DNA of 64,000 nt from NCBI GenBank assembly GCA_963665235.2, contig CAXXLX010000002.1:576001-640000 (forward strand). The letters run 5' to 3'. This stretch comes from Candidatus Poribacteria bacterium. Its GTDB lineage: Bacteria > Poribacteria > WGA-4E > WGA-3G. Below, in pieces: positions 1 through 64,000 of this stretch. The translations under genes were made by a program, and so were the position numbers. Each line of letters starts with the position of its first letter. The stretch's first letter is position 1. The notes under the pieces are model-generated. The model saw nothing but the letters and a program-made list of their open reading frames with translations, was not told where the DNA came from and searched no databases.

Positions 1-294
1 TGCCACTGGCAAATTAGGCTCTAACCTTATTGCTATGTTACAATCTTCGAGGGCGCGCTCGTAATCACCTTTGATACGGTATGCGCTACCCCGATTGCTG
101 TATGCCTCGGCATAGTTTACATCGCGACTAATAGCTGTGTTGAAGTCTTTAATAGCGCGCTCAATATCGCCTAGATTGCCGTAAGCAACGCCACGATAGT
201 TATAACCTTGGGCAAAGGTAGGTCTCCGTTCAATCGCTTTGTTGTAGCGCTGGATAGCGTTTTCGTAAGATGCCCGATCTGTTTGTGTGTGCAT
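1..294 (-). CDS. Tetratricopeptide-repeat protein, 5' part (runs off the window start)
   Basis: Manual translation from ATG 294 gives MHTQTDRASYENAIQRYNKAIERRPTFAQGYNYRGVAYGNLGDIERAIKDFNTAISRDVNYAEAYSNRGSAY..., which is TPR consensus (AY.NRG.AY...GD...AI.D...AI). AAGGAGA RBS upstream. Not in the ORF track. Confidence 0.85.
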   Translation of the reverse strand, partial: MHTQTDRASYENAIQRYNKAIERRPTFAQGYNYRGVAYGNLGDIERAIKDFNTAISRDVNYAEAYSNRGSAYRIKGDYERALEDCNIAIRLEPNLPVA

Positions 295-297
295 GTT

Positions 298-1029
298 TTA
301 CGTCTCCTTGTCGTTGCGAAGTTGAGACTGGGTATCCTGAAAGACATCATCCCTCGATGGCATTTCGACCTCGTAAACTTCTACGCATTCCTTCAGGTGG
401 GTGCCCTGCTCTCTAATAAACCCGTGGAAATCATTGTAAACGGTTTGTGTTGAAATACCGTGCTGTTCTCGCAGATGGTCTAATATCGGTTCCTTGAGTG
501 ATGCGGGAATATCTATTACAGCGAAATGTTCAGAATCAATAAACCCCTTCGGTGGCCGAACGAATATACTTTTCTGTGCTATGATACGGTTTTGCGGGTT
601 CCGAGGTTCTTTAATTTGATAGTTCTTATTTATCTCCCCACTTCTCTCCAACAAAATAATCCTGCCGGGTTTTCCAAGTGAACCGTCACATGCGAAAAAG
701 AGGGCTATGTGGTTGTCTGTTGTAAAGTCGATAAGATTGGTATAACCGCCGTAGTGTTGGAGTTCTGTCAAGATTTCAAAGCTATCTTCCTCGTAGGTAT
801 ATTTTTTAGCCACCGTCAGCATTCGCTGTTGGATAGCTTCTATATCGAATTCCCCTGTTCCAATTTCTTTCCGGCATTCACGCCACAGACTTGAAGATAC
901 TTTCTCATAGTGTTGTGGTTCACCGCGATAGATGAAGCCACCACCAGCGGTTGTTTCTGCTATCCTACCGATTATCTCTAAAATGCTGTTGCGTTCGGTT
1001 TCTTGTGTGTTCAAATTTGCTCTCCACAA
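298..1029 (-). CDS. FRG domain protein
   Basis: Motifs IYRGE, LQHYGGYTNLIDFT...ALFFAC and NxRIIAQKSIF are typical of the FRG domain. The start may be TTG 1014. Confidence 0.85.
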   Translation of the reverse strand: MWRANLNTQETERNSILEIIGRIAETTAGGGFIYRGEPQHYEKVSSSLWRECRKEIGTGEFDIEAIQQRMLTVAKKYTYEEDSFEILTELQHYGGYTNLIDFTTDNHIALFFACDGSLGKPGRIILLERSGEINKNYQIKEPRNPQNRIIAQKSIFVRPPKGFIDSEHFAVIDIPASLKEPILDHLREQHGISTQTVYNDFHGFIREQGTHLKECVEVYEVEMPSRDDVFQDTQSQLRNDKET

Positions 1030-1051
1030 TGCGAATTTCCTCTGATATTAA

Positions 1052-1080
1052 ATTATACCTTGTTCGCGTTCGCTTGTCAA
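1052..1080 (-). promoter_or_regulatory. Consensus sigma-70 promoter for the FRG/TPR genes
   Basis: Minus strand TTGACA (1075-1080), 17 bp, TATAAT (1052-1057). Confidence 0.8.
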
Positions 1081-1119
1081 TTTCAATTTTGCGGAGCTAA
1101 AGGGGGGGTAAACCTTATG

Positions 1120-2748
1120 CTAACCGCCATCTTCAGAGAGTATTTCCTGTCTTTCTCTGATAAGTCCAACGAAGACACAAGCCCCCATTCCTAACAGCAC
1201 AATCGCGAAGGGGAAACCTACCACAAGCGCGGCCGCTTGCATTGCCTTCAAACCACCACCAAGCAGGAGCGCAATGGCAACCAATCCCTCGGCAGAACAC
1301 CAAAACACGCGTTGTACTACCGGAGCGTCAAACTTACCGCCAGATGTAATAGTATCCACAACCAGCGACCCGGAGTCCGACGAGGTGACGAAAAAGATGA
1401 TTAACAAAACAATGCTAACGAAGGAAGCGAGCTGTGTCAAGGGCAATTGCTCAAACATTTTGAATAGCGCAAGCTCATACGTCCCTGATGCAACAATCTG
1501 CATCACACCGGTGTAGCCATCGGCAAGGAACTGATGGATAGCTGTGCCGCCAAAAGTGCTCATGCATAATAAAATAATCAGCATAGGGAGGACAAGAACA
1601 CAGGACAGGAATTCGCGAACCGTGCGCCCTTTTGAAATGCGGGCAATAAAAGTACCAACGAACGGGCCCCAGGTAATCCACCATGCCAAGTGGAACGCCG
1701 ACCAATCGTGTATAAAGTAGGAATCCGTACGCCCTACCCAATTGCTGAACGGCACAATCTTAACGAAGTAGGTGCCAAGTCCCTTAAGAAAGTTACTGAA
1801 AATAGCACCGGTTGGGCCTACGACGATTACGAATAAAAATAGGCTAACCGTGATGCAGATATTTATTTGGCTGAGCCGTTTGATACCGACATCAAGTCCA
1901 CTGATTACCGAAACCGTAGCGACTACGGTAATCAGTGAGATTAAGACCACTTTGGTAGTATTGGTCCCGGGAATGTTGAACAAATAGTTAAGCCCTGCTG
2001 TCACCTGTTCGGAGCCCAAACCGAGCGATGGGGCAAGCCCGAACAACGTCGCGAAAACAGCAAGTGTATCAATAATGTGACCAGGCCAGCCCCAGACGCG
2101 GTCACCGAGCAGCGGATAGAACGCTGAACGTAGTGCAAGCGGCAATCCGCGATTATAGGTGAAAAATGCAAGCGCAAGTCCAACGACCGCGTAACCCGCC
2201 CAACCATGGAGCCCCCAGTGAAAAGCTATCGATGCAAAACTCATAGTTCGCGCCGCTTTGACATCCGGATCGTTCAGGTCGGGAGGCGGCTGACCAACAT
2301 CGTACACCTTGGTCATGTTGAATGGAGGATTTTGAAAATGATGAACAGGCTCGATTACCCCGAAATATACGAGTCCGATTGCTAAGCCTGCCGAAAAGAG
2401 CATGGCAATCCACGTAAGCGTAGAGTAATCCGGCACTGCATCCTGCCCACCGAGGCGCACCTTTCCAAGCGGAGAAACAATCAGGTACAGGCAAAACAGC
2501 ACAAGAAGACTACAGCTCAGCAAAAATACCCAATCTAAGCGTGAAGTCATCCACACCCGGATATTTTCAAAAACAATTGTCGCCTTCTCTTGGAACACAA
2601 GGGCCACAAGCACAAAAATAACAATGGAGAGACTGGAGGTCAAGAAAACCGGGGCGTTGATATCAAGCCCAAATATTTGGAGGTTGTTCTGACCGACCCG
2701 GTAACTCGTATCTGACTTTAGCTGCGACTTTTTCTCTTCATGTTGCAT
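1120..2748 (-). CDS. BCCT-family (betaine/choline/carnitine) transporter, paralog 1
   Basis: About 12 TM segments. Motifs FHWG, GPFVGTFIARISKGRTVREF and FFVTSSDSGSLV. Confidence 0.95.
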   Translation of the reverse strand: MQHEEKKSQLKSDTSYRVGQNNLQIFGLDINAPVFLTSSLSIVIFVLVALVFQEKATIVFENIRVWMTSRLDWVFLLSCSLLVLFCLYLIVSPLGKVRLGGQDAVPDYSTLTWIAMLFSAGLAIGLVYFGVIEPVHHFQNPPFNMTKVYDVGQPPPDLNDPDVKAARTMSFASIAFHWGLHGWAGYAVVGLALAFFTYNRGLPLALRSAFYPLLGDRVWGWPGHIIDTLAVFATLFGLAPSLGLGSEQVTAGLNYLFNIPGTNTTKVVLISLITVVATVSVISGLDVGIKRLSQINICITVSLFLFVIVVGPTGAIFSNFLKGLGTYFVKIVPFSNWVGRTDSYFIHDWSAFHLAWWITWGPFVGTFIARISKGRTVREFLSCVLVLPMLIILLCMSTFGGTAIHQFLADGYTGVMQIVASGTYELALFKMFEQLPLTQLASFVSIVLLIIFFVTSSDSGSLVVDTITSGGKFDAPVVQRVFWCSAEGLVAIALLLGGGLKAMQAAALVVGFPFAIVLLGMGACVFVGLIRERQEILSEDGG

Positions 2749-2786
2749 TTTTTAACGGTTCCGAATCCTCTACGATGTTAATGCAT

Positions 2787-2901
2787 CAGGACTTACGCAA
2801 ATTTAGCACAGAGCCTCGTAGGGGCGAGGTCACCTCGCCCGCTAAGTCTCCCTCTAAATCCCATTATCTATGGACTTTATCAACGCGCTGCGTAAGTCCT
2901 G
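2787..2901. mobile_element. 115-bp MITE-like element with 13-bp perfect terminal inverted repeats and an internal REP-like hairpin
   Basis: CAGGACTTACGCA (2787-2799) and TGCGTAAGTCCTG (2889-2901). The internal GTAGGGGCGAGGTCACCTCGCCC block is duplicated just outside the element (about 2907-2950). A 22-bp reverse-complement match to the left end lies at 57756-57777. Confidence 0.65.
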
Positions 2902-3051
2902 TTAGGACAGAGCCTCGTAGGGGCGAGGTCACCTCGCCCGCTAAGTCTCCACCGCGTGTCCGGAAACATAGGACTTATGCTAAAAGCGAGAACCGTCTTG
3001 CTGTTGGGCAGTTCTATGCCTTGCGCGCACAAGTCCTATATTGATAGCAAA

Positions 3052-4782
3052 TTATTCCATCGAATTCCCATCTTCAGAGAGTGTTTCTTCAGAGAGTGTT
3101 TCCCGTCTTTCTCTGATAAGTCCAACGAGAGCACACGCTCCCATGCCTAACAGCACAATCGCGAAGGGGAAACCTGTTGCAATGGCAGCGGCTTGTAAAG
3201 CTACCAATCCTCCGCCCAGTAATAGCGCGATAGCGACTAACCCTTCGGCAGTACACCAAAACACGCGTTGGGCAACCGGTGCGTCAACCTTGCCACCTGC
3301 TGCAATGATGTCAATAATCAGGGAACCGGAGTCAGATGAAGTGACGAAAAATATAATCGTCAACAGCATTGCGGCACAAGAAAGTAGGGTTGTCCACGGT
3401 AATCCTTTGAACATTCCGAAAAGTGCAAGTTCATAATTATATGTCTCAACTTTTTCGGTTACACTCGTGAAATTCTCAGCAAGGAACTGGTGGATTGCGG
3501 TGCCGCCGAAGACACTAAACCAGATAAGACATAAAAGTGTCGGCAGCAGCAGTACGAAAATAACAAACTGGCGAACTGTGCGTCCCTTTGAGATGCGGGC
3601 AATAAAGGTCCCAATAAATGGTGCCCAAGCAATCCACCACGCCCAATAGAAGGTCGTCCAATCGTGGAGGAATGCTGTATCTTCACGCCCCACCCAGTTG
3701 CTGAGCGGTACAATTTTCATGACATAAGTCCCAAGTCCAGCGAACATGCTTTGGAAAATGTAACGCGTTGGACCGAGCACAAAAATAGTTAACAGTAGAA
3801 TGAACGCAAGAATTATGTTGAACTGACTGAGACGTTTGATACCAACATTAATCCCTGTCATTACCGAAATCAATGCAATGGCTGTAATCCCCACAATCAA
3901 TATGACCATGGTGACTTTATTATCCGGAATTGCGAACAGATCGTTAAGACCGGCGGTCACCTGGTCAGCACCTAAACCGAGGGAAGTTGCAAGACCAAAA
4001 ATCCCTGCGAAGATAGCAAATGTATCGATGATGTGTCCGGGCCACCCCCATATCCGCTCACCAAATATCGGATAAAACGCGGACCGGATTAGCAGGGGTA
4101 ATCCACGGTTGTAGGCAAAAAATGCAAGGGCAAGTCCTACGACCCCATAAACTGCCCACGCTTGCAATCCCCAGTGAAAAACTGTTGTTGCTATTCCCAC
4201 GGAGGCTGCCGCTTGAACTTTGGTATCTTCGATGTTAGGAACATTTTTAACACTGTAATCCGCCTCTGCGTCATAATTGGCATCTCCGATGTTAGGGACA
4301 TCTTCAACATTATAAATTGCCTTTGGGTCATAAACCGTTTCTGTGTTCAGAGGCGAATAGGCACCACCCTGAAAATAGGTGACCGGTTCTGACACACCAA
4401 AGAACAGAAGCCCAATCCCTACCCCTGCTGCAAAAAGCATGGCAAGCCATGTTAGGTTGGAGTATTCTGGTTTTGCATCTGCCCCACCGAGACGAATCTT
4501 GCCGAGGGGTGAGAGGGCTACAATCAAACAGAAGAGAAAGATGAGGTTGACAGTGCCCATGAACAACCAATCAAGATTTGTGGTAAGCCAGACTCGTGCA
4601 GCTTTAAAAATTTTTTCGGCATCCTCTTGGAAGATTAGAGTGCCAATGATAAAGGCAACAATCGTAATAGCAGAGACCACGAATACAGGCGTAAGGTAAA
4701 TCTCTAAACCGAAGAGTTTCCTATATCTGCCTTCGTCCACTTGATGTGGCATCTGTTGCGGTTGTTTTTCTTCTTCATTCAT
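3052..4782 (-). CDS. BCCT-family transporter, paralog 2
   Basis: AGVGIG (TM3 GxGxG), FHWGLQAWAVY, DWTTFYWAWWIAWAPFIGTFIARISKGRT, FFVTSSDSG. Confidence 0.95.
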   Translation of the reverse strand: MNEEEKQPQQMPHQVDEGRYRKLFGLEIYLTPVFVVSAITIVAFIIGTLIFQEDAEKIFKAARVWLTTNLDWLFMGTVNLIFLFCLIVALSPLGKIRLGGADAKPEYSNLTWLAMLFAAGVGIGLLFFGVSEPVTYFQGGAYSPLNTETVYDPKAIYNVEDVPNIGDANYDAEADYSVKNVPNIEDTKVQAAASVGIATTVFHWGLQAWAVYGVVGLALAFFAYNRGLPLLIRSAFYPIFGERIWGWPGHIIDTFAIFAGIFGLATSLGLGADQVTAGLNDLFAIPDNKVTMVILIVGITAIALISVMTGINVGIKRLSQFNIILAFILLLTIFVLGPTRYIFQSMFAGLGTYVMKIVPLSNWVGREDTAFLHDWTTFYWAWWIAWAPFIGTFIARISKGRTVRQFVIFVLLLPTLLCLIWFSVFGGTAIHQFLAENFTSVTEKVETYNYELALFGMFKGLPWTTLLSCAAMLLTIIFFVTSSDSGSLIIDIIAAGGKVDAPVAQRVFWCTAEGLVAIALLLGGGLVALQAAAIATGFPFAIVLLGMGACALVGLIRERRETLSEETLSEDGNSME

Positions 4783-4846
4783 TTTAGTTTCTCCTTATAG
4801 GCACAAACTGGAAAGTTTATGCTACAATTTGAGATGGGTAAACCGA

Positions 4847-6184
4847 TTAGAAATAATAACCGAAGTTAAAGTTGAGCCGCCAATGCCATATATCATTACC
4901 GTTCGCACCAACGTGATTAACCCCCGTATAGATATTGTTATAATCATCCCCTTCATTACCAACGAAGAAGTTGCCGTTGGAAATTGCCATATCACTATAG
5001 ACATAGAGCGCGCCGAACACTGTCCAACTAGCACCGAGCATAACAAGATTACTCGGATTATAGTCCTCCACAGTTTTGAGAATAGTACTGAATTCAACAT
5101 AAGGCGTAACGCTATCTATCCAGGAAACACTTGAGGTGTCTATACCCCCGTATCGTAGCGACACGGCAGGGATTATTCCCTCAGATGCGACGGGCCATGC
5201 AAAGTCGTAAGCTCCCATCGGAATCAGGTCGCCTGTGCCCCACGGGGTGTCATCGGGGATATTGTGCGCGTAATAGGTGAATTGAGAAAAGAGGGTAAAA
5301 TCGGCAAAAGAATTTTTCATGTGTGCGGAGAAGGCGTAGTGAGTACCGCTATCATCTTCACCTACGTTTGTGCCTTTCAGCAACCCGTATTGGAGCGATA
5401 CCCCAAGGTCAGCGATGTCTGGTAAAGCATAGATGGCGCGTAGGTTAAATTGATGTTGTTCCTCAAACCCGTTTTCCTCCGCACCCCATTCGACGTTTCC
5501 CTCTTTATCCGCTTTTTCTTTCCATTTAACAACGTCATAACCGTATAGAGAACTTTGAAGACTGCCTCCATCGGTCTGCGGTTCACTCATGGGATAGTAT
5601 CCGACACTGAGTGCCAGTTTATCAAAAGTGGTATCCCACCGGATACCCACATCCGGATCATCAGCGAGGCCGACATAAAAATGCTGATCAAAAAACCAGC
5701 TCGTAGAAACACCGTAAGGTGTAGGTCCGAAAGGCACTCGGACAACACCTGCTTTAAGTGTGCCGATATCACCGAGATTATAGCCCAACCATGCGGTGTG
5801 AATAAAACTATAGTTATCGTACCATCGGTATTCAACCCGACCGATGACGTTGTTAAAATCCAGGTCGGCATTGAGGCGGAATATTTCGAGGTCAACATCG
5901 CCAATCCTGTCGCCTCGCCGATGCGGGTTGTCTTCATCGCCGTAAGTGCCGTAGACGTAATTTAATCGCAGTGCCCCGCCGATTTTTAGCGGACTTTTCT
6001 GGGGAGCTTCAGCTTCAGCTTCAGCCTCAGCTTCAGCTTCGACAGCTGCCTCTTCATCTGCATCTGCTATAGCGAACGGCGTAAAAACTAACAAAATCGC
6101 CACTGCTATTCCTAAGAAACAGTGATAGGATGTTCCTCTTTTAAAAACACAACTCATGAAACTTACTATTTTAGACATAAGCAA
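4847..6184 (-). CDS. Putative outer-membrane beta-barrel porin heading the BCCT operon
   Basis: Signal peptide, (AE)n acidic linker, amphipathic beta-strands and C-terminal RLNFNFGYYF (aromatic BAM-type end). Co-oriented upstream of two BCCT genes. Confidence 0.7.
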   Translation of the reverse strand: MLMSKIVSFMSCVFKRGTSYHCFLGIAVAILLVFTPFAIADADEEAAVEAEAEAEAEAEAPQKSPLKIGGALRLNYVYGTYGDEDNPHRRGDRIGDVDLEIFRLNADLDFNNVIGRVEYRWYDNYSFIHTAWLGYNLGDIGTLKAGVVRVPFGPTPYGVSTSWFFDQHFYVGLADDPDVGIRWDTTFDKLALSVGYYPMSEPQTDGGSLQSSLYGYDVVKWKEKADKEGNVEWGAEENGFEEQHQFNLRAIYALPDIADLGVSLQYGLLKGTNVGEDDSGTHYAFSAHMKNSFADFTLFSQFTYYAHNIPDDTPWGTGDLIPMGAYDFAWPVASEGIIPAVSLRYGGIDTSSVSWIDSVTPYVEFSTILKTVEDYNPSNLVMLGASWTVFGALYVYSDMAISNGNFFVGNEGDDYNNIYTGVNHVGANGNDIWHWRLNFNFGYYF

Positions 6185-6332
6185 TACCTACTTTGGTTGA
6201 AAAATATTGTTCGAGCGTTGAATAGGTGGACCAGCAAAATGCCGCCGGGTACTAAACTAACTTGAGCTAATCATAAACGATAAACGCTGGTAAAACTAAA
6301 CACAAATTCAACTTTACTAATTTTTAATCTGT

Positions 6333-6361
6333 ATTATAACATATTTTCTATTGTTTTTCAA
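6333..6361 (-). promoter_or_regulatory. Sigma-70 promoter of the porin-BCCT-BCCT operon
   Basis: TTGAAA (6356-6361), 17 bp, TATAAT (6333-6338) on the minus strand. Confidence 0.6.
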
Positions 6362-6434
6362 GGAAAAAAGCATTCTAACTAATGTACACTAAACTTTGGA
6401 CAATTTTCGGGAGGCACAACGTTCTTGTCAAAGG

Positions 6435-7148
6435 GGTAGGTGGAAGGTTGGAAGAATGGAAGGGTGGAGGAGGGGAAGAGGGTTTTGAGGCGCAGCAGAG
6501 ATATGCTTAGCATCACAATCCTCTTGCTAACTGCTAATGGTTTCCAACATTCTATAAACATTCCGCCCCGCTGGGGCTAGTTTGTGGGATGGTTGCGGTG
6601 TTCTATAAACATTCCACCCCGCTGGGGAAACTGGACTTTTGCACATTAGGGACTATTTTCTGGTATTTGTAACGTGAGCTTGATAATAAATGTCCGTTTG
6701 TGCTAACCTCTATAAACATATCGTCCTTGAGGAGCGGGAAACCGTTTGCCCGAATACTGGGACTAAGAGTTTTGGCGTTAGCGGCTGTTTCTATAAATAT
6801 ATCGTCCCTACGGGACTAGGAGTCGGAGGGAAACGTCCTCTCTGTCACGATTAAACATTCTAGGACGGTGAGTCCCTACGGGACTAGGAGTCGGACGGAA
6901 ACGGACCTTCTATAAACATATCGTCCTTAAGAGCGGGAAACCGTTGGTTTCCCGAATACTGGGACTAAAGAGACTTTTTTCAAACTCACGTTTGTGCACG
7001 AAACAGGTCGGCAAAGAAACTCTTAATTCCGCGTTCTCCGCGATAATCCGTGATTCAGACAACACAAGCGAAATCCACCCTTCCACCCTTCCATTCTTCC
7101 ACCCTTCCACCCTTCCACTATCCTTTGTGCAAAAACTTTACACACTCC
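6435..7148. repeat. Composite intergenic repeat cluster: TGGAAG microsatellite, about 6 REP-like CTATAAA(C/T)AT...hairpin units, and one MITE end
   Basis: Units such as TTCTATAAATATATCGTCCCTACGGGACTAG and TTCTATAAACATTCCGCCCCGCTGGGGCTAG. Segment 7030-7148 is the reverse complement homolog of the left arm of the MITE at 34388 (GTGTGTAAAGTTTTTG...TGGAAG...GGATTTCGC..TGTGTTGTCTGAAT). Confidence 0.8.
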
Positions 7149-7221
7149 TTGCAATATCTTCACAGATGTGCTAAAATATAAAAGGCTTAAAACTCAGGAA
7201 CACATATTTCGGAGGAAATTC

Positions 7222-8274
7222 ATGTATAAAATCGGACTCATCCCTGGTGACGGCATCGGCCCCGAAGTGACCAGCGAAGCGATGAAGGTCTTCGGGGCCG
7301 CAGCCGCACAAGCAGGGCTCCAATACGAAACCGTTGAATACGATGTCGGGGGGGACCGTTATCTCGCTACAGGAGAGGTGTTACCGGACTCGGTATTGGA
7401 AGAACTACGACAACTTGACGCTATCTATCTAGGGGCTATCGGACATCCCGATGTCAAACCCGGTATTTTAGAGAAAGGGATTCTGCTAAAGGTCCGCTTT
7501 GAACTCGATCTCTACATAAACCTACGCCCGGTTAAACTTTATCCAGGCGTGCCCACACCGCTGAAGGACAAAGGCCCAGAGGACATCGATTTTATCATTG
7601 TTCGCGAAAATACGGAGGGATTATACGCGGGTATCGGCGGGTTTTTGAAACGCGGCACACGCGATGAGGTTGCCATTCAGGAGATGATTAACACCTACAA
7701 AGGCGTTGAACGGTGTGTCCGCTACGCGTACGAGCTCACACAGAAACGCAATAAGGAAAATACGTTGACACTCTGCGATAAAGCGAATGTGCTAACATAC
7801 GCCCACGATTTGTGGCGGCGCGTCTTCGATGAGGTCGGAGAAGATTATCCAGACATTAAAAAGGAATACGCCTTTGTCGATGCCACGACTATGTGGATGG
7901 TCAAAAACCCGGAATGGTTCGATGTGATTGTGACATGCAATATGTTCGGCGATATTATCACGGACCTCGGGGCGATGATTCAGGGAGGCATGGGGGTTGC
8001 AGCTTCAGGCAATTTGAACCCAGAAAGCGTGGCAATGTTCGAACCGATTCACGGGTCAGCCCCACGCTACACCGGCAAAAACCAGATTAACCCAATCGCA
8101 GCGATTGGCGCAGCCGGCATGATGCTCGAACACCTTGGGTATTCGGAAGCCGCCGCAAATGTTGACAAATCTATCAGCAACTTGCTTGCAAGCGGAAAAA
8201 TTAAAGACCTCGGTGCCGGACGGATGGGATACACAACCGAAGAGGTTGGCGACATGCTCGCCGAAGGCCTATAA
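7222..8274 (+). CDS. leuB: 3-isopropylmalate dehydrogenase (isocitrate/isopropylmalate dehydrogenase family)
   Basis: [49 protein letters not shown] before ATG 7222. Confidence 0.85.
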
Positions 8275-8281
8275 ACTTGCC

Positions 8282-8537
8282 CTCTTCTGTAGGAGCGTGC
8301 TGTGCACGCGATACTCTTCTGTAGGAGCGTGCTGTGCACGCGATACTCTTCTGTAGGAGCGTGCTGTGCACGCGATACTCTTCTGTAGGAGCGTGCTGTG
8401 CACGCGATACTCTTCTGTAGGAGCGTGCTGTGCACGCGATACTCTTCTGTAGGAGCGTGCTGTGCACGCGATACTCTTCTGTAGGAGCGTGCTGTGCACG
8501 CGATACTCTTCTGTAGGAGCGTGCTGTGCACGCGATA
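8282..8537. repeat. Eight perfect head-to-tail copies of a 32-bp GTAG-type REP unit
   Basis: CTCTTCTGTAGGAGCGTGCTGTGCACGCGATA x8 with no spacers. Each unit has GTAG plus a GCGTGC-TGT-GCACGC hairpin. Lies between convergent genes. Confidence 0.95.
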
Positions 8538-8564
8538 TTAAGGCGCGGACTCAGAACACGCGTC

Positions 8565-9335
8565 TCACGCCAATTGCGCTGTAAAATTAATCCGATCTGA
8601 ATTGCGGTTCCAGCGATTGAAGGTGTACATGTCGTAAACACTCAACGTTTTATAACCTGCCTCCTTGAGGAGACGCGTCACTGTGTCTACTTCAAAGATT
8701 GTTTGCTGGTGTACCTCTTCAAACCTATGAAATAGGTCGCCTTCTCGGATAAAAAAGGTCAGGGAGGTCTGGCATATTTTGCTATAATAGAAATAGCTAT
8801 TTTTCCAGATGTAGGAATAATCGTCGTGATTTTCTGAGAAGGTTTTGTTGTGAAAATGCTCGACAATATTCCGTTCGGTCGTCACGTCGAAGATAAACAG
8901 CCCACCTGGGGCGAGGTGCGCTGAAACCGTCTGGAAGACGTTGCTGAGGTCGGTTTCGGTGCGGGCATAGTTGATGCTATCGTACGTGCAAAGGATTGCG
9001 TCAAACTGCTGCTCGAGGTCAAAGTAGCACATGTCGCCTTGATGGAATGCGATATCCACATTGTGTGTTTCCGCCTTTTCTTGCGCGATGTGCAACATAC
9101 CTGCTGCCCTATCTATACCGGTCATCTCGTAGCCTTTTGAGGCTAGCAGGACAGTCAACGTGCCTGTCCCGCATGCCACATCAAGGATACTAATCGGTTT
9201 AGAATCGTATTTGTCGAAGAGCGACTCAATGTAATTGCCCCAGCGGATGTAGTTGACGTTTTTCATCATCCGGTCGTAGACGTGAGAAAATTTTTCATAA
9301 GGTAGGGTCGAGTGTCCCGGTATCACTTTATTCAA
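8565..9335 (-). CDS. Class I SAM-dependent methyltransferase
   Basis: ILDVACGTG motif I, GID...M, GDM, DSINY, LAPGGLFIFD. Confidence 0.9.
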   Translation of the reverse strand: MNKVIPGHSTLPYEKFSHVYDRMMKNVNYIRWGNYIESLFDKYDSKPISILDVACGTGTLTVLLASKGYEMTGIDRAAGMLHIAQEKAETHNVDIAFHQGDMCYFDLEQQFDAILCTYDSINYARTETDLSNVFQTVSAHLAPGGLFIFDVTTERNIVEHFHNKTFSENHDDYSYIWKNSYFYYSKICQTSLTFFIREGDLFHRFEEVHQQTIFEVDTVTRLLKEAGYKTLSVYDMYTFNRWNRNSDRINFTAQLA

Positions 9336-9724
9336 TTTTCCGCTTCCTGTTTGAATCCGATAGAGGCATTCAGCATCTGTAATAACGTGTTGATTTCCTC
9401 TGCATCCCAGGTGTCGTCATCATTCGCGGCTATAGCATAATCTGCTACCTTTTTAATTTTACCGAGATTGATTCTCCCGATGAACAGACTAAAAGGTAGT
9501 TGCTGCCCAACGGTTTTAACCCGTTCACACGTAGCTTCGATGTCGGCTCGACTCACCTCTTCAGGGGCCTGTTTTATCATCGCGTCCTTCATCATATCTG
9601 CTCCGAAACCGAACAGCTCTTTGATGATAATCCATTGTAACGTGGCAAGTAAGACAAAGAGTATTAAGATAACAACCAAAATTTTGGTTATATGACGTTT
9701 CCACGTCCGTTCTTCAGAACTCAT
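9332..9724 (-). CDS. Hypothetical protein with an N-terminal membrane anchor
   Basis: 130-aa ORF with one hydrophobic helix and a GAGGTG RBS. Overlaps the methyltransferase start by 4 bp. Confidence 0.7.
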   Translation of the reverse strand: MSSEERTWKRHITKILVVILILFVLLATLQWIIIKELFGFGADMMKDAMIKQAPEEVSRADIEATCERVKTVGQQLPFSLFIGRINLGKIKKVADYAIAANDDDTWDAEEINTLLQMLNASIGFKQEAEN

Positions 9725-9804
9725 TTTTTTCGTTCACCTCTCTGGTGGAATTTATAGTATATATATTAACATTTTATCAAAGACAGTGTCAAGTAGGAGA
9801 AAAA

Positions 9805-10899
9805 ATGAAGATAGGTATTATTGGTAGACCCTACGTCGGAAAAACGACAGTCTTCAACGCATTGGCACATTCCAACGCAGAATTAGGCGGTTATACGGCA
9901 AGCAAAGAGCCCAACCTCAGCGCAGTGAACGTGCCCGATGAACGTTTGGAATCTCTCGCAGCCGTGTTCAAACCGAAAAAAGTGACACCCGCAACGATCG
10001 GTTATGTGGATGTCGCCGGGCTAACCCAAGCGGATGTTGAACAGGCGGAATTGGATTCCGGTGTACTTGCGGAACTTCGCACAGTTGACGCGCTCGCGCA
10101 TGTGGTTCGACTTTTTGAGGATGAGGCGGTTCCGCATGTCGATGGAAACGTTGATGCTGAGCGGGACATTGAAACGGTCGGACTTGAATTAGTCCTCGCC
10201 GATCTGAAAGTCGTTCAGGGGAGGCTATCGAGGCTCACCAAGCAACTTCAAAATCAGAAAACGGCTGAGCTGGAAAGTGAACATCGCGTCTTAGAACGGT
10301 GTGAGGCCACCTTGGAACGTGGGGTACCACTCCGCACCATTGCACTATCGGCAACCGAGGAAAAACTGATACGCGGTTACGGGTTTTTGACGCAAAAACC
10401 GTTGCTGCTCATCTGCAACATCGATGAGACACAACTAGAAACAGCCGATGACATTCACAACCGTTTTGCTGAATATGCAGCACAACCCCAGACAGCCATT
10501 ATTGTACTCGCTGCACAGTTAGAGATGGAAATTGCCCAGCTGGATGCCTCGGATGCAGCCATCTTTATGACCGAAATGGGATTAGAGGTTTCCGCTTTAG
10601 AGCGTTTTATTCAGACCTCCTATCAGTTGCTGGGGTTAATCACATTTTTTTCAGGCAATGAGAACGGTGTCAGGGCGTGGACACTTCGTGAGGGACAGAC
10701 TGCCGTTGACGCAGCAGGCATCATACACACCGATTTCGCACGCGGCTTTATACGTGCAGAAACCATTAACTGGGAAGAGTTAGTTGCATGTGGAAGTCTC
10801 GTCGAAGCGCGAGGTAAAGGGTTGCTGAGAGCGGAGGGTAAAACCTATCTAGTTCAAGAGGGGGATGTCCTGACAATATTGGCGAACCCAACGCATTGA
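9805..10899 (+). CDS. ychF: YchF family ribosome-binding ATPase (OBG family)
   Basis: GRPYVGKTT P-loop, VPDERL, DVAGL, and C-terminal TGS region (VRAWT, AGIIHTDFARGFIRAE, EGKTYLVQEGDV). AGGAGA RBS before ATG 9805. Confidence 0.9.
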   Translation: MKIGIIGRPYVGKTTVFNALAHSNAELGGYTASKEPNLSAVNVPDERLESLAAVFKPKKVTPATIGYVDVAGLTQADVEQAELDSGVLAELRTVDALAHVVRLFEDEAVPHVDGNVDAERDIETVGLELVLADLKVVQGRLSRLTKQLQNQKTAELESEHRVLERCEATLERGVPLRTIALSATEEKLIRGYGFLTQKPLLLICNIDETQLETADDIHNRFAEYAAQPQTAIIVLAAQLEMEIAQLDASDAAIFMTEMGLEVSALERFIQTSYQLLGLITFFSGNENGVRAWTLREGQTAVDAAGIIHTDFARGFIRAETINWEELVACGSLVEARGKGLLRAEGKTYLVQEGDVLTILANPTH

Positions 10900-10944
10900 A
10901 AACGCCGCGTTTTTTTCTCGTGCGACAACACCCTCAGAAAACCT

Positions 10945-12066
10945 TCAAGGTGTATCTACTGGTTTCCTGTGAACACGTTCTGCCGGACGAGGTGTTTGAT
11001 TGACGGTTTGCTTTTCAACTTCAAGTGCTACTTCGACATCATATACCGCTTTTATATCGCCCCACTGCATTGGCAATTTCCCCTGCGGAGATACAGGTAG
11101 CGCACCTTGTACCCAATCCGGTTGAATGTCGTTGCTCGGATGTGTTGTCAATCTCCTGAGTTTTCCATCTTCAATCTCATACCGATAGATGTCATGATGC
11201 TCCTTCGCTTTGGGCACGTCAAGCCGTCCTGCTGAAAAAAGGAAGGCACGGCCGTCATCCATCCAACATAACCCGGAACCGACCCAATCTCCACCTATCT
11301 TTTTTGTTATATCAATCCTCCTTTTCACGCCATTTTTCCGCTGAATGATAAATCGTTTGACAGGGTCTTCTAGCTGCCCTTTAGATTCGAGGTATAGAAT
11401 CTGCTTCCCATCTGGAGACCAGTGGGGGTAAACTCTGAAAGCAAGCGGGTCTCCTGGGGCTGGATCTGGGAGGAGCGGTCTCTGATTTGTTCCATCTGCT
11501 GACATTATCCAGATGTTTACTGGGTGAAGACCCGCAGGGACCGATATAAACCTTGTATAAACGAACTCTTTGCCATCTGGGGACCAATGTGCTTCATGTG
11601 ATCCGCTATTTTTTTGAAGACCTGTCAACTGTTTGACGGTTCTATTTTCCAGGTCCATCACATATATTTCGGTGTCTCCATTTCGGTCACTGTTGAATGC
11701 AAGGTATTGGCCATCCGGGGACCAGGTTGGATTTCGATTCGTTTTGCCGGTATGTGTGAGCTGCTGTTGGTTAGTGCCATCAGCGTTCATGATGAACAGT
11801 TGACACTTTTGGATATCCTTCTCAAGGCTTCTTTCAAAAGCGATTTGGGTGCCATCCGGGGACCAGCTCGGCCCGAACTCCCAAAACTGATTGTCTGTCA
11901 ATCTACGTCTGCCGCTCCCATCATCGTTCATGACATAAATACTACCATACGCGGAAAAGGTGATTTTTGCATCGGCACCGCGTGGAACAAACAGTAAAAT
12001 AAGGAGACAGAGTATTAAACAACGTGTGGAGGGCTGTGAGATAAAGGAGGTGTTCGCGTGTATCAT
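10945..12066 (-). CDS. Secreted TolB-like / PD40-repeat beta-propeller protein
   Basis: Signal peptide and repeated PxWSPDG units. PVSPQGKLPMQWGDIK motif near the C-terminus. Confidence 0.85.
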   Translation of the reverse strand: MIHANTSFISQPSTRCLILCLLILLFVPRGADAKITFSAYGSIYVMNDDGSGRRRLTDNQFWEFGPSWSPDGTQIAFERSLEKDIQKCQLFIMNADGTNQQQLTHTGKTNRNPTWSPDGQYLAFNSDRNGDTEIYVMDLENRTVKQLTGLQKNSGSHEAHWSPDGKEFVYTRFISVPAGLHPVNIWIMSADGTNQRPLLPDPAPGDPLAFRVYPHWSPDGKQILYLESKGQLEDPVKRFIIQRKNGVKRRIDITKKIGGDWVGSGLCWMDDGRAFLFSAGRLDVPKAKEHHDIYRYEIEDGKLRRLTTHPSNDIQPDWVQGALPVSPQGKLPMQWGDIKAVYDVEVALEVEKQTVNQTPRPAERVHRKPVDTP

Positions 12067-12132
12067 AAATTTATCTCCTTTAGAAACACGGGTGCCCTAT
12101 AAAGAGGAACACCCGCGTTTGGTTGGCAGAAT

Positions 12133-12696
12133 TTACTCGATGCCTAAAGGCTCCTGCCGGTGCCAAAACTCCTTCTGACTAATCAATGCGTACCACGGTT
12201 CAGAGGTCTCTAGCGTTCCATTTCCATCAAGATCCGCTTTCACAGTTTGTTTGGAATCTGCGGTAATCTTGTACTTCCTCCACGGTTGATCCTTAAGGTC
12301 AAATTTAAGGGCCATAGCTTTTTCCCAACTATCGACAGCATCAACCCAGCCATTAGTGTGTTCTTCTTTGAAATCATCAAAATTCGGTAATAGCGGACCC
12401 TCAATCTTGCTGGTGAAGTCAACGTAGTATCTGACACGGATGCGCTGTGGCCAATCGGGATGAACCCCTCCAGAATCATTGTACAGAACTGCCAGATGAC
12501 TACTAGAGACTTTCGGAAATTCATAGAAATACGCTACATAGAGATATCCGTATACGAACTTAAGGGTCCTGCCCATTCTGCAATCCCGAGCCCAAGTTTC
12601 ACCAGAGTGGGGCACTTGGTTTGAGTGAAGATGCGTTGGAACGAGACAAACTATCGCTATTAACCCGATTAGGGTTATCACTACTAAATGTTTCAC
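12133..12696 (-). CDS. Hypothetical secreted protein
   Basis: GTG start with AAGGAG RBS, N-terminal signal-like hydrophobic stretch, and a DLDGNG calcium-binding-like loop. Confidence 0.7.
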   Translation of the reverse strand: MKHLVVITLIGLIAIVCLVPTHLHSNQVPHSGETWARDCRMGRTLKFVYGYLYVAYFYEFPKVSSSHLAVLYNDSGGVHPDWPQRIRVRYYVDFTSKIEGPLLPNFDDFKEEHTNGWVDAVDSWEKAMALKFDLKDQPWRKYKITADSKQTVKADLDGNGTLETSEPWYALISQKEFWHRQEPLGIE

Positions 12697-12796
12697 AATT
12701 TTTCTCCTTTAGCACACGCAAATTGAAGCGGAGTGCCAGTCTTTGGAAAAATCAACGCCGGGGACGTTGGCTTCTCCATACACAGAAGACGTAGTC

Positions 12797-12825
12797 ATTT
12801 TAGCACGTTTCCGGTTTTGTGTAAA
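12797..12825 (-). promoter_or_regulatory. Sigma-70 promoter for the 12696 and 12066 genes
   Basis: TTTACA (12820-12825), 17 bp, TAAAAT (12797-12802), with a TG extended -10. Confidence 0.6.
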
Positions 12826-12926
12826 TAAAAAATATTGGACACTATTTACGGGGTTTCACCTATTCCCTCTTGTTGTGTATCGTGCGCGAATAGAATAGGG
12901 GTAACAAGCATTGCGGGTGTCCGCGA

Positions 12927-13015
12927 TGCAACAACGAAAGCCCACGACGAAATGCTTCGTGCAAAACGAAGTTCATGCGGGCGCGAAAATATCGCAGGTT
13001 TCACATCCTGCAATA
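12927..13015 (-). terminator. Conserved structured leader block, copy 1 (small hairpin, 43-nt hairpin, U-rich tail)
   Basis: GCAGG-ATGTGAAA-CCTGC, then GCCCGCATGAACTTCGT-TTTGC-ACGAAGCATTTCGTCGTGGGC-TTTCGTTGTT. Homologous to 33810-33897, with substitutions that preserve pairing. Confidence 0.7.
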
Positions 13016-13039
13016 AGACTTTGTAAAAAATCGGAATAA

Positions 13040-13189
13040 TTAACGAATGTAAAGTGGGGGGGGGAGAGCAGTTAAATGAAAGTAGACATGTGGACACACG
13101 CACTGCACACGTGCGTACGGTCGCTCATGTAACACGGGCGTGGATGGAATCAATTTTTGAATTGCGGTATCTCCATGTTGGTTTTTCAC
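13040..13189 (-). CDS. Putative 49-aa leader peptide with a poly-C (PPP) tract, copy 1
   Basis: GGGGATTTAATA-GTG start. MKNQHGDTAIQKLIPSTPVLHERPYARVQCVCPHVYFHLTALPPPLYIR*. C9 tract at 13056-13064. Confidence 0.55.
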   Translation of the reverse strand: MKNQHGDTAIQKLIPSTPVLHERPYARVQCVCPHVYFHLTALPPPLYIR

Positions 13190-13277
13190 TATTAAATCCC
13201 CATTCTGTATCAGAAAATATGAGTGTAAGGTGTAATTTCCCGGTTTCTCTACTAACTTTATACAACTTAACGTAGCT

Positions 13278-13306
13278 ATTATATCCTAAGTTGCGGTAAA
13301 TGTCAA
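13278..13306 (-). promoter_or_regulatory. Perfect consensus sigma-70 promoter driving leader cassette copy 1
   Basis: TTGACA (13301-13306), 17 bp, TATAAT (13278-13283). Confidence 0.8.
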
Positions 13307-13409
13307 GTTTTTTTCAAAAAATCGGTCAGTGTTGAAATTGGCGGCGTATGAGTTCTAACATTGAGGCAGCTATGAGCTTATAGGTTTCCCTATAAATTCA
13401 CATCAAAAG

Positions 13410-14057
13410 CTACAGGGGTCCACGCAATTCCGCAATAGCATCCATCATCTTAACGCCCATCTGCTGATACATCTCACGTTTAACCTCAAACGTACCCATG
13501 TCAGTAAAATCGATAGGCGTTCCGAATTTCACGATCAGCTTTGCCCGGCGTGGACGTTTATGTCCGCGCGGCAACATCCGTTCCGCCCCGCTGTGATAAA
13601 CAGGAAGCGTAGGAACACCCGCCCGGTGAGCGATAAAACATGCACCATCCTGTCCTTTCCCCAGAGTTCCATCAACGCTGCGCGTGCCTTCCGGAAAGAT
13701 GAGCACAGCGTTGCCATCTTTGAGAAGTGAGATAGTTCTCCGCAACGCCCCCAAATCCGGTGCACCTCTATCCACTGGATAGGCATTAAAGGCTGAAATC
13801 AGTTTCCCCAAGCCCGGTATTTTAAAAAGGCTGCTCCGTGCCATGTAATGAACTTCACGGCTCGCCGCGGAACCGACAACAATCGGATCGAGGAGGCTGA
13901 CGTGGTTTGAAACCAACAATACCCCTCCCTCCCGTGGGATATTGTTCACACCTTCCGCTTCGAGATGCCCCATGGTTTTACAGAAGAGGTTCGTAAATCT
14001 ATGTCCCCATCGGTATAGTCCGCGTGGAGACCAGAATTGGTTATTAGTGTACCACAT
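13410..14057 (-). CDS. plsC: 1-acyl-sn-glycerol-3-phosphate acyltransferase
   Basis: NHVSLLD (HX4D) and FPEGTRS. Follows cmk. Confidence 0.9.
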   Translation of the reverse strand: MWYTNNQFWSPRGLYRWGHRFTNLFCKTMGHLEAEGVNNIPREGGVLLVSNHVSLLDPIVVGSAASREVHYMARSSLFKIPGLGKLISAFNAYPVDRGAPDLGALRRTISLLKDGNAVLIFPEGTRSVDGTLGKGQDGACFIAHRAGVPTLPVYHSGAERMLPRGHKRPRRAKLIVKFGTPIDFTDMGTFEVKREMYQQMGVKMMDAIAELRGPL

Positions 14058-14080
14058 GAAAAAATCCTATCCTTGCTCGG

Positions 14081-14752
14081 TTAATCTGTTCCTTTTACGT
14101 GTTTAACAATACAATTGATAACTTCGTCAATTGTTTTATGCGTTGTATCTATCACAATTGCATCCTCAGCAGTACGGAGCGGACTGTGTTCTCGCGAGGA
14201 ATCCTTCTCGTCTCGGGCACGAATATCCGCTTCGACAGCTTCCAGCGTCGTCTCTACATTTTGAGCGTGGAGGTCTGCTAGTCTACGTCTTGCGCGTTCC
14301 GTCACCGAAGCGTCGAGATAGAATTTAAAGTCAGCGTTTGGAAACACAATAGTTGTCAAATCCCGTCCTTCCGCGATGAGATTTCCTTCCGTCCCAATAC
14401 GTTGTTGATGCTTAACAATTTCGTGGCGAATTTCAGGGATTTTGGCGATGTCCGCAACTAATTTATTCACTGGTGGCGTACGGATAAGGTGAGAAACATC
14501 TTCGGTGTTGAGTAGAATCGTTTTACCGTTATTCTCAAATTCAATATGACACCGCTTGGTCCTATCTATTAATTTGATTATATCTTCTGTAATGCCGTGC
14601 TGTATTGCAAGCACAGTCACGGCTCGGTACATCGCCCCGGAGTCCAGATAAAGAAACCCGAGTTTTTCTGCGACAAGTCGGGCAACCGTACTTTTCCCTG
14701 ACCCAGCGGGGCCGTCTATTGCAATCGTTACCTGATGTTCAGTCTTGTTCAT
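14081..14752 (-). CDS. cmk: Cytidylate kinase
   Basis: IAIDGPAGSGKST, LDSGAMYRA, EGRD...VFPNA, RDEKDSSR..SPL. ATG 14752 overlaps the tyrA stop (ATGA). Confidence 0.95.
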   Translation of the reverse strand: MNKTEHQVTIAIDGPAGSGKSTVARLVAEKLGFLYLDSGAMYRAVTVLAIQHGITEDIIKLIDRTKRCHIEFENNGKTILLNTEDVSHLIRTPPVNKLVADIAKIPEIRHEIVKHQQRIGTEGNLIAEGRDLTTIVFPNADFKFYLDASVTERARRRLADLHAQNVETTLEAVEADIRARDEKDSSREHSPLRTAEDAIVIDTTHKTIDEVINCIVKHVKGTD

Positions 14753-15648
14753 GAGGCTCCTAACGTTTCCCTCCATGTTTTCGCTGCCTTGAGTAGAGAT
14801 TCAATCTCGGTAGAATTCCCATTTTGGAGTAACGTTTTAAATTCGCCTAGTTTCTCCATTACGTCATCAATACGTGTCAGAAGGATAGATGCATTCTGTT
14901 CAAAAATATCGGTCCACATTGCGGGTGGTCCCGCTGCAATCCGGGTTGTGTCTCGAAATCCAGTTGCTGCGAAATCCAATGCGTTTCCAGAATCTGTTTT
15001 AACCCCGGCCACGCTGTTAGTGAGCACACTTGCAATAAGATGTGGCAGATGACTCGCCGCCCCGATAAGTAAATCGTGCATGTCTGGAGCAAGGAGATGC
15101 GTTTTTGCACCTACGAATGCCCACAGGTTTGTAATAAGTTGTAGCGCGTGAGCATCTGTATCGACTGTCGGTGTCAGAATACACTTCGCGTTCTCAAAAA
15201 GGGTAGCCTGTGCTGCATCCACCCCGGTTTCGTGTGAACCCGCCATCGGGTGCCCCCCGACAAAAGAGAGCCCAACCGAATCTCGCGTGTGCAAAAACGT
15301 CTCAACCGATTTCACTAACGTTGCTTTCGTACTGCCCACATCCGTAATCACGATGGGGTGTTGCTGTGTGTCAACAACTTTTGCAATACGTTCCACAAAT
15401 ACTGGAATCAGTGCTACCGGTGTACAGAGCACAACGATGTCGCTCTCGCGAAGTCCTACTGTCAATTCAGTGGTCACCGAATCAACGGCATCTCGCTGCA
15501 GTGCGCGTTTGAGTCTTTCGGTGTTGCGTCCGAGCCCGATGCGTTGTCCCTGAAACCCGTTCGCTTTCAGAGCCAACCCAAGTGAGCCCCCGATTAAACC
15601 GACTCCCCATATCGTAATCCGTTGAATTTGTTGTACGTTAGTAAACAT
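14749..15648 (-). CDS. tyrA: Prephenate/arogenate dehydrogenase
   Basis: GVGLIGGS, TDVGSTK, GGHPMAGS, HD...SHLPH, GFRDTTRIA. Confidence 0.92.
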   Translation of the reverse strand: MFTNVQQIQRITIWGVGLIGGSLGLALKANGFQGQRIGLGRNTERLKRALQRDAVDSVTTELTVGLRESDIVVLCTPVALIPVFVERIAKVVDTQQHPIVITDVGSTKATLVKSVETFLHTRDSVGLSFVGGHPMAGSHETGVDAAQATLFENAKCILTPTVDTDAHALQLITNLWAFVGAKTHLLAPDMHDLLIGAASHLPHLIASVLTNSVAGVKTDSGNALDFAATGFRDTTRIAAGPPAMWTDIFEQNASILLTRIDDVMEKLGEFKTLLQNGNSTEIESLLKAAKTWRETLGAS

Positions 15649-15920
15649 CTCTTTTCCTAAAAATCTCTCAAATATCACCTTGCTGCATGCCCAACATGCA
15701 AACCTCGTTAAGATTATACCATTTTTTGTATAAAAACGCATTTTTTTGTTCCAGAAAAAAATTAAAACGAATTAATAAAATTGTGCTATAATAAAATAAT
15801 ACTCAATCCGTTTTCCGGAATTGCGGTCCGATCCGGAAAAACAGTTTTTGATAGACGCGAACAACCAAGAACAGACCTTGCTTTGACGCGTCCTAAACGC
15901 AAATGGAAAGGAATTGAACC

Positions 15921-16901
15921 ATGATAAAATGTGCACTTATCAGCGGAAGAGGGATGGGGATGATGCACGGTGGAAACTTCCACAATCATCCGGATGCAGA
16001 GGTAATCGCGGTGTGTGATATGGATGCCGGCCTCCTCGCGAAAGCGAAAGAACACTTCGGTGTGCCAGGGTATCCAACAATAGAAGAACTATTAGCCAAC
16101 TGTGATGCGGACGTGATTCTCCTGATTGTCAACGAGACACGACGTATCCCCCCGTTACGTGAATTGCTTGAAGCGGGACAGAACGTTTTTACAGAGAAAC
16201 CTTTGTGCGGTTTACAGGGGCAAGCCCGGGTGCGTGAAGCAGACCTCGCTATTGCAGCGCCGGCTATCGCCACGTGGCGCGACTCCGGCCTAAAATTCGG
16301 TATTGACTACAATTACCGCTTTATGCACCACTTCAGAAAACTCCACGAAGATGTTGTAGAGGACCGATTGGGCGAAATTCGGATGATACATGCACGCGCA
16401 CACTTTAACTGCTGGTCACATATCATCGACCAAATCCTCTGGAATATGGGCACGCCTGAGTGGGTCAGTGTTGTTGGCGACCCCACTCAAAGTGGTGGCT
16501 GGCAACGCCTCATTCATATCGGTTGGGCAAACGGCGTAACCGGGACGCTCACCGGGACGAACCTCTGGGGATACGATGACCACCCGCTCCGCGTCAAAAT
16601 CCTTGGAGACAAATCTTATGCTGAAGCGAAAGGCTTAGATGGGGCTTACCTTCGACGCAAAGCTAACAACTCTGAAGTAGAGGAAAGTTGGGAAAACGAA
16701 CCCGGTAACCCTGAAATGCCCGAATCCTTTAAGCGGATGGCTGACGGCGTAATCAAAGCGATGCAGGCTGACGAACCGTTTCCAGCAGATGGTGAAGCAG
16801 CATGGAATGAACTTCTGTTTGAAGCAGCAGTCCATCGCTCCGCTTTGCAGAACGGCGCACGTGTTTTTCTCGCTGATGTAGACAGAGCCGCTTTTGTGTA
16901 A
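15921..16901 (+). CDS. Gfo/Idh/MocA family oxidoreductase
   Basis: Rossmann-type N-terminus, VFTEKP, YNYRF. Confidence 0.85.
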   Translation: MIKCALISGRGMGMMHGGNFHNHPDAEVIAVCDMDAGLLAKAKEHFGVPGYPTIEELLANCDADVILLIVNETRRIPPLRELLEAGQNVFTEKPLCGLQGQARVREADLAIAAPAIATWRDSGLKFGIDYNYRFMHHFRKLHEDVVEDRLGEIRMIHARAHFNCWSHIIDQILWNMGTPEWVSVVGDPTQSGGWQRLIHIGWANGVTGTLTGTNLWGYDDHPLRVKILGDKSYAEAKGLDGAYLRRKANNSEVEESWENEPGNPEMPESFKRMADGVIKAMQADEPFPADGEAAWNELLFEAAVHRSALQNGARVFLADVDRAAFV

Positions 16902-16910
16902 CGAACATTG

Positions 16911-16940
16911 GGAGGCGCGGAAAAAACCGCGCCCCTCTCA
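16911..16940 (+). terminator. Probable intrinsic terminator hairpin
   Basis: GGCGCGG-AAAAAA-CCGCGCC immediately after the stop at 16901. Confidence 0.5.
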
Positions 16941-17006
16941 AAAACCGCCCGGAAAGGGCAACACAGATGATTTTAACTATTGTAAACTATTGTAAAGGAG
17001 GAGACA

Positions 17007-17240
17007 ATGTACGAATTAGATATTATCCGACACCTTACAGAGAAAGCTGCAAAGGAAAACGCACTGAAATACATCTTTGAAGTGTTAACCCTTCGCTTGC
17101 AGCCCGACACTGCGCTTCGTTTCAAACTTGCCCTGGAACAAATCGACGATTTGGAGCGGCTTGAGGTGTTGCTCCGTGCTGCTGTTTTGGCGAACACCCC
17201 CGAAGACTTCGAGCAGGTCCTAGAAGAGAATGGGAATTGA
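17007..17240 (+). CDS. Small protein resembling the C-terminal domain of Rpn/YhgA-like PD-(D/E)XK proteins
   Basis: Strong AAGGAGG RBS. Helical pattern IFEVLTLRL...LEQIDDLERLEVLLRAAVLANTPEDFEQVL. Family resemblance is recalled, not searched. Confidence 0.6.
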   Translation: MYELDIIRHLTEKAAKENALKYIFEVLTLRLQPDTALRFKLALEQIDDLERLEVLLRAAVLANTPEDFEQVLEENGN

Positions 17241-17397
17241 ATAGCAAGCCGACTCTTAACAAACCGGGAGCCCAAGAGTCATATCTCTTGACACACGTCA
17301 GAAACCTGCTTAGAATCACAACATCTTGCCAGGAGAGAAAATAATGAAAATCGCAGATTTTCATCTATCATTTGCTAATTGCCAAAAAAGGAGCGCC

Positions 17398-18156
17398 ATG
17401 CAACAAACACAGCTCTTTCACGCTTACACCTTCGACGAACAGGAGCGAAACGCCTTAGACCTTGATGGACATTATATATTCCCTGAACTCCTTACCGCCG
17501 ATGCACAGAGCCGATTAACCAAATCATTAGCTCGGATTCAATCCCTAATACCTAACTGTAAGGAGGGACATGAACCGAACCGATTTGCAGCCGAATACGA
17601 CAGCTATCTCGAAAGCTTGATTGCCCATCCACAGATGCTGGAACTGATTAGAAAAGTGCTCGGAGACGACATCCGATATGACCACTGCGTCAGTCTCAAT
17701 CGCCCCGGGGGCAATGGCGGCATCGGTTGGCATAGCCACCGCTACTCCGATGATGATCCGGCCTACGGATTCGTTCGTATCTTCTTTTATGTCAACGGAT
17801 TCGAGGCGGATGATGGGGGTTTGAAGGCAGTACCAGGAAGCCATCTTTACCGTGATAGCGGCATCCATGGCAGGACAGATGAGGCATTGCAAGAAGGCTG
17901 GTTGGCAGGAAAAACCCATCTACAAACAGGCGAACCTTTACAGATTCAGAAATTAACCGTCCCAAACGGAACGGTTATATTGATGTGGACACATGCCGCT
18001 CACGCTGTAAGTGCCAGAAAACAGGATAGCGATACACGATGGACAGTCGTCTACGGCTATCGCAACCCCGGTAAACCCTGTACCCCGTGGATTACACCAG
18101 AATTTGAACGCAAACCTATCCCCGGCGCAGAAGGATTGATCTCCCTCGAGCCGTAA
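17398..18156 (+). CDS. Phytanoyl-CoA dioxygenase (PhyH) family Fe/2OG enzyme
   Basis: LDLDGHYIFPELL N-terminus, WHSH, GGLKAVPGSH, distal H (AAHA), R in DTRW. AAGGAG RBS before ATG 17398. Confidence 0.85.
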   Translation: MQQTQLFHAYTFDEQERNALDLDGHYIFPELLTADAQSRLTKSLARIQSLIPNCKEGHEPNRFAAEYDSYLESLIAHPQMLELIRKVLGDDIRYDHCVSLNRPGGNGGIGWHSHRYSDDDPAYGFVRIFFYVNGFEADDGGLKAVPGSHLYRDSGIHGRTDEALQEGWLAGKTHLQTGEPLQIQKLTVPNGTVILMWTHAAHAVSARKQDSDTRWTVVYGYRNPGKPCTPWITPEFERKPIPGAEGLISLEP

Positions 18157-18172
18157 CCAACGCAAAATCGTA

Positions 18173-19588
18173 ATGTCACAGAAAAAACCGCATATCCTAT
18201 TACTCATCAACGATGAACACCGGCCAGACATATTGCCGATTGAAGGGGACACAGCCATCCGCACCCCCACACTGTCGCGATTTATGGATGAGGGCACATA
18301 TTTCCGAAATGCCTATACGCCTTCACCTGTCTGTGTGCCAGCACGACAAAGTTTTCTCTCAGGTTTATACCCCCGCAATTGCGGATGCCTAAACTTTGGC
18401 GACCCGATGCCGACAGAGGTACGAACTATTCCTGGGCACCTCGGCAACTACGGGTATTATTCATGCTGTGCGGGAAAAATGCATTTTGTCGGCACTGATG
18501 TCATGCACGGTTGGCACGAACGCATCGGGCGCGATATTATCGGTAATAACGGATACCCCTATCCCGCTGTAAAGGACGAACACACCGCCCAAATTGAAAG
18601 AGAGCCGGGCACAGGCATGAAACGGAACAAGAACGCGCAAGAGATACGAGACGCACAACCCGGTATAGGGCATTGGATGCTACACGATGGATACACCGTG
18701 GATGGCGCGTTGCTGTTCCTTGAGGAGTTTTTCGTTAACGCCTCCTATGATAGACCCAAGGCGAACCCGCTCTGTATGGCTGTTAGCTTGTGGGCACCAC
18801 ATTATCCGTATCAGTGTCCGCTTGAATTGTTCAATTACTACATGCAGCGCGTCCAGCCCATTGTTGAAGAACCGAACGACAAATTTGAATACGATAACTT
18901 CTTTAGAGTTGAGGTGGGTAAGGATGTCACCTACCGTCAGGCACACCGCGCAACCGCGGCTTACTACGGTATGATTGAGTGGATGGATGCACAGTTCGGT
19001 AGAGTCATTGAGAAATTGGAACATCTGAATGTACTTGACGATTTTGTTGTCGTCTTTCTTTCGGACCACGGTGAGATGTTGGGAACGAAAGGCCTCTGGG
19101 AAAAGCAGAGTTATTTTGAAGCGTCCGCCCGTGTTCCGCTTTCAATCTGGTATCCGAGGCGGTTCGGACGAGAGCCGAAGATAGTTCAGCAGAACGTATC
19201 ATTAGTCGATCTCTTTCCCACGCTGTGTGAATTAGCCGAAATTCCTGCTCCGGAGGAGCTTGATGGCAAATCCCTCGTGCCCCTGATTGAAGGCAACGCG
19301 GCCGACTGGCATGATACGGTCTATAGTGAACTCTGGCGTGCTCAAAACGGGCCTTCTGTGATGGTCAAAGAGGGTAGTTTAAAATATTTCCGTTTCGACA
19401 ACGGTAAAGGCTGGCCCGAACAACTTTTCAATCTAGCTGAAGACCCGGACGAACGGGACAATCTGATAGATGCTCCTGCATACACCGATGCGCTCAAACG
19501 CCTACGTGCAAAAGCAGATGCATTACCCTCCCCTCGCCGCAAGGATAAAAATAACCGTTTCATTGACTCGCACCATCCCATTCTATGA
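18173..19588 (+). CDS. Sulfatase (choline-sulfatase-like)
   Basis: DEHR, CVPAR (CxPxR FGly motif), GKMHF, SDHGEMLG...LWEK. Confidence 0.9.
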   Translation: MSQKKPHILLLINDEHRPDILPIEGDTAIRTPTLSRFMDEGTYFRNAYTPSPVCVPARQSFLSGLYPRNCGCLNFGDPMPTEVRTIPGHLGNYGYYSCCAGKMHFVGTDVMHGWHERIGRDIIGNNGYPYPAVKDEHTAQIEREPGTGMKRNKNAQEIRDAQPGIGHWMLHDGYTVDGALLFLEEFFVNASYDRPKANPLCMAVSLWAPHYPYQCPLELFNYYMQRVQPIVEEPNDKFEYDNFFRVEVGKDVTYRQAHRATAAYYGMIEWMDAQFGRVIEKLEHLNVLDDFVVVFLSDHGEMLGTKGLWEKQSYFEASARVPLSIWYPRRFGREPKIVQQNVSLVDLFPTLCELAEIPAPEELDGKSLVPLIEGNAADWHDTVYSELWRAQNGPSVMVKEGSLKYFRFDNGKGWPEQLFNLAEDPDERDNLIDAPAYTDALKRLRAKADALPSPRRKDKNNRFIDSHHPIL

Positions 19589-19649
19589 AGATTAATTTTT
19601 TTAAATGTAAACTAGGGAAACCAGTCATTCATAAAGGGCAGAAACACCC

Positions 19650-19896
19650 GCGCCTATAAACATTTCGCCCCTAAGGCGCAGGCTGTTTGCCCGAATACTA
19701 GAAGAAAGGTATCGCGTGCACGGTTTGCTCCTACAGTCGTGTGCACGGCACGCTCCTACAGTCGCGTGCACAGCACGCTCCTACATAAGAGGTGGACAGT
19801 CGCACGTGCACAGCACGCTCCTACATAAGAGGTGGACAGGCACGTGCACGGCACGCTCCTACATAACACGTTAAGGACAAAAACTTTACACACCTC
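19650..19896. repeat. REP cluster (5 GTAG-type units in reverse orientation), one REP with a loop insertion, and one MITE end
   Basis: Variants of CGTGCAC(A/G)GCACGCTCCTACA x5, the reverse complement of the 8282 unit. ...TGTTTGCCCGAATACT at about 19684-19699. CAAAAACTTTACACAC at about 19878-19893. Confidence 0.85.
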
Positions 19897-19917
19897 TGGA
19901 ACCGTCGAAAAATATGC

Positions 19918-19947
19918 TTGACAAATATTCTATGGATTTGGTATAAT
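19918..19947 (+). promoter_or_regulatory. Sigma-70 promoter for the cNMP-PP2C gene
   Basis: TTGACA (19918-19923), 18 bp, TATAAT (19942-19947), with a TG extended -10. Confidence 0.7.
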
Positions 19948-20041
19948 AAGACGTTATGTTAGAATACATATAGAGAAATTTATTTTTCAGAGGGGTAGGT
20001 CAAAACACATCACCTATTGCTAGTCAAGGATATGCACATTT

Positions 20042-21223
20042 ATGTTAATAGCGGATAAAATCCAATTTTTACAGAAAACTGAACTTTTTGTGGAGCTTCC
20101 CGAGGCAGGGTTAAAATCCATCTGCGATATTGCAGACGAGGTTACCTATCCAGCCGATTATACTGTCTTTGAAGAGGGAGCAGAAGGCGATTCGCTCTAT
20201 CTGCTGGTTGATGGAGAAGTTCGTGTCATCAAAGCAGAGACGGAAGTCTTATCCTTCAACAAAAAGGGGTATTGCCTCGGTGAGATTGCCCTTATTGATG
20301 ATAAACCGCGGAGCGCGACGATACAGACGGTTCGGCCGACACGTTTTCTCCGAATCACACGGGATGACTTTTACCGAGTCCTCGCGCATGAGCCGCTTAT
20401 CGGGAGAGGCATGTTTCGCGTACTCAACAGTAAAATTCGGCACGACCTTGAAATTCAGATGAGTGCTATCCGAAAGCAGGTTGCACAAGAAGAGTCCATG
20501 CGACTGGCGGCGGCTGTCCAGCAATCTATCCTGCCGGACAAGGAGATTGAACATCCGTGCCTGACTTCTGCCGGCCATTGCCAACCGACAAATAGTGTTG
20601 GCGGAGACTATTACGATTATCTCTATCTTCCCAACGGCCGAGTCGCAATCTTTATCGGCGATGTGATGGGACACGGATTTCATTCCGCCCTGGTCGCAGC
20701 GATGATCAAAAGTTGTTTACAAACACAAATACGATTTGACGCTTCGGTACCCGAAGTGATGAAGGCGGTCACGCGAGTCACAGCGGAGGATACCCAAACG
20801 TTTATCTATATGACATGTTGCTACGTTATCGTTCATACTGATAGGTGCTTAGAGTTCGCGAACGCCGGGCACCCGCCGATGCTGCTTGCTCGCGCCGATA
20901 GCGAAGCCATCGTTGAATTGGATTCTCAATTTATACCGGTCGGCCTCGCTTTACCGGATAAACGGATGCAAACACCCTATCACAGCACCGAAACGACCTG
21001 GGGCCCGGGCGACCTTCTTGTGCTTTATTCAGATGGTATTACGGAAGCCTTTAATTCGAACAATGAAATGTATGGTCTGGAACGACTCAAAAACCTCTTG
21101 TCTGAAAAACGGCACCTGTCCGCTGTTGAAATCCGTAAGGAGATATTGGCGAATCTTGAGGCACATCAGCAAGGCGCACTCCCGCATGACGATATTGCGT
21201 TAGTTGTTATAAAATTTCAGTGA
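20042..21223 (+). CDS. Cyclic-nucleotide-binding domain fused to a SpoIIE/RsbU-type PP2C phosphatase
   Basis: cNMP motifs EGAEGDSLYLL..G and GEIALIDDKPRSAT. PP2C motifs GGDYYD, IGDVMGHG, NAGHPP, YSDGITEA, DDIALV. Confidence 0.92.
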   Translation: MLIADKIQFLQKTELFVELPEAGLKSICDIADEVTYPADYTVFEEGAEGDSLYLLVDGEVRVIKAETEVLSFNKKGYCLGEIALIDDKPRSATIQTVRPTRFLRITRDDFYRVLAHEPLIGRGMFRVLNSKIRHDLEIQMSAIRKQVAQEESMRLAAAVQQSILPDKEIEHPCLTSAGHCQPTNSVGGDYYDYLYLPNGRVAIFIGDVMGHGFHSALVAAMIKSCLQTQIRFDASVPEVMKAVTRVTAEDTQTFIYMTCCYVIVHTDRCLEFANAGHPPMLLARADSEAIVELDSQFIPVGLALPDKRMQTPYHSTETTWGPGDLLVLYSDGITEAFNSNNEMYGLERLKNLLSEKRHLSAVEIRKEILANLEAHQQGALPHDDIALVVIKFQ

Positions 21224-21246
21224 CCCGAGTGGAAACCGTTGCAGTG

Positions 21247-22473
21247 CTACTTCTTCGGGGGCTCCTTGAGTTGACCGACTGCATAATGGATAATATTTTC
21301 CATGAAATCTTTGTTGATGAATGCTCTGCTCCGGTCATCGTTTCGGAGGCTGGTGATAATGTATAACCCTTTGCCATGTCGCCGCATACCGGCAACCAAT
21401 TCTTTATTTTCTTGGGTTATCGCGAAGATTTCATCCTGCTTTTCCCAATCTGTCCAGGCATCGTCAACATAGATTTTACCCGACACAATTTTGTTAGGGG
21501 TAGAAAAGAGGGTCCCCGCGTTTTTAGTAGCGATAAACTTTTGGGTTGGGCGACTTTCTACACCTTTCAATTTGCCCTCTAGCCAGCCGATGCCACAAGC
21601 TCTTTTGGGGGTGCTGTCCTGTCCAGAAACGATGGCGATACCGCCATCTTTGACGAATTTTTTGATTTTTTGCTCCGTTGCTCGGGTGAGGAGATAGCGT
21701 CCGAAACTTGAAATCTCTTCATAACCAATCCATAAAATATCAGCCTCCGCTAGGTTCGGCAGTTTCCGACTTTTAGTGGCTTCATACGCCACGGGCCGTT
21801 TGCCAACCTTTTTGGCTGAGCGCAACGCTTGATACTCATAAGTAACAGTGTTGGTATGAACAGGGGTCTGCCCCCACGTCGGGGATGTGCTATTTCCTGT
21901 TAGGACTAAAACCTTTACGGTATTTTTCTGTGCACCAACCCACATTTTTCCGGCTAACATGTCGCGAACCAGCTTTTGGAACGTTTTTGTAGTGCCATCA
22001 AATGTGCGCGACATCATTGGGTCAATATGTGTGAAACTCCACCAGGAGGTGGTGCTTCTGCCGCCATGTGCACGCATTTGAAACCAGGTTTCGTCGATGA
22101 AACACATACTATCAATACCGTAGTGTTCTCTGTAAAAAACGATAATGGGCATTCCGGGTTTAAGCAGGCTCAGCAATTTTTGCGGTGAGGTGCCGCGCTT
22201 ATACTGACCGGTAGAGAAATTCATCTTAATCTCATTGCGCCGGCTTTTGCCTTTCACATCTTCCTTAACTTGAACGATACCGGTCATCCGACGTTTGTCA
22301 ATACTTTTGACTTCTCCGAAAACGATGTTTGTGCAAGCATCCACAACCTCGCGAATCGTATATTCACGTTCGATAAAGCTTTGTGCTGGTTGTGCAGCGA
22401 AAAAACTGAGCAGAAAAAGCGACATAATCAAAACTGTAAGGGTGTTTCTAAAACGCATCATTGTGCCTCCCAT
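21247..22473 (-). CDS. Hypothetical secreted protein, possibly with a C-terminal class I GATase-like fold
   Basis: Signal peptide (..AQPAQS). C-terminal IKKFVKDGGIAIV and HGKGLYI patterns. Confidence 0.65.
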   Translation of the reverse strand: MGGTMMRFRNTLTVLIMSLFLLSFFAAQPAQSFIEREYTIREVVDACTNIVFGEVKSIDKRRMTGIVQVKEDVKGKSRRNEIKMNFSTGQYKRGTSPQKLLSLLKPGMPIIVFYREHYGIDSMCFIDETWFQMRAHGGRSTTSWWSFTHIDPMMSRTFDGTTKTFQKLVRDMLAGKMWVGAQKNTVKVLVLTGNSTSPTWGQTPVHTNTVTYEYQALRSAKKVGKRPVAYEATKSRKLPNLAEADILWIGYEEISSFGRYLLTRATEQKIKKFVKDGGIAIVSGQDSTPKRACGIGWLEGKLKGVESRPTQKFIATKNAGTLFSTPNKIVSGKIYVDDAWTDWEKQDEIFAITQENKELVAGMRRHGKGLYIITSLRNDDRSRAFINKDFMENIIHYAVGQLKEPPKK

Positions 22474-22562
22474 AGTCTATGTTCTTAATAGTTTTTACCA
22501 TACATTAAATTTTATCACATTTCATGCCAATCTGACAACAATTTTCTCTTGAAGGAAGAAAT

Positions 22563-23510
22563 ATGAAAAAACGTTTGAAGCCGATTGATATTGCTAACGT
22601 CAAGACGTATCCACTTGAGCATCGCATCAATAAGGTCTCCGTTGACGATTTTGCAACGTTGCCAGAGGGAGCGGTAAACTTGGAACCGTTCTTGGCAAGC
22701 CTGCCGAATATCCTAAAGGCACCGGATTTTTTACGGCTCGTCGACGACATCGTTGCTGCACATCAGAACGAAAAACCGGTTCTCGTCATGATGGGCGGGC
22801 ATGTCATCAAGTGTGGGTTGAGCCCGCTTCTAATTGCACTTGCAAAGCGGGGTGTAATTACCGGATTTGCGTTTAACGGTGCAAGTAGCATTCACGACTT
22901 TGAAATTGCCCTCATTGGAGAGACCTCGGAGGACGTGTCGGCATATTTACAGACCGGACAATTTGGTATGTGGGAGGAGACAGGAAAATTGATGAACGCA
23001 GCGATTCAAAATGCCGCGGCTAGTGGCATCGGCATGGGGAAAGCGTTGGGCAGCCACCTGATAAAAATGGAGGCACACTACAACGATTACAGTCTGCTCG
23101 CCACCGCTGTCCAATATGACATACCGATTACTGTCCATGTCGCTATCGGTACCGATATCATTCACCAGCATCCGGCTGCCGATGGAGCCGCTATCGGCGA
23201 GAGTAGTTTCACCGATTTTCGTCTGCTAACACAATTGGTAACACAGTTAGAGGGGGGCGGAGTCGTGCTTAATTTGGGGTCCGCTGTGATTCTGCCTGAG
23301 GTTTTTCTGAAGGCACTAACCATCGCACGAAACTTGGGGAATACCGTAGCACGTTTCACTGCTGCCAATTTTGATATGCAACAACAATATCGGCCTATAG
23401 AGAACGTTGTCAAACGGCCGACCGAGATGGGCGGTAAAGGTTATACGTTCACTGGACATCACGAATTGATGGTGCCGCTTTTAATACAGGCTGTGCTATC
23501 TCGGTTGTAG
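22563..23510 (+). CDS. Conserved protein with a deoxyhypusine-synthase-like (DHS/NAD-binding) fold
   Basis: MGGHVIKCG, IHDFE, ETSEDV, TVHVAIGTDIIH, GSAVILPEVFLK, TGHHE. Confidence 0.7.
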   Translation: MKKRLKPIDIANVKTYPLEHRINKVSVDDFATLPEGAVNLEPFLASLPNILKAPDFLRLVDDIVAAHQNEKPVLVMMGGHVIKCGLSPLLIALAKRGVITGFAFNGASSIHDFEIALIGETSEDVSAYLQTGQFGMWEETGKLMNAAIQNAAASGIGMGKALGSHLIKMEAHYNDYSLLATAVQYDIPITVHVAIGTDIIHQHPAADGAAIGESSFTDFRLLTQLVTQLEGGGVVLNLGSAVILPEVFLKALTIARNLGNTVARFTAANFDMQQQYRPIENVVKRPTEMGGKGYTFTGHHELMVPLLIQAVLSRL

Positions 23511-23624
23511 TTTTGGCTGTTGGCAGAATTGGCAGTTAGCAGTTAGCAAGAGGGAGAGAGCTCTGAGGCGCGTCAAAGCACGTATTATAATCACAACCTC
23601 TTGCCAATAGCCATTTGCCAATAG

Positions 23625-23864
23625 CTAATTTTCATCATCTGCCGAACGCTTTTTATTCAGGAGAATCTGCATCGTCTTCGTACGTTTTTGTGTTGACGTG
23701 TCCGACCGATTCAGCTCTGATTTTAGTTCGACTAACGACGTGCGGATAGATTGCAACTTTGGCAACGATGGCCTTTGCAGATAAATTTTGAGCAACTTTT
23801 CCTTTTCTGTGCTATTTATTTCACCCCGCTCCTCAAGCATCTTACGATATGCTAAATAATCCAT
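23625..23864 (-). CDS. Small hypothetical protein
   Basis: 79-aa ORF with a GAGGGGG RBS, co-oriented with the upstream CYTH gene. Confidence 0.6.
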   Translation of the reverse strand: MDYLAYRKMLEERGEINSTEKEKLLKIYLQRPSLPKLQSIRTSLVELKSELNRSDTSTQKRTKTMQILLNKKRSADDEN

Positions 23865-23924
23865 GTTGAATCCCCCTCAATTTTGACCATGCGCGGCCCA
23901 TTGAATGTCGTGTCATGTCCTCTT

Positions 23925-24443
23925 TCAAACTTGTGCTATTTCACTGTAGGAAACAGCAATCGGTTCTGCTTTGTCTAGGTGAAGTGTCGTTTTAACGTGT
24001 TGATGTTCCGCTATCGCTTCGGCTTCAGTTTGTCCTTGAAAAACGGTCTCTAGTTCAACAAATTCTCCAAGCCCAGCCACAGTATCGAGATGAATTCGGG
24101 TGTTGTTGAACATCCAGACTGTCCGCTTTTTTTTGACGATTGTTTTTACGCCTAACGCAGCGGCTAAAAGTTTTTTGAGCTGTGCTGGTTCTGCAACTTC
24201 GCAGAGCTCATACAAACTATAGCGAGAATTCTCATGATTTGGCCGTTCATAGTAGATGAGCCAACCTTCAGCCGTTTCGTTCGTCTCACGTAATTTTAAT
24301 CTGCCTGTCTGGCTGTGAAAATATGTATCCACTTGATGGACGGTCTCTCGGTGCGTTGCCGCCAAGTCAGCAAGCCTCGGCTGGAGAGCTGCCAGCGATT
24401 CACACCGGACCTTGAACTCTAAGTTTTTTGCCATGCTATTCAC
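23925..24443 (-). CDS. CYTH domain protein (class IV adenylate cyclase-like)
   Basis: NLEFKVR (ExK), QVDTYF, RLKLRE, VKKKR, RIHLDTV.GLGEFVELE. Confidence 0.9.
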   Translation of the reverse strand: MNSMAKNLEFKVRCESLAALQPRLADLAATHRETVHQVDTYFHSQTGRLKLRETNETAEGWLIYYERPNHENSRYSLYELCEVAEPAQLKKLLAAALGVKTIVKKKRTVWMFNNTRIHLDTVAGLGEFVELETVFQGQTEAEAIAEHQHVKTTLHLDKAEPIAVSYSEIAQV

Positions 24444-24452
24444 GCAGCTGTT

Positions 24453-25064
24453 TTAGTCAGTCTCCAAAAAGTCTTCATCAAAATCTTCATCGGTTTGATA
24501 ACTATTGACGCACGAACGGTTGCAACGTTCACCGTGTTCTTGCAACCAGCAAACCCGATGTTTCAACCGAAGAGAGCTGATTAGACAGGTCCGTAACTGC
24601 TCCGGATCGAAATTATGTCCCAACAGATAGCTGTAACCGCCCTGTCGCATAGCCTGTCGGGCTCTGTAATCGTCTCTGGCAATCGTGATAACTTTAATAT
24701 GCGGTTGATACCTTCTGACGTATTCATAGATATCCCTGCGATGGTAGCGGGTGCAGTCCACAATTACCAATTGATACTTCGTTAGCTTCATTAACCCGAT
24801 TGCTTTGGCGGTCCGGTCGACGGCATCGCATCGGTAATTATCGGATTCAAGGACGCTTTTAATTTTGTCCCGGATGCCTCCATGTCGGGTAACAATCAGT
24901 ACTTCCCCGCGCAATTCAGAGATAGAAAGCTCCTTTTGAATGCTGAGCGGGGCAAGTGCCTCTTCGGCTTGCCAACTCAATCTTCTCCGTACGTCGCGCA
25001 TCCGTCGTTTTGCTTGGTTGACCCTTGACTCTAATTCTGGATTAGGTTTTTTTGCTCTTCGCAT
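24453..25064 (-). CDS. Atypical response-regulator receiver-like protein
   Basis: Receiver-like pattern (VLIV, YQLVIVD, AMRQGGYSYL) lacking the acidic pair and the conserved Lys. Cys-rich C-terminal tail. Confidence 0.6.
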   Translation of the reverse strand: MRRAKKPNPELESRVNQAKRRMRDVRRRLSWQAEEALAPLSIQKELSISELRGEVLIVTRHGGIRDKIKSVLESDNYRCDAVDRTAKAIGLMKLTKYQLVIVDCTRYHRRDIYEYVRRYQPHIKVITIARDDYRARQAMRQGGYSYLLGHNFDPEQLRTCLISSLRLKHRVCWLQEHGERCNRSCVNSYQTDEDFDEDFLETD

Positions 25065-25353
25065 AATTTAATATACCTTAAAAACATATCATTCTTCAAA
25101 AAATTCGTGAATTCCCGGTGTCTGTCAGCGAGTCCGAACTCGCGATTACATCCTTAAGATGGGGTGCCCCGATTTTTTTCTTGCGAAAAAATGCACCATG
25201 CTATAAAATAGCAGTAGGTTTTCACGAATATGTTTAGTTTTACGCTCGTCATGTATATATGACACATTAAATCTAAAAAGGATAGAAAAAAAATATCTCA
25301 TTTTGTCTCTGTTGTATATTATACACTTATTTAGCTAAAAAGGATGCAAAAAA

Positions 25354-26397
25354 ATGCACAACGTTACAAAAACGTCTCAAATTCCAATTCCCCCGCATTT
25401 CGATGCCGCACGGGTGGGAGAGGTTTGGCGAATCCCGTATCAGATACGACACAGTGAGGCGCAGGCATGGGCACAGCAGCACGACATCCCCCACGCATCC
25501 GAGGACGATTTCCGGACCTGCCTATTGCTCATTGATGTACAAAATACGTTCTGTATTCCGAGCTATGAACTTTTCGTCGGCGGACGTTCGGGCAATGGGG
25601 CGGTTGAAGATAACGTTCGCCTGTGTCAATTCATCTATCACAACCTGCCACACATTAGCAAAATCGTTTGCACGCTGGATACGCACACCGCTATGCAGAT
25701 ATTCCACGAGGTGTTTTGGATTGACGGGACAGGGGAGCATCCGATACCGTTGCAAACCCTGATTACGCAGGCAGACATTGAGGGAGGCAGATGGCGCGTC
25801 AATCCGGCAGTGACCGATAACGTGCTCGGAGATGCGGCGGGTTATACCTATTTGAAGACATATAGCGAACACTACGTTAAGACGCTCACCGCCGATGGGA
25901 AATATCCGCTTATGATATGGCCCTATCATGCTATGCTCGGCGGGATTGGACATGCCGTTGTGTCTGCTGTTGATGAAACGTGCTTTTTCCATGCAATCGC
26001 TCGCAGCAGTCAGACGCACTATGAACTCAAAGGACGGAACCCCTTGACTGAGAACTATTCTGTACTTCGACCCGAAGTCCTTAACGATGGAGAGGGGCAA
26101 CCAGTTGCACAAAAGAACACAGCTTTTTTGGAAATGCTATTGGAATATGACCGACTTATCATCGCTGGACAAGCAAAGAGCCACTGCGTCGCCTGGACCG
26201 TCAGCGACCTGCTAGCCGAAATTCAGCGAACTGAACCGACTTTAGCGAAAAAGGTTTATCTGATGCAAGACCTGACTTCTCCAGTGGTCGTTCCGGACAT
26301 AGTCGATTATACAGACCCCGCAGATGCCGCTTTTGCCGAATTTGCTGACGCGGGAATGCATATCGTCTCGTCAACCGACCCTATTGCGGAGTGGTGA
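25354..26397 (+). CDS. Isochorismatase/nicotinamidase-like cysteine hydrolase
   Basis: LLIDVQNTFC, LDTH, WPYHA, KG..P.TENYS, AGQAKSHCV. Confidence 0.85.
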   Translation: MHNVTKTSQIPIPPHFDAARVGEVWRIPYQIRHSEAQAWAQQHDIPHASEDDFRTCLLLIDVQNTFCIPSYELFVGGRSGNGAVEDNVRLCQFIYHNLPHISKIVCTLDTHTAMQIFHEVFWIDGTGEHPIPLQTLITQADIEGGRWRVNPAVTDNVLGDAAGYTYLKTYSEHYVKTLTADGKYPLMIWPYHAMLGGIGHAVVSAVDETCFFHAIARSSQTHYELKGRNPLTENYSVLRPEVLNDGEGQPVAQKNTAFLEMLLEYDRLIIAGQAKSHCVAWTVSDLLAEIQRTEPTLAKKVYLMQDLTSPVVVPDIVDYTDPADAAFAEFADAGMHIVSSTDPIAEW

Positions 26398-26462
26398 TAG
26401 ACTAACAGACGCGCACACCGCATGTCAAAACGCTGCGCGTCATCAAATTGAGGGGAAAAATT

Positions 26463-28169
26463 ATGGCAACTGACAAAACGCTACTGTTTGATTCTAGCGG
26501 GGACGATTTGGCAATTTCGGCGATGCAGCAATGGTACATTAGCATCGCCGCGGATGCAACCGCTTCTGAAAGATATGCCGCCGAAGAACTCCAGAAATGG
26601 CTCGAGCAAGCAAGCGCATTGGCATTACCACTCCGCACGGCTGATGAAAGTGCTGACACTAGTAATAGCGGACAGCTCACGGTCAGGACAGCAGCTACAA
26701 TCGGAGACGAGGATATACACATCACCGTGAAGAGAGAGCAGATTCAAATCACGGGGGGCGCGCCACGAGGTGTTCTCTATGCAGTCTATCAATTTCTTGA
26801 GGAACTCATCGGCATCCGATTTCTAACGGCTGACCATACCTATATTCCGGATGCATCAGAACTGAAAATCCCGTGCGGCACCTATACCTATACCCCCCCT
26901 TTCTCGTTCCGGTGGAGTTATTACCGCGAAAACGCAGCAGCACCAGCATTCGCAGCAAAACGCAAAATCAACACTGTCACAGATGCCGACAATCTCGGAG
27001 GTAAAACGCCACAGCAGCTGATTAATCATTCGTTTCATTGGCTCGTCCCTTTCGCTACCTACGGTGAAACGCACCCGGAGTATTACGCCCTCGTTGATGG
27101 AAAACGGGATACGAATACCCACGGCGGCGGCCCGCAGTTATGTGTTACAAATCCGGACGTGATTGAGGTGGCGGCTGAAGCAGCAATTCAACGTCTTACA
27201 GACGCATCGAATGTGGCGAACATCAGTGTTAGTCAAGCCGATACCGCCGCATACTGCCGATGTGAACGGTGCGAAGAACTCAACAACGCAGAGGGTACAC
27301 CCATGGGGTCACAGCTGACGTTCGTCAATGCTGTCGCAGAACGCATCGAAAAGGTTCATCCCAATGTCAAGGTCGGAACACTTGCATATTGGTATACGCG
27401 CAAACCCCCTAAGACTGTCACACCGCGGCATAATGTACAGATACAACTCTGTAGCATTGAATGTTGCACGCTCCATGCAATTGATAATCCGGATTGTGAG
27501 CAGAATCAAACGTTCTGCGCGGATATGAACGCCTGGGGAGAAGTCTGTAACGATATCTGGATTTGGAATTACAATACCAATTTCCGCTCGTACGATTTGC
27601 CGTTTCCGAATCTGCGGTGTATCGGTCCTAACGTCCGATACTTTTTACGGAACAATGCAAAAGGCGTTTTCATGCAGGCAAACGGCAACGGTTTAACGGG
27701 TGAGTTCTCCGATTTGCGGAATTACCTGATTTCACGACTTATCTGGAATCCATATCTTGACGCGCAGGCGGTGTTAACCGAATTTGTACATCTGCATTAC
27801 GAAACCGCTGCCCCTACTATTCTTGAGTACATCGACTTTCTCCACGACAACGCTGAGGCGAAAGGGTGTCATCCGAGATGTTTTCCGAGCCCGGCGGAGG
27901 TCGGTTTAGATGCCGAAAGTACGCAACGGGTGTTTGAGTATTTCCAAGAAGCATTGGCACGGGCAGAAAATTCGGAAGTCCACGCTCGTGTCGAAAAGGC
28001 GGCTATCCCTGCCTATAAGGCGATGTTGGTGGCAGGCGGCGACATTGAATCGAAACGGAGACGCAACCTAATCGCTGAATATATCGCACTCTGCAAACGT
28101 TACGGATTGACGCATACGGCTGAACACCAGACGGCTGAAGTCTATTTTGAGGAGTTGCATAAGCAGTAG
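26463..28169 (+). CDS. DUF4838-type protein (GH-like N-terminal domain plus TIM barrel)
   Basis: YAAEELQ..L, RGVLYAVY.FLEE.IG.RF, HPEYYAL.DG.R, QLC.TNP.V, C.C..C, LAYWYT..PP. Confidence 0.75.
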   Translation: MATDKTLLFDSSGDDLAISAMQQWYISIAADATASERYAAEELQKWLEQASALALPLRTADESADTSNSGQLTVRTAATIGDEDIHITVKREQIQITGGAPRGVLYAVYQFLEELIGIRFLTADHTYIPDASELKIPCGTYTYTPPFSFRWSYYRENAAAPAFAAKRKINTVTDADNLGGKTPQQLINHSFHWLVPFATYGETHPEYYALVDGKRDTNTHGGGPQLCVTNPDVIEVAAEAAIQRLTDASNVANISVSQADTAAYCRCERCEELNNAEGTPMGSQLTFVNAVAERIEKVHPNVKVGTLAYWYTRKPPKTVTPRHNVQIQLCSIECCTLHAIDNPDCEQNQTFCADMNAWGEVCNDIWIWNYNTNFRSYDLPFPNLRCIGPNVRYFLRNNAKGVFMQANGNGLTGEFSDLRNYLISRLIWNPYLDAQAVLTEFVHLHYETAAPTILEYIDFLHDNAEAKGCHPRCFPSPAEVGLDAESTQRVFEYFQEALARAENSEVHARVEKAAIPAYKAMLVAGGDIESKRRRNLIAEYIALCKRYGLTHTAEHQTAEVYFEELHKQ

Positions 28170-28178
28170 GGGTGTTGA

Positions 28179-30971
28179 ATGTTTGATTTTCAATCTCCGC
28201 TCTTCCTCGGACTGCTTGCTGCGCTGCCGTTTATAGTCTTTGTACAACGGCGCACCACCGTCATTGCGTCGAAATGGCGGAAACGCGCTGTCTTCCTCCT
28301 CAGATGTGCCGCGCTTTTATGTGCAGTCCTTGCCCTGGCAAGCCTGCACCGAACGTATAAAGAACAACGCATAGCAGTAGCGTTTCTTATTGATGCATCC
28401 GATAGTATTGCCCCCTCTCAAAAAGAGGAAACCGTTAATCAGATAAACGCCGCCATTGCAAAATTGAAACCGACCGACCTATTTGGGGTTATCAGCTTTG
28501 CACGAGAAGCATCTATCCTCAGGGCGATGTTGCCGAAACGGGAACAATCTCACCTAATATCGTTGACAGCGGAGCCAACGGGGACAGGCGATGCCACCGA
28601 CATTCTCACTAGCCTTAAGCGTGCCCTTGAACTCCTGCCAGACAATTATCATCGGCGGATAGTGCTTTTCAGTGATGGCGGACATAACGCTGGACGGACC
28701 TCCCTCGAACATCATCTGCCGCTGTTCGCGGCGAGTGAGGTGGAAATATTTACCCTCCCCCTTCAAACCATTAAAGACGCAATTCGGATTCAAGAACTAC
28801 GACTGCCAAACCGGGTTCGAAAAGAGCAACGTTTTCCGGTACAAGCAATCGTCGAATCGGATGGAAGCATTCCGACTGTCACTGCCACGCTCTATCACAA
28901 CGGGGTTCCGATGCCTGAAATTGAATTCCCGTTGCAAAGTGGCAGAAATATATTGACGTTCCCTACACAACAGGTGTCTGAAGCTCGACCACACACGTAT
29001 CAACTACGGTTAAACGTAGGCGATACTATCCTTGAAAATAACCGGGCATATTCGGTTGTGCAATTTGCGGATAAACCGCACGCCCTCTATGTAGAACGCG
29101 ATTTGCAATATGCTGGAACGCTAAAGACACTCCTAGAGGAGAACGGTTTTGTGGTAAACGTGATTTCCGCTTCAGAGATGCCAACAGATTTAACTACGTT
29201 TCAACACTACGATGTGACTATCCTGAGCAACATTTCCGCAGATACGGTTTCAACAGCACAATTGAACGCCCTAGAGAGGTACGTCCGGGACCTCGGGCAC
29301 GGTTTAGTGGTTATCGGGGGAGATGAGGCTTTCGGACCCGGCGGCTATACAGGGACAGCGTTGGAACGTGCACTCCCCGTTGACATGACACCGCGGGAAC
29401 GGAAGGATGCTGTCGCGCTTGTGTTTGTACTTGATACATCGGGCAGCATGGCGAACTATGTCGGAACACAACGGAAGATTGACCTCGCTATTGAGGCGAT
29501 ACGCGCCGGAATTCATAACCTTAAACCAGCAGATGAGGCGGGAGTTATCGGGTTCAACGTTGATTCTCACGTTATTTCACAGCTCACATCTGACCATGAT
29601 ATGCTGAAAAAAGCGGTTGGACGACTCAAACCGACAGGCGGCACAACGATGATGGCGGAGGCTATCAATGAAGCAGGCGACATGCTCAAAGCCGCTGATG
29701 CGAAACGGAAACACATTGTCCTCTTGTCGGATGGTAAATCTGATGGAGAACGTTCCGAATTTATGGAGATAGCGAAAAATATCGCTGCGGCGCGTATCGG
29801 TATTACGACAATCGCCATCGGCGACGCTGCGGAAGCACTCCTGAACGATATTGCAGATGTCGGCGGTGGACGCACCGTGAGGGTTCAAAACCTCCAAGAA
29901 TTGCCCAAAATTTTGATGAATACTGTCCGAGAAACACAGGATTATATTGTACAGGAACAGGTCCAACCGGAAATCGCCGCTCATAGGCCACCAATTTTAG
30001 AGGGGATAGACGTTTTGCCTCCGCTATATGGTTACGTAGCAACAGCGGAGAAGACAGCTGCACAGGTTTTTATAAAATCTCGTCATAAGGACGAACCGCT
30101 CCTGGCTGGGTGGCATCACGGATTAGGAAAATCTGTTGCATGGACATCGGATATCAAACCCGCGTGGAGTAAAACGTGGATGTCCTGGGAAAACTTTGGC
30201 AAGTTTTGGGGACAGGTTATCAATTGGACACTCCCCGCAGACGATGCAGACGCAGATTTTGAACTCATCGTCTCACCCCGCAACGGCAGCGCGGAAGTGG
30301 TCATTGATGCACAACGGCCATCACATCTCGGTTATACTGTCCACGTTGCAGGACCGAACGGCACCAGCGAAACCGTTGAGATGCAACAGGTTACGTCAAA
30401 GCGTTACAGCGGCACATTTCGGACAAACGTCAGCGGCACCTATATTGTCACCGCGAAACAGGAGGGAGATGCACGCACTCGCACCGAAACGTTGGCGCGT
30501 TCCTATCCTGCCGAATATGCTGATTTTAGCGTTAATGAAGGGCTGCTGAAGATGCTTTCTGAACGGACTGGCGGTGTTTATGAACCGACGCTCTCTCAGA
30601 TAACAGCACCTGCCGGAACACCTATTGAAAAACGTGTGTCGATGTTTCAAATGTTGCTAGGCGTTGCTGTTGTCCTATTTGTGTTGGAGATGATTCTCCG
30701 GCGGTTCAGCATAGCGAGCGGATATCTAACTCAACTTCGGGCACAACTGCGTGGACAACAATCTGAAAGGGTTGCACCGGAAACGTTGACACGTCTCACG
30801 CAGAGGAAGGCTGATATGGACACAATTTCCGAACGGTCGGTGCAGGCAACGGTGGAAACAGTCGTGCCGCGCGAACGGACGATGGCGGATAAGGCACAGT
30901 CGCAGTCAACTGAAAAGGCGATAACGCGGCTATTGGCTGTGAAAAGAAAAGCGCGTTCGGTATCGGAGTAG
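28179..30971 (+). CDS. Membrane protein with two VWA domains and a GATase-like domain
   Basis: BatA-like N-terminal TM, MIDAS motifs DASDS and DTSGS, LSDG, GLVVIGG..AFG.GGY, and a C-terminal TM ending LEMILRR. Confidence 0.85.
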   Translation: MFDFQSPLFLGLLAALPFIVFVQRRTTVIASKWRKRAVFLLRCAALLCAVLALASLHRTYKEQRIAVAFLIDASDSIAPSQKEETVNQINAAIAKLKPTDLFGVISFAREASILRAMLPKREQSHLISLTAEPTGTGDATDILTSLKRALELLPDNYHRRIVLFSDGGHNAGRTSLEHHLPLFAASEVEIFTLPLQTIKDAIRIQELRLPNRVRKEQRFPVQAIVESDGSIPTVTATLYHNGVPMPEIEFPLQSGRNILTFPTQQVSEARPHTYQLRLNVGDTILENNRAYSVVQFADKPHALYVERDLQYAGTLKTLLEENGFVVNVISASEMPTDLTTFQHYDVTILSNISADTVSTAQLNALERYVRDLGHGLVVIGGDEAFGPGGYTGTALERALPVDMTPRERKDAVALVFVLDTSGSMANYVGTQRKIDLAIEAIRAGIHNLKPADEAGVIGFNVDSHVISQLTSDHDMLKKAVGRLKPTGGTTMMAEAINEAGDMLKAADAKRKHIVLLSDGKSDGERSEFMEIAKNIAAARIGITTIAIGDAAEALLNDIADVGGGRTVRVQNLQELPKILMNTVRETQDYIVQEQVQPEIAAHRPPILEGIDVLPPLYGYVATAEKTAAQVFIKSRHKDEPLLAGWHHGLGKSVAWTSDIKPAWSKTWMSWENFGKFWGQVINWTLPADDADADFELIVSPRNGSAEVVIDAQRPSHLGYTVHVAGPNGTSETVEMQQVTSKRYSGTFRTNVSGTYIVTAKQEGDARTRTETLARSYPAEYADFSVNEGLLKMLSERTGGVYEPTLSQITAPAGTPIEKRVSMFQMLLGVAVVLFVLEMILRRFSIASGYLTQLRAQLRGQQSERVAPETLTRLTQRKADMDTISERSVQATVETVVPRERTMADKAQSQSTEKAITRLLAVKRKARSVSE

Positions 30972-30994
30972 CGGTTGATGTGCAGGTTTATTAT

Positions 30995-31560
30995 AGAGGG
31001 AAGGGTGGAAGAGTGGAAGCGGAGGAAGGGTGGAAGCGGAGGGTGGAAGGGATGGAAGGGATGGAAGGATGGAAGGGTGGAAGCGGAGGAAGGATGGAAG
31101 GGATGGAAGGATGGAAGAGTGGAAGCGGAGGAAGGATGGAAGGGGTGGAAGGATGGAAGAGTGGAAGCGGAGGAAGGGTGGAAGCGGAGGAAGTTGTCAG
31201 AATCGCGGATTATCGCGGATTACGCGGATTGTAAATTGGCGATTGGCGATTAGCAAGAGGGAGAGGACATCGCTTATTTGTCAGCATCGCGGGTTATCGC
31301 GGATTTATCGGATTACGCGGATTTTAAATTAGCGATTGGCAATTGGCGATTAGCAATTGGAAACCAGAGAAAGAGGGTTTTGACGCGCGGCAGAGATATG
31401 CTTAGCATCACAACCTTCTTGCTAAATGCTAACAGTTTCCATAAGCCATAAGCCAATATTCTATAAACATACCGCCCTTGAGGAGCGGGAAACCGTTTGC
31501 CCGAATACTGGGGCTAATACCGATTTCTGTAGGAGCGAGCTGTGCTCGCGATTTTCTGTG
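30995..31560. repeat. Composite repeat cluster: purine-rich TGGAAG/GGAAGG tandem array (about 200 bp), CGCGGATT and GCAATTGGCGATTA repeats, REP units
   Basis: Units of about 42 bp (GAGTGGAAGCGGAGGAAGGATGGAAGGGATGGAAGGATGGAA). A block GCAGAGATATGCTTAGCATCACAA is shared with 6493-6516. GTAGGAGCGAGCTGTGCTCGCGA REP at about 31529. Confidence 0.85.
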
Positions 31561-31581
31561 GGAGGTGTTTCCATTAAAAAC

Positions 31582-31618
31582 GTAAAAGGCGGTGCTGCGA
31601 ACAGCGACCGCCCTTTAC
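31582..31618. terminator. Hairpin between convergent genes, probably a terminator
   Basis: GTAAAAGGCGGT-GCTG-CGAA-CAGC-G-ACCGCC-C-TTTAC. Confidence 0.6.
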
Positions 31619-31680
31619 ACATCAATTAACGATAGCGTGGGTGGCACCCAACATTGTAGATGCTCCCTGCAATATGCTAA

Positions 31681-32919
31681 TTATTCAGCACGTTTTAGCT
31701 TGCTCCAGGTCGTAACCAGTTTTCCAGCAGGCTCAACTGATGTGCCAACTGCGGAGGGTTTATAGACACCTTCGGTGACGGAGCCAGTGGCAGCAATACC
31801 GACGTGCATGCCCCATCCGCCGCCACGTTCACTCACCTTGACAAGCAATAGGTTATCGCCTTTTTGCAGGTTGACGGAGAATTCATCTTGCCATCTGCCG
31901 CGTCCCCGGTTCGTTGCGTTTGTATGAACGACTTCACCGTTGAGCCAGACCTTGATAGAATCGTCGCTGCCGACTGCCATTTTGACCCCTTCCATCGCTT
32001 CTTCTGCGACAAGGGTAGTGAGTGCGTAGGACGAAACGTCGTTGAAATCCTCGTTTTCTGTTACCTTGAGGTCGAAGAGCATCTTGTTGATGTCGCCGTT
32101 ATCGGGAAGTACGCCAACGATCCAATCGTAATCGCCAACGCTGTCGCCTTCGGTCGCGCCATCTTTAGCGACCATTTCTTCGGTAACAGTGTCTTTACTG
32201 GCAACTGCAAGGGAATCAATATTGGTAGAATTTTGTCCGCCTTGATTGACTTCGGTTGGGGCAATAACCCATAGCCACTCACCCGTAATATCCACTATGG
32301 GAGGAGGTGGCGCTTTGTATACGGCGGTAACATCAGCCTCAATACCGACGTGCATACCCCATCCGCCGCCACGTTCGCTAACCTTGACAAGCAACAGATT
32401 ATCGCCTTGGTTCAGATTAACTTGGAACGTGTCTTGCCACATGGAGCGTCCCCGGTTCGTTGCGTTGGTAAAAACGTTTTCACCGTTGAGCCAGACTTTG
32501 ATGGAGTCATCACTCCCGGTTCGCATCGTAACATCATTCTGTGCTGACGCTGATACCAACGTAATGAGTGCGTAGGACGAAACGTCGTTGAAATCCTCGT
32601 TTTCTGTTACCTTGAGGTCGAAGAGCATCTTGTTGATGTCGCCGTTCGAGGGTAATTCACCGAGGATCCACTTATAATCACCGACAGCGTCGCCTTCGTT
32701 TGCACCATTTTTGGCGACTGCTTCTTCGGTGACAGCATTGTCGCTGGCAACTGCGAGCGAGTCAATATTGGTAGAATTTTGTCCGCCTTGGTTCGCTTCA
32801 GTTGTCGCAATAACCCATAGCCACGGACCGAGAATCTGTTCTTGAGCATTAGCGGTGAGCGTCATAACTGAAAGGCTCATCAGAAGTGCTAATCCTATTA
32901 CACATAATTTCCTGTACAT
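31681..32919 (-). CDS. Secreted protein with two tandem copies of an about 180-aa PA14/galactose-binding-like beta-sandwich domain
   Basis: Signal peptide. Repeat GPWLW...GSDDSIKVWLNGE...L..GDNLLLVKVSERGGGWGM. C-terminal SVEPAGKLVTTWSKLK. GGAGG RBS before ATG 32919. Confidence 0.85.
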   Translation of the reverse strand: MYRKLCVIGLALLMSLSVMTLTANAQEQILGPWLWVIATTEANQGGQNSTNIDSLAVASDNAVTEEAVAKNGANEGDAVGDYKWILGELPSNGDINKMLFDLKVTENEDFNDVSSYALITLVSASAQNDVTMRTGSDDSIKVWLNGENVFTNATNRGRSMWQDTFQVNLNQGDNLLLVKVSERGGGWGMHVGIEADVTAVYKAPPPPIVDITGEWLWVIAPTEVNQGGQNSTNIDSLAVASKDTVTEEMVAKDGATEGDSVGDYDWIVGVLPDNGDINKMLFDLKVTENEDFNDVSSYALTTLVAEEAMEGVKMAVGSDDSIKVWLNGEVVHTNATNRGRGRWQDEFSVNLQKGDNLLLVKVSERGGGWGMHVGIAATGSVTEGVYKPSAVGTSVEPAGKLVTTWSKLKRAE

Positions 32920-33069
32920 TAAAAACCTCCATAAAATAGAAAATAAGCGATAAAATTTAATGTCGTTCATCCTCACGCGTCAATTTCCGATTCAATTTTT
33001 AAGGATAAACAACTCTGTTTACAATTAGTTTTATAACCACAATTAAATAGTTAAAAGGAACTAGCAGAA

Positions 33070-33750
33070 TTAGTGCGCGTTCCTGATTTTCGCCCACTGC
33101 GTTGCCAATTTTCCAGCGGGTTCAACTGGGAGATACCGGTCAAAATTCACATGGTGGTCTACTGCTGCATCTACACCGACGTGCATGCCCCATCCGCCGC
33201 CACGTTCACTGACTTTCACCATCAACAGATTTTCCCCCTGTTTCAGGTCAATTTTGAACGTGTCTTGGTATTGTGCGCGTCCACGGTTTGTTGCATTGGT
33301 AAAAACGTCTTCACCATTGAGCCAGACTTTGATGGAGTCATCGCTCCCGGTTCGCATCGTGACACCCTCCTGCTTTTTAGCAGATTTCAGCATGATAAGG
33401 GCATAGGACGTAATATCATTCATATCCTCACCTGCTACCATGCGCGCATCAAAGAGCATTTTGTTAATGTCACCATTGGCCGGGAGTGTGGCTTCGGTCC
33501 ACTCATAATTACCGACAGCATCCCCCTCTTTCGCGCCATTTTGTGATACTTTATCCTCGGTAACCTTATTGTCGCTGGCAACTGCAAGTGAGTCAATATT
33601 GGTTGAATTCTGACCGCCTTGGTTAGGTTCGGTTGGGGCAACCATCCAGAGCCACGGACCGAGAATCTGTTCTTGAGCATCAGCGGTAAGTGTCATAACT
33701 GAAAGACACATCAGAGATGCCAATGCCATCAGACATAATTTTTTGTACAT
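33070..33750 (-). CDS. Single-domain paralog of the 31681-32919 secreted protein
   Basis: Near-identical signal peptide (MYKKLCL..MCLSVMTLTADAQEQILGPWLW) and the same domain. C-terminal PVEPAGKLATQWAKIR. AAGGAGG RBS before ATG 33750. Confidence 0.85.
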   Translation of the reverse strand: MYKKLCLMALASLMCLSVMTLTADAQEQILGPWLWMVAPTEPNQGGQNSTNIDSLAVASDNKVTEDKVSQNGAKEGDAVGNYEWTEATLPANGDINKMLFDARMVAGEDMNDITSYALIMLKSAKKQEGVTMRTGSDDSIKVWLNGEDVFTNATNRGRAQYQDTFKIDLKQGENLLMVKVSERGGGWGMHVGVDAAVDHHVNFDRYLPVEPAGKLATQWAKIRNAH

Positions 33751-34058
33751 AAAAATAAAACCTCCTTTGAAATAATAAAATAAGAATGATGCAGATCGCC
33801 CCCCAATACTGCAACAACAAAAGCCCACGACGCAACACTCCGTGCAAAACGAAGGGCGCGCGGGCGCGAAATATCACAGGTTGTAAATCCTGCAATACGC
33901 TGTAAAATAATTAACGGATAAGAAAATTTAATAAGGGGGGGGTTTAACAGAAAGCTAAAAACAAAACCGGCAGGCAGTGTGCAAGCACGATTCCCCGCAT
34001 ATCGGGGATGCCTGGTACTCTTATTTATGGATAGTGATTTCGTTCGTAGGTCTTGCAT
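33729..34058 (-). CDS. Putative leader ORF, copy 2, reading through the poly-C tract and the terminator-like hairpin and overlapping the downstream start codon
   Basis: TAGGATTTGATA-ATG start. C8 tract at 33935-33942. Shares LII and SRPxxLRFARSxxSWAFVVA with the frame of 12846-13103. Confidence 0.55.
   Translation of the reverse strand: MQDLRTKSLSINKSTRHPRYAGNRACTLPAGFVFSFLLNPPLIKFSYPLIILQRIAGFTTCDISRPRALRFARSVASWAFVVAVLGGDLHHSYFIISKEVLFLCTKNYV
33810..33897 (-). terminator. Conserved structured leader block, copy 2
   Basis: GCAGG-ATTTACAA-CCTGT, then GCCCGCGCGCCCTTCGT-TTTGC-ACGGAGTGTTGCGTCGTGGGC-TTTTGTTGTT (43-nt hairpin at 33823-33865). Lies 60 nt upstream of ATG 33750. Confidence 0.7.
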
Positions 34059-34257
34059 TATCAAATCCTAAGTTGTTTCTGAAGAGCTCGGTCTGTTTTT
34101 ACAAGTTGACGCAATATCTTTGCATTCTCCGATCCGTTGTTCCGCGTGTTTTACCTTGTTCTGATACCGTGGATAACAGCCAAATTCGAAAACAACAAGA
34201 AAACAGGTTCCACCGATGAACCATTTATCGAATGCGATATCGCGAATTACATTTTTA

Positions 34258-34346
34258 ATTTTACAAAAATTATTAAAAAAAGTCAAGCTGTTTTTCAAAA
34301 AAATTAATCTGTAAATTATTATATCAAAATTTCAAAAAAAAGTCAA
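34258..34346 (-). promoter_or_regulatory. Two tandem sigma-70 promoters upstream of leader cassette copy 2
   Basis: TTGACT (34341-34346), 17 bp, TATAAT (34318-34323), and TTGACT (34281-34286), 17 bp, TAAAAT (34258-34263). Confidence 0.7.
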
Positions 34347-34387
34347 GCTTAACAGTCATCAAAGGGTGTGTCTTAACGGTCATCAAA

Positions 34388-34857
34388 GGGTGTGTAAAGT
34401 TTTTGTACTATGATAGAGGGAAGGATGGAAGATTGGAAGATTGGAAGGGGGGAAGGATGGATTTCGCGCGTGTGTTGTCTGAATTGCGGATTTATCGGAT
34501 TTATCGGATTTTAAGATGCGTAACAATAGAAGGTTTGTGATTATGAGCTAGTGTGTTGTGTTTTCTATAAAGATACCGCCCCGCTGGGGCTAGATTGTCT
34601 GGCGTTCACATTAAACATGTCGCCCCGATACGCCTAGTCCCGTAGGGACGATATATTTATAGAAGCAGATGTTTCCCCAACCCCTAGTCCCGTAGGGACG
34701 ATATATTTATAGAGAAAACGGACATTTATTTTCAAACTCACGTTTAAGTACAAAAATTTTACACACCCTTTCACATGCAGCACCGAGAACCAAATGTTAC
34801 ACTTTGTGTCAAAAGTGTAACATTTACACCTGTTTTGTACAAAAACTTTACGCACCC
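34388..34857. mobile_element. 470-bp non-autonomous MITE with 21-bp TIRs and a 9-bp target-site duplication
   Basis: GGGTGTGTAAAGTTTTTGTAC ... GTACAAAAACTTTACGCACCC, flanked by GTCATCAAA at 34379-34387 and 34858-34866. An extra internal TIR copy lies at about 34748-34768. Carries REP units and TGGAAG repeats. Confidence 0.85.
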
Positions 34858-35067
34858 GTCATCAAATTTTTCGGCTGGGAATTGCCTATAGATTTCATTT
34901 TGGCAATTGGCAATTAGCGATTAGCAATTGGCAAGAGTTTTTGAAGGGCAACAGGTTTCTGAAGCGCGTCAGAGTTTTCCTTCTCTTGCTAATGGTTTCC
35001 AACGGTTTCCATAATGCTATAACCATATCGCCCATACTGGGTTAAGAGAGGTGGCGTTGTGTGGTTT

Positions 35068-35427
35068 TTAGCGGTCATCGAATTTTTCGGCTGGGAATTG
35101 CTTGTAGATTTCATTAAAGTTCCAAATAGAGTTGAGTACAACGATAATGTATAAGACAAAAAGCACGCCAAGGATAATACAACCGATGATGGCATAAAGG
35201 AGTTGGACCCTTCGGGTTTTTGCTCTATATGCATCGGTGTAAAATGCAATGTATTCCTGCGATTTCTCAAGGAACCGTGATGCCGCTGGTGCCGGTTGAT
35301 AGATGTAAGCGAGGAGAATTCCGACTACGTTTAGTGCTAAGCCGACTGCGACCCAGACAATTTTGTTGGTGTCAGCGTTGGCATCATCCTCGGCGGTTGC
35401 TTCGATGTGGGCTCGATTTTCATGCAT
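35068..35427 (-). CDS. Small two-TM membrane protein
   Basis: 119 aa with two hydrophobic helices flanking a P.P...FLEKSQEY..FY...Y segment. Confidence 0.7.
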   Translation of the reverse strand: MHENRAHIEATAEDDANADTNKIVWVAVGLALNVVGILLAYIYQPAPAASRFLEKSQEYIAFYTDAYRAKTRRVQLLYAIIGCIILGVLFVLYIIVVLNSIWNFNEIYKQFPAEKFDDR

Positions 35428-35446
35428 GTTTTTACCCTGAATTCCT

Positions 35447-36496
35447 TCATGGAATTTCTATTGCGCGGCGTTCTATTGTTGCCCTCCGTGCGGCTTCAAT
35501 GATGGATAGGTTATGGTATGCCTTCTCTGGCCCAATTGGCAGTGGTGCGTTTTCGGCGAGGGCGTTGAAGGTTGCGTTGAAGTAGCCGACATGCCCACTA
35601 GCGTCGTTCCGGTCCGCTCCGTCAAGGTTTGGGAGTTCGACCTGTTTCCATCCATCAGTTCTGGAGAATCGGCGGAGTGCGTCCTGGACGTTTTGTCGGT
35701 GTCGGACACGTAAGGAGCCGTTTTGAGCGTGGACTTCGCACCAGCCGAAATCCGTGGCGGGGACGCACCATGCTCCGGAGATGGTAGTAATCCCCCCGCT
35801 TTCATGTTCGCATAGCAGCATGGCGATGTCGTCAACATCGATGTTAAAAGCCATGGTTTGGACACGCGCTTCAACATAACGGACCGGGGATTTCATTAAT
35901 TCAGTGACGGAGTAGATTTCATGGTAGCTGGTGTCGATGATACAGCCGCCGCCTTTCGCCTTACTTGCACGCCATGCAAATGCAGGGGTCGGATGGTCAG
36001 CGGAGAAATCTGTAGGTTTCAATCCCATGCCTGTGCTTCGTCCGAAATAGGGGGTGTCGAGCTGGGCAACTTCTGCTATCGCTGCTTGCATGCCAGCGGT
36101 GAAGAGGTAATTATGTACCACTGTGTAGGGAACGCCGCTTCGCTGGACTGCCTCTAGGATTTTGTCCGCTTCGGCTAATGTGGTCGCCATCGGTTTTTCG
36201 GATATAATTGCTACGGCTGCATTTGCGGCTTCAATGACCTGCTCGGCATGAAGTGAATGCGGTGTAGCAATTGTTACAGCGTCGATGTCGGCATTTGCTA
36301 ACATGTTTCGATAGTCTGTGTATCGGTTTTCGGCGTGGACATTAAATTGGTCGCCAACCTTTTGCAGGTTTTCTGGGACGACATCCGCAAGTGCGGTAAC
36401 GTTGACGGTATCTGTTAGGGCGTTGTATGCTCGGGCATGCGTATTTTGGACGATGCCGCCGCAGCCAATTAGTCCTAAACGAATTGGTTTTTGCAT
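35447..36496 (-). CDS. Gfo/Idh/MocA family oxidoreductase
   Basis: LGLIGCGGI, IATPHSLH, SEKPMA, GGGCIID..YH. AAGGAG RBS before ATG 36496. Confidence 0.9.
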   Translation of the reverse strand: MQKPIRLGLIGCGGIVQNTHARAYNALTDTVNVTALADVVPENLQKVGDQFNVHAENRYTDYRNMLANADIDAVTIATPHSLHAEQVIEAANAAVAIISEKPMATTLAEADKILEAVQRSGVPYTVVHNYLFTAGMQAAIAEVAQLDTPYFGRSTGMGLKPTDFSADHPTPAFAWRASKAKGGGCIIDTSYHEIYSVTELMKSPVRYVEARVQTMAFNIDVDDIAMLLCEHESGGITTISGAWCVPATDFGWCEVHAQNGSLRVRHRQNVQDALRRFSRTDGWKQVELPNLDGADRNDASGHVGYFNATFNALAENAPLPIGPEKAYHNLSIIEAARRATIERRAIEIP

Positions 36497-36616
36497 TGTT
36501 TTTCTCCTTTTTGTATAGTTTATCATATTTTGCGTTTGTGTCCAATATTTTTGTGACACCTACTTTGCGAAATGTGGTATAATGCTTTTGTATATCTTTA
36601 TTCAGGAAGGTGGAAT

Positions 36617-38119
36617 ATGAGTCAAGAAGAGAAAAAAGATGTTGAAGAGAGTCCGTCTGATGCCGAAGAAGATAATTCTATTCCTGAGGATGATCTCTCT
36701 GTTACGCACCACAGTGTTACGATTAATGGCGAGGAATTGCGTTATACGGCAACAGCGGGAACGCTTGTTTTGAAGGCGGAGGTTGACAAAGAGGGTGAAA
36801 AACCGAAAGCCTCTGTTTTCTTCATCGCCTATACTCTGGATGATGTGGAGGATGTATCCGAGCGTCCGGTAACGTTTTCCTTTAACGGCGGGCCGGGGTC
36901 GTCTTCGGTTTGGTTGCATTTGGGGGTTTTGGGGCCGCGTCGTGTGAAGCCGGATGTGGATGGTGAGCCGCCGCAGCCGCCATATCAACTAACAAATAAC
37001 GAGTTTTCTATTTTAGACAAAACCGATTTGGTCTTCATTGACCCTGTCAGTACAGGGTTTAGTCGGGCGGTTCCAGGTGAAGAAGCAAAGCAGTTTCACG
37101 GTTTCAATCAGGATATTGAGTCGGTCGGAAATTTTATTTTGCTTTACTTAGGCCGTTATAAACGGTGGGGGTCGCCGAAATTTCTTATCGGGGAAAGCTA
37201 TGGAACAACACGTGCTGGTGGTTTGTCAGGTTATCTTCAGGAGCGGCATGGGACATATCTAAACGGTATCATGCTGGTTTCGGTTGTGCTTAACTTTCAG
37301 ACCATCCGATTTGCACCGGGGAACGATTTACCGTATATCCTCTATCTGCCTACCTATACGGCAACGGCACTCTATCACGAGCGGTTGGAGGTGGGGGACG
37401 TGTCTGAATCTAATGCCACTTTTCAGACGCTTTTGGAGGAAGCGAGAACGTTCGCTTTGGGGGAATACACGGTTGCCCTGATGCAAGGGGCAGCAATTCC
37501 GCCCGATAAACGGACTGATATCATTGAGAAGCTAGCGACGTACACGGGATTGTCGACGGATTACATTACCCGGACAGATTTGCGTATAAAAATCGGTCGG
37601 TTTTGCAAAGAGCTGCTCCGAGATGAAAGTCTAACGGTTGGGCGTTTTGATAGTCGTTTTACCGGAATTGACCGTGATTCGGCAGGTGAAACGTATGAAT
37701 ATGATCCGAGCTCTGCTGTCATTCAGGGGGCATATACGGCTACACTGAACGATTATGTCCGGGGCGACCTCGGCTTTGAAAGCGATTTGCCTTATGAAAT
37801 TCTGAGCCGCCGTGTACATCCGTGGGATTATAGCAGTCATCAAAACGAGTATGTGAATGTGGCAGATACGCTTCGGAAGGCGATGACGATGAACCCTTCA
37901 TTGAAAGTTTTCGTTGCTAGCGGGTACTACGATTTAGCAACGCCATTCTTGGCGACTGAGTATACGTTCACGCACCTTGGGCTGGATGAATCCTTGCAGG
38001 ATAACATCACGATGGCTTACTATCAAGCTGGGCACATGATGTATATTGATATGGATGAGTTGGCGAAAATGAAAGCGGATTTGGATGCCTTCCTTGACGA
38101 CGCGCTTGCCGAGACCTAA
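36617..38119 (+). CDS. Serine carboxypeptidase (peptidase S10)
   Basis: FNGGPGSSS, FIDPVSTGFS, GESYG (catalytic Ser), YYDLATP, AGHMMY. Confidence 0.92.
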   Translation: MSQEEKKDVEESPSDAEEDNSIPEDDLSVTHHSVTINGEELRYTATAGTLVLKAEVDKEGEKPKASVFFIAYTLDDVEDVSERPVTFSFNGGPGSSSVWLHLGVLGPRRVKPDVDGEPPQPPYQLTNNEFSILDKTDLVFIDPVSTGFSRAVPGEEAKQFHGFNQDIESVGNFILLYLGRYKRWGSPKFLIGESYGTTRAGGLSGYLQERHGTYLNGIMLVSVVLNFQTIRFAPGNDLPYILYLPTYTATALYHERLEVGDVSESNATFQTLLEEARTFALGEYTVALMQGAAIPPDKRTDIIEKLATYTGLSTDYITRTDLRIKIGRFCKELLRDESLTVGRFDSRFTGIDRDSAGETYEYDPSSAVIQGAYTATLNDYVRGDLGFESDLPYEILSRRVHPWDYSSHQNEYVNVADTLRKAMTMNPSLKVFVASGYYDLATPFLATEYTFTHLGLDESLQDNITMAYYQAGHMMYIDMDELAKMKADLDAFLDDALAET

Positions 38120-38122
38120 GTT

Positions 38123-39169
38123 ATGAGCTATCAGAGAGCGTTTGAAAACAGATTGGACGTAGCGGTCGTCGGTGTGGGGACTCACGGTTATCGGAACGTG
38201 TTACCGACTTTGACGTTTCTCCCGATTCGGCTAAAAGCGATTTGTGATGTGGATATTGACCGCGCACGAAGGACAGCTGCGCAGTACGGTGTTGAAAGGT
38301 GTTATGAAAACCTTTCGGACATGTTTCAGAACGAGGGATTAGATGCGATATTCCTCTGTGTTCCGCCGCGTTTACACCCAGAGCTGACGTGTGAGGCGTT
38401 GGATGCGGGGGTGCATGTGTGGTTGGAAAAACCGCCCGGCATGTTCGCGAGTGAGGTAGAAGAGATGATTCGTCACCGCGGGGACCGGGTTGTGGTTGTC
38501 GGGTTCAAAAAGGCGTTCATGCCCGCTACTCGGAAGGTGATTGAAATTTTTGACACTGCGGAATATGGCCCCCTTCGGACGTTGTTAGCGGTTTATCCGA
38601 TGACTATTCCAGCAGATGGCGACCGTGTGCTTCGTGAAGGGGTGCATACGAACTGGCTTCAAAACGGGTGTCATCCGTTGTCACTTTTGTTGGCAGTTGG
38701 GGGGAAGGTATCGGCTGTCACTGTACATCGGGGTGCCCACGGGGGTGGTGTGTGCGTTTTGGAATTTGCTAGCGGTGCGCTAGGAAATTTCCATCTGGCG
38801 GATGGTGCACGGCACGGACAGCCCTCGGAACTCTATCAATTTTTCGGTGATGGGTGCCATGTTGAAATTCGGAACGGTACGCGCGTGTTGTTACAACGCG
38901 GTATCCCCTTTGATTACAGCGGGAGCACAAGTTTTGTTCCTGAAGGTTTTGATGGAGGGGCTCTGGTATGGGAGCCGCAAAATAGTCTCGGCACGCTTGA
39001 AAATAAAGGACTTTTCGTCCAAGGTTTCTATCAGGAGATGCGATATTTTTGCGACTGTATTCTTTCAGGGACACCTGCTGAACAGGGGTCGCTTGAGTTT
39101 GCGTTAGAGGTTATGAAGGTCTATGAAGCGGGGTTACGTTCAGCGGGGGAGACCGTTGCGGTTTCGTAG
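38123..39169 (+). CDS. Gfo/Idh/MocA family oxidoreductase
   Basis: [20 protein letters not shown]. Confidence 0.88.
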
Positions 39170-39204
39170 GATAATTGCTGCTTTGGAACGTTTTTGGAGG
39201 AAGC

Positions 39205-40930
39205 ATGCTAACGAAATTGATTTGTCGTAATTTCAAAAACCTTGACGATGTTGAGATTGAATTAGGGAATCCTGTTGTTTTTATCGGTCCAAATAATTCC
39301 GGCAAAACGAATGCGTTGCAAGCATTGACTTTGTGGGAAATAGGGCTCAAACGTTGGAACGAGAACCGTAAAGGAAAAGCAAATCCGGAAAAACGGTTTG
39401 GTGTTGCTATTAACCGACGTGACCTTGTCTCTGTTCTCGTGCCAAATGCGCGATTGCTGTGGCATAATTTGAAAGTCCGTGATGCTAAAATAGTCGATGG
39501 GAAGCAACAGACAAAAAACATCCGGATAGATATAACCGTAGAAGGTGTTACTAGGGGCAAAAACTGGAAATGTGGATTTGAATTCGATTATGCTAATCAG
39601 GAATCCTTTTACTGCCGTCCGCTGAGAATATCGGAAGTGGATGGGAAGGTCTCCGAACGGATGCTAATACCTGAGGTGGCTGATGACCTCTCAGTCGCTT
39701 TTCTGCCGCCGATGTCCGGGCTTGCGTCTAATGAAATACGTCTTGAGCCCGGGGCCGTTAATGTAAGGATTGGAGAGGGGCGGACAGCAGAGGTCTTGCG
39801 TAATTTATGCTATCAGGTGTTTGAGGATACTCAAAAATGGGAAAGGCTTTGTGAGCACATTCAGGACCTATTTGGTGTGAGCCTTGATATACCGGAGTAC
39901 ATCGCTGAACGTGGGGAGATTACGATGCAATATCGGGATGAGTTCGGGACCACTTTGGATCTCTCGTCATCTGGGCGTGGGTTGCAACAGACGCTTCTGC
40001 TACTTGCCTATATCTCCGCGCACCCCGGTTCTGTGCTTCTGCTTGATGAGCCGGATGCCCATCTTGAAATTCTTCGGCAACGGCAGATTTACCGGGTGTT
40101 GACAGAATTAGCAGAGGAGCACAAGTGTCAAATTGTTGCTGCGAGTCATTCCGAAGTTATCCTGAATGAGGCGGCTGAGCAGGGGGTTGTCATCGCCTTT
40201 CTCGGAAAACCGCATCGAATTGACGACCGTGGTAGTCAACTATTGAAATCGCTTCGAACAATTGGTTTTGAGCATTACTATCAGGCACAGCAGCGGGGTT
40301 GGGTGCTTTATCTTGAAGGTTCCACCGATTTGACAATCTTGCAGGCGTTTGCAGCGAAACTTGAGCACCCGGTCCAAGCTGTATTGGAATCACCTTATGT
40401 CCATTACGTGGGCAACCAACTGTCAGAGGCCCAGAGGCACTTTTACGGTTTGCGTGAGGCAAATCCGGATTTGGTTGGTTTCAGTCTCTTCGATCGGATT
40501 TCTGAAAACCTCCACACGCGTCCTGAATTAACAGAGTACGTGTGGAAGCGTCGGGAAATTGAGAATTACATTGTCCTTGACAAGCAGGTGTTAATTGATT
40601 GGGCACGCGGTGAAGCAGCAGAGCATGTTGGTCGGTCTCTGTTCTTCAGAACGTTGTGTGTCTGTAATGGAAAAAACGATTACGGAGATAGAACGTGCCT
40701 TGGCAACGCTTGGTAAGGGCTCGCCGTGGTCGATTGATACAAAAGTGTCTGACGATTTTCTGGACCCGCTTTTTGAAGCTTTTTTTGAAAAATTAGAGAT
40801 GCCAAATCTGATGCAAAAAACGAATTATCATACCCTTGTCAAATATGTGCCAGCAGAGCAAATTGACCCAGAGGTTACGGAAGTGCTTGATGGCATTTTG
40901 GATGTTGCCAGTAGGGCGGTGCCGCTGTAA
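39205..40930 (+). pseudogene. ABC-type AAA ATPase plus TOPRIM-like (OLD-family-like) protein with a +1 frameshift near 40645
   Basis: NFKNL, GPNNSGKT (Walker A), SSGRGLQ, LLLDEPDAHL (Walker B), ASHS, and TOPRIM-like LEGSTD and RREIENY. The C-terminus continues in ORF 40595-40930. Confidence 0.75.
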
Positions 40931-40944
40931 ATGCGGAGGAAAAT

Positions 40945-41967
40945 ATGGAATACAGAAGGTTAGGACGTAGTGGTCTGAAGGTCTCCGAAATCTGTTTAGG
41001 GACGATGACATTTGGTCACGGGGCGGATGCGGCGGAATCGGAGCGGATGGTGCATCTTGCGTGGGATGCGGGTGTGAACTTTTTCGATACCGCGAATTCT
41101 TATGGCGATGGGGAGTCGGAGGTATTGCTTGGCAAAGCACTCAAGGGCCGGCGGCGTGATGCTATCGTAGCGACTAAGTTTTTCAATCCGATGGGGCGCA
41201 GTCCGAACGATTCAGGGATGTCACGAGTGCATATCATGCAGGCGATTGATGACAGTCTGAAACGTTTGCAGATGGATTACGTGGATGTCTATTACATTCA
41301 CCATGTAGATACGCAGACACCGTTGGAGGAGATGCTCCGGGCATTGGACGATTTGGTGCGTCAGGGCAAGGTGCGCTATACGGCGTGTAGCAACTATCAG
41401 GCGTGGCGATTATCCGAGGCGTTGTGGCTTAGCGATTCGCTTAATTTAGCGCGGTTTGTGTGTTATCAACCGCAATATAGTCTCGTTGTTCGGGACATAG
41501 AGCAGGAGTTGGTGCCGCTGTGTGAGCACAAAGGTTTGGGAATTGTTGTGTGGAGTCCATTAGCCGGTGGATTTCTCTCTGGTAAGTATAAACCTGGGGA
41601 GCGTACGCAGGTAGGTGCACGTTCGTCGGAGGGTTGGGCTTTTCCACACCGTTATTTTGCGGCAAATGCGGATGAATCGCTGCAAGTGCTTTTAGCGGTT
41701 TCGGATGAGTTGGGATATAGTCCGGCGCAGGTCGCGCTTCGGTGGGTGCTTGAGCAACGGGCGATGACATCGGTGATTGTCGGGGCACGGCATGCGGTCC
41801 ACTTAGAAGATAATCTTGGTGCAGCGGGGTGGCGATTGTCGGGGGAGGCACTGCAACGTCTAAACGAGGTTTCACATCTACCTGACCGTTATCCGGAGTC
41901 GATGGAGAAGAATATGCATGAACGTAGGGAGCGTGCAGTTGAGATGCCGCTTCGGTTATCTAGATAA
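40945..41967 (+). CDS. Aldo/keto reductase
   Basis: LGRSGLKVSEICLGTMTFG, DTANSYG, ATK, SLKRLQMDYVD, WSPLAGG. Confidence 0.95.
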   Translation: MEYRRLGRSGLKVSEICLGTMTFGHGADAAESERMVHLAWDAGVNFFDTANSYGDGESEVLLGKALKGRRRDAIVATKFFNPMGRSPNDSGMSRVHIMQAIDDSLKRLQMDYVDVYYIHHVDTQTPLEEMLRALDDLVRQGKVRYTACSNYQAWRLSEALWLSDSLNLARFVCYQPQYSLVVRDIEQELVPLCEHKGLGIVVWSPLAGGFLSGKYKPGERTQVGARSSEGWAFPHRYFAANADESLQVLLAVSDELGYSPAQVALRWVLEQRAMTSVIVGARHAVHLEDNLGAAGWRLSGEALQRLNEVSHLPDRYPESMEKNMHERRERAVEMPLRLSR

Positions 41968-42043
41968 ATCAAAAAGTGGTGGAGAGAGCAGAACAGTTAA
42001 TTTCTCTGCCTTGCAAGTAGACAGAATAAAAAGAGGTATTACT

Positions 42044-42760
42044 ATGTCAAAAATAGCAGTGATTTCAGGCGTAGGGTCTGGTTTAGGTGCGGCACTTGCC
42101 CGTAAATTTGCGAGTGAGGGGTGTACGCTTGCTTTACTGGCTCGCTCTTCCGCGTATATTACCAATTTATCAAAAAGATTGGAGGAGACAGGTGCAACTG
42201 TGCTGCCGCTTCCTACGGATATTACGGATGCTGCGCAAGTTGCCTCAAGTTTTTCGAAAATTCGTGAGGAATTAGGGGTGCCCGATATTTTGTTGAATCA
42301 TGCGGGGAATGCGACGTGGGGGAACTTCGCGGAGCTGACTCCTGAGGCGTTTGAAGGTGCATGGCGGGTTTGCACGCTCGGTGCGTTTCTGTGTGCGAAG
42401 CAGGTGGTTCCGGGTATGCTTGAGAAGGGGAGTGGGACGATTCTGTTTACAGGGGCGACATCTGCGGTTCGTGGCAGAGCGGGTGCAATCGCTTTCAGCA
42501 GTGCTAAGTTCGCTATGCGTGGGTTAGCTGCGTCACTTGCCCGTGAAGTCGGTCCGAGCGGCATACACGTTGCGCATATCATTATAGATGGTATTATTGA
42601 TACTCCCGGGATTCGGGAGCGGTATCAACTGGCACCGGATGAGCCGTTGCTTGCTCCGGATGCAATTGCGGACACTTATTGGGCACTCGTCCAACAAGAG
42701 CAGAGTGCATGGAGTTTTGAAGTGGATGTCCGTCCGCATAATGAGGAATTCTTTACGTAG
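42044..42760 (+). CDS. Short-chain dehydrogenase/reductase
   Basis: SGVGSGLG, NHAG, TGATSA.RG, FSSAK, IHVAHIIIDG. Confidence 0.9.
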   Translation: MSKIAVISGVGSGLGAALARKFASEGCTLALLARSSAYITNLSKRLEETGATVLPLPTDITDAAQVASSFSKIREELGVPDILLNHAGNATWGNFAELTPEAFEGAWRVCTLGAFLCAKQVVPGMLEKGSGTILFTGATSAVRGRAGAIAFSSAKFAMRGLAASLAREVGPSGIHVAHIIIDGIIDTPGIRERYQLAPDEPLLAPDAIADTYWALVQQEQSAWSFEVDVRPHNEEFFT

Positions 42761-42851
42761 AAAAATTAGAAACGTAGTGTGAGCTGCTTAGATTTTGCCC
42801 TATTCAGAGGCACAATCTAAGCAGCTTCTCGTTCAAAAAGAGGAAGCACAA

Positions 42852-43427
42852 TTAATTGGTACTGAAATCGGGGGCGTTTTCTGCCATATCTTCCAGAAAC
42901 CTGTTAAGTTTCGTCTGAAATTCGTCCATCCATTCGACCTGTTTACCGCTTCCGGGTATACAGAGGTTTCCAAAGAGTGGGACATTTTTCTCGTACCGTA
43001 CCGGAAGTTCGAGCACTCGGAAATGTTGTGCGTTGTTTTTTCCTCTCTTGCTCAGAAATCGGATTTTTATGTAGCCGGCTTTTTCTAAGTCAGCGAGGGC
43101 TTCGCTAATTTGTTTAGTAGACAGCTCCGTGTCTTCGGCGATTTCGGACAAATTGTGTAATCTGCAAGCGAAGTCTTCAAGGTTCAATTCCCACAAAAGC
43201 GCGCCAAAATCTTTTGCGTCATCTGATAGAAACGGGTCGAGAGTGATAGCGATGATTGCATCTAAGCAGAGGTTAAAATGAGCAGGGTCTACTGTGAAAA
43301 CATTTTGGAGAGATGGATGTTCTTCAAGAAATGTCTGCTTCAAATGTTCACGGAAACTCGCTATTTCATTTTTAAACTCTACAATATGCGTGTACGTTGG
43401 GTTTGGGGGTGGCATATTTTTTCGCAT
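42852..43427 (-). CDS. Hypothetical protein with a probable winged-helix HTH
   Basis: TAAGGAG RBS before ATG 43427. HTH pattern NLSEIAEDTELSTKQISEALADLEKAGYIK. Confidence 0.6.
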   Translation of the reverse strand: MRKNMPPPNPTYTHIVEFKNEIASFREHLKQTFLEEHPSLQNVFTVDPAHFNLCLDAIIAITLDPFLSDDAKDFGALLWELNLEDFACRLHNLSEIAEDTELSTKQISEALADLEKAGYIKIRFLSKRGKNNAQHFRVLELPVRYEKNVPLFGNLCIPGSGKQVEWMDEFQTKLNRFLEDMAENAPDFSTN

Positions 43428-43485
43428 ACTTAACTCCTTAGGTTTACGAAGTCCGGGTCGTGCTTTTTCAACATGTCTTATGTTG

Positions 43486-44859
43486 TCAAAACGTGCTTTC
43501 TCGATTAGTGATTGGACACCATCGGGTTGTTTGAAGGTAGCGCAGCAATACCTCTTTCGCTGCTGGCGTATCGATACGGTAAAGTGCATGCACTGCATTA
43601 CCACGGATATAGCGGTTTTCATCGAAAAGCAGGTTTTCCAACCCTTCAACCGCGTCTGCAGCATGCTTCCCAATTCGAGACAGGGCAAACACGGCATTCC
43701 GTCTGATTCCACCATTCGGGTCTTCCAACGCCTCAATCAACCCTGGAACCGCTACTGAACTAGATTGGCTCGTTGTGCCTAACGCCTCAATTGCGCGTGC
43801 TCGGACTGTAGCGGATTCATCCTGTAACCGCTCAATTAATTCGGGTACTGCGGGTTCAGCCTTGGTTCCGAGGTCGCCGAGTGCTTCAGCAGCGTTTGCG
43901 CGTACGTTTTCTGGGGCATCTTTCAAAGCGGTCCGGAGTGCATTAACGGCGGGTGTGCCGACAGCGTTCAGCGCGTAGCATGCGTTTCGGCGGGTCATAT
44001 CAGATTCCTCGTGCAGACACCGCGTCAATGCGGGTACAGCCTGTTCTCCGAACTGTGGCATCTGATATGCGGCTTGCAGTCCGGTTGATTCGGTTGTACT
44101 GTTCAGTGCGCTAATTAAAGTAGATATGGATTCACCGTTTGATGTTGTGTCTGCTTCGCTGCTTTCCGTGCCTCGGTGCCAATTCCATAGATGTTTGAAC
44201 ATAAGTTGGTGTTCAGGCGGTCCGTGTGCAGTTCCGTTTGCCCATTCTGTTTCCGTATTTGCCCAGGTAGGGCTCTGCGGTTCGGTCATACGGGTGTAGA
44301 GGAACTTCATCATGTACCGCTTGTGTTCACTCTGATTGGGCATTGCGCGGTGCCAGAGGTCGTAGTTTGCGAAGGCGACGGTGCCAGCTTTTCCGGTGAT
44401 AGGTTGTTCGGGCGAGACGTGCGCGCCTTCTTGTGTACTGTAATAGTGGCTCATCGGTACGACTCCTGTCGGGCCGCGTTCGACAGGCGTATCTTGTGGG
44501 TAATAGAAAACGAGCAACCTGCGGGTATGGTGTGACCAACGTTTTCCGCCATCTTGGTGCATGCCCTGTCCGCCACTGCCGGGCGGATTGTAATGTGGGT
44601 GCCGGTGCGGTTGCATGTAATAATCGGGTCCGAGTAGGCTGGTCAAAGCTCCTTTAACGTTAGCATCGTCAAAGACTTGCTGGATATCGGGTATCCGTGG
44701 CAAGAGATTATTCCCTGGGTTGCCCTCCTTGTCGAAGACCGCCACTGTTTTTTCAAAGATGGTCTCATGAAAATTCTCAGGCAGGTCTGTCGTAACGGTG
44801 ACATACCCGTTCACAATAAAATGTTGCATCTGTGCATCTGTTAAGAGGTGTTCTCCCAT
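43486..44859 (-). CDS. PhyH-family dioxygenase fused to PBS-lyase HEAT repeats
   Basis: FIVNGY, MHQD, GPTGVVPMSH, LWHRA, followed by VR..A..ALG HEAT repeats. Confidence 0.9.
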   Translation of the reverse strand: MGEHLLTDAQMQHFIVNGYVTVTTDLPENFHETIFEKTVAVFDKEGNPGNNLLPRIPDIQQVFDDANVKGALTSLLGPDYYMQPHRHPHYNPPGSGGQGMHQDGGKRWSHHTRRLLVFYYPQDTPVERGPTGVVPMSHYYSTQEGAHVSPEQPITGKAGTVAFANYDLWHRAMPNQSEHKRYMMKFLYTRMTEPQSPTWANTETEWANGTAHGPPEHQLMFKHLWNWHRGTESSEADTTSNGESISTLISALNSTTESTGLQAAYQMPQFGEQAVPALTRCLHEESDMTRRNACYALNAVGTPAVNALRTALKDAPENVRANAAEALGDLGTKAEPAVPELIERLQDESATVRARAIEALGTTSQSSSVAVPGLIEALEDPNGGIRRNAVFALSRIGKHAADAVEGLENLLFDENRYIRGNAVHALYRIDTPAAKEVLLRYLQTTRWCPITNRESTF

Positions 44860-45019
44860 TTTTGATATCCTCCTAAGGTTTTCGGTTATCTCTGAACATT
44901 TCTTAAACCTCTTTTAATATAGTATGCCACAAATTCGCGGAATTGACAAGGAAAAAATGTTCATGCAAATATGAAATTGTGATATACTATTCTATTAAAT
45001 TGAGTGGAGGTAGTTTAGT

Positions 45020-46219
45020 ATGGGTAGAACTTTTGAAAAATCGTTGGCGTGGCAGGCACGCGCGAAAGCTGCTTTAGTCGGTGGCGGTCAACCGCATAAA
45101 CGGAGTCAACCGCCGGAACCAGTTATGGTTGCTGGTGGGAAAGGATCACATTTTTGGGACGCGGACGGTAATGACTATATTGATTACCTGATGGGATACG
45201 GTCCGATGATTCTCGGACATGCCTATCCCGCTGTGATAGAAGCGGTTGCAAAGGCTCTCGAACGCGGCAATGTCTATAACTTTGGGCATACATTAGAGAT
45301 AGAACTTGCAGAAAAACTTGTTAAGATTATTCCATCCGCGGATAGGGTGGCATATTTTGTCGGGGGTTCCGATGCGACAACTGGCGCGCTTAAGTTTGCA
45401 CGCGCTTATACTGGAAAGGAGAAGGTGATTCGGTGCGGTTACCACGGCTGGCACGATTGGTGTCATAACACCCGCGGACATTTGCCGAGCAGTGCTGCGT
45501 CAACGCTTACCGTTGGTTTTAACGATATAGATGCACTGGAAGACCTCTTTAAGGAACATCCCACAGAAATAGCATGTTTGATTATGGAACCTTCTGGACA
45601 CGATTTGCCAACCGAGGGATATTTGGAAAACGTGAAGTCCGTTGTGAACGCTAACGATGCGCTGTTAATTTTTGATGAGGTCAAAACTGGCTTCCGGTAT
45701 GCTTTAGGGGGCGCGCAAGAATATTTCGGTGTTATTCCAGACATGTCGGTGTTCGGGAAAGCCCTAGCGAACGGTTTCGCTACTGCTGTTGTTGTCGGCA
45801 AGCAGGAGATTATGGATGAAGTTGCGGGTGTATGGGTCGCTGCCACCTTCCACGGTGAGGTATCACTTGTCGCTGCCGCTATCGCTACAATTGCGGAATT
45901 GGAAGCGAAAGATGGGGTCAATTTTATGTGGCAACAGGGGACAAAATTGTTAGATGGTTATAAAGAAATGACGGACCGATTGGGGATTGAGCAGGCACGT
46001 ATCGGGGGCATTGGGCCTATGCCGTTTTTCGGTTTGGGCGCAGGTGACGAACGGCAGCAGCAATTTCGAAAAATTTTCTATGAAACGACATTAGATGGCG
46101 GATTGTATCTGCCGCAAGGGCATATCTGGTTTATGTCCATTTCACATACGGATGAGGATATCGCTAAAACGCTAAGTGTTTCAGAGGATGCACTCAAACA
46201 GGCGAAAGCGAAGGGATAA
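45020..46219 (+). CDS. Class III PLP aminotransferase (glutamate-1-semialdehyde aminomutase-like)
   Basis: GKGSHFWDADGNDYID, YHGWHDW, FDEVKTGFR, FGKALANG, ATFHG. Confidence 0.88.
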   Translation: MGRTFEKSLAWQARAKAALVGGGQPHKRSQPPEPVMVAGGKGSHFWDADGNDYIDYLMGYGPMILGHAYPAVIEAVAKALERGNVYNFGHTLEIELAEKLVKIIPSADRVAYFVGGSDATTGALKFARAYTGKEKVIRCGYHGWHDWCHNTRGHLPSSAASTLTVGFNDIDALEDLFKEHPTEIACLIMEPSGHDLPTEGYLENVKSVVNANDALLIFDEVKTGFRYALGGAQEYFGVIPDMSVFGKALANGFATAVVVGKQEIMDEVAGVWVAATFHGEVSLVAAAIATIAELEAKDGVNFMWQQGTKLLDGYKEMTDRLGIEQARIGGIGPMPFFGLGAGDERQQQFRKIFYETTLDGGLYLPQGHIWFMSISHTDEDIAKTLSVSEDALKQAKAKG

Positions 46220-46224
46220 GGAAA

Positions 46225-47085
46225 ATGAATTACGCAAAACCTTTTATTGTTGATAAAAACTTGGGGGCAGCACTAGACCTTGAGAATGCTTCGCTCCCGG
46301 AGACGACATCTGATGGCACACCTGTTGTGCCACCGACACAGGAACAGAAATATCTGTTTGATATGCACGGCTGGCTGTTAGTCCCCGGCGTATTGTCAGG
46401 CGATGAACTGGAAGAGATGCAGGAATTTGGGTATCGTCTCCGCCATGACCCGGAGTCTATACCGGCACATGAGCGTTCGCCGCTGGGCGGTCCGATGCAG
46501 AAGTTAGCTGACCATCCGAACGTTGTCGGTTTTCTAAACGAATTCCTTGCCCATCCTGCCCTTTCAAGCCCAGAATGTTACGGGTTCCGTATGGAATCGT
46601 GTCACATGTTTTACCGCACGGTTGGGGATGGGAACTTTGGACCACACAACGGTAACGGCATGCTGCGTTTCCCCGGTGACTCGCATCTGTATCGGTGTAT
46701 TCCCGGTAAGGCATATAGCGGGTTGACGCGCATTGTGTGGGAGCTCAATCCGGTCAAATATAGACAGGGGGGCACGCTATTCATTACGGGCAGCCATAAG
46801 GCGGTCTATACGGCACCGGACACAATTCAGACTCCGGACTCGCCGATTTGGGATACGTACGAGTGTCCGGCTGGCTCGCTGCTGTTTTTCACGGAGGCGT
46901 TGACGCACAGTACACATCGGTGGACCAACGAGGAAAACCACCGGATTGCAATTTTCAGTTGCTACAATACGGTGAATAGCAAGTGGCACGATTGGAATCC
47001 GCATCCGGAGTTGTTAGCGGCGATGCCATCGAAACGTCAGACGCTTTTCCGCCCGGTTCGGGCTGCGAATAACTTGGTCGGATAA
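46225..47085 (+). CDS. PhyH-family Fe/2OG enzyme with an HxG metal site
   Basis: QKYLFDMHGWL.VPGVL, GPHNG, GGTLFITGSHK, PAGSLLFFTEALTH, R in HRIA. Confidence 0.85.
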   Translation: MNYAKPFIVDKNLGAALDLENASLPETTSDGTPVVPPTQEQKYLFDMHGWLLVPGVLSGDELEEMQEFGYRLRHDPESIPAHERSPLGGPMQKLADHPNVVGFLNEFLAHPALSSPECYGFRMESCHMFYRTVGDGNFGPHNGNGMLRFPGDSHLYRCIPGKAYSGLTRIVWELNPVKYRQGGTLFITGSHKAVYTAPDTIQTPDSPIWDTYECPAGSLLFFTEALTHSTHRWTNEENHRIAIFSCYNTVNSKWHDWNPHPELLAAMPSKRQTLFRPVRAANNLVG

Positions 47086-47115
47086 ACGGCACTGTTTCAT
47101 CGGGGGGCGCATTTT

Positions 47116-48756
47116 CTACGCTGCGTCTGCCTCAGATTCTGCATCGGTTTGCTTTGATTTCCAATATCTATAACATGTCCACGTGCCGGAGATGAGGACA
47201 GCGACAAGCAACACAATGATTCCGATATCGATAACCTGTCGCCAGGGATTGAGTTGCCGGAGCCGCTGTCCAGCTAATTTCGCGGCGGGGCTGCCTTTTT
47301 GTGCCTTGAGTTTCACCTGTTCCCAATAGGTTTTGGCGAGTTCCGGGTTCTGATACGCCTCGGCTAATTTCGCTGTGATGACAATATAGTTAATGTCCTC
47401 CACCTCTGAGCGTTTGATTGCATCGGCGAAGGAGCTTAAGAGGAGCAGCGTTAAATCTTCGGACAGCGGGGGGAAATCGAACGTTCCTTCGATACCGTTT
47501 TGAAAGGCACTTATCGCTGCGGCGTGATTCTTGCGACTGAATTCAAGTTCGGCAACCTCGAACCAGGTTTTTTTCTCTAAACGGATAGGTTGTTCTATTG
47601 CAGTATAACCGCCGAACGTGAATGTTGCTGTCCCGTAATAGCGGTCTTTGTGCTGGACATTGAGTGTGTAGTCTGTCCCTGGCGTTAGCGGTGCTGTGGA
47701 TTTCCACGTTTCAAATATGTAGGTGTTATCTTCTGCGACCCGTTCGACATAGTCTGTGCCCTCAATTGCGACCTCTGCTCCGACAACCGATTCACCCGCG
47801 GGTCCGGTAACAGTCCCGGAGACGGTAATCGGTTTGAGTGTCCAATTAAACGCCACCGCTTCGCCTTGTGTGTTTTTCAAATCGGTCGTTTTAGGGGGAG
47901 GACTGATATAACCGGACTTCCTAACTGCGACGGTATAGGTCTCATGCTGTAGGTTATCGGTGAAAAGCTTTGGGGTCAGTCCACTTGCTTCATCGTTGAG
48001 CAAAATCTCTGCCCCCTCTGGGGAGGTTGTAACCTTGAGTGCGGGGCTGAGTTTCAGAACGTCCTGTTCAACATCACCTGTCGGTGCAAGGATACCGCCT
48101 CTGAAATTGTGCTTCGCTGGAAGTGCATCGTAAATTTCGAGAATGCTGAGACGGCGGTTATCATCCTGGTCTGTTTTTTGGTCAGTGAGTGCATTGATAA
48201 TTTGCTGTAGGATGGAATTTTCGGCGATGCTCTCGGTTTTAATGATGTTCAGTGCAGCCGTGCCGAGCGTTTCGCGGTTCGCGTAGTAGGCAGTTAGATT
48301 GTTATCGCTTGTGTATGCGTCAATGATAACAGGAGTTTGGCTCGTTCCTATCTGTTGCAGCCATTGATTTAGTGTGTAGTCTTCAATGGGTGTTTCGCCT
48401 TGTACTAAAAGATGCATCGCGTTGCGCCCGCGCGGTTTGGTAACCGGGCCGTGATAAAGAAAAATAACGGTCTGTTTTTTAGCGGATGTGTTCTGGATAT
48501 CTGTTAGCACGGCGTGGATTTCCTCACGGGTTGCTTGTTCCCCCTTGAGATGATGGATTTGCGCGGGGGGCACCTTTCCACGTTGGACTAACACTTCGGT
48601 TAGCTTCGTTAGTAGCGGTTCCGCTTGCGCGTCCGATGTTGCATCGACGATAAGCCAATGTGTACCGGTGTCGACCGGCATAGCGAGAACTGCCGAGATA
48701 TTTACCGCTAAAAAGCAGCTGAAAAGGACGAAAATGATGGTCTTATGTTTTAGCAT
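47116..48756 (-). CDS. Membrane-anchored protein with a caspase-like domain, PEGA domain, carboxypeptidase-regulatory-like domain and TPR
   Basis: Signal peptide. Caspase-like L.GEQATREEI...L, VIFLYHG, IIDAY. PEGA (TSPEGAEILLN...GLTP..VRKSGY). VSGTVT..GE.V.GA.V.I.G. C-terminal TM. Confidence 0.7.
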   Translation of the reverse strand: MLKHKTIIFVLFSCFLAVNISAVLAMPVDTGTHWLIVDATSDAQAEPLLTKLTEVLVQRGKVPPAQIHHLKGEQATREEIHAVLTDIQNTSAKKQTVIFLYHGPVTKPRGRNAMHLLVQGETPIEDYTLNQWLQQIGTSQTPVIIDAYTSDNNLTAYYANRETLGTAALNIIKTESIAENSILQQIINALTDQKTDQDDNRRLSILEIYDALPAKHNFRGGILAPTGDVEQDVLKLSPALKVTTSPEGAEILLNDEASGLTPKLFTDNLQHETYTVAVRKSGYISPPPKTTDLKNTQGEAVAFNWTLKPITVSGTVTGPAGESVVGAEVAIEGTDYVERVAEDNTYIFETWKSTAPLTPGTDYTLNVQHKDRYYGTATFTFGGYTAIEQPIRLEKKTWFEVAELEFSRKNHAAAISAFQNGIEGTFDFPPLSEDLTLLLLSSFADAIKRSEVEDINYIVITAKLAEAYQNPELAKTYWEQVKLKAQKGSPAAKLAGQRLRQLNPWRQVIDIGIIVLLVAVLISGTWTCYRYWKSKQTDAESEADAA

Positions 48757-48908
48757 ATCCGTAAATTCCTGATTTTGAGTTAGATTCCCCTCCATGTTAG
48801 CAAAAAGCGGTAACAATTGCAAGAAAAAATTGTGAAATTTTGACAAACGTTAGAATAGTTCTAGATTTAGTCCTTGTCTTTCTCGCCAGATAGGTGTTCG
48901 GACCAGCC

Positions 48909-50003
48909 ATGAAAAACAGATTGTTTTCAATATTGATAGTTCAGTTTATAGCACTCACATTTCTAAGCTGTAGTCTCATCCCTGATCCGCAGATAGAGCA
49001 TCTCCCTGATGGTGCAAAAGCAGAGCATAGGATGGGGTTTATCAATAACATCCAATATTCGCCGGATGGCACGAAACTCACGGTTGCTAGTTCGTCCGGT
49101 ATTTGGCACTACGATTCACAGACAGGTAAGGAACTTGGCGTATTCCCCGCGTATAACATGCATAGCCTTGGGTTTATGCCCATGAGCGTGGCGTATAGTC
49201 CAGATGGCAAAACAGTCGCAAGTGGATGTAGGGATGGAACCATTCGTCTGTGGGATACCGACACAAGTATACCCCAACATACACTTTCTGGGCATAAGAA
49301 AGCGGTCTGGAGCGTGGCGTATAGTCCAGATGGCAAAACAGTCGCAAGTGGCGGTCAGGATAAAACGCTCCGGCTGTGGGATGCGAACATAGGACAACAC
49401 CTCCGAAAACTCAAAGGACATAAGGGGGCGGTCTTAAGTGTTACCTACAGTCCTGATGGCAGGATGATCGCTACTGGAAGTGAAGACACTACGCTCCGTC
49501 TATGGGATGCGAACACAGGACAACACCTCCGAACATTCAAAGGACATAAGGGGCATGTTCGGAGCGTAACGTTTAGTCCGGATAGCAGTACTATCGCAAG
49601 TGCCAGTCGGAACAATACCATCACTACCATTTGTCTGTGGGATGTAAACAGCGGACGACAAATCCGAACACTCTCTGGGTATACGAGGATAATGAATCAT
49701 AAGGATTCAAATGTAGAAACCTGGGCCTCTGAATCTAATAGTGTGGCGTTTAGTCCGGATGGAAGGACTATAGGTAGTGCTAGTTTTGGTGAAACCCATC
49801 AGTGGGATGCGAATACGGGACAACACCTCCGAAAACTCGAGGGGCCCCAGGGGACTCCGTGTTGGGTCTTTAACGTGGCATTCAGTCCGGATGGAAAGAC
49901 TATTGTAAGTACGGGTACGAGGGAAGTCAATCAATGGGATGCGAACACAGGACAATACCTACGAACACTCATAAAAGTTAAGCCTTACACTAACAAGAAT
50001 TAG
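48909..50003 (+). CDS. WD40-repeat lipoprotein
   Basis: Lipobox FLSC and repeated GH...V.SV.YSPDG..ASG..D.T.RLWD units. Confidence 0.92.
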   Translation: MKNRLFSILIVQFIALTFLSCSLIPDPQIEHLPDGAKAEHRMGFINNIQYSPDGTKLTVASSSGIWHYDSQTGKELGVFPAYNMHSLGFMPMSVAYSPDGKTVASGCRDGTIRLWDTDTSIPQHTLSGHKKAVWSVAYSPDGKTVASGGQDKTLRLWDANIGQHLRKLKGHKGAVLSVTYSPDGRMIATGSEDTTLRLWDANTGQHLRTFKGHKGHVRSVTFSPDSSTIASASRNNTITTICLWDVNSGRQIRTLSGYTRIMNHKDSNVETWASESNSVAFSPDGRTIGSASFGETHQWDANTGQHLRKLEGPQGTPCWVFNVAFSPDGKTIVSTGTREVNQWDANTGQYLRTLIKVKPYTNKN

Positions 50004-50032
50004 ACTTAAATCCATCTGCAAGGGGAAACATC

Positions 50033-51115
50033 ATGAAATATGTCAACGCCTGCTTGTTTACGACTTTTATTCTTATTACAGTCCTGCAAATCGGCTGTTT
50101 ATCTACGGGGGTAATGGGCAAGGCAGAGAAATTAGTTGAAGCGCAGGATTATCAGGAGGCGATAGAAGTTTATCAAAGCATCGTTGATAGTAAACCTGGT
50201 ACGGCTGCCGCACGCGCAGCCCAACTCGCTATCGGTGAACTCTACATTGTACATATCAATCAACCCCAACGCGGGATTGAAATCTATAAAGCGGTCATTG
50301 CTGAAGCCCCCGATAGCGATGAGGCAGCAGAGGCACACTATTGTATAGGAATGCACGTCTATCGTCAAAAAGATTATGACGCAGCGCAGACCCGATTTGA
50401 GACTGTTGTCACCCAATTTCCGCATCTGAAATTGCGTCAGAATGCTCACCTGATGTTGGCAAAAAGTTATGAGGGGGGGCAGAAATATGAACACGCTGTG
50501 AAAACTTTTGAGGATTTTGCGAACCGCTATCCACAAAGCAAACGCGCTGCCCAAGCCGGTGCCAATAAAGCACGCATACAACGCAAATTCCTTAAAGATG
50601 AGCGTATAGAATCACACGTTGAAAAACCGAAAGCGGAATCAATTGAGCGCACTGCCTCTCCCTTTGGATTTGGTCCGTATCCGGAGGTTCCGGTCGATTT
50701 TCCGTTTCAGGAACAAATTTGGGATAATCCCATACCAGAGCATGAGTTGTTAGTCCGGATCCGTGTTAAGTTGTGGAAACAGGGCACACAGACTACAGGT
50801 GCCATGTTTGATAATAATGGTCTCATTTATCCGACTATTCCCGGTGTAATTTATGTGGAATGGCGGACTGTTGAAGAAGGTCCGCTGCAGTTCGTAGGAC
50901 GACGGTATGCTGCGCACGTCATGGGGCACCCAGATACTGCTAAAAAATGGAGTGCTTCATATCTAACTGAACTTGGGTATGAACGCACAGACGTAAAGAA
51001 TGACAGTGAGGCATCAGGTATAAAAGTTCATGAGTATCCAGATGGAGGGATAGACCCTTACAAATTTCTCGATTTACCGAAGAGTCTCATTCAAAATCCT
51101 CTGCATGAAGATTAA
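50033..51115 (+). CDS. TPR (BamD/YfiO-like) lipoprotein with an unknown C-terminal domain
   Basis: Lipobox-like LQIGC, TPR helices with P.S..A linkers, and a C-terminal domain starting SPFGFGPYPEVP. Confidence 0.75.
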   Translation: MKYVNACLFTTFILITVLQIGCLSTGVMGKAEKLVEAQDYQEAIEVYQSIVDSKPGTAAARAAQLAIGELYIVHINQPQRGIEIYKAVIAEAPDSDEAAEAHYCIGMHVYRQKDYDAAQTRFETVVTQFPHLKLRQNAHLMLAKSYEGGQKYEHAVKTFEDFANRYPQSKRAAQAGANKARIQRKFLKDERIESHVEKPKAESIERTASPFGFGPYPEVPVDFPFQEQIWDNPIPEHELLVRIRVKLWKQGTQTTGAMFDNNGLIYPTIPGVIYVEWRTVEEGPLQFVGRRYAAHVMGHPDTAKKWSASYLTELGYERTDVKNDSEASGIKVHEYPDGGIDPYKFLDLPKSLIQNPLHED

Positions 51116-51129
51116 TTTATCAAATCCCG

Positions 51130-51350
51130 CGCTACAAAACCTCGCTCTTTAGGGCGAGATAGCAAAAGGAAGAAACAAAGAGGAGGTGCCCTCTTCTCTT
51201 TCTTTGCGTTTTCTTGCTAATTGCTAATGGACAATCCGCGTTATCCGTGTAGTCTGCGATAATCCGAGATTTGCGGCGTACTCGCCCAAATGCGACGTGC
51301 ATTCTGACACCCCCTTTGTCCAAAAACTTTACACACCCCTTTACACACTC
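51130..51350. repeat. Intergenic repeat modules and a MITE end
   Basis: TTGCTAATTGCTAATGG, AATCCGCG...GCGATAATCCG (reverse complement of the CGCGGATT modules) and CAAAAACTTTACACACCC. Confidence 0.65.
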
Positions 51351-51590
51351 AATTGTGAGTTCATAAAATTTGTGGTATACTTAAGGAGATGCTACTGAAC
51401 GCAAGTCTATGCCTATTCTGATTTTTAACGTACTAAACGTTTTCTGTTGAATTGCGTCAAAATAGCTAATCTGTTTTTTGGAAAAACATCCTTATTAGGA
51501 GCCCGATTTGAACTTTCGCGTTTTTTTTCTGTCAAAACAGAACGTGAAAAACTGATTTATTACAATTTTCTTTTTTTAAAGGAGACGCTG

Positions 51591-52967
51591 ATGGTCGGAT
51601 GGCGAATTCATGTTGCTATACTCTTCATTATTCAGTTTGTAGTCGTTTTTTGTGTTGATGCACAGGAGCAGCCCACAGAGGTTGAGCAGGAGCAGCCTGT
51701 TGTGCAAGCACAGCCCGCGGAGATTGACCTATCGCAACCGTTGACACTTGAACAGTGTATCCAGATAGGATTGGAGCAGGCGACAAGTATGCGGAATGCG
51801 CGGTTAAATTTTGCAATACAGGAGCTTCGTGTAAAAAATGCCCGGGCTGGTTATTTTCCGCGAATTTCTGCTAGTAGCAATTATAGATTTTCAGATGCGT
51901 TGGACTTCGGTTTTGAGCCTGAAAACTACGATTTGGGGTTGAGAGGCCAGTATACGCTGTGGGACAACGGTCAACGTGAGGTGAGGTTTGCACAAGCGAA
52001 GGAGAGTCTTAAGGCGACAACGAGTCGGAATGAAGATATTAAACAGGGCTTAATTCTTCAAATTACGCAAGCATACTACGATGTTCTTCAGTCGAAGGAG
52101 TTGGTGAACGTTGGCGAAGATATTTTGGCGCGTTCCCAAGAGAATACAGCGAAGACGGTAATCCTCGAGGAGGCGGGCATCCTAATTCCTGCGGATGTTG
52201 CAAGTGCTCGGCTCCGTGAAGGGAATGACCAATTGTCCCTGCTAAACAGTCAAAATGCGTTTCAGATAGCCGAAGTGACGTTGCCCCGGCTCCTCGGTTT
52301 AGACCCAGCGACGGTGCTTACGGTTGCAGTTGATGAGTCGTATCAGTTGTATCAGCAGCGCGGAACTATTGAGGCGATAGAGATGTCCGTTGAGGAGGCT
52401 ATTCAGATAGCCCTTGAAAACCGGTCGGAGTTTCAGGAGATTCAGTCGCAACTGAAACAGCAGGAATGGGAGCTGACGCTCGCAAAATTGCAGCGCTGGC
52501 CCCGGTTGAACGCAGACGTGAGTTACAACGTAAATCTGGATGATTACCTCCGGGAACGTCAAAATTTCTCGGATTTCCGAAGTTGGAGCGTTGGGGCATC
52601 ACTTGACTTTACGCTTTTTGATGGCGGGATTCTGGGAAACCGTGTCAAAGAGCTGAATATGCAACTTGAGCAGATTCGTGAGAATGCAAGCGATTTAGAA
52701 CGGACGGTCGCGCTAAGCGTTCGGCAAGCCTACCTGAGTCTCAAGCGGAGCGAAGCGGCGGTGGAGATTTCTAAGACACAAATTCTCAACGCACAAAAGA
52801 GTCTGGATGTAATTCAGGGACGGTTTGAGGTTGGCAAAGCGATTTTGCTCGAAGTCTTTGATGCCCAAACGGCTTATGCGCGCGCACTGACAAATCAGGT
52901 GAATACCTTTTATGACTACAAAATCGCACAAACCCGCTTACGGGACGCAATGGGAGTTTTAGAGTAG
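51591..52967 (+). CDS. TolC-family outer-membrane efflux protein
   Basis: Signal peptide, LTLEQCIQI.L, two OEP repeats (AYYDVL; VRQAYL..., RFEVG....EV.DAQ). AAGGAG RBS before ATG 51591. Confidence 0.9.
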   Translation: MVGWRIHVAILFIIQFVVVFCVDAQEQPTEVEQEQPVVQAQPAEIDLSQPLTLEQCIQIGLEQATSMRNARLNFAIQELRVKNARAGYFPRISASSNYRFSDALDFGFEPENYDLGLRGQYTLWDNGQREVRFAQAKESLKATTSRNEDIKQGLILQITQAYYDVLQSKELVNVGEDILARSQENTAKTVILEEAGILIPADVASARLREGNDQLSLLNSQNAFQIAEVTLPRLLGLDPATVLTVAVDESYQLYQQRGTIEAIEMSVEEAIQIALENRSEFQEIQSQLKQQEWELTLAKLQRWPRLNADVSYNVNLDDYLRERQNFSDFRSWSVGASLDFTLFDGGILGNRVKELNMQLEQIRENASDLERTVALSVRQAYLSLKRSEAAVEISKTQILNAQKSLDVIQGRFEVGKAILLEVFDAQTAYARALTNQVNTFYDYKIAQTRLRDAMGVLE

Positions 52968-52969
52968 CC

Positions 52970-54928
52970 ATGAAAAAAAGGAAGAAGTGGATTATATTCG
53001 GGATAGTTGGGCTTGCCATCATCACTGTAATAGTGGGGGCTACCCGAATCAGCGGCGGATTGGGACAACAGAAGGGTGACAATGAGGTTAAACAGGAGGT
53101 TGTTCGACGTGGGGAATTCCGCGTGAAGGTACGTGAGTCTGGCAATCTCCGCTCATTTATTGAGGTGGATGTCCGGTCAAACGTTGAAGGGGAAATCAAA
53201 AAGATTTTCGTTGAAGAGGGGGATGTTGTCGAGGCAGGGCAGCCGCTCCTTCAAATTGACGATGAACAGGTTTTGGAGGAAAAGAAGCAGGCTGAAGCCA
53301 ATCGAGATGCCCGAGAGGCACAATTGAAACAGGCAGAACTCCGTATCCAGATTACGGAAAAACAGGAGCAGAGCAATCTGCTACAGGCTACAAACGCTGT
53401 TGCAAAGGCGGAGGCGAATTTGGAGTCGTTTGTTGCAAACAGGCAGCAACGTATCACGGAAGCGGAAACGTTTGTGGCGACAACGCAGAACTCGTTGAAT
53501 CAAGATAAAATCGGATTGAAGCAGGCTGAAATCGCGCTTGCACAAGCGAGACTTACCCTAGAACGCGCGAATGTCAATGTGCAATCCGCAAAAATTACGT
53601 TTGAGACCGCTGAAGCAGAATACAAAAGAAACAAGGAGTTATTTGATAAGGAATTGGTTTCAAAGCGAACGCTGGAGGAATCCCAAAAACAGCACATCCT
53701 GAGCACCTCCCAATATGAAACCGCGCAAAAAGAGGTGCAATCGCAAAAGGAGACGATTAAATCTCAAGAAGAGAATATCAAATCGATGCGGCAAGCGATT
53801 GAGAGCCGGGAGGCAACGCTTGCACTCCGAAAAAAGAATGTTGAAACGGTTAAAGAATCGCAAGAAGCGCAGCGGAAGCAGCTACAAGCAGATTTGGAGA
53901 ACGCCCGCACACGTCTCCAACAATTGCAAGAGACAACTGAGGAACAGAAACAGTTGACCCAGCATGCAAAGGTGGGTGCGAAAGCTAGCTTACTCCAAGC
54001 GGAAAGTCAACTGAAGTCTCAAGCGGAGCGGTATGAATGGACAACAGTCACCGCACCGATGTCTGGGACAATTACGCGTCTGATTGTGGAAGAGGGTGAG
54101 ATTATCACCTCCGGACGCTCCTCATTTTCACGCGGGGAGGCTATCATGCGAATTGCCGACCTTTCAAATATGATTGTCAAAACACAGATTAATCAGGTAG
54201 AAATCGGGAAAATAGAACTCGAGCAGCGTGCTGAAATCCGCGTGGATAGCTATCGAGGCCGCGTTTTTGAAGGAAAAGTGAGTGAGATTTCACCGAGTGC
54301 AACGCAACGTGGGCAGAATAGCGGAAATGCTGTGATTACCTTTGCTGTGGATATAGAGGTGGTTGGCTCACCCCCTGAACTTCTTCCTGGTATGTCTGCC
54401 GATGTGGATATCATCGTCTTTGAAGAGCCGGATATCCTGCAGCTTCCGATAGCTACTGTGCTCAGTCCTGAAGTTGTCACTGTCAAGGCACATTTAACCG
54501 CAGCGCAAGTCGGGCAATTCCAATCTGGACAAAAACTCAAAATTCGGAATCTCATCGGCAAAGAATTTAGTGGACAGGTCGGGCAGGTTTTATCTGATAA
54601 AACACGGAACAACCTCGAAATTTTGCTTGAGGGAACACAGAAAGGGTTGGAAACGGGCCCGACAGAAATTAGTATTGTTGTTGCTGAGGGAAATCAACTC
54701 ACCGGTATAGAAGCTGAAGTCAAGAGTGAACGTCAGCATTTTGTCAAATTGGATATAGGTGAACCCGCAAAGAAGGGGATGGAAAGAGGTACTAAAACAC
54801 ACATTAAGGTCGGCAAACGGAATAATACACACTTTGAAATCCTTAGCGGTTTAAAGGAAGGGGACCGCGTCTTCGTCCCGTCTATGATGGAATTAACGAA
54901 GGGGTCGAGGAATAAAGATGACAGATAG
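52970..54928 (+). CDS. MacA/HlyD-family periplasmic adaptor with a long coiled coil
   Basis: N-terminal TM, lipoyl halves ([22 protein letters not shown]; [15 protein letters not shown]), [19 protein letters not shown]. Confidence 0.9.
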
Positions 54929-54960
54929 TCAGCGGGTTCAATCTACACGGAGAAAATATT

Positions 54961-55641
54961 ATGTTAATTGATGTCAAAGACCTGACGAAGATTTACCAAA
55001 TGGGGGATGTCCAGGTCCACGCTTTGCGGGGTGTGACCTTTTCTGTTGTATCGGGAGAGTTTATCGCCATTATGGGCCCCTCCGGTTCAGGCAAATCAAC
55101 TGTGATGGATATTTTGGGGTGTCTCTCAACGCCGACATCGGGTGAGTATTACCTTGAAGGTGAGGAGGTTGGCAAACTTTCGGATAACCGCCTTGCAGAT
55201 ATTCGGAATAAGAAGATTGGGTTTGTGTTTCAGTCGTTCAACCTTTTGCCGCGGACCAGCGCACTTCATAACGTTGAGCTGCCGCTCATCTACTCCGGGC
55301 TGGGCAGAAAAGAGCGGAAACGGAAGGCTTTTGAAGCGCTGGACGCGGTCGGCTTAGCCGACCGGGTTGACCACAAGTCGACGGAGTTGTCTGGCGGACA
55401 GATTCAACGAGTTGCTATCGCTCGTGCATTGGTGAACAATCCCTCGATGATTTTCGCTGATGAACCGACCGGGAATTTAGATACCCGCTCCGGTGCTGAA
55501 ATCTTGGCAATCTTCGATCGGCTTAATGAGGAAGGCAACACTATTATTATGGTTACACATGAACCCGAGGTTGCGGAACATGCCGAACGGGTGCTGCACA
55601 TTCGGGATGGACTCATTGAGCGAGATGAAAGGCGGACCTGA
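54961..55641 (+). CDS. MacB/LolD-type ABC transporter ATP-binding protein
   Basis: [47 protein letters not shown]. Confidence 0.95.
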
Positions 55642-56629
55642 ACGAGATAAATATCCTATCAGCATTACGACACCCGCGCGTCTTCACTTTTCGCTGCTTG
55701 ATTTGAACGGGGGTTTAGGACGAATTGATGGCGGGTTCGGTTTAGCTATCACGGAACCGCATTTCCGTATCATCGCGGCACCTGCGGCAGACATCTCTGT
55801 TGAATCTACAGGGTATACTGAGCGTGCGCGTGCTGTTGTCGAGCGGCTTCAAACACGCTATCCATTTCCGGGCATTCACCTCAAATTCACCGATGAAATT
55901 CCTACGCATAGCGGGTTTGGTTCAGGGACGCAACTCTCCCTTGGCATCGCTTCTGCTGTAAACGTCCTTTACAATCTAAACTTAAGTGTTTTGGAACTTG
56001 CGAGTATAGTCGGGCGTGGTGGTACTTCTGGTATCGGGGTTGCTGCGTTTGATAGTGGTGGTTTCATCGTAGATGGTGGGCATCGGTATCCTGAAGAGAA
56101 ATCGTCTTTCCTTCCGTCCGCTGCTGTTGCGGATATTCCCCCCCCGCCTATTTTACTGCGTTACGATTTTCCTGCCTGGCCGCTGCTGATTGCTCTGCCG
56201 AATTGTTCAAAGATTTACGGTGAGGCGGAATTAGAGTTGTTTCGGACGCTTTGTCCGCAACCTGCCTCTGTCGCGCCCGCCCTTTCCCATCTTCTTCTAC
56301 TCCAGATATTACCTGCCCTTCTTGAAAACGATATGCCACGCTTCGGCGATGCACTAAATCGGATCCAAACTTTTGGGTGGAAAAAGGTGGAGATTGATGC
56401 CCAAGGGGTAGAATTACGGCAAACGCTTGAGTTCTTACAGCACAACGGGGCATTCGGGGCAGGTGTTAGCAGTTGGGGGCCAGCGATTTGCGCGGTGAGT
56501 GAGGATATAGAGGCGTTGAAACGGAAAACAGAACGTTTTCTTAAGACGCTCCCGAACGGGGGGCACTGTTTTATTACCTACGCAAACAACGTTGGGACAG
56601 AAATTATAGTAAAATCTAGTGGTATGTGA
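55625..56629 (+). CDS. mptG: Beta-ribofuranosylaminobenzene 5'-phosphate (RFAP) synthase family, GHMP superfamily
   Basis: [63 protein letters not shown] 55625 overlaps the end of the ATPase gene. Confidence 0.8.
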
Positions 56630-56734
56630 ATGCAACGATGGTAAGGCGGTATGGGAGGTTAAACACCTACACGGGTTGTGATTAAGAACGTTGCGTTTTT
56701 TTTTTGCCTGAGCCGCGGATTATAGGTGAGATGT

Positions 56735-56765
56735 TTGTAGGCGCGCTTACAAAGCACGCCTACAA
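56735..56765. repeat. GTAG/CTAC REP-like palindrome between convergent genes
   Basis: TTGTAGGCGCGCTT-ACA-AAGCACGCCTACAA. Confidence 0.65.
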
Positions 56766-56779
56766 GAAGGAAGACTCAC

Positions 56780-57360
56780 CTACTCGCTACCAACTGAGGC
56801 GGGAGAGTCAGGAGCCGTACCAAGAACCGTATTGAAGCGGTAAGTTGCTGAAATATTGGCACGGATGAGGTTTTCTGAATATTCCTGTCCTTCGTCATTG
56901 GCCTGCGTCCATGTCTCGTAGAGTGCCGAAACATCCCAGGAGAAATTTTTGTCTCCGTTGGAACCGATTCCAACAGTGAGCCCGAGCAGACTCACAGGCG
57001 TAGTGTCGCCGTCATCTACAAACGGGATTACGTCACGAAAAGCTCCGAAGCGCAGTGGGAAACCTGCTCCTAAATACTCCGCGCCAACGGAAACATTAAA
57101 ACCGTCGTCAATAAGTGAGAGTCCACTACGGTCGCCGCGCCATTGAAGGTCAGAGTATGAACGTGATTGGAGTTCTAAGGCGACAATGAATTCAGGCGAG
57201 AGCTTATATTCTACACCGAGCCCCCACATAGCAGGTATTGTTAACTCCCGATTTACCTGTTCTCTATCTGTGTCAAGCTCACCATCATAGTAGGTTTTCG
57301 TGATTACTTCCCCGAATTCCCAGTCAAATTCTGGGCGGTACATCAACCCAATACGGGGGG
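56780..57360 (-). pseudogene. C-terminal fragment of a FadL/OmpP1-like outer-membrane beta-barrel protein
   Basis: Beta-strand pattern (IGLMYRP, IPAMWGLGVEY, SVGAEY, PLRFG, LTVGIG, WDVS, ISATYRF). No signal peptide or N-terminal half. Confidence 0.55.
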
Positions 57361-57757
57361 CGGCGGATTGAGCGTTAGCATAGCGTGTTGAATATCTCCT
57401 ATATGCAGTGTAATGGTACATTTATGCGGGATATAGTGAGGTGTATCGTCTGTCCTTGAAAGGTTTGCGAATTTGGGGTTCAGGACAAAATAGGTGTTTT
57501 CTTTGCTGTATCCCACATTTGAGATAAGTCCCTCTGGAATTTCCAGACGGGTGCCCAAGACTATGACTGTAATAACTTTGCAGTTGTTTTGGGTATCGGT
57601 TTCACGCGCTACTTTATCTATACAAACCCCATAGTAGTAAATGCCGGGGGTATCAGGAAAACGAAGATTCCTCAGTACTCTCTATAAAGGGGGACCTAGC
57701 GGGCAAGGGGCCCTCGCTCAGAGGAGCGGGTTGTTTGCCCGAATATTGCTCGTCTTG

Positions 57758-58159
57758 CTAAATTTGCGTAAGTCCTGTAAGCTTGAGAATCCAAATAAAC
57801 AAGCAAAACACAATTCCGAAAATAAAGATCAAATTTTGAATTTTTAAGGCATAACCCATCCAGGCCTTTTTTAACTGCGAAGGAAAGAGTGCTACTCCGA
57901 TAGCAAGTCCTACAACTAAAAACGAAAACGGATGATAACGCCAGGCTTCAGTGAAATGCCCGTGTGTTAGCGCAAGACATGCCCGTGTCATGCCACAGCC
58001 AGGACACGGAATATTTGTCACCGAACGAAATAAGCATGGAATCAGGGTTACTTCATCCGGTGACTTTCCCGATACGGCTGTGTAGAGGCCTATCACGCCT
58101 AACCCGATAAGGAACGCGCGGGCAAGAAAAGTGTCATTCACCACCAGAGTATTCATCAT
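57758..58159 (-). CDS. DUF2752 family membrane protein
   Basis: PCLFRSVTNIPCPGCGMTRA....HG....AW.YHP signature. Start uncertain. Confidence 0.85.
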   Translation of the reverse strand: MMNTLVVNDTFLARAFLIGLGVIGLYTAVSGKSPDEVTLIPCLFRSVTNIPCPGCGMTRACLALTHGHFTEAWRYHPFSFLVVGLAIGVALFPSQLKKAWMGYALKIQNLIFIFGIVFCLFIWILKLTGLTQI

Positions 58160-59369
58160 AGAGTTTGTTGATCTGGCTCTGCATGATTGCATACGCACCA
58201 ATACCAAAGGTGAAGAAAAGGGACAACATATAAACAACCGGAAAACTGGAAGTGACGTACATACCATACTTATCCCTTATCTCATTGATACTGCATGCCA
58301 TCTGATACTCTGTATATATAGTGTAGATACCGCAGGTAAGAAAACCAAGCCCGACAGTTCTCCAAAAAGAGAAATTCTCTCTTCCTAACCAACCGTTGAG
58401 TATTGACATCTGTTTCGATGTCCAAAAAATACCGTAGATAAAACACGTAATTAAAGTGAAAAAAACGCGGCTTCTGATACCAAGCCTGCCTTTGGATTCC
58501 GGATAGGGATAACCGTTGGTATGAGTTTCAAGATTCTGTTCAGCGATAATCTCCGGTGAGCGTTGATCGATATTCGGTGTTGGTGTTCCTTCTGAAGGTG
58601 TGTCTGTTGCGTCCGTCTCATGTGCCGTGGTTGCGGTTGCGGTTGTTGGTTCTGGTGAGCGTTGATCGATATTCGGTGTTGGTGTTCCTTCTGAAGGTGT
58701 GTCTGCCGAGGTTGCCTGATGTGCCGTGGTGGTAGTTGCGGTTGTCGGTTCTGGTGAGCGTTGATCGATATTTGGTGTTGGTCTTTCTTCTGAAGGTGTG
58801 TCTGATGAGACTGTCTGCAGGGACCGTGGTGGCAGTTGCGGCTCTTGATAGCGTCGGTCAATCTGCTTGATATTCGTTGAAATATCCGCTATGACATAGG
58901 AAAATTGTAGGATCCCTGCCCCCAGTAAATGAAAGAGAAAAGACAAAGCAAGCAAAACGAGTACGATCCATCCAAGCGTCAGGGCACCGAAAATTGAGCA
59001 GACCAAGAATAGAATCGCGCCTCCACTAAATCCGATAAAGGCGACTTCGCCTAAAAGGCGCGTGAGATGCGATTCTTCACCAAGTGAGGCGATTTTTTTT
59101 GCTCTGTCCCAAAACAGCATAGCCATGGTTATACCAACGATACCGATGATGGCAAGACCGAAGAATGTTCCAATGATGGTAAACGCCTGTGTGACAATGC
59201 CTGAACGTCTTATAAATGTCAGCACAAGTGTGAGGATCGCAATGCCCAACACGAAGGTAGTAACCAAAGTAAAGACTCCCGAGATTTTGACAGACAATGC
59301 TGCCCATTTTCGGAATTGATGCCCGGACTCCAATGAATCAATCCATTCAACAATGCGACTTAAAAACAT
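58134..59369 (-). CDS. Multi-pass membrane protein with an N-terminal 4-TM domain, a Pro/Thr-rich repeat linker and a C-terminal DUF4234-like domain
   Basis: AGGAG RBS before ATG 59369. LITCFIYGIFW / LTCGIY..Y / MQSQINK pattern. The N-terminus is paralogous to 62122-62670. Confidence 0.75.
   Translation of the reverse strand: MFLSRIVEWIDSLESGHQFRKWAALSVKISGVFTLVTTFVLGIAILTLVLTFIRRSGIVTQAFTIIGTFFGLAIIGIVGITMAMLFWDRAKKIASLGEESHLTRLLGEVAFIGFSGGAILFLVCSIFGALTLGWIVLVLLALSFLFHLLGAGILQFSYVIADISTNIKQIDRRYQEPQLPPRSLQTVSSDTPSEERPTPNIDQRSPEPTTATTTTAHQATSADTPSEGTPTPNIDQRSPEPTTATATTAHETDATDTPSEGTPTPNIDQRSPEIIAEQNLETHTNGYPYPESKGRLGIRSRVFFTLITCFIYGIFWTSKQMSILNGWLGRENFSFWRTVGLGFLTCGIYTIYTEYQMACSINEIRDKYGMYVTSSFPVVYMLSLFFTFGIGAYAIMQSQINKLYDEYSGGE
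58555..58804. repeat. About 2.5 copies of a 99-bp (33-aa) intragenic tandem repeat
   Basis: GGTGAGCGTTGATCGATATT.. recurs at 58555, 58654 and 58753. Encodes DTPSExxPTPNIDQRSPE.... Confidence 0.9.
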
Positions 59370-59689
59370 GATAATGCATCTCCTGTGAATTTTGAAAATT
59401 TGGCGGAAACCTGTCGTCTGTTCAACCCTGATGGACTTGCACAGATTTCGCACTATTTTAGGTGTGAAAGGTTATCGTTATGACTCATCCATAGTGAAGT
59501 GCCAACGTTAATTCAGACCAAAAATTAGCAAAGTTAAGATGAGTATTTTCGTTCAATTCGATAGCTGTCAAATAGTTTCCTAACGCTGAGTAAGGACATT
59601 TTTGGTGATACACTTGTGTGATAAAATGCCTGCCCCTCCAAATGTCATAAGCACTTTCGGTATTGCTTCTGTATGCATCTAATATAGTT

Positions 59690-59706
59690 AGCAAGTTTTA
59701 TGCCAA
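59690..59706 (-). promoter_or_regulatory. Sigma-54 (-24/-12) promoter facing the 59369 membrane-protein gene
   Basis: Minus strand TTGGCAT-AAAAC-TTGCT matches TGGCA(C/T)-N5-TTGC(A/T). Divergent from a GAFTGA activator gene. Confidence 0.75.
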
Positions 59707-59745
59707 ACAAATTCGGGCAATTACGAGTGAAAAAACCACGATTCC

Positions 59746-59801
59746 GACATAAGTTATGTCCAAACCTACATCCGTTATGTCCAAACCTACATCCGTTATG
59801 T
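59746..59801. promoter_or_regulatory. Candidate enhancer (UAS): palindrome plus 21-bp tandem repeat
   Basis: GACATAA-G-TTATGTC (59746-59760), and GTTATGTCCAAACCTACATCC x2 plus GTTATGT (59753-59801). Confidence 0.5.
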
Positions 59802-59994
59802 AATGGTGCAGTTTGTGCAGCCATATATTGAACCGCGTCAAAAAATAACAAGTGCTTTTTTACTATCCTTTTTAGGAGTAGATGTTTCTATATCTATAAA
59901 GGCGGGGTGAGAGATTCTATTTCATGTAAACTTTTTTCAGGTCATTCGTTTAATTCGTTAACTAGTGCTATAGTCAACAAACAGAGGAGGAAAA

Positions 59995-62055
59995 ATGCAA
60001 AAAGAGGTATTGATAATTGATGATGCTCAAAGTTCATCTGAATTGGAACGTTTCTTAATAAATAGGGATTTTTCTGTTAGCGTCGTTAATGCCGTTGGCA
60101 ACGGCTTGCGAAATATTAATGAACCTGAGAATCTGAAAGTTGTCTTGCTCAATGTGGAATCATCAGCGACAAATGGTTGGGAGGTGCTGGCGCGAATTAA
60201 GCGCGAACATATAGGGGTAATTGTAATTGTGATTGGGGCTGGTGTACAAACAGTGAGAAGGGCAACGGCTCTGGGGGCATGGGATGTTCTGCCGACAGAC
60301 GCTGGGACGGAACGTATCCTTGAAGTGCTTGATGAGGTGTTCGTCCGACTATCTATCCGAAGCGAAGTATCCCCGATGCCTGAGGTAGAAATATCTGAGG
60401 ACCAGTATGTTCTCGTTGGCGATAGTGAACCCATGTTTGAACTAAACAGAGAAATTGGACTTGTAGCGAGGAATAGAGTTTCAGTACTGCTTGAAGGTGA
60501 AACAGGCACCGGGAAGGGATTGATTGCGCGCTTGATTCACAAAGAAAGTGAACGTGCCGAGGCGCGGTTTATCACAGTTGATTGTGGCGCGGTCGCTAAT
60601 GAGCTTCGTGAAAGTGAACTGCTCGGTTATGAAAGCGGTGCCTTCACAGGGGCAAGATCTGAAGGTAGGCCTGGGCAATTTGAGTTGGCTGATGGGGGCA
60701 CCCTTCTTCTAGATGAGGTCGGCAATATGACACCGGCACTACAAGAGACACTCCTCAATGTGCTGCAAGAAGGCGAGGTACAACGGGTGGGCGGAACCGA
60801 GACACATAGTGTGGACGTGCGTGTTCTCAGCGCGACCCATCAGAATTTGTGGGAAATGGTTACACAAGGGCAATTCCGAGCGGATTTGTACTATCGTCTC
60901 CGCGGTTCTAAAATTTCCGTGCCGCCGTTGCGAGAACGGATAGAGGATATTCCCTTACTCGTTGAGTATTTTCTACAGCGTATTGAACAAGAAAGTGATA
61001 GGCGAATGCATGGAGCTTCTGAAGAAGTGATAGAATTGTTCCAAAGATATGATTGGCCTGGCAACGTTCGAGAATTGGAACAATGCCTCAGAAGCGCGGC
61101 AGCTGCGTCCCAAGGCGAGGTAATTTTGCCGGACGACCTCCTAGCAGAAAACATCCAGAGATATAGGGACGATGAAGATTCTGGCGGAGACATGTCGGAC
61201 ATACAAACTTCGGAAACGCTTGTCGAACCGACACCTAGGAACTTGTTTGATTTGCCAGTCGCAGTGTTCTGTCAGTTTATCTCCGATGCAGCAGAAGAGG
61301 ATGTCACTGACGACCAAATCACCAGATGGTGGATGAAGTTCTCTAATTACGCGCGGGAGCGTGCCGTTAGAGCCAAACGCAAAATTAATGATTGGAGAGT
61401 CGAATGGAACACACAATCGTTTGATCTTCCTAATCTATTGGAACGTATTAAGGCAGTAATTGACGACGCTGTTTCTCAATTGTCAAATCTTCGACAGAGA
61501 ATGGAGCCTGAACCTATAGAGGAAGCTGATTTGGTCAGTATAGTAGGGAAAACCCTCAAAGGGAGCCTTACAGCGGTTCTGCCTGAGATTGTAAAGGAAC
61601 ATGGTGGGGACAAAGAGAGTGTCGCGAAGGAATTGGATATTTCTCTTGAGAGACTTGAGAGGTGGTTGTCATATCGAGGAAATGAAAATGACACGAACGA
61701 TTCACTTCAGACATCTATAGAGCCTTTGCGCCAGCGCGAACGGTTGACTTATGAGGAAACCAAAAAACTTCTTATCGAACCAACCCTCGTCTTTATTTTG
61801 GAGAATTTCGCACATATTCGATGGCGGGACAAAAATATGAATAGTCAGATGCGGACTGTCCATCTTGATTTGAGAGTGCTATCTAAACGTTTGGTTGGAG
61901 AGCACGGTTACATCTATTTTGGCGGCATGACGTTTTCGCAAATTGAAGAAAGTATTTATCGCCGGGCGCGACACCTATACGCAAACCTTACTGAAGCCGC
62001 TGAGGCACTAAACGTAGATCCGAGAACGATTCGGAGGTTTTGGACTGAAGATTGA
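59995..62055 (+). CDS. Sigma-54-dependent transcriptional activator (NtrC-like) with a pseudo-receiver and an extended C-terminus
   Basis: GETGTGK, ESELLG...GAFTGA, LDEVG, FRADLYYRL, WPGNVREL. The receiver phospho-Asp position reads LLN. Two HTH-like segments at the C-terminus. Confidence 0.9.
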   Translation: MQKEVLIIDDAQSSSELERFLINRDFSVSVVNAVGNGLRNINEPENLKVVLLNVESSATNGWEVLARIKREHIGVIVIVIGAGVQTVRRATALGAWDVLPTDAGTERILEVLDEVFVRLSIRSEVSPMPEVEISEDQYVLVGDSEPMFELNREIGLVARNRVSVLLEGETGTGKGLIARLIHKESERAEARFITVDCGAVANELRESELLGYESGAFTGARSEGRPGQFELADGGTLLLDEVGNMTPALQETLLNVLQEGEVQRVGGTETHSVDVRVLSATHQNLWEMVTQGQFRADLYYRLRGSKISVPPLRERIEDIPLLVEYFLQRIEQESDRRMHGASEEVIELFQRYDWPGNVRELEQCLRSAAAASQGEVILPDDLLAENIQRYRDDEDSGGDMSDIQTSETLVEPTPRNLFDLPVAVFCQFISDAAEEDVTDDQITRWWMKFSNYARERAVRAKRKINDWRVEWNTQSFDLPNLLERIKAVIDDAVSQLSNLRQRMEPEPIEEADLVSIVGKTLKGSLTAVLPEIVKEHGGDKESVAKELDISLERLERWLSYRGNENDTNDSLQTSIEPLRQRERLTYEETKKLLIEPTLVFILENFAHIRWRDKNMNSQMRTVHLDLRVLSKRLVGEHGYIYFGGMTFSQIEESIYRRARHLYANLTEAAEALNVDPRTIRRFWTED

Positions 62056-62121
62056 AATATTCCAGCATCGTTCCATGCTTTTACCTACTCGCTACCAAGA
62101 ATGCCGTGCCAATGCCAATTT

Positions 62122-62670
62122 TTACCCCTCTTCTTCTGATGGGGTTTCGTCCTGTTCCGCCGAGGTGTTTACTGCCGTTGATAATGTCGCTTCAATCTTT
62201 TTGATGTTTGTGGCAATATCCCCGACCATACCGGTGTACTCTGCTATCATATAAAAGAATTTCAATAGACTCAGCCCAATAGGTATGAACAGGATTGACA
62301 AGGGCAAAAGTAGAATTCCAATTAGGCTCCAGAAAAGGAGGGAAAATTCACCTGCCAGTCGTGTTAAAACACCTGCGATGGGACCAAACGTTAGGTGCGA
62401 TTCCTCACTAAGCGCGGCAATTTTATTGGCGCGGTTCCGAAATAGCATAAAAACCAGGACGCTCCAGATAACGATTACTGCATATCCTATCACGCAAAGC
62501 GGTATAAGAAGGGGATTAACAGCAAGCAGGAAAATCGCAAGTCCTAAAAGTGGGCAAATAATTACAGCTCCCACAGCAGAAATTTTGAGGCTGAACACAA
62601 TGGTTTTTCGAAAATAATCACCAGATTCTAACGCTTCGATCCATTCTATGATTGAGTGTAAAAAACGCAT
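62122..62670 (-). CDS. 4-TM membrane protein, paralog of the N-terminal domain of 58134-59369
   Basis: IIEWIEALESG..FRK vs IVEWIDSLESG..FRK; RANKIAALSEESHLT vs RAKKIASLGEESHLT; DIATNIKKI vs DISTNIKQI. Confidence 0.75.
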   Translation of the reverse strand: MRFLHSIIEWIEALESGDYFRKTIVFSLKISAVGAVIICPLLGLAIFLLAVNPLLIPLCVIGYAVIVIWSVLVFMLFRNRANKIAALSEESHLTFGPIAGVLTRLAGEFSLLFWSLIGILLLPLSILFIPIGLSLLKFFYMIAEYTGMVGDIATNIKKIEATLSTAVNTSAEQDETPSEEEG

Positions 62671-62972
62671 AAATACCCCCTGTAAAGCGAAATTGAGTGT
62701 ATTACCTATTAGCAAAATTAGCGCGTTGGCAGTTAGCAATTAGCAAGAAATATAAGAAGATCTTCTCTTTTCTTTTTCCTGCTATAGGTTTCCAATAGCT
62801 AACCGCCAATAACCCTTGTCGGATTTTACGCCTTCAACCCGCTGAATGCCATACGCGCATTCAGCGTTGATTTGGACCTACAAGGACAGCTAGGTGGCAA
62901 CTTGAGTTAACGTAGGTGAAATGTTTAAGTTGAGCACACGTTAGTTTATTTCTGAAATCAGGCGGATTTCTT

Positions 62973-63587
62973 CTAATCTTCGCCGGAGGCATAATAGGGA
63001 TTAGTTCCGGATGCATGGTCTGTTGTATCAATAACCTGCTTAATTTCAGGGAACACTTCTTGAATCATCGCTTCGATGCCGTGTTTTAGGGTAGCGTTTG
63101 CCATGCCGCAGCCTTGGCATCCGCCGCCCATGTGAATATAGATAGCATCGTCTTCGACGTTCAGCAGTTCGATCTGTCCGCCGTGTGCCGCGACTGCGGG
63201 GTTAATTCGTTCATCGATCAGTTCCTGAATTTTCTGTGCTTTCGGATTATCCCATGTCGGTTTATTCGGGTTATCTATCTTAAACCCGCTTGCGTTGAGG
63301 TCTTCGACATAGTCGATAACCGCGCCTTTAAGGTTTGGTGCGCTGGCGGCGTCGATGAGGACGTTAAAAGCGTTACATTCAATGACAATGTCGTCCTCTT
63401 CGGCTTCAGTTGCGAGTCCGAGGCTATATTGAAAATCGGATGCTGTGCGTCCCTCGATGCTGATTCGGAGGCCTTCCACTTCGACATCTTCGTTTTGGAT
63501 AACGGTCTGAATCTTTTCTTGGGCGGCTTCGGTGATTTCCAATATAGCAGTTTCGTTTCCTGTGAGTTTCTTCAAGAAATTCTTCAT
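62973..63587 (-). CDS. nfuA: NfuA-like Fe-S cluster carrier (degenerate IscA/HesB domain plus NifU domain)
   Basis: ITEAA, IDYVEDL..SGFKIDNPN, INP.VAAHGG, MGGGCQGC..A..TLK.GIE, TDHASGTNPYY. Confidence 0.85.
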   Translation of the reverse strand: MKNFLKKLTGNETAILEITEAAQEKIQTVIQNEDVEVEGLRISIEGRTASDFQYSLGLATEAEEDDIVIECNAFNVLIDAASAPNLKGAVIDYVEDLNASGFKIDNPNKPTWDNPKAQKIQELIDERINPAVAAHGGQIELLNVEDDAIYIHMGGGCQGCGMANATLKHGIEAMIQEVFPEIKQVIDTTDHASGTNPYYASGED

Positions 63588-63599
63588 AGGTGGTGCCTC

Positions 63600-64000
63600 T
63601 TATGCGGCAGTTTGGTCTGCGCGAAATTCTCCCATTTCGTTGTATAGGGTGTTCAATTGTGAAATCGCGTATATTTCTAGTTGTCGGATACGTTCTCGGG
63701 TTACGTCAAGGGCATCTCCAATTTCTCGGAGCGTTTTACGTTCGCCATCTTCGAGCCCGAATCGCATTTTCAAAACTTGCTGTTCCCGTTCCGGGAGTTT
63801 GTCCAAAAACTGTTCCACTAAATCACGGGTAACCAATTGGGCAATCGGCCCGTTTTCCTCTGTTGATGCTGGGTCTTCGATTAAATCGCCGAGCGTTGCC
63901 GACCTCTCATCATTTAGCGGTAAATCCATAGAGATGGTTCCAGCGTTAAAAGTAAGGATCTCTTCCACCTGCCGGACCGTTAAATCGAGTGCTTTTGCGA
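63600..64000 (-). CDS. Sigma-70 family (RpoD/SigA-like) sigma factor, 3' part
   Basis: Regions 3.2 and 4: ISMDLPL...LGDLIED, LPEREQQVLKMRFGL....TLREIG..L.VTRERIRQLE. Runs off the window end. Confidence 0.9.
   Translation of the reverse strand, partial: AKALDLTVRQVEEILTFNAGTISMDLPLNDERSATLGDLIEDPASTEENGPIAQLVTRDLVEQFLDKLPEREQQVLKMRFGLEDGERKTLREIGDALDVTRERIRQLEIYAISQLNTLYNEMGEFRADQTAA

Follow-up and report, generated by a model that had tools for sequence, protein, structure and literature searches.

A structured leader element with a translated reading frame and a cytosine run before secreted-protein genes of Candidatus Poribacteria: a candidate frame-dependent attenuator

In the window analyzed here, which is the whole stretch of 64,000 nucleotides from a Candidatus Poribacteria genome, two regions of the minus strand carry the same ordered succession of features, leading in each case into a co-directional gene whose product has a hydrophobic N-terminus. 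This shared architecture had been described in an initial annotation of the sequence, and all of the features listed there are present as stated, on the minus strand. The second of the two regions, copy 2, is composed of the following parts:

34346-34318, minus strand: sigma-70-like promoter 1, TTGACT-17-TATAAT, 11/12 match, with TG
34286-34258, minus strand: sigma-70-like promoter 2, TTGACT-17-TAAAAT, 10/12 match
34056-34068, minus strand: ribosome-binding-site-like GGATTTGATA followed by ATG (34058-34056), the start of the leader ORF
33729-34058, minus strand: leader ORF, in its present frame (34064/34058 to 33729) in the long state
33944-33958, minus strand: hairpin H0, TTAGC-TTTCT-GTTAA, abutting the 5' end of the C run
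33935-33942, minus strand: C8 run, read as Pro-Pro in the present frame
33906-33916, minus strand: conserved CGTTAATTATT, with a TAA at 33913-33911
approximately 33871-33898, minus strand: hairpin H1, 9 base pairs (predicted fold)
33810-33865, minus strand: terminator-like hairpin T (33865-33823), then UUUUGUUGUUGCA (predicted fold)
33070-33750, minus strand: downstream gene, co-directional, ATG at 33750, hydrophobic N-terminus
31681-32976: tandem paralogue that follows the downstream gene

The two promoter matches lie approximately 200-290 nt 5' of the leader start, and the leader ORF itself spans the C run, H1 and the terminator-like hairpin before reaching its stop codon 22 nt into the downstream gene, whose product matches no Pfam family above cut-off. 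H1 and T are predicted to fold together at -36.8 kcal/mol (z -2.6). Past the tract, the three frames meet their first stop at positions 21 and 4 and, in the third, not at all; these positions agree with the ends that had been claimed for copy 2 with a C7 or a C9 tract. The TAA within CGTTAATTATT, where most short copies stop (see below), is the one that copy 2 would use with one C fewer. The corresponding parts of copy 1 are the following:

13278-13306, minus strand: promoter, perfect match to TTGACA-17-TATAAT
13189, minus strand: GTG preceded by GGATTTAATA, the leader start
13040-13189, minus strand: leader ORF in the short state, ending in ...LPPPLYIR
13064-13056, minus strand: C9 run
13015-12990, minus strand: hairpin H1 (predicted fold)
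12927-13015, minus strand: H1 together with terminator-like hairpin T (12982-12940), then UUUCGUUGUUGCA
12825-12797: promoter-like TTTACA-17-TAAAAT between the element and the downstream gene
12133-12696, minus strand: downstream gene, co-directional, hydrophobic N-terminus

Here the leader ORF stops at the TAA of CGTTAATTATT (13042-13040), and the predicted fold of H1 and T reaches -32.3 kcal/mol (z -2.2). The H1/T region of copy 1 was also picked up separately as repeat family D20.

The two copies first described are both real and far beyond chance, although their number is 25, not two: a search of the genome with nhmmer (E<1e-10) detects 25 copies of an element of approximately 300 bases. 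Among 60 other genomes that belong to the same taxonomic family, a covariance model detects it in 52, at 1-24 matches per genome. Hundreds of copies are found in relatives; over 61 genomes, 150 matches were listed and 313 further ones counted. In a sample of the phylum searched with the same model, the element is present in 71 of 81 cases in family f1, in 2 of 19 in family f3 (weak), and in 0 of 20 in all other families. Outside its own family, the leader element thus occurs almost nowhere else in the phylum. Named records that carry it are, among the matches listed, all Candidatus Poribacteria. A degenerate pattern scan of genome contigs was too loose to be informative on absence elsewhere: among the matches listed, 5 of 117 loci match the element HMM, the other 112 being chance matches in unrelated taxa. 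Rfam gives no match at gathering score in the whole 64-kb window, and none at E<=1 in 33700-34400, where copy 2 lies.

The leader ORF, which had been proposed as a real feature, proves to be one. The motif GGGGAnTTnAnA followed by ATG or GTG is kept in most copies, and a start codon with an open frame across the tract exists in all 25 copies of this genome and in 68 of 71 in a wider set. Upstream of the C run the ORF comprises about 40 codons, with ribosome-binding site and start codon. Over the 102 nt that precede the tract, 61 of 71 copies have a single open frame on the sense strand; on the antisense strand, 24 of 71 have one or more. The peptide, in turn, appears free to change. In 12 paralogue pairs, differences within the leader ORF fall on codon positions 1, 2 and 3 in the proportion 87/78/99, and codon changes comprise 57 synonymous and 150 non-synonymous ones; these counts indicate that the peptide is unconstrained although the frame is kept. 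The leader is therefore selected for translation and not for its peptide, as is characteristic of the translated leader ORFs of attenuators. On the ground of the same neutral evolution of the amino-acid sequence, the reading of the ORF as a small-protein gene was rejected. As a practical consequence, these leader ORFs need annotating, given that gene callers would report them as hypothetical proteins of 45-115 aa.

Tract length and frame were tabulated, as the initial annotation had called for, in 71 copies, where the C run varies between C5 and C16; 61 of the 71 runs are uninterrupted and at least 8 long, and 4 are interrupted. The run contains CCC codons only, in contrast to the remaining synonymous sites of the ORF, which drift without constraint, and it encodes at least Pro-Pro in every frame. 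Past the run, leader ORFs adopt one of two states, both of them represented: among 68 ORFs, 47 are short and end 1-30 nt beyond it, 19, including that of copy 2, are long and read across the terminator, and 2 are intermediate; this genome holds 15 short and 10 long copies. Short copies share a recurring peptide tail, (P)n-x-[HYN]-[IN]-R-stop. When one base is added to the run or removed from it in silico, 65 of 66 copies pass into the other state, in line with the claim that tract length would determine where the ribosome ends. One slip away from the present frame, a frame that stays open for at least 140 nt exists in 46 of 47 short copies, and a short one in every one of the 19 long copies. 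Most of these runs are therefore long enough for slippage and have a state that, in silico, depends on their length, as do those of contingency loci. Beyond the run, the sense strand avoids stop codons: from +30 to +150, 84 of 129 sense frames are open versus 34 of 129 antisense frames, and 57 sense stop triplets are observed across the terminator versus 124 +/- 7 in shuffles (148 versus 183 +/- 9 for antisense). Since the copies share ancestry, these counts are not independent, and the antisense control has the same ancestry with different sequence constraints.

The structure of the RNA is conserved as well, as had been claimed on the basis of two copies, and its hairpins show covariation. 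Helix 1 (H0) has changes on both sides in 5 of 5 pairs, with 77% of cells paired, and helix 2 (H1) in 8 of 8 pairs, with 84% of cells paired, while helices 3 and 4, which form hairpin T, reach 96.5% and 91.9%. Over the four helices 87.2% of cells are paired, versus 76.6% in shuffles (0 of 500 reach the observed value) and 34-47% when the partners are slid, and 164 cells are changed on both sides versus 50.6 in shuffles; it should be kept in mind that the alignment behind these values, which covers 74 of the model matches, was obtained from a hand-drawn structure by way of a covariance model and fitted to it, and leans towards the fitted structure. RNAalifold applied to a plain MAFFT alignment recovers 4 pairs only, a result explained by the misalignment of hairpin arms in that alignment. 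Hairpin T is GC-rich, has 17-18 pairs and is followed by UUUUGUUGUU. At the level of the predicted fold, a putative intrinsic terminator stands between the start of the leader ORF and the gene, as in attenuators. Together, these observations make a new structured leader family well supported, even should the idea of a switch fail, and, were the mechanism considered below correct, it would be the first cis-regulatory RNA family to be defined for this uncultivated lineage.

The surroundings of the element are equally regular. A promoter match of at least 10/12 lies within 300 nt upstream of 12 of the 25 copies, 8 of these being perfect (12/12). The first downstream ORF of at least 100 aa is co-directional in 24 of 25 copies, and the remaining copy is followed at +56 by the start of a DUF4007 gene that has the same direction, an orientation at odds with that of a plain repeat placed at random. 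The proposal that the targets are secreted proteins finds backing in the hydrophobic N-termini of 20-21 of the 25 downstream ORFs, versus 30-34% of 3396 background ORFs. Of 20 downstream proteins scanned against Pfam, 9 score above cut-off, five of them with Laminin_G_3 and single ones with F5_F8_type_C, 3keto-disac_hyd, FGE-sulfatase and DUF4007; the other 11 are without a family. None of the 20 points to proline metabolism, and the amino-acid-pathway genes that lie behind many attenuators are not what Pfam detects here. Secreted LamG, discoidin and sulfatase-modifying proteins of Poribacteria are presumed to mediate host interaction. Since subgroups of the element accompany paralogous downstream genes and co-vary with their families, the description of the element as "portable" is doubtful. 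A promoter-like site separates element and gene in 3 of the 25 copies (3/15 short versus 0/10 long, numbers that are too small for comparison), and some copies in relatives display a second terminator-like hairpin followed by a -35-like TTGAAA or TTGACA. Such additional sites or hairpins, found past three short copies and several in relatives, suggest that some downstream genes may be transcribed independently.

Taken together, these features could be those of a lineage-specific cis-regulatory leader, in which a promoter, a translated leader ORF and an intrinsic terminator precede genes for secreted or membrane proteins, and in which the passage of ribosomes gates termination; we consider this reading a serious one, if somewhat short of an even chance. 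A ribosome that translates the leader ORF would reach the C run, and its frame there would decide where it ends. In the short frame it would stop at the TAA of CGTTAATTATT, approximately 25 nt before H1, the terminator would fold, and transcription would end, leaving the gene off or at a low level. In the long frame it would translate on over H1 and the terminator hairpin and, if coupled to the polymerase, would suppress the hairpin and let transcription enter the gene, turning it on. The C run would serve as the slippery site at which the frame is set or changed, and the slip could take place through heritable DNA replication slippage, polymerase slippage, or +1 ribosomal frameshifting at CCC-C, the last of which would be expected to respond to EF-P and to m1G37 in tRNAPro. 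As parts of this reading, frame-dependent attenuation is plausible, and we infer that ribosome passage controls termination; the initial interpretation as a whole is partly supported. The 47 of 68 copies in the predicted-terminating state would demand either leaky termination or a slip mechanism, at present hypothetical. A more far-reaching version, which we advance tentatively and hold with less conviction, is that of a frame-switch attenuator regulon: within one Candidatus Poribacteria family, the same leader would gate each of as many as about 25 genes per genome for secreted or surface proteins by one-base slips at the C run, either heritably in DNA or by slippage of the ribosome (+1) or of transcription that responds to EF-P or to the modification of tRNAPro. 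If such a regulon exists, surface proteins would be expressed in step with either random switching or the condition of the translation apparatus. The mechanism would join leader-peptide attenuation with homopolymer slippage, a combination of which the accessible portions of the literature searched hold no description. The natural diversity of tracts (C5-C16) and of the two states amounts to a ready mutational series, which makes the hypothesis directly testable.

The alternative that survives best, unlikely as we consider it, is an attenuator that senses proline or EF-P and to which the frame is irrelevant, a pause at Pro codons, its length set by charged tRNAPro or EF-P activity, deciding on the terminator via coupling or alternative folds, as with the Salmonella leader ORFs mgtP and mgtL. 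It can draw on the presence of at least two prolines in every frame of the run, on the recurring tail of the short copies, on an EF-P gene in the genome and, as far as the available text of these reports goes, on the precedents of mgtP (PMC3641672) and of EF-P keeping transcription through intrinsic terminators after polyproline (PMC5021804). Stalling alone, however, does not account for a pure homopolymer made up of CCC codons (61/71 pure runs of at least 8) in an ORF whose other synonymous sites drift, nor for the avoidance of stops in all sense frames across the terminator. Moreover, a ribosome paused on the run or on the TAA would be approximately 25-45 nt from H1, and the downstream genes are not proline-related. 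Nor did truncated folds of the 25 copies of this genome reveal a conserved antiterminator partner: in 11 of them the 5' arm of T stays free, in 10 it binds the ORF body, in 2 it binds H1, and in the last 2 it pairs with other parts.

Rapid heritable phase variation, by which hypermutable C runs would give rise to subpopulations that switch each secreted-protein gene on or off, and which is the strong form of what the initial annotation had inferred, strikes us as rather improbable. State changes are recurrent in evolution: at least 12 of them occur on a tree of 66 copies, and at one orthologous locus two sister species differ by one C and in state (C10 short versus C9 long, L040/L048). The spread of run lengths, and surface or secreted targets in a probable symbiont lineage, would also suit such a system. 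Nevertheless, copies of like state group together on the tree, where shuffles give 16.5 +/- 1.4 changes and 0.55% of 2000 are as low as the observed 12, and a subgroup of paralogues with runs of C10, C8, C10 and C7 is short in all four copies, each having one short frame of three. The tract of copy 2 is C8 in the assembled contigs of X1, X5 (two contigs, two variants) and X7, an RNA-library run whose strain is approximately 94% identical (about 6% diverged) at this locus; no tract-length variation is seen among these contigs, which hide minority variants. The genome has intact MutS and MutL, in frames of 927 and 666 aa respectively, and contains 88 G/C runs of at least 8, of which 23 lie in elements and 65 outside, versus about 80 by a rough chance estimate for all such runs in a genome of the same size and composition. 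Neither an excess of long runs nor weakened mismatch repair, the genome-wide signature of contingency loci, is thus apparent in this genome.

Lower still we place an autonomous or dual-function sRNA, whose C-rich stretch would pair with G-rich ribosome-binding sites and whose neighboring gene would be incidental or a co-duplicated target. C-rich seeds are typical of some Gram-positive sRNAs, and the strong upstream promoter matches (8 copies perfect at 12/12), the terminator-like end, the second terminator-like hairpin with TTGAAA or TTGACA in some relatives and the promoter-like site past copy 1 could all be read in this manner. A trans-acting sRNA would combine its own promoter and terminator with freedom from coding constraint, but here one reading frame, with ribosome-binding site and start codon, is maintained (61/71 copies). 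In addition, the element has a fixed orientation towards the downstream gene, its subgroups co-vary with downstream gene families, and 22 of 25 copies have no promoter-like site before the gene. In the long-state copy 2, a 791-nt contig from the X7 RNA library also extends without a gap from the interior of the gene over the terminator as far as 33969, even if it may be DNA carry-over and a two-gene contig is no proof of a single transcript. Coverage by this RNA-library run ends at 33969, with none upstream, and that by the DNA run X5 is interrupted; stretches lacking coverage carry no weight either way. Other repeats and paralogues account for the high depth at 34340-34800 and at 33135-33400. 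Lastly, a small-protein gene family, or a MITE-like mobile repeat that merely carries a promoter, would fit the many copies per genome and the ORF of 45-110 codons, but is highly improbable in view of the neutral amino-acid evolution, the indels that move conserved nucleotide motifs between frames among copies, the constant position of copies upstream of, and co-directional with, a gene, and the vertical distribution within one family.

The cis-regulatory leader proposed here recalls several known systems. Salmonella has a proline-codon leader ORF, mgtL, in the mgtA leader. A second one, mgtP, lies in the mgtCBR leader, as part of a transcription attenuator (PMC3641672). To judge from the portions of this work that are accessible, the Poribacteria element resembles both in having, within a long 5' leader, a short translated ORF with consecutive Pro codons, placed ahead of a structure that ends transcription or, here, is predicted to end it, and in that translation of the ORF matters rather than the peptide. 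It differs from them, within the same bounds, in that a pure C homopolymer, variable in length, makes up its Pro codons, that its copies show two ORF end points, before or beyond the terminator, that no antiterminator pairing was detected, and that approximately 25 copies per genome precede unrelated secreted-protein genes; it has no sequence relation to the Salmonella leaders.

Homopolymer phase variation is known for surface-protein genes of Neisseria and Helicobacter. In C. jejuni, poly-G genes switch on and off, according to the accessible part of one report (PMC11955535). As in these systems, as far as the sources at hand describe them, a G/C run of at least 8 is predicted to set by its length the expression state of surface or secreted proteins. 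The Poribacteria run, in contrast, lies outside the gene and its promoter, within a leader ORF upstream of the gene, and its effect would be exerted by way of a terminator; in addition, the contigs of copy 2 show no within-population variation, mismatch repair genes are present, and the rest of the genome has no excess of G/C runs. At the level of translation, m1G37 in tRNAPro and EF-P limit +1 frameshifts at successive Cs, the classic +1-prone sequence, as stated in the available part of a review (PMC6335274), which makes the shift rate at such sites dependent on the state of the translation machinery; successive Cs are likewise what the Poribacteria run offers. The same part of the review (PMC6335274) describes no regulatory +1 shift that gates a terminator, and +1 frameshifting at the Poribacteria run is put forward only as a candidate level for the slip.

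A further known layout is that in which translating ribosomes suppress intragenic intrinsic terminators, an effect modulated by polyproline together with EF-P (Elgamal, Artsimovitch, Ibba 2016, PMC5021804). As far as the accessible text of that study conveys, long Poribacteria copies have precisely this arrangement, with polyproline codons followed by an intrinsic terminator within the same ORF; the study dealt with engineered constructs and candidate E. coli loci, whereas the Poribacteria leader is a conserved natural element that carries, in addition, an alternative short frame.

Two leader elements on the minus strand of the window, copy 1 near 13 kb and copy 2 near 34 kb, carry the architecture that the initial annotation had claimed for both regions, every part being present in each as described. 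The leader ORF enters a run of Cs, followed by a hairpin (H1) and a terminator-like hairpin (T), which are predicted to fold in copy 1 as in copy 2.

Features of the two leader elements
34346-34318 and 34286-34258, minus strand: promoter-like sites of copy 2 (promoter match)
34058, minus strand: leader start of copy 2, GGATTTGATA followed by ATG
33942-33935, minus strand: C8 run of copy 2
33916-33906, minus strand: CGTTAATTATT of copy 2
Copy 2, minus strand: H1, predicted hairpin of 9 bp
33865-33823, minus strand: T of copy 2, predicted GC-rich hairpin of 17-18 bp, followed by UUUUGUUGUUGCA
33729, minus strand: end of the copy 2 ORF, 22 nt within the downstream gene
Copy 1, minus strand: perfect promoter match, TTGACA-17-TATAAT
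13189, minus strand: leader start of copy 1, GTG
13064-13056, minus strand: C9 run of copy 1
Copy 1, minus strand: ORF stop, the TAA of CGTTAATTATT

Both copies are real, but what had been presented as a pair is a family, with 25 copies (E<1e-10) and three further weaker fragments detected by BLAST and two subsequent rounds of nhmmer in the genome that contains the window (5.3 Mb; 47.6% G+C). Two partial elements on its contig C1 (~2714502 and ~2891287), weak nhmmer matches comprising the C run and its flanks only, may be decayed copies. Searched with a covariance model built on the 3' domain (186 positions, 24 pairs), 53 of the 61 genomes in its taxonomic family contain the element (52/60 excluding the window's genome), with all six genera represented and 1-25 matches per genome. 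In a sample of the phylum, the same model matched 71 of 81 members of this family, gave weak matches in 2/19 genomes of a second family, and found the element in none of 20 genomes from six others. Named genome records, scanned with a loose pattern, gave at least 117 loci; among the matches listed, five fit the element HMM, all titled Candidatus Poribacteria bacterium. Rfam yielded no match at gathering score over the whole window, and none at E<=1 within 33700-34400.

All 25 own copies possess a start codon, preceded in most by GGGG/GGAG-type ribosome-binding sites, and a frame open for at least 35 codons into the C run. In a model-fitted alignment of 74 matches (73 distinct copies from own and related genomes), 71 of the 73 hold a run of at least five Cs, entered by a leader ORF in 68 of these 71. 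In the 102 nt 5' of the run, 61/71 copies have a single stop-free sense frame and 68/71 have at least one, as opposed to 24/71 with at least one in the antisense control. Between 12 pairs of paralogous copies, differences fall nearly evenly on codon positions 1, 2 and 3 (87, 78 and 99), and changed codons are approximately neutral (57 synonymous vs 150 non-synonymous); ATTCAGAAA, a motif conserved at the nucleotide level, falls in frames that differ between element subgroups. The leader ORF is selected for translation and not for its product, a pattern that is typical of regulatory leader ORFs and excludes a conserved small protein.

The run itself varies in length (C5, n=3; C6, 3; C7, 4; C8, 11; C9, 19; C10, 19; C11, 5; C12, 2; C13, 2; C15, 2; C16, 1; 71 copies), is unbroken over at least eight Cs in 61/71 and interrupted in only four; two of the 73 copies have no C run. 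Elsewhere in this ORF, synonymous positions drift freely. It seems to be the homopolymer itself that is kept, through constraint at the nucleotide level, because a need for proline alone would give mixed CCN codons. This speaks against a main rival explanation, an attenuator based on proline/EF-P stalling in which frame has no role, like mgtP (PMC3641672). EF-P is present in the genome, as are the mismatch repair proteins MutS and MutL. The genome's one EF-P match (contig C2, 569088-569231) lies about 7 kb before the window start, a proximity that is probably coincidental.

Frame at the exit from the run divides the leader ORFs into two states. In the short state (47/68 ORFs) translation would end 1-30 nt 3' of the run, in most cases at the TAA of CGTTAATTATT and with tails such as PPPLHIR, PPPIYIR and PPLFHIR, while the long state (19/68, copy 2 among them) continues for at least 140 nt over H1 and T; two of the 68 are intermediate, and the own genome holds 15 short and 10 long copies. 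A +1 or -1 shift would bring 46/47 short copies into at least one frame that stays open for at least 140 nt, and would move each of the 19 long copies into a short one. From +30 to +150 3' of the run, 84/129 sense frames are open vs 34/129 in antisense, counted on the same 43 copies, and stop triplets number 57 vs 124 +/- 7 after dinucleotide shuffling in sense and 148 vs 183 +/- 9 in antisense; the copies are related, making these trials non-independent, and the antisense control is equally related.

Four helices are supported: H0, directly 5' of the run; H1; and two within T, one outer and one inner. Pairing is found in 87.2% of their cells vs 76.6% in shuffles (0/500 as high) and falls to 34-47% with partners displaced by 1-3 columns, in a 74-match alignment that was itself fitted to the tested structure. 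Changes on both sides occur at 22 of 24 pairs in this alignment, in 164 cells vs 50.6 in shuffles.

In a 66-copy tree inferred with the run left out, at least 12 state changes are required, below the 16.5 +/- 1.4 of shuffled labels (0.55% of 2000 as low); thus, the state is partly inherited, yet has flipped many times. An orthologous locus is C10 and short in one species and C9 and long in another of the same genus (L040/L048). Toggling over evolutionary time is therefore demonstrated, but the rapid ON/OFF phase variation first proposed is not. Copy 2 is C8 in a gapless 765-nt contig of run X1, in two gapless 189-nt contigs of DNA run X5 (one with 12 substitutions), and in a 791-nt contig, ~94% identical, of metatranscriptomic run X7, whose eight gap letters are fully explained by four indels away from the run; all runs were used as assembled contigs only, which hide minority length variants. 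True phase variation is a further main rival. The genome contains 88 G/C runs of at least eight, 23 of them inside elements, a total close to the rough chance estimate of ~80. In one subgroup, copies with C10, C8, C10 and C7 are all short, each with one short frame of three, which points to selection on frame.

The X7 contig is unbroken over 33187-33969, from inside the downstream gene through T and H1 to past the C run. It is compatible with read-through in copy 2, but is weak evidence, being a contig that covers the long state only, and DNA carry-over is possible. An autonomous sRNA is the third main rival; a promoter-like site lies between element and gene in only 3/25 own copies, all short, and an upstream promoter match of at least 10/12 is found in 12/25, eight of them perfect. 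In one related genus (loci L033, L056, L058, L045, L053), a second hairpin about 20-90 nt 3' of the element (TTGCATCAC...GTGATGCAACTTTTTTGTTTGA) is followed by a T-run and a -35/-10-like pair, and looks like a tandem terminator, after which the downstream gene would have a promoter of its own.

Orientation is not random, as it would be for a plain repeat: 24/25 own copies are co-directional with the next ORF of at least 100 aa, and the 25th has a co-directional DUF4007 gene from +56. A small protein or a mobile repeat is a fourth rival, at low odds. A strongly hydrophobic N-terminal segment marks 20-21/25 downstream ORFs, the background being 30-34% of 3396 ORFs of at least 200 aa. Of 20 downstream proteins scanned among the 25, nine have a Pfam family above cut-off (Laminin_G_3, n=5; F5_F8_type_C, 3keto-disac_hyd, FGE-sulfatase and DUF4007, one each) and 11 have none. 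Element subgroups track paralogous downstream genes, one preceding three LamG genes, for instance, and another four small membrane proteins; leader and gene therefore duplicate together. Two tandem paralogues 3' of copy 2 (31681-33828) share 300-nt internal repeats (families D3, D4) and almost identical signal-peptide-like N-termini, both without a Pfam family above cut-off.

The window holds other repeats. Eight 32-nt units of TTCTGTAGGAGCGTGCTGTGCACGCGATACTCT, each with a palindrome, form a tandem array at 8250-8601, with single or triple relatives at 31525-31557 and 19765-19877, and look like a REP-like intergenic family. Purine-rich, microsatellite-like GGAAG/GGATGGAAG intergenic stretches (30957-31188, 6432-6478 and 34409-34447, one immediately upstream of the copy 2 promoters) have very high contig depth in all DNA runs and are therefore multi-copy. 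A 36-nt repeat with a small GC hairpin (TTCTATAAACATTCCGCCCCGCTGGGGC...) occurs six times (6550-6824, 19652-19687, 31459-31494, 34563-34598) and has many genome copies, often beside other G/C runs. Six repeats at 49184-49985 (period ~126 nt, start-to-start 126-177 nt) look WD40-like (...SPDG...), and three tandem 99-nt repeats occupy 58552-58848.

Our tentative reading, to which we give slightly less than an even chance, is that the element is a frame-dependent leader-ORF/terminator attenuator. Ribosomes halting at the TAA would leave T free to fold, and those in another frame would translate over T and suppress it; the C run would be the place where frame is set, by slippage at the level of DNA, polymerase or ribosome. 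The literature search, limited to article listings and PMC11955535, found neither the element nor a terminator gated by a homopolymer within a leader ORF, although its part on Poribacteria was barely specific to them and thus a weak basis for absence. Elements of such a mechanism have precedents, in that suppression of intragenic terminators by ribosomes is established, also for polyproline with EF-P (PMC5021804), and +1 shifts at successive Cs are held back by m1G37 and EF-P (PMC6335274).
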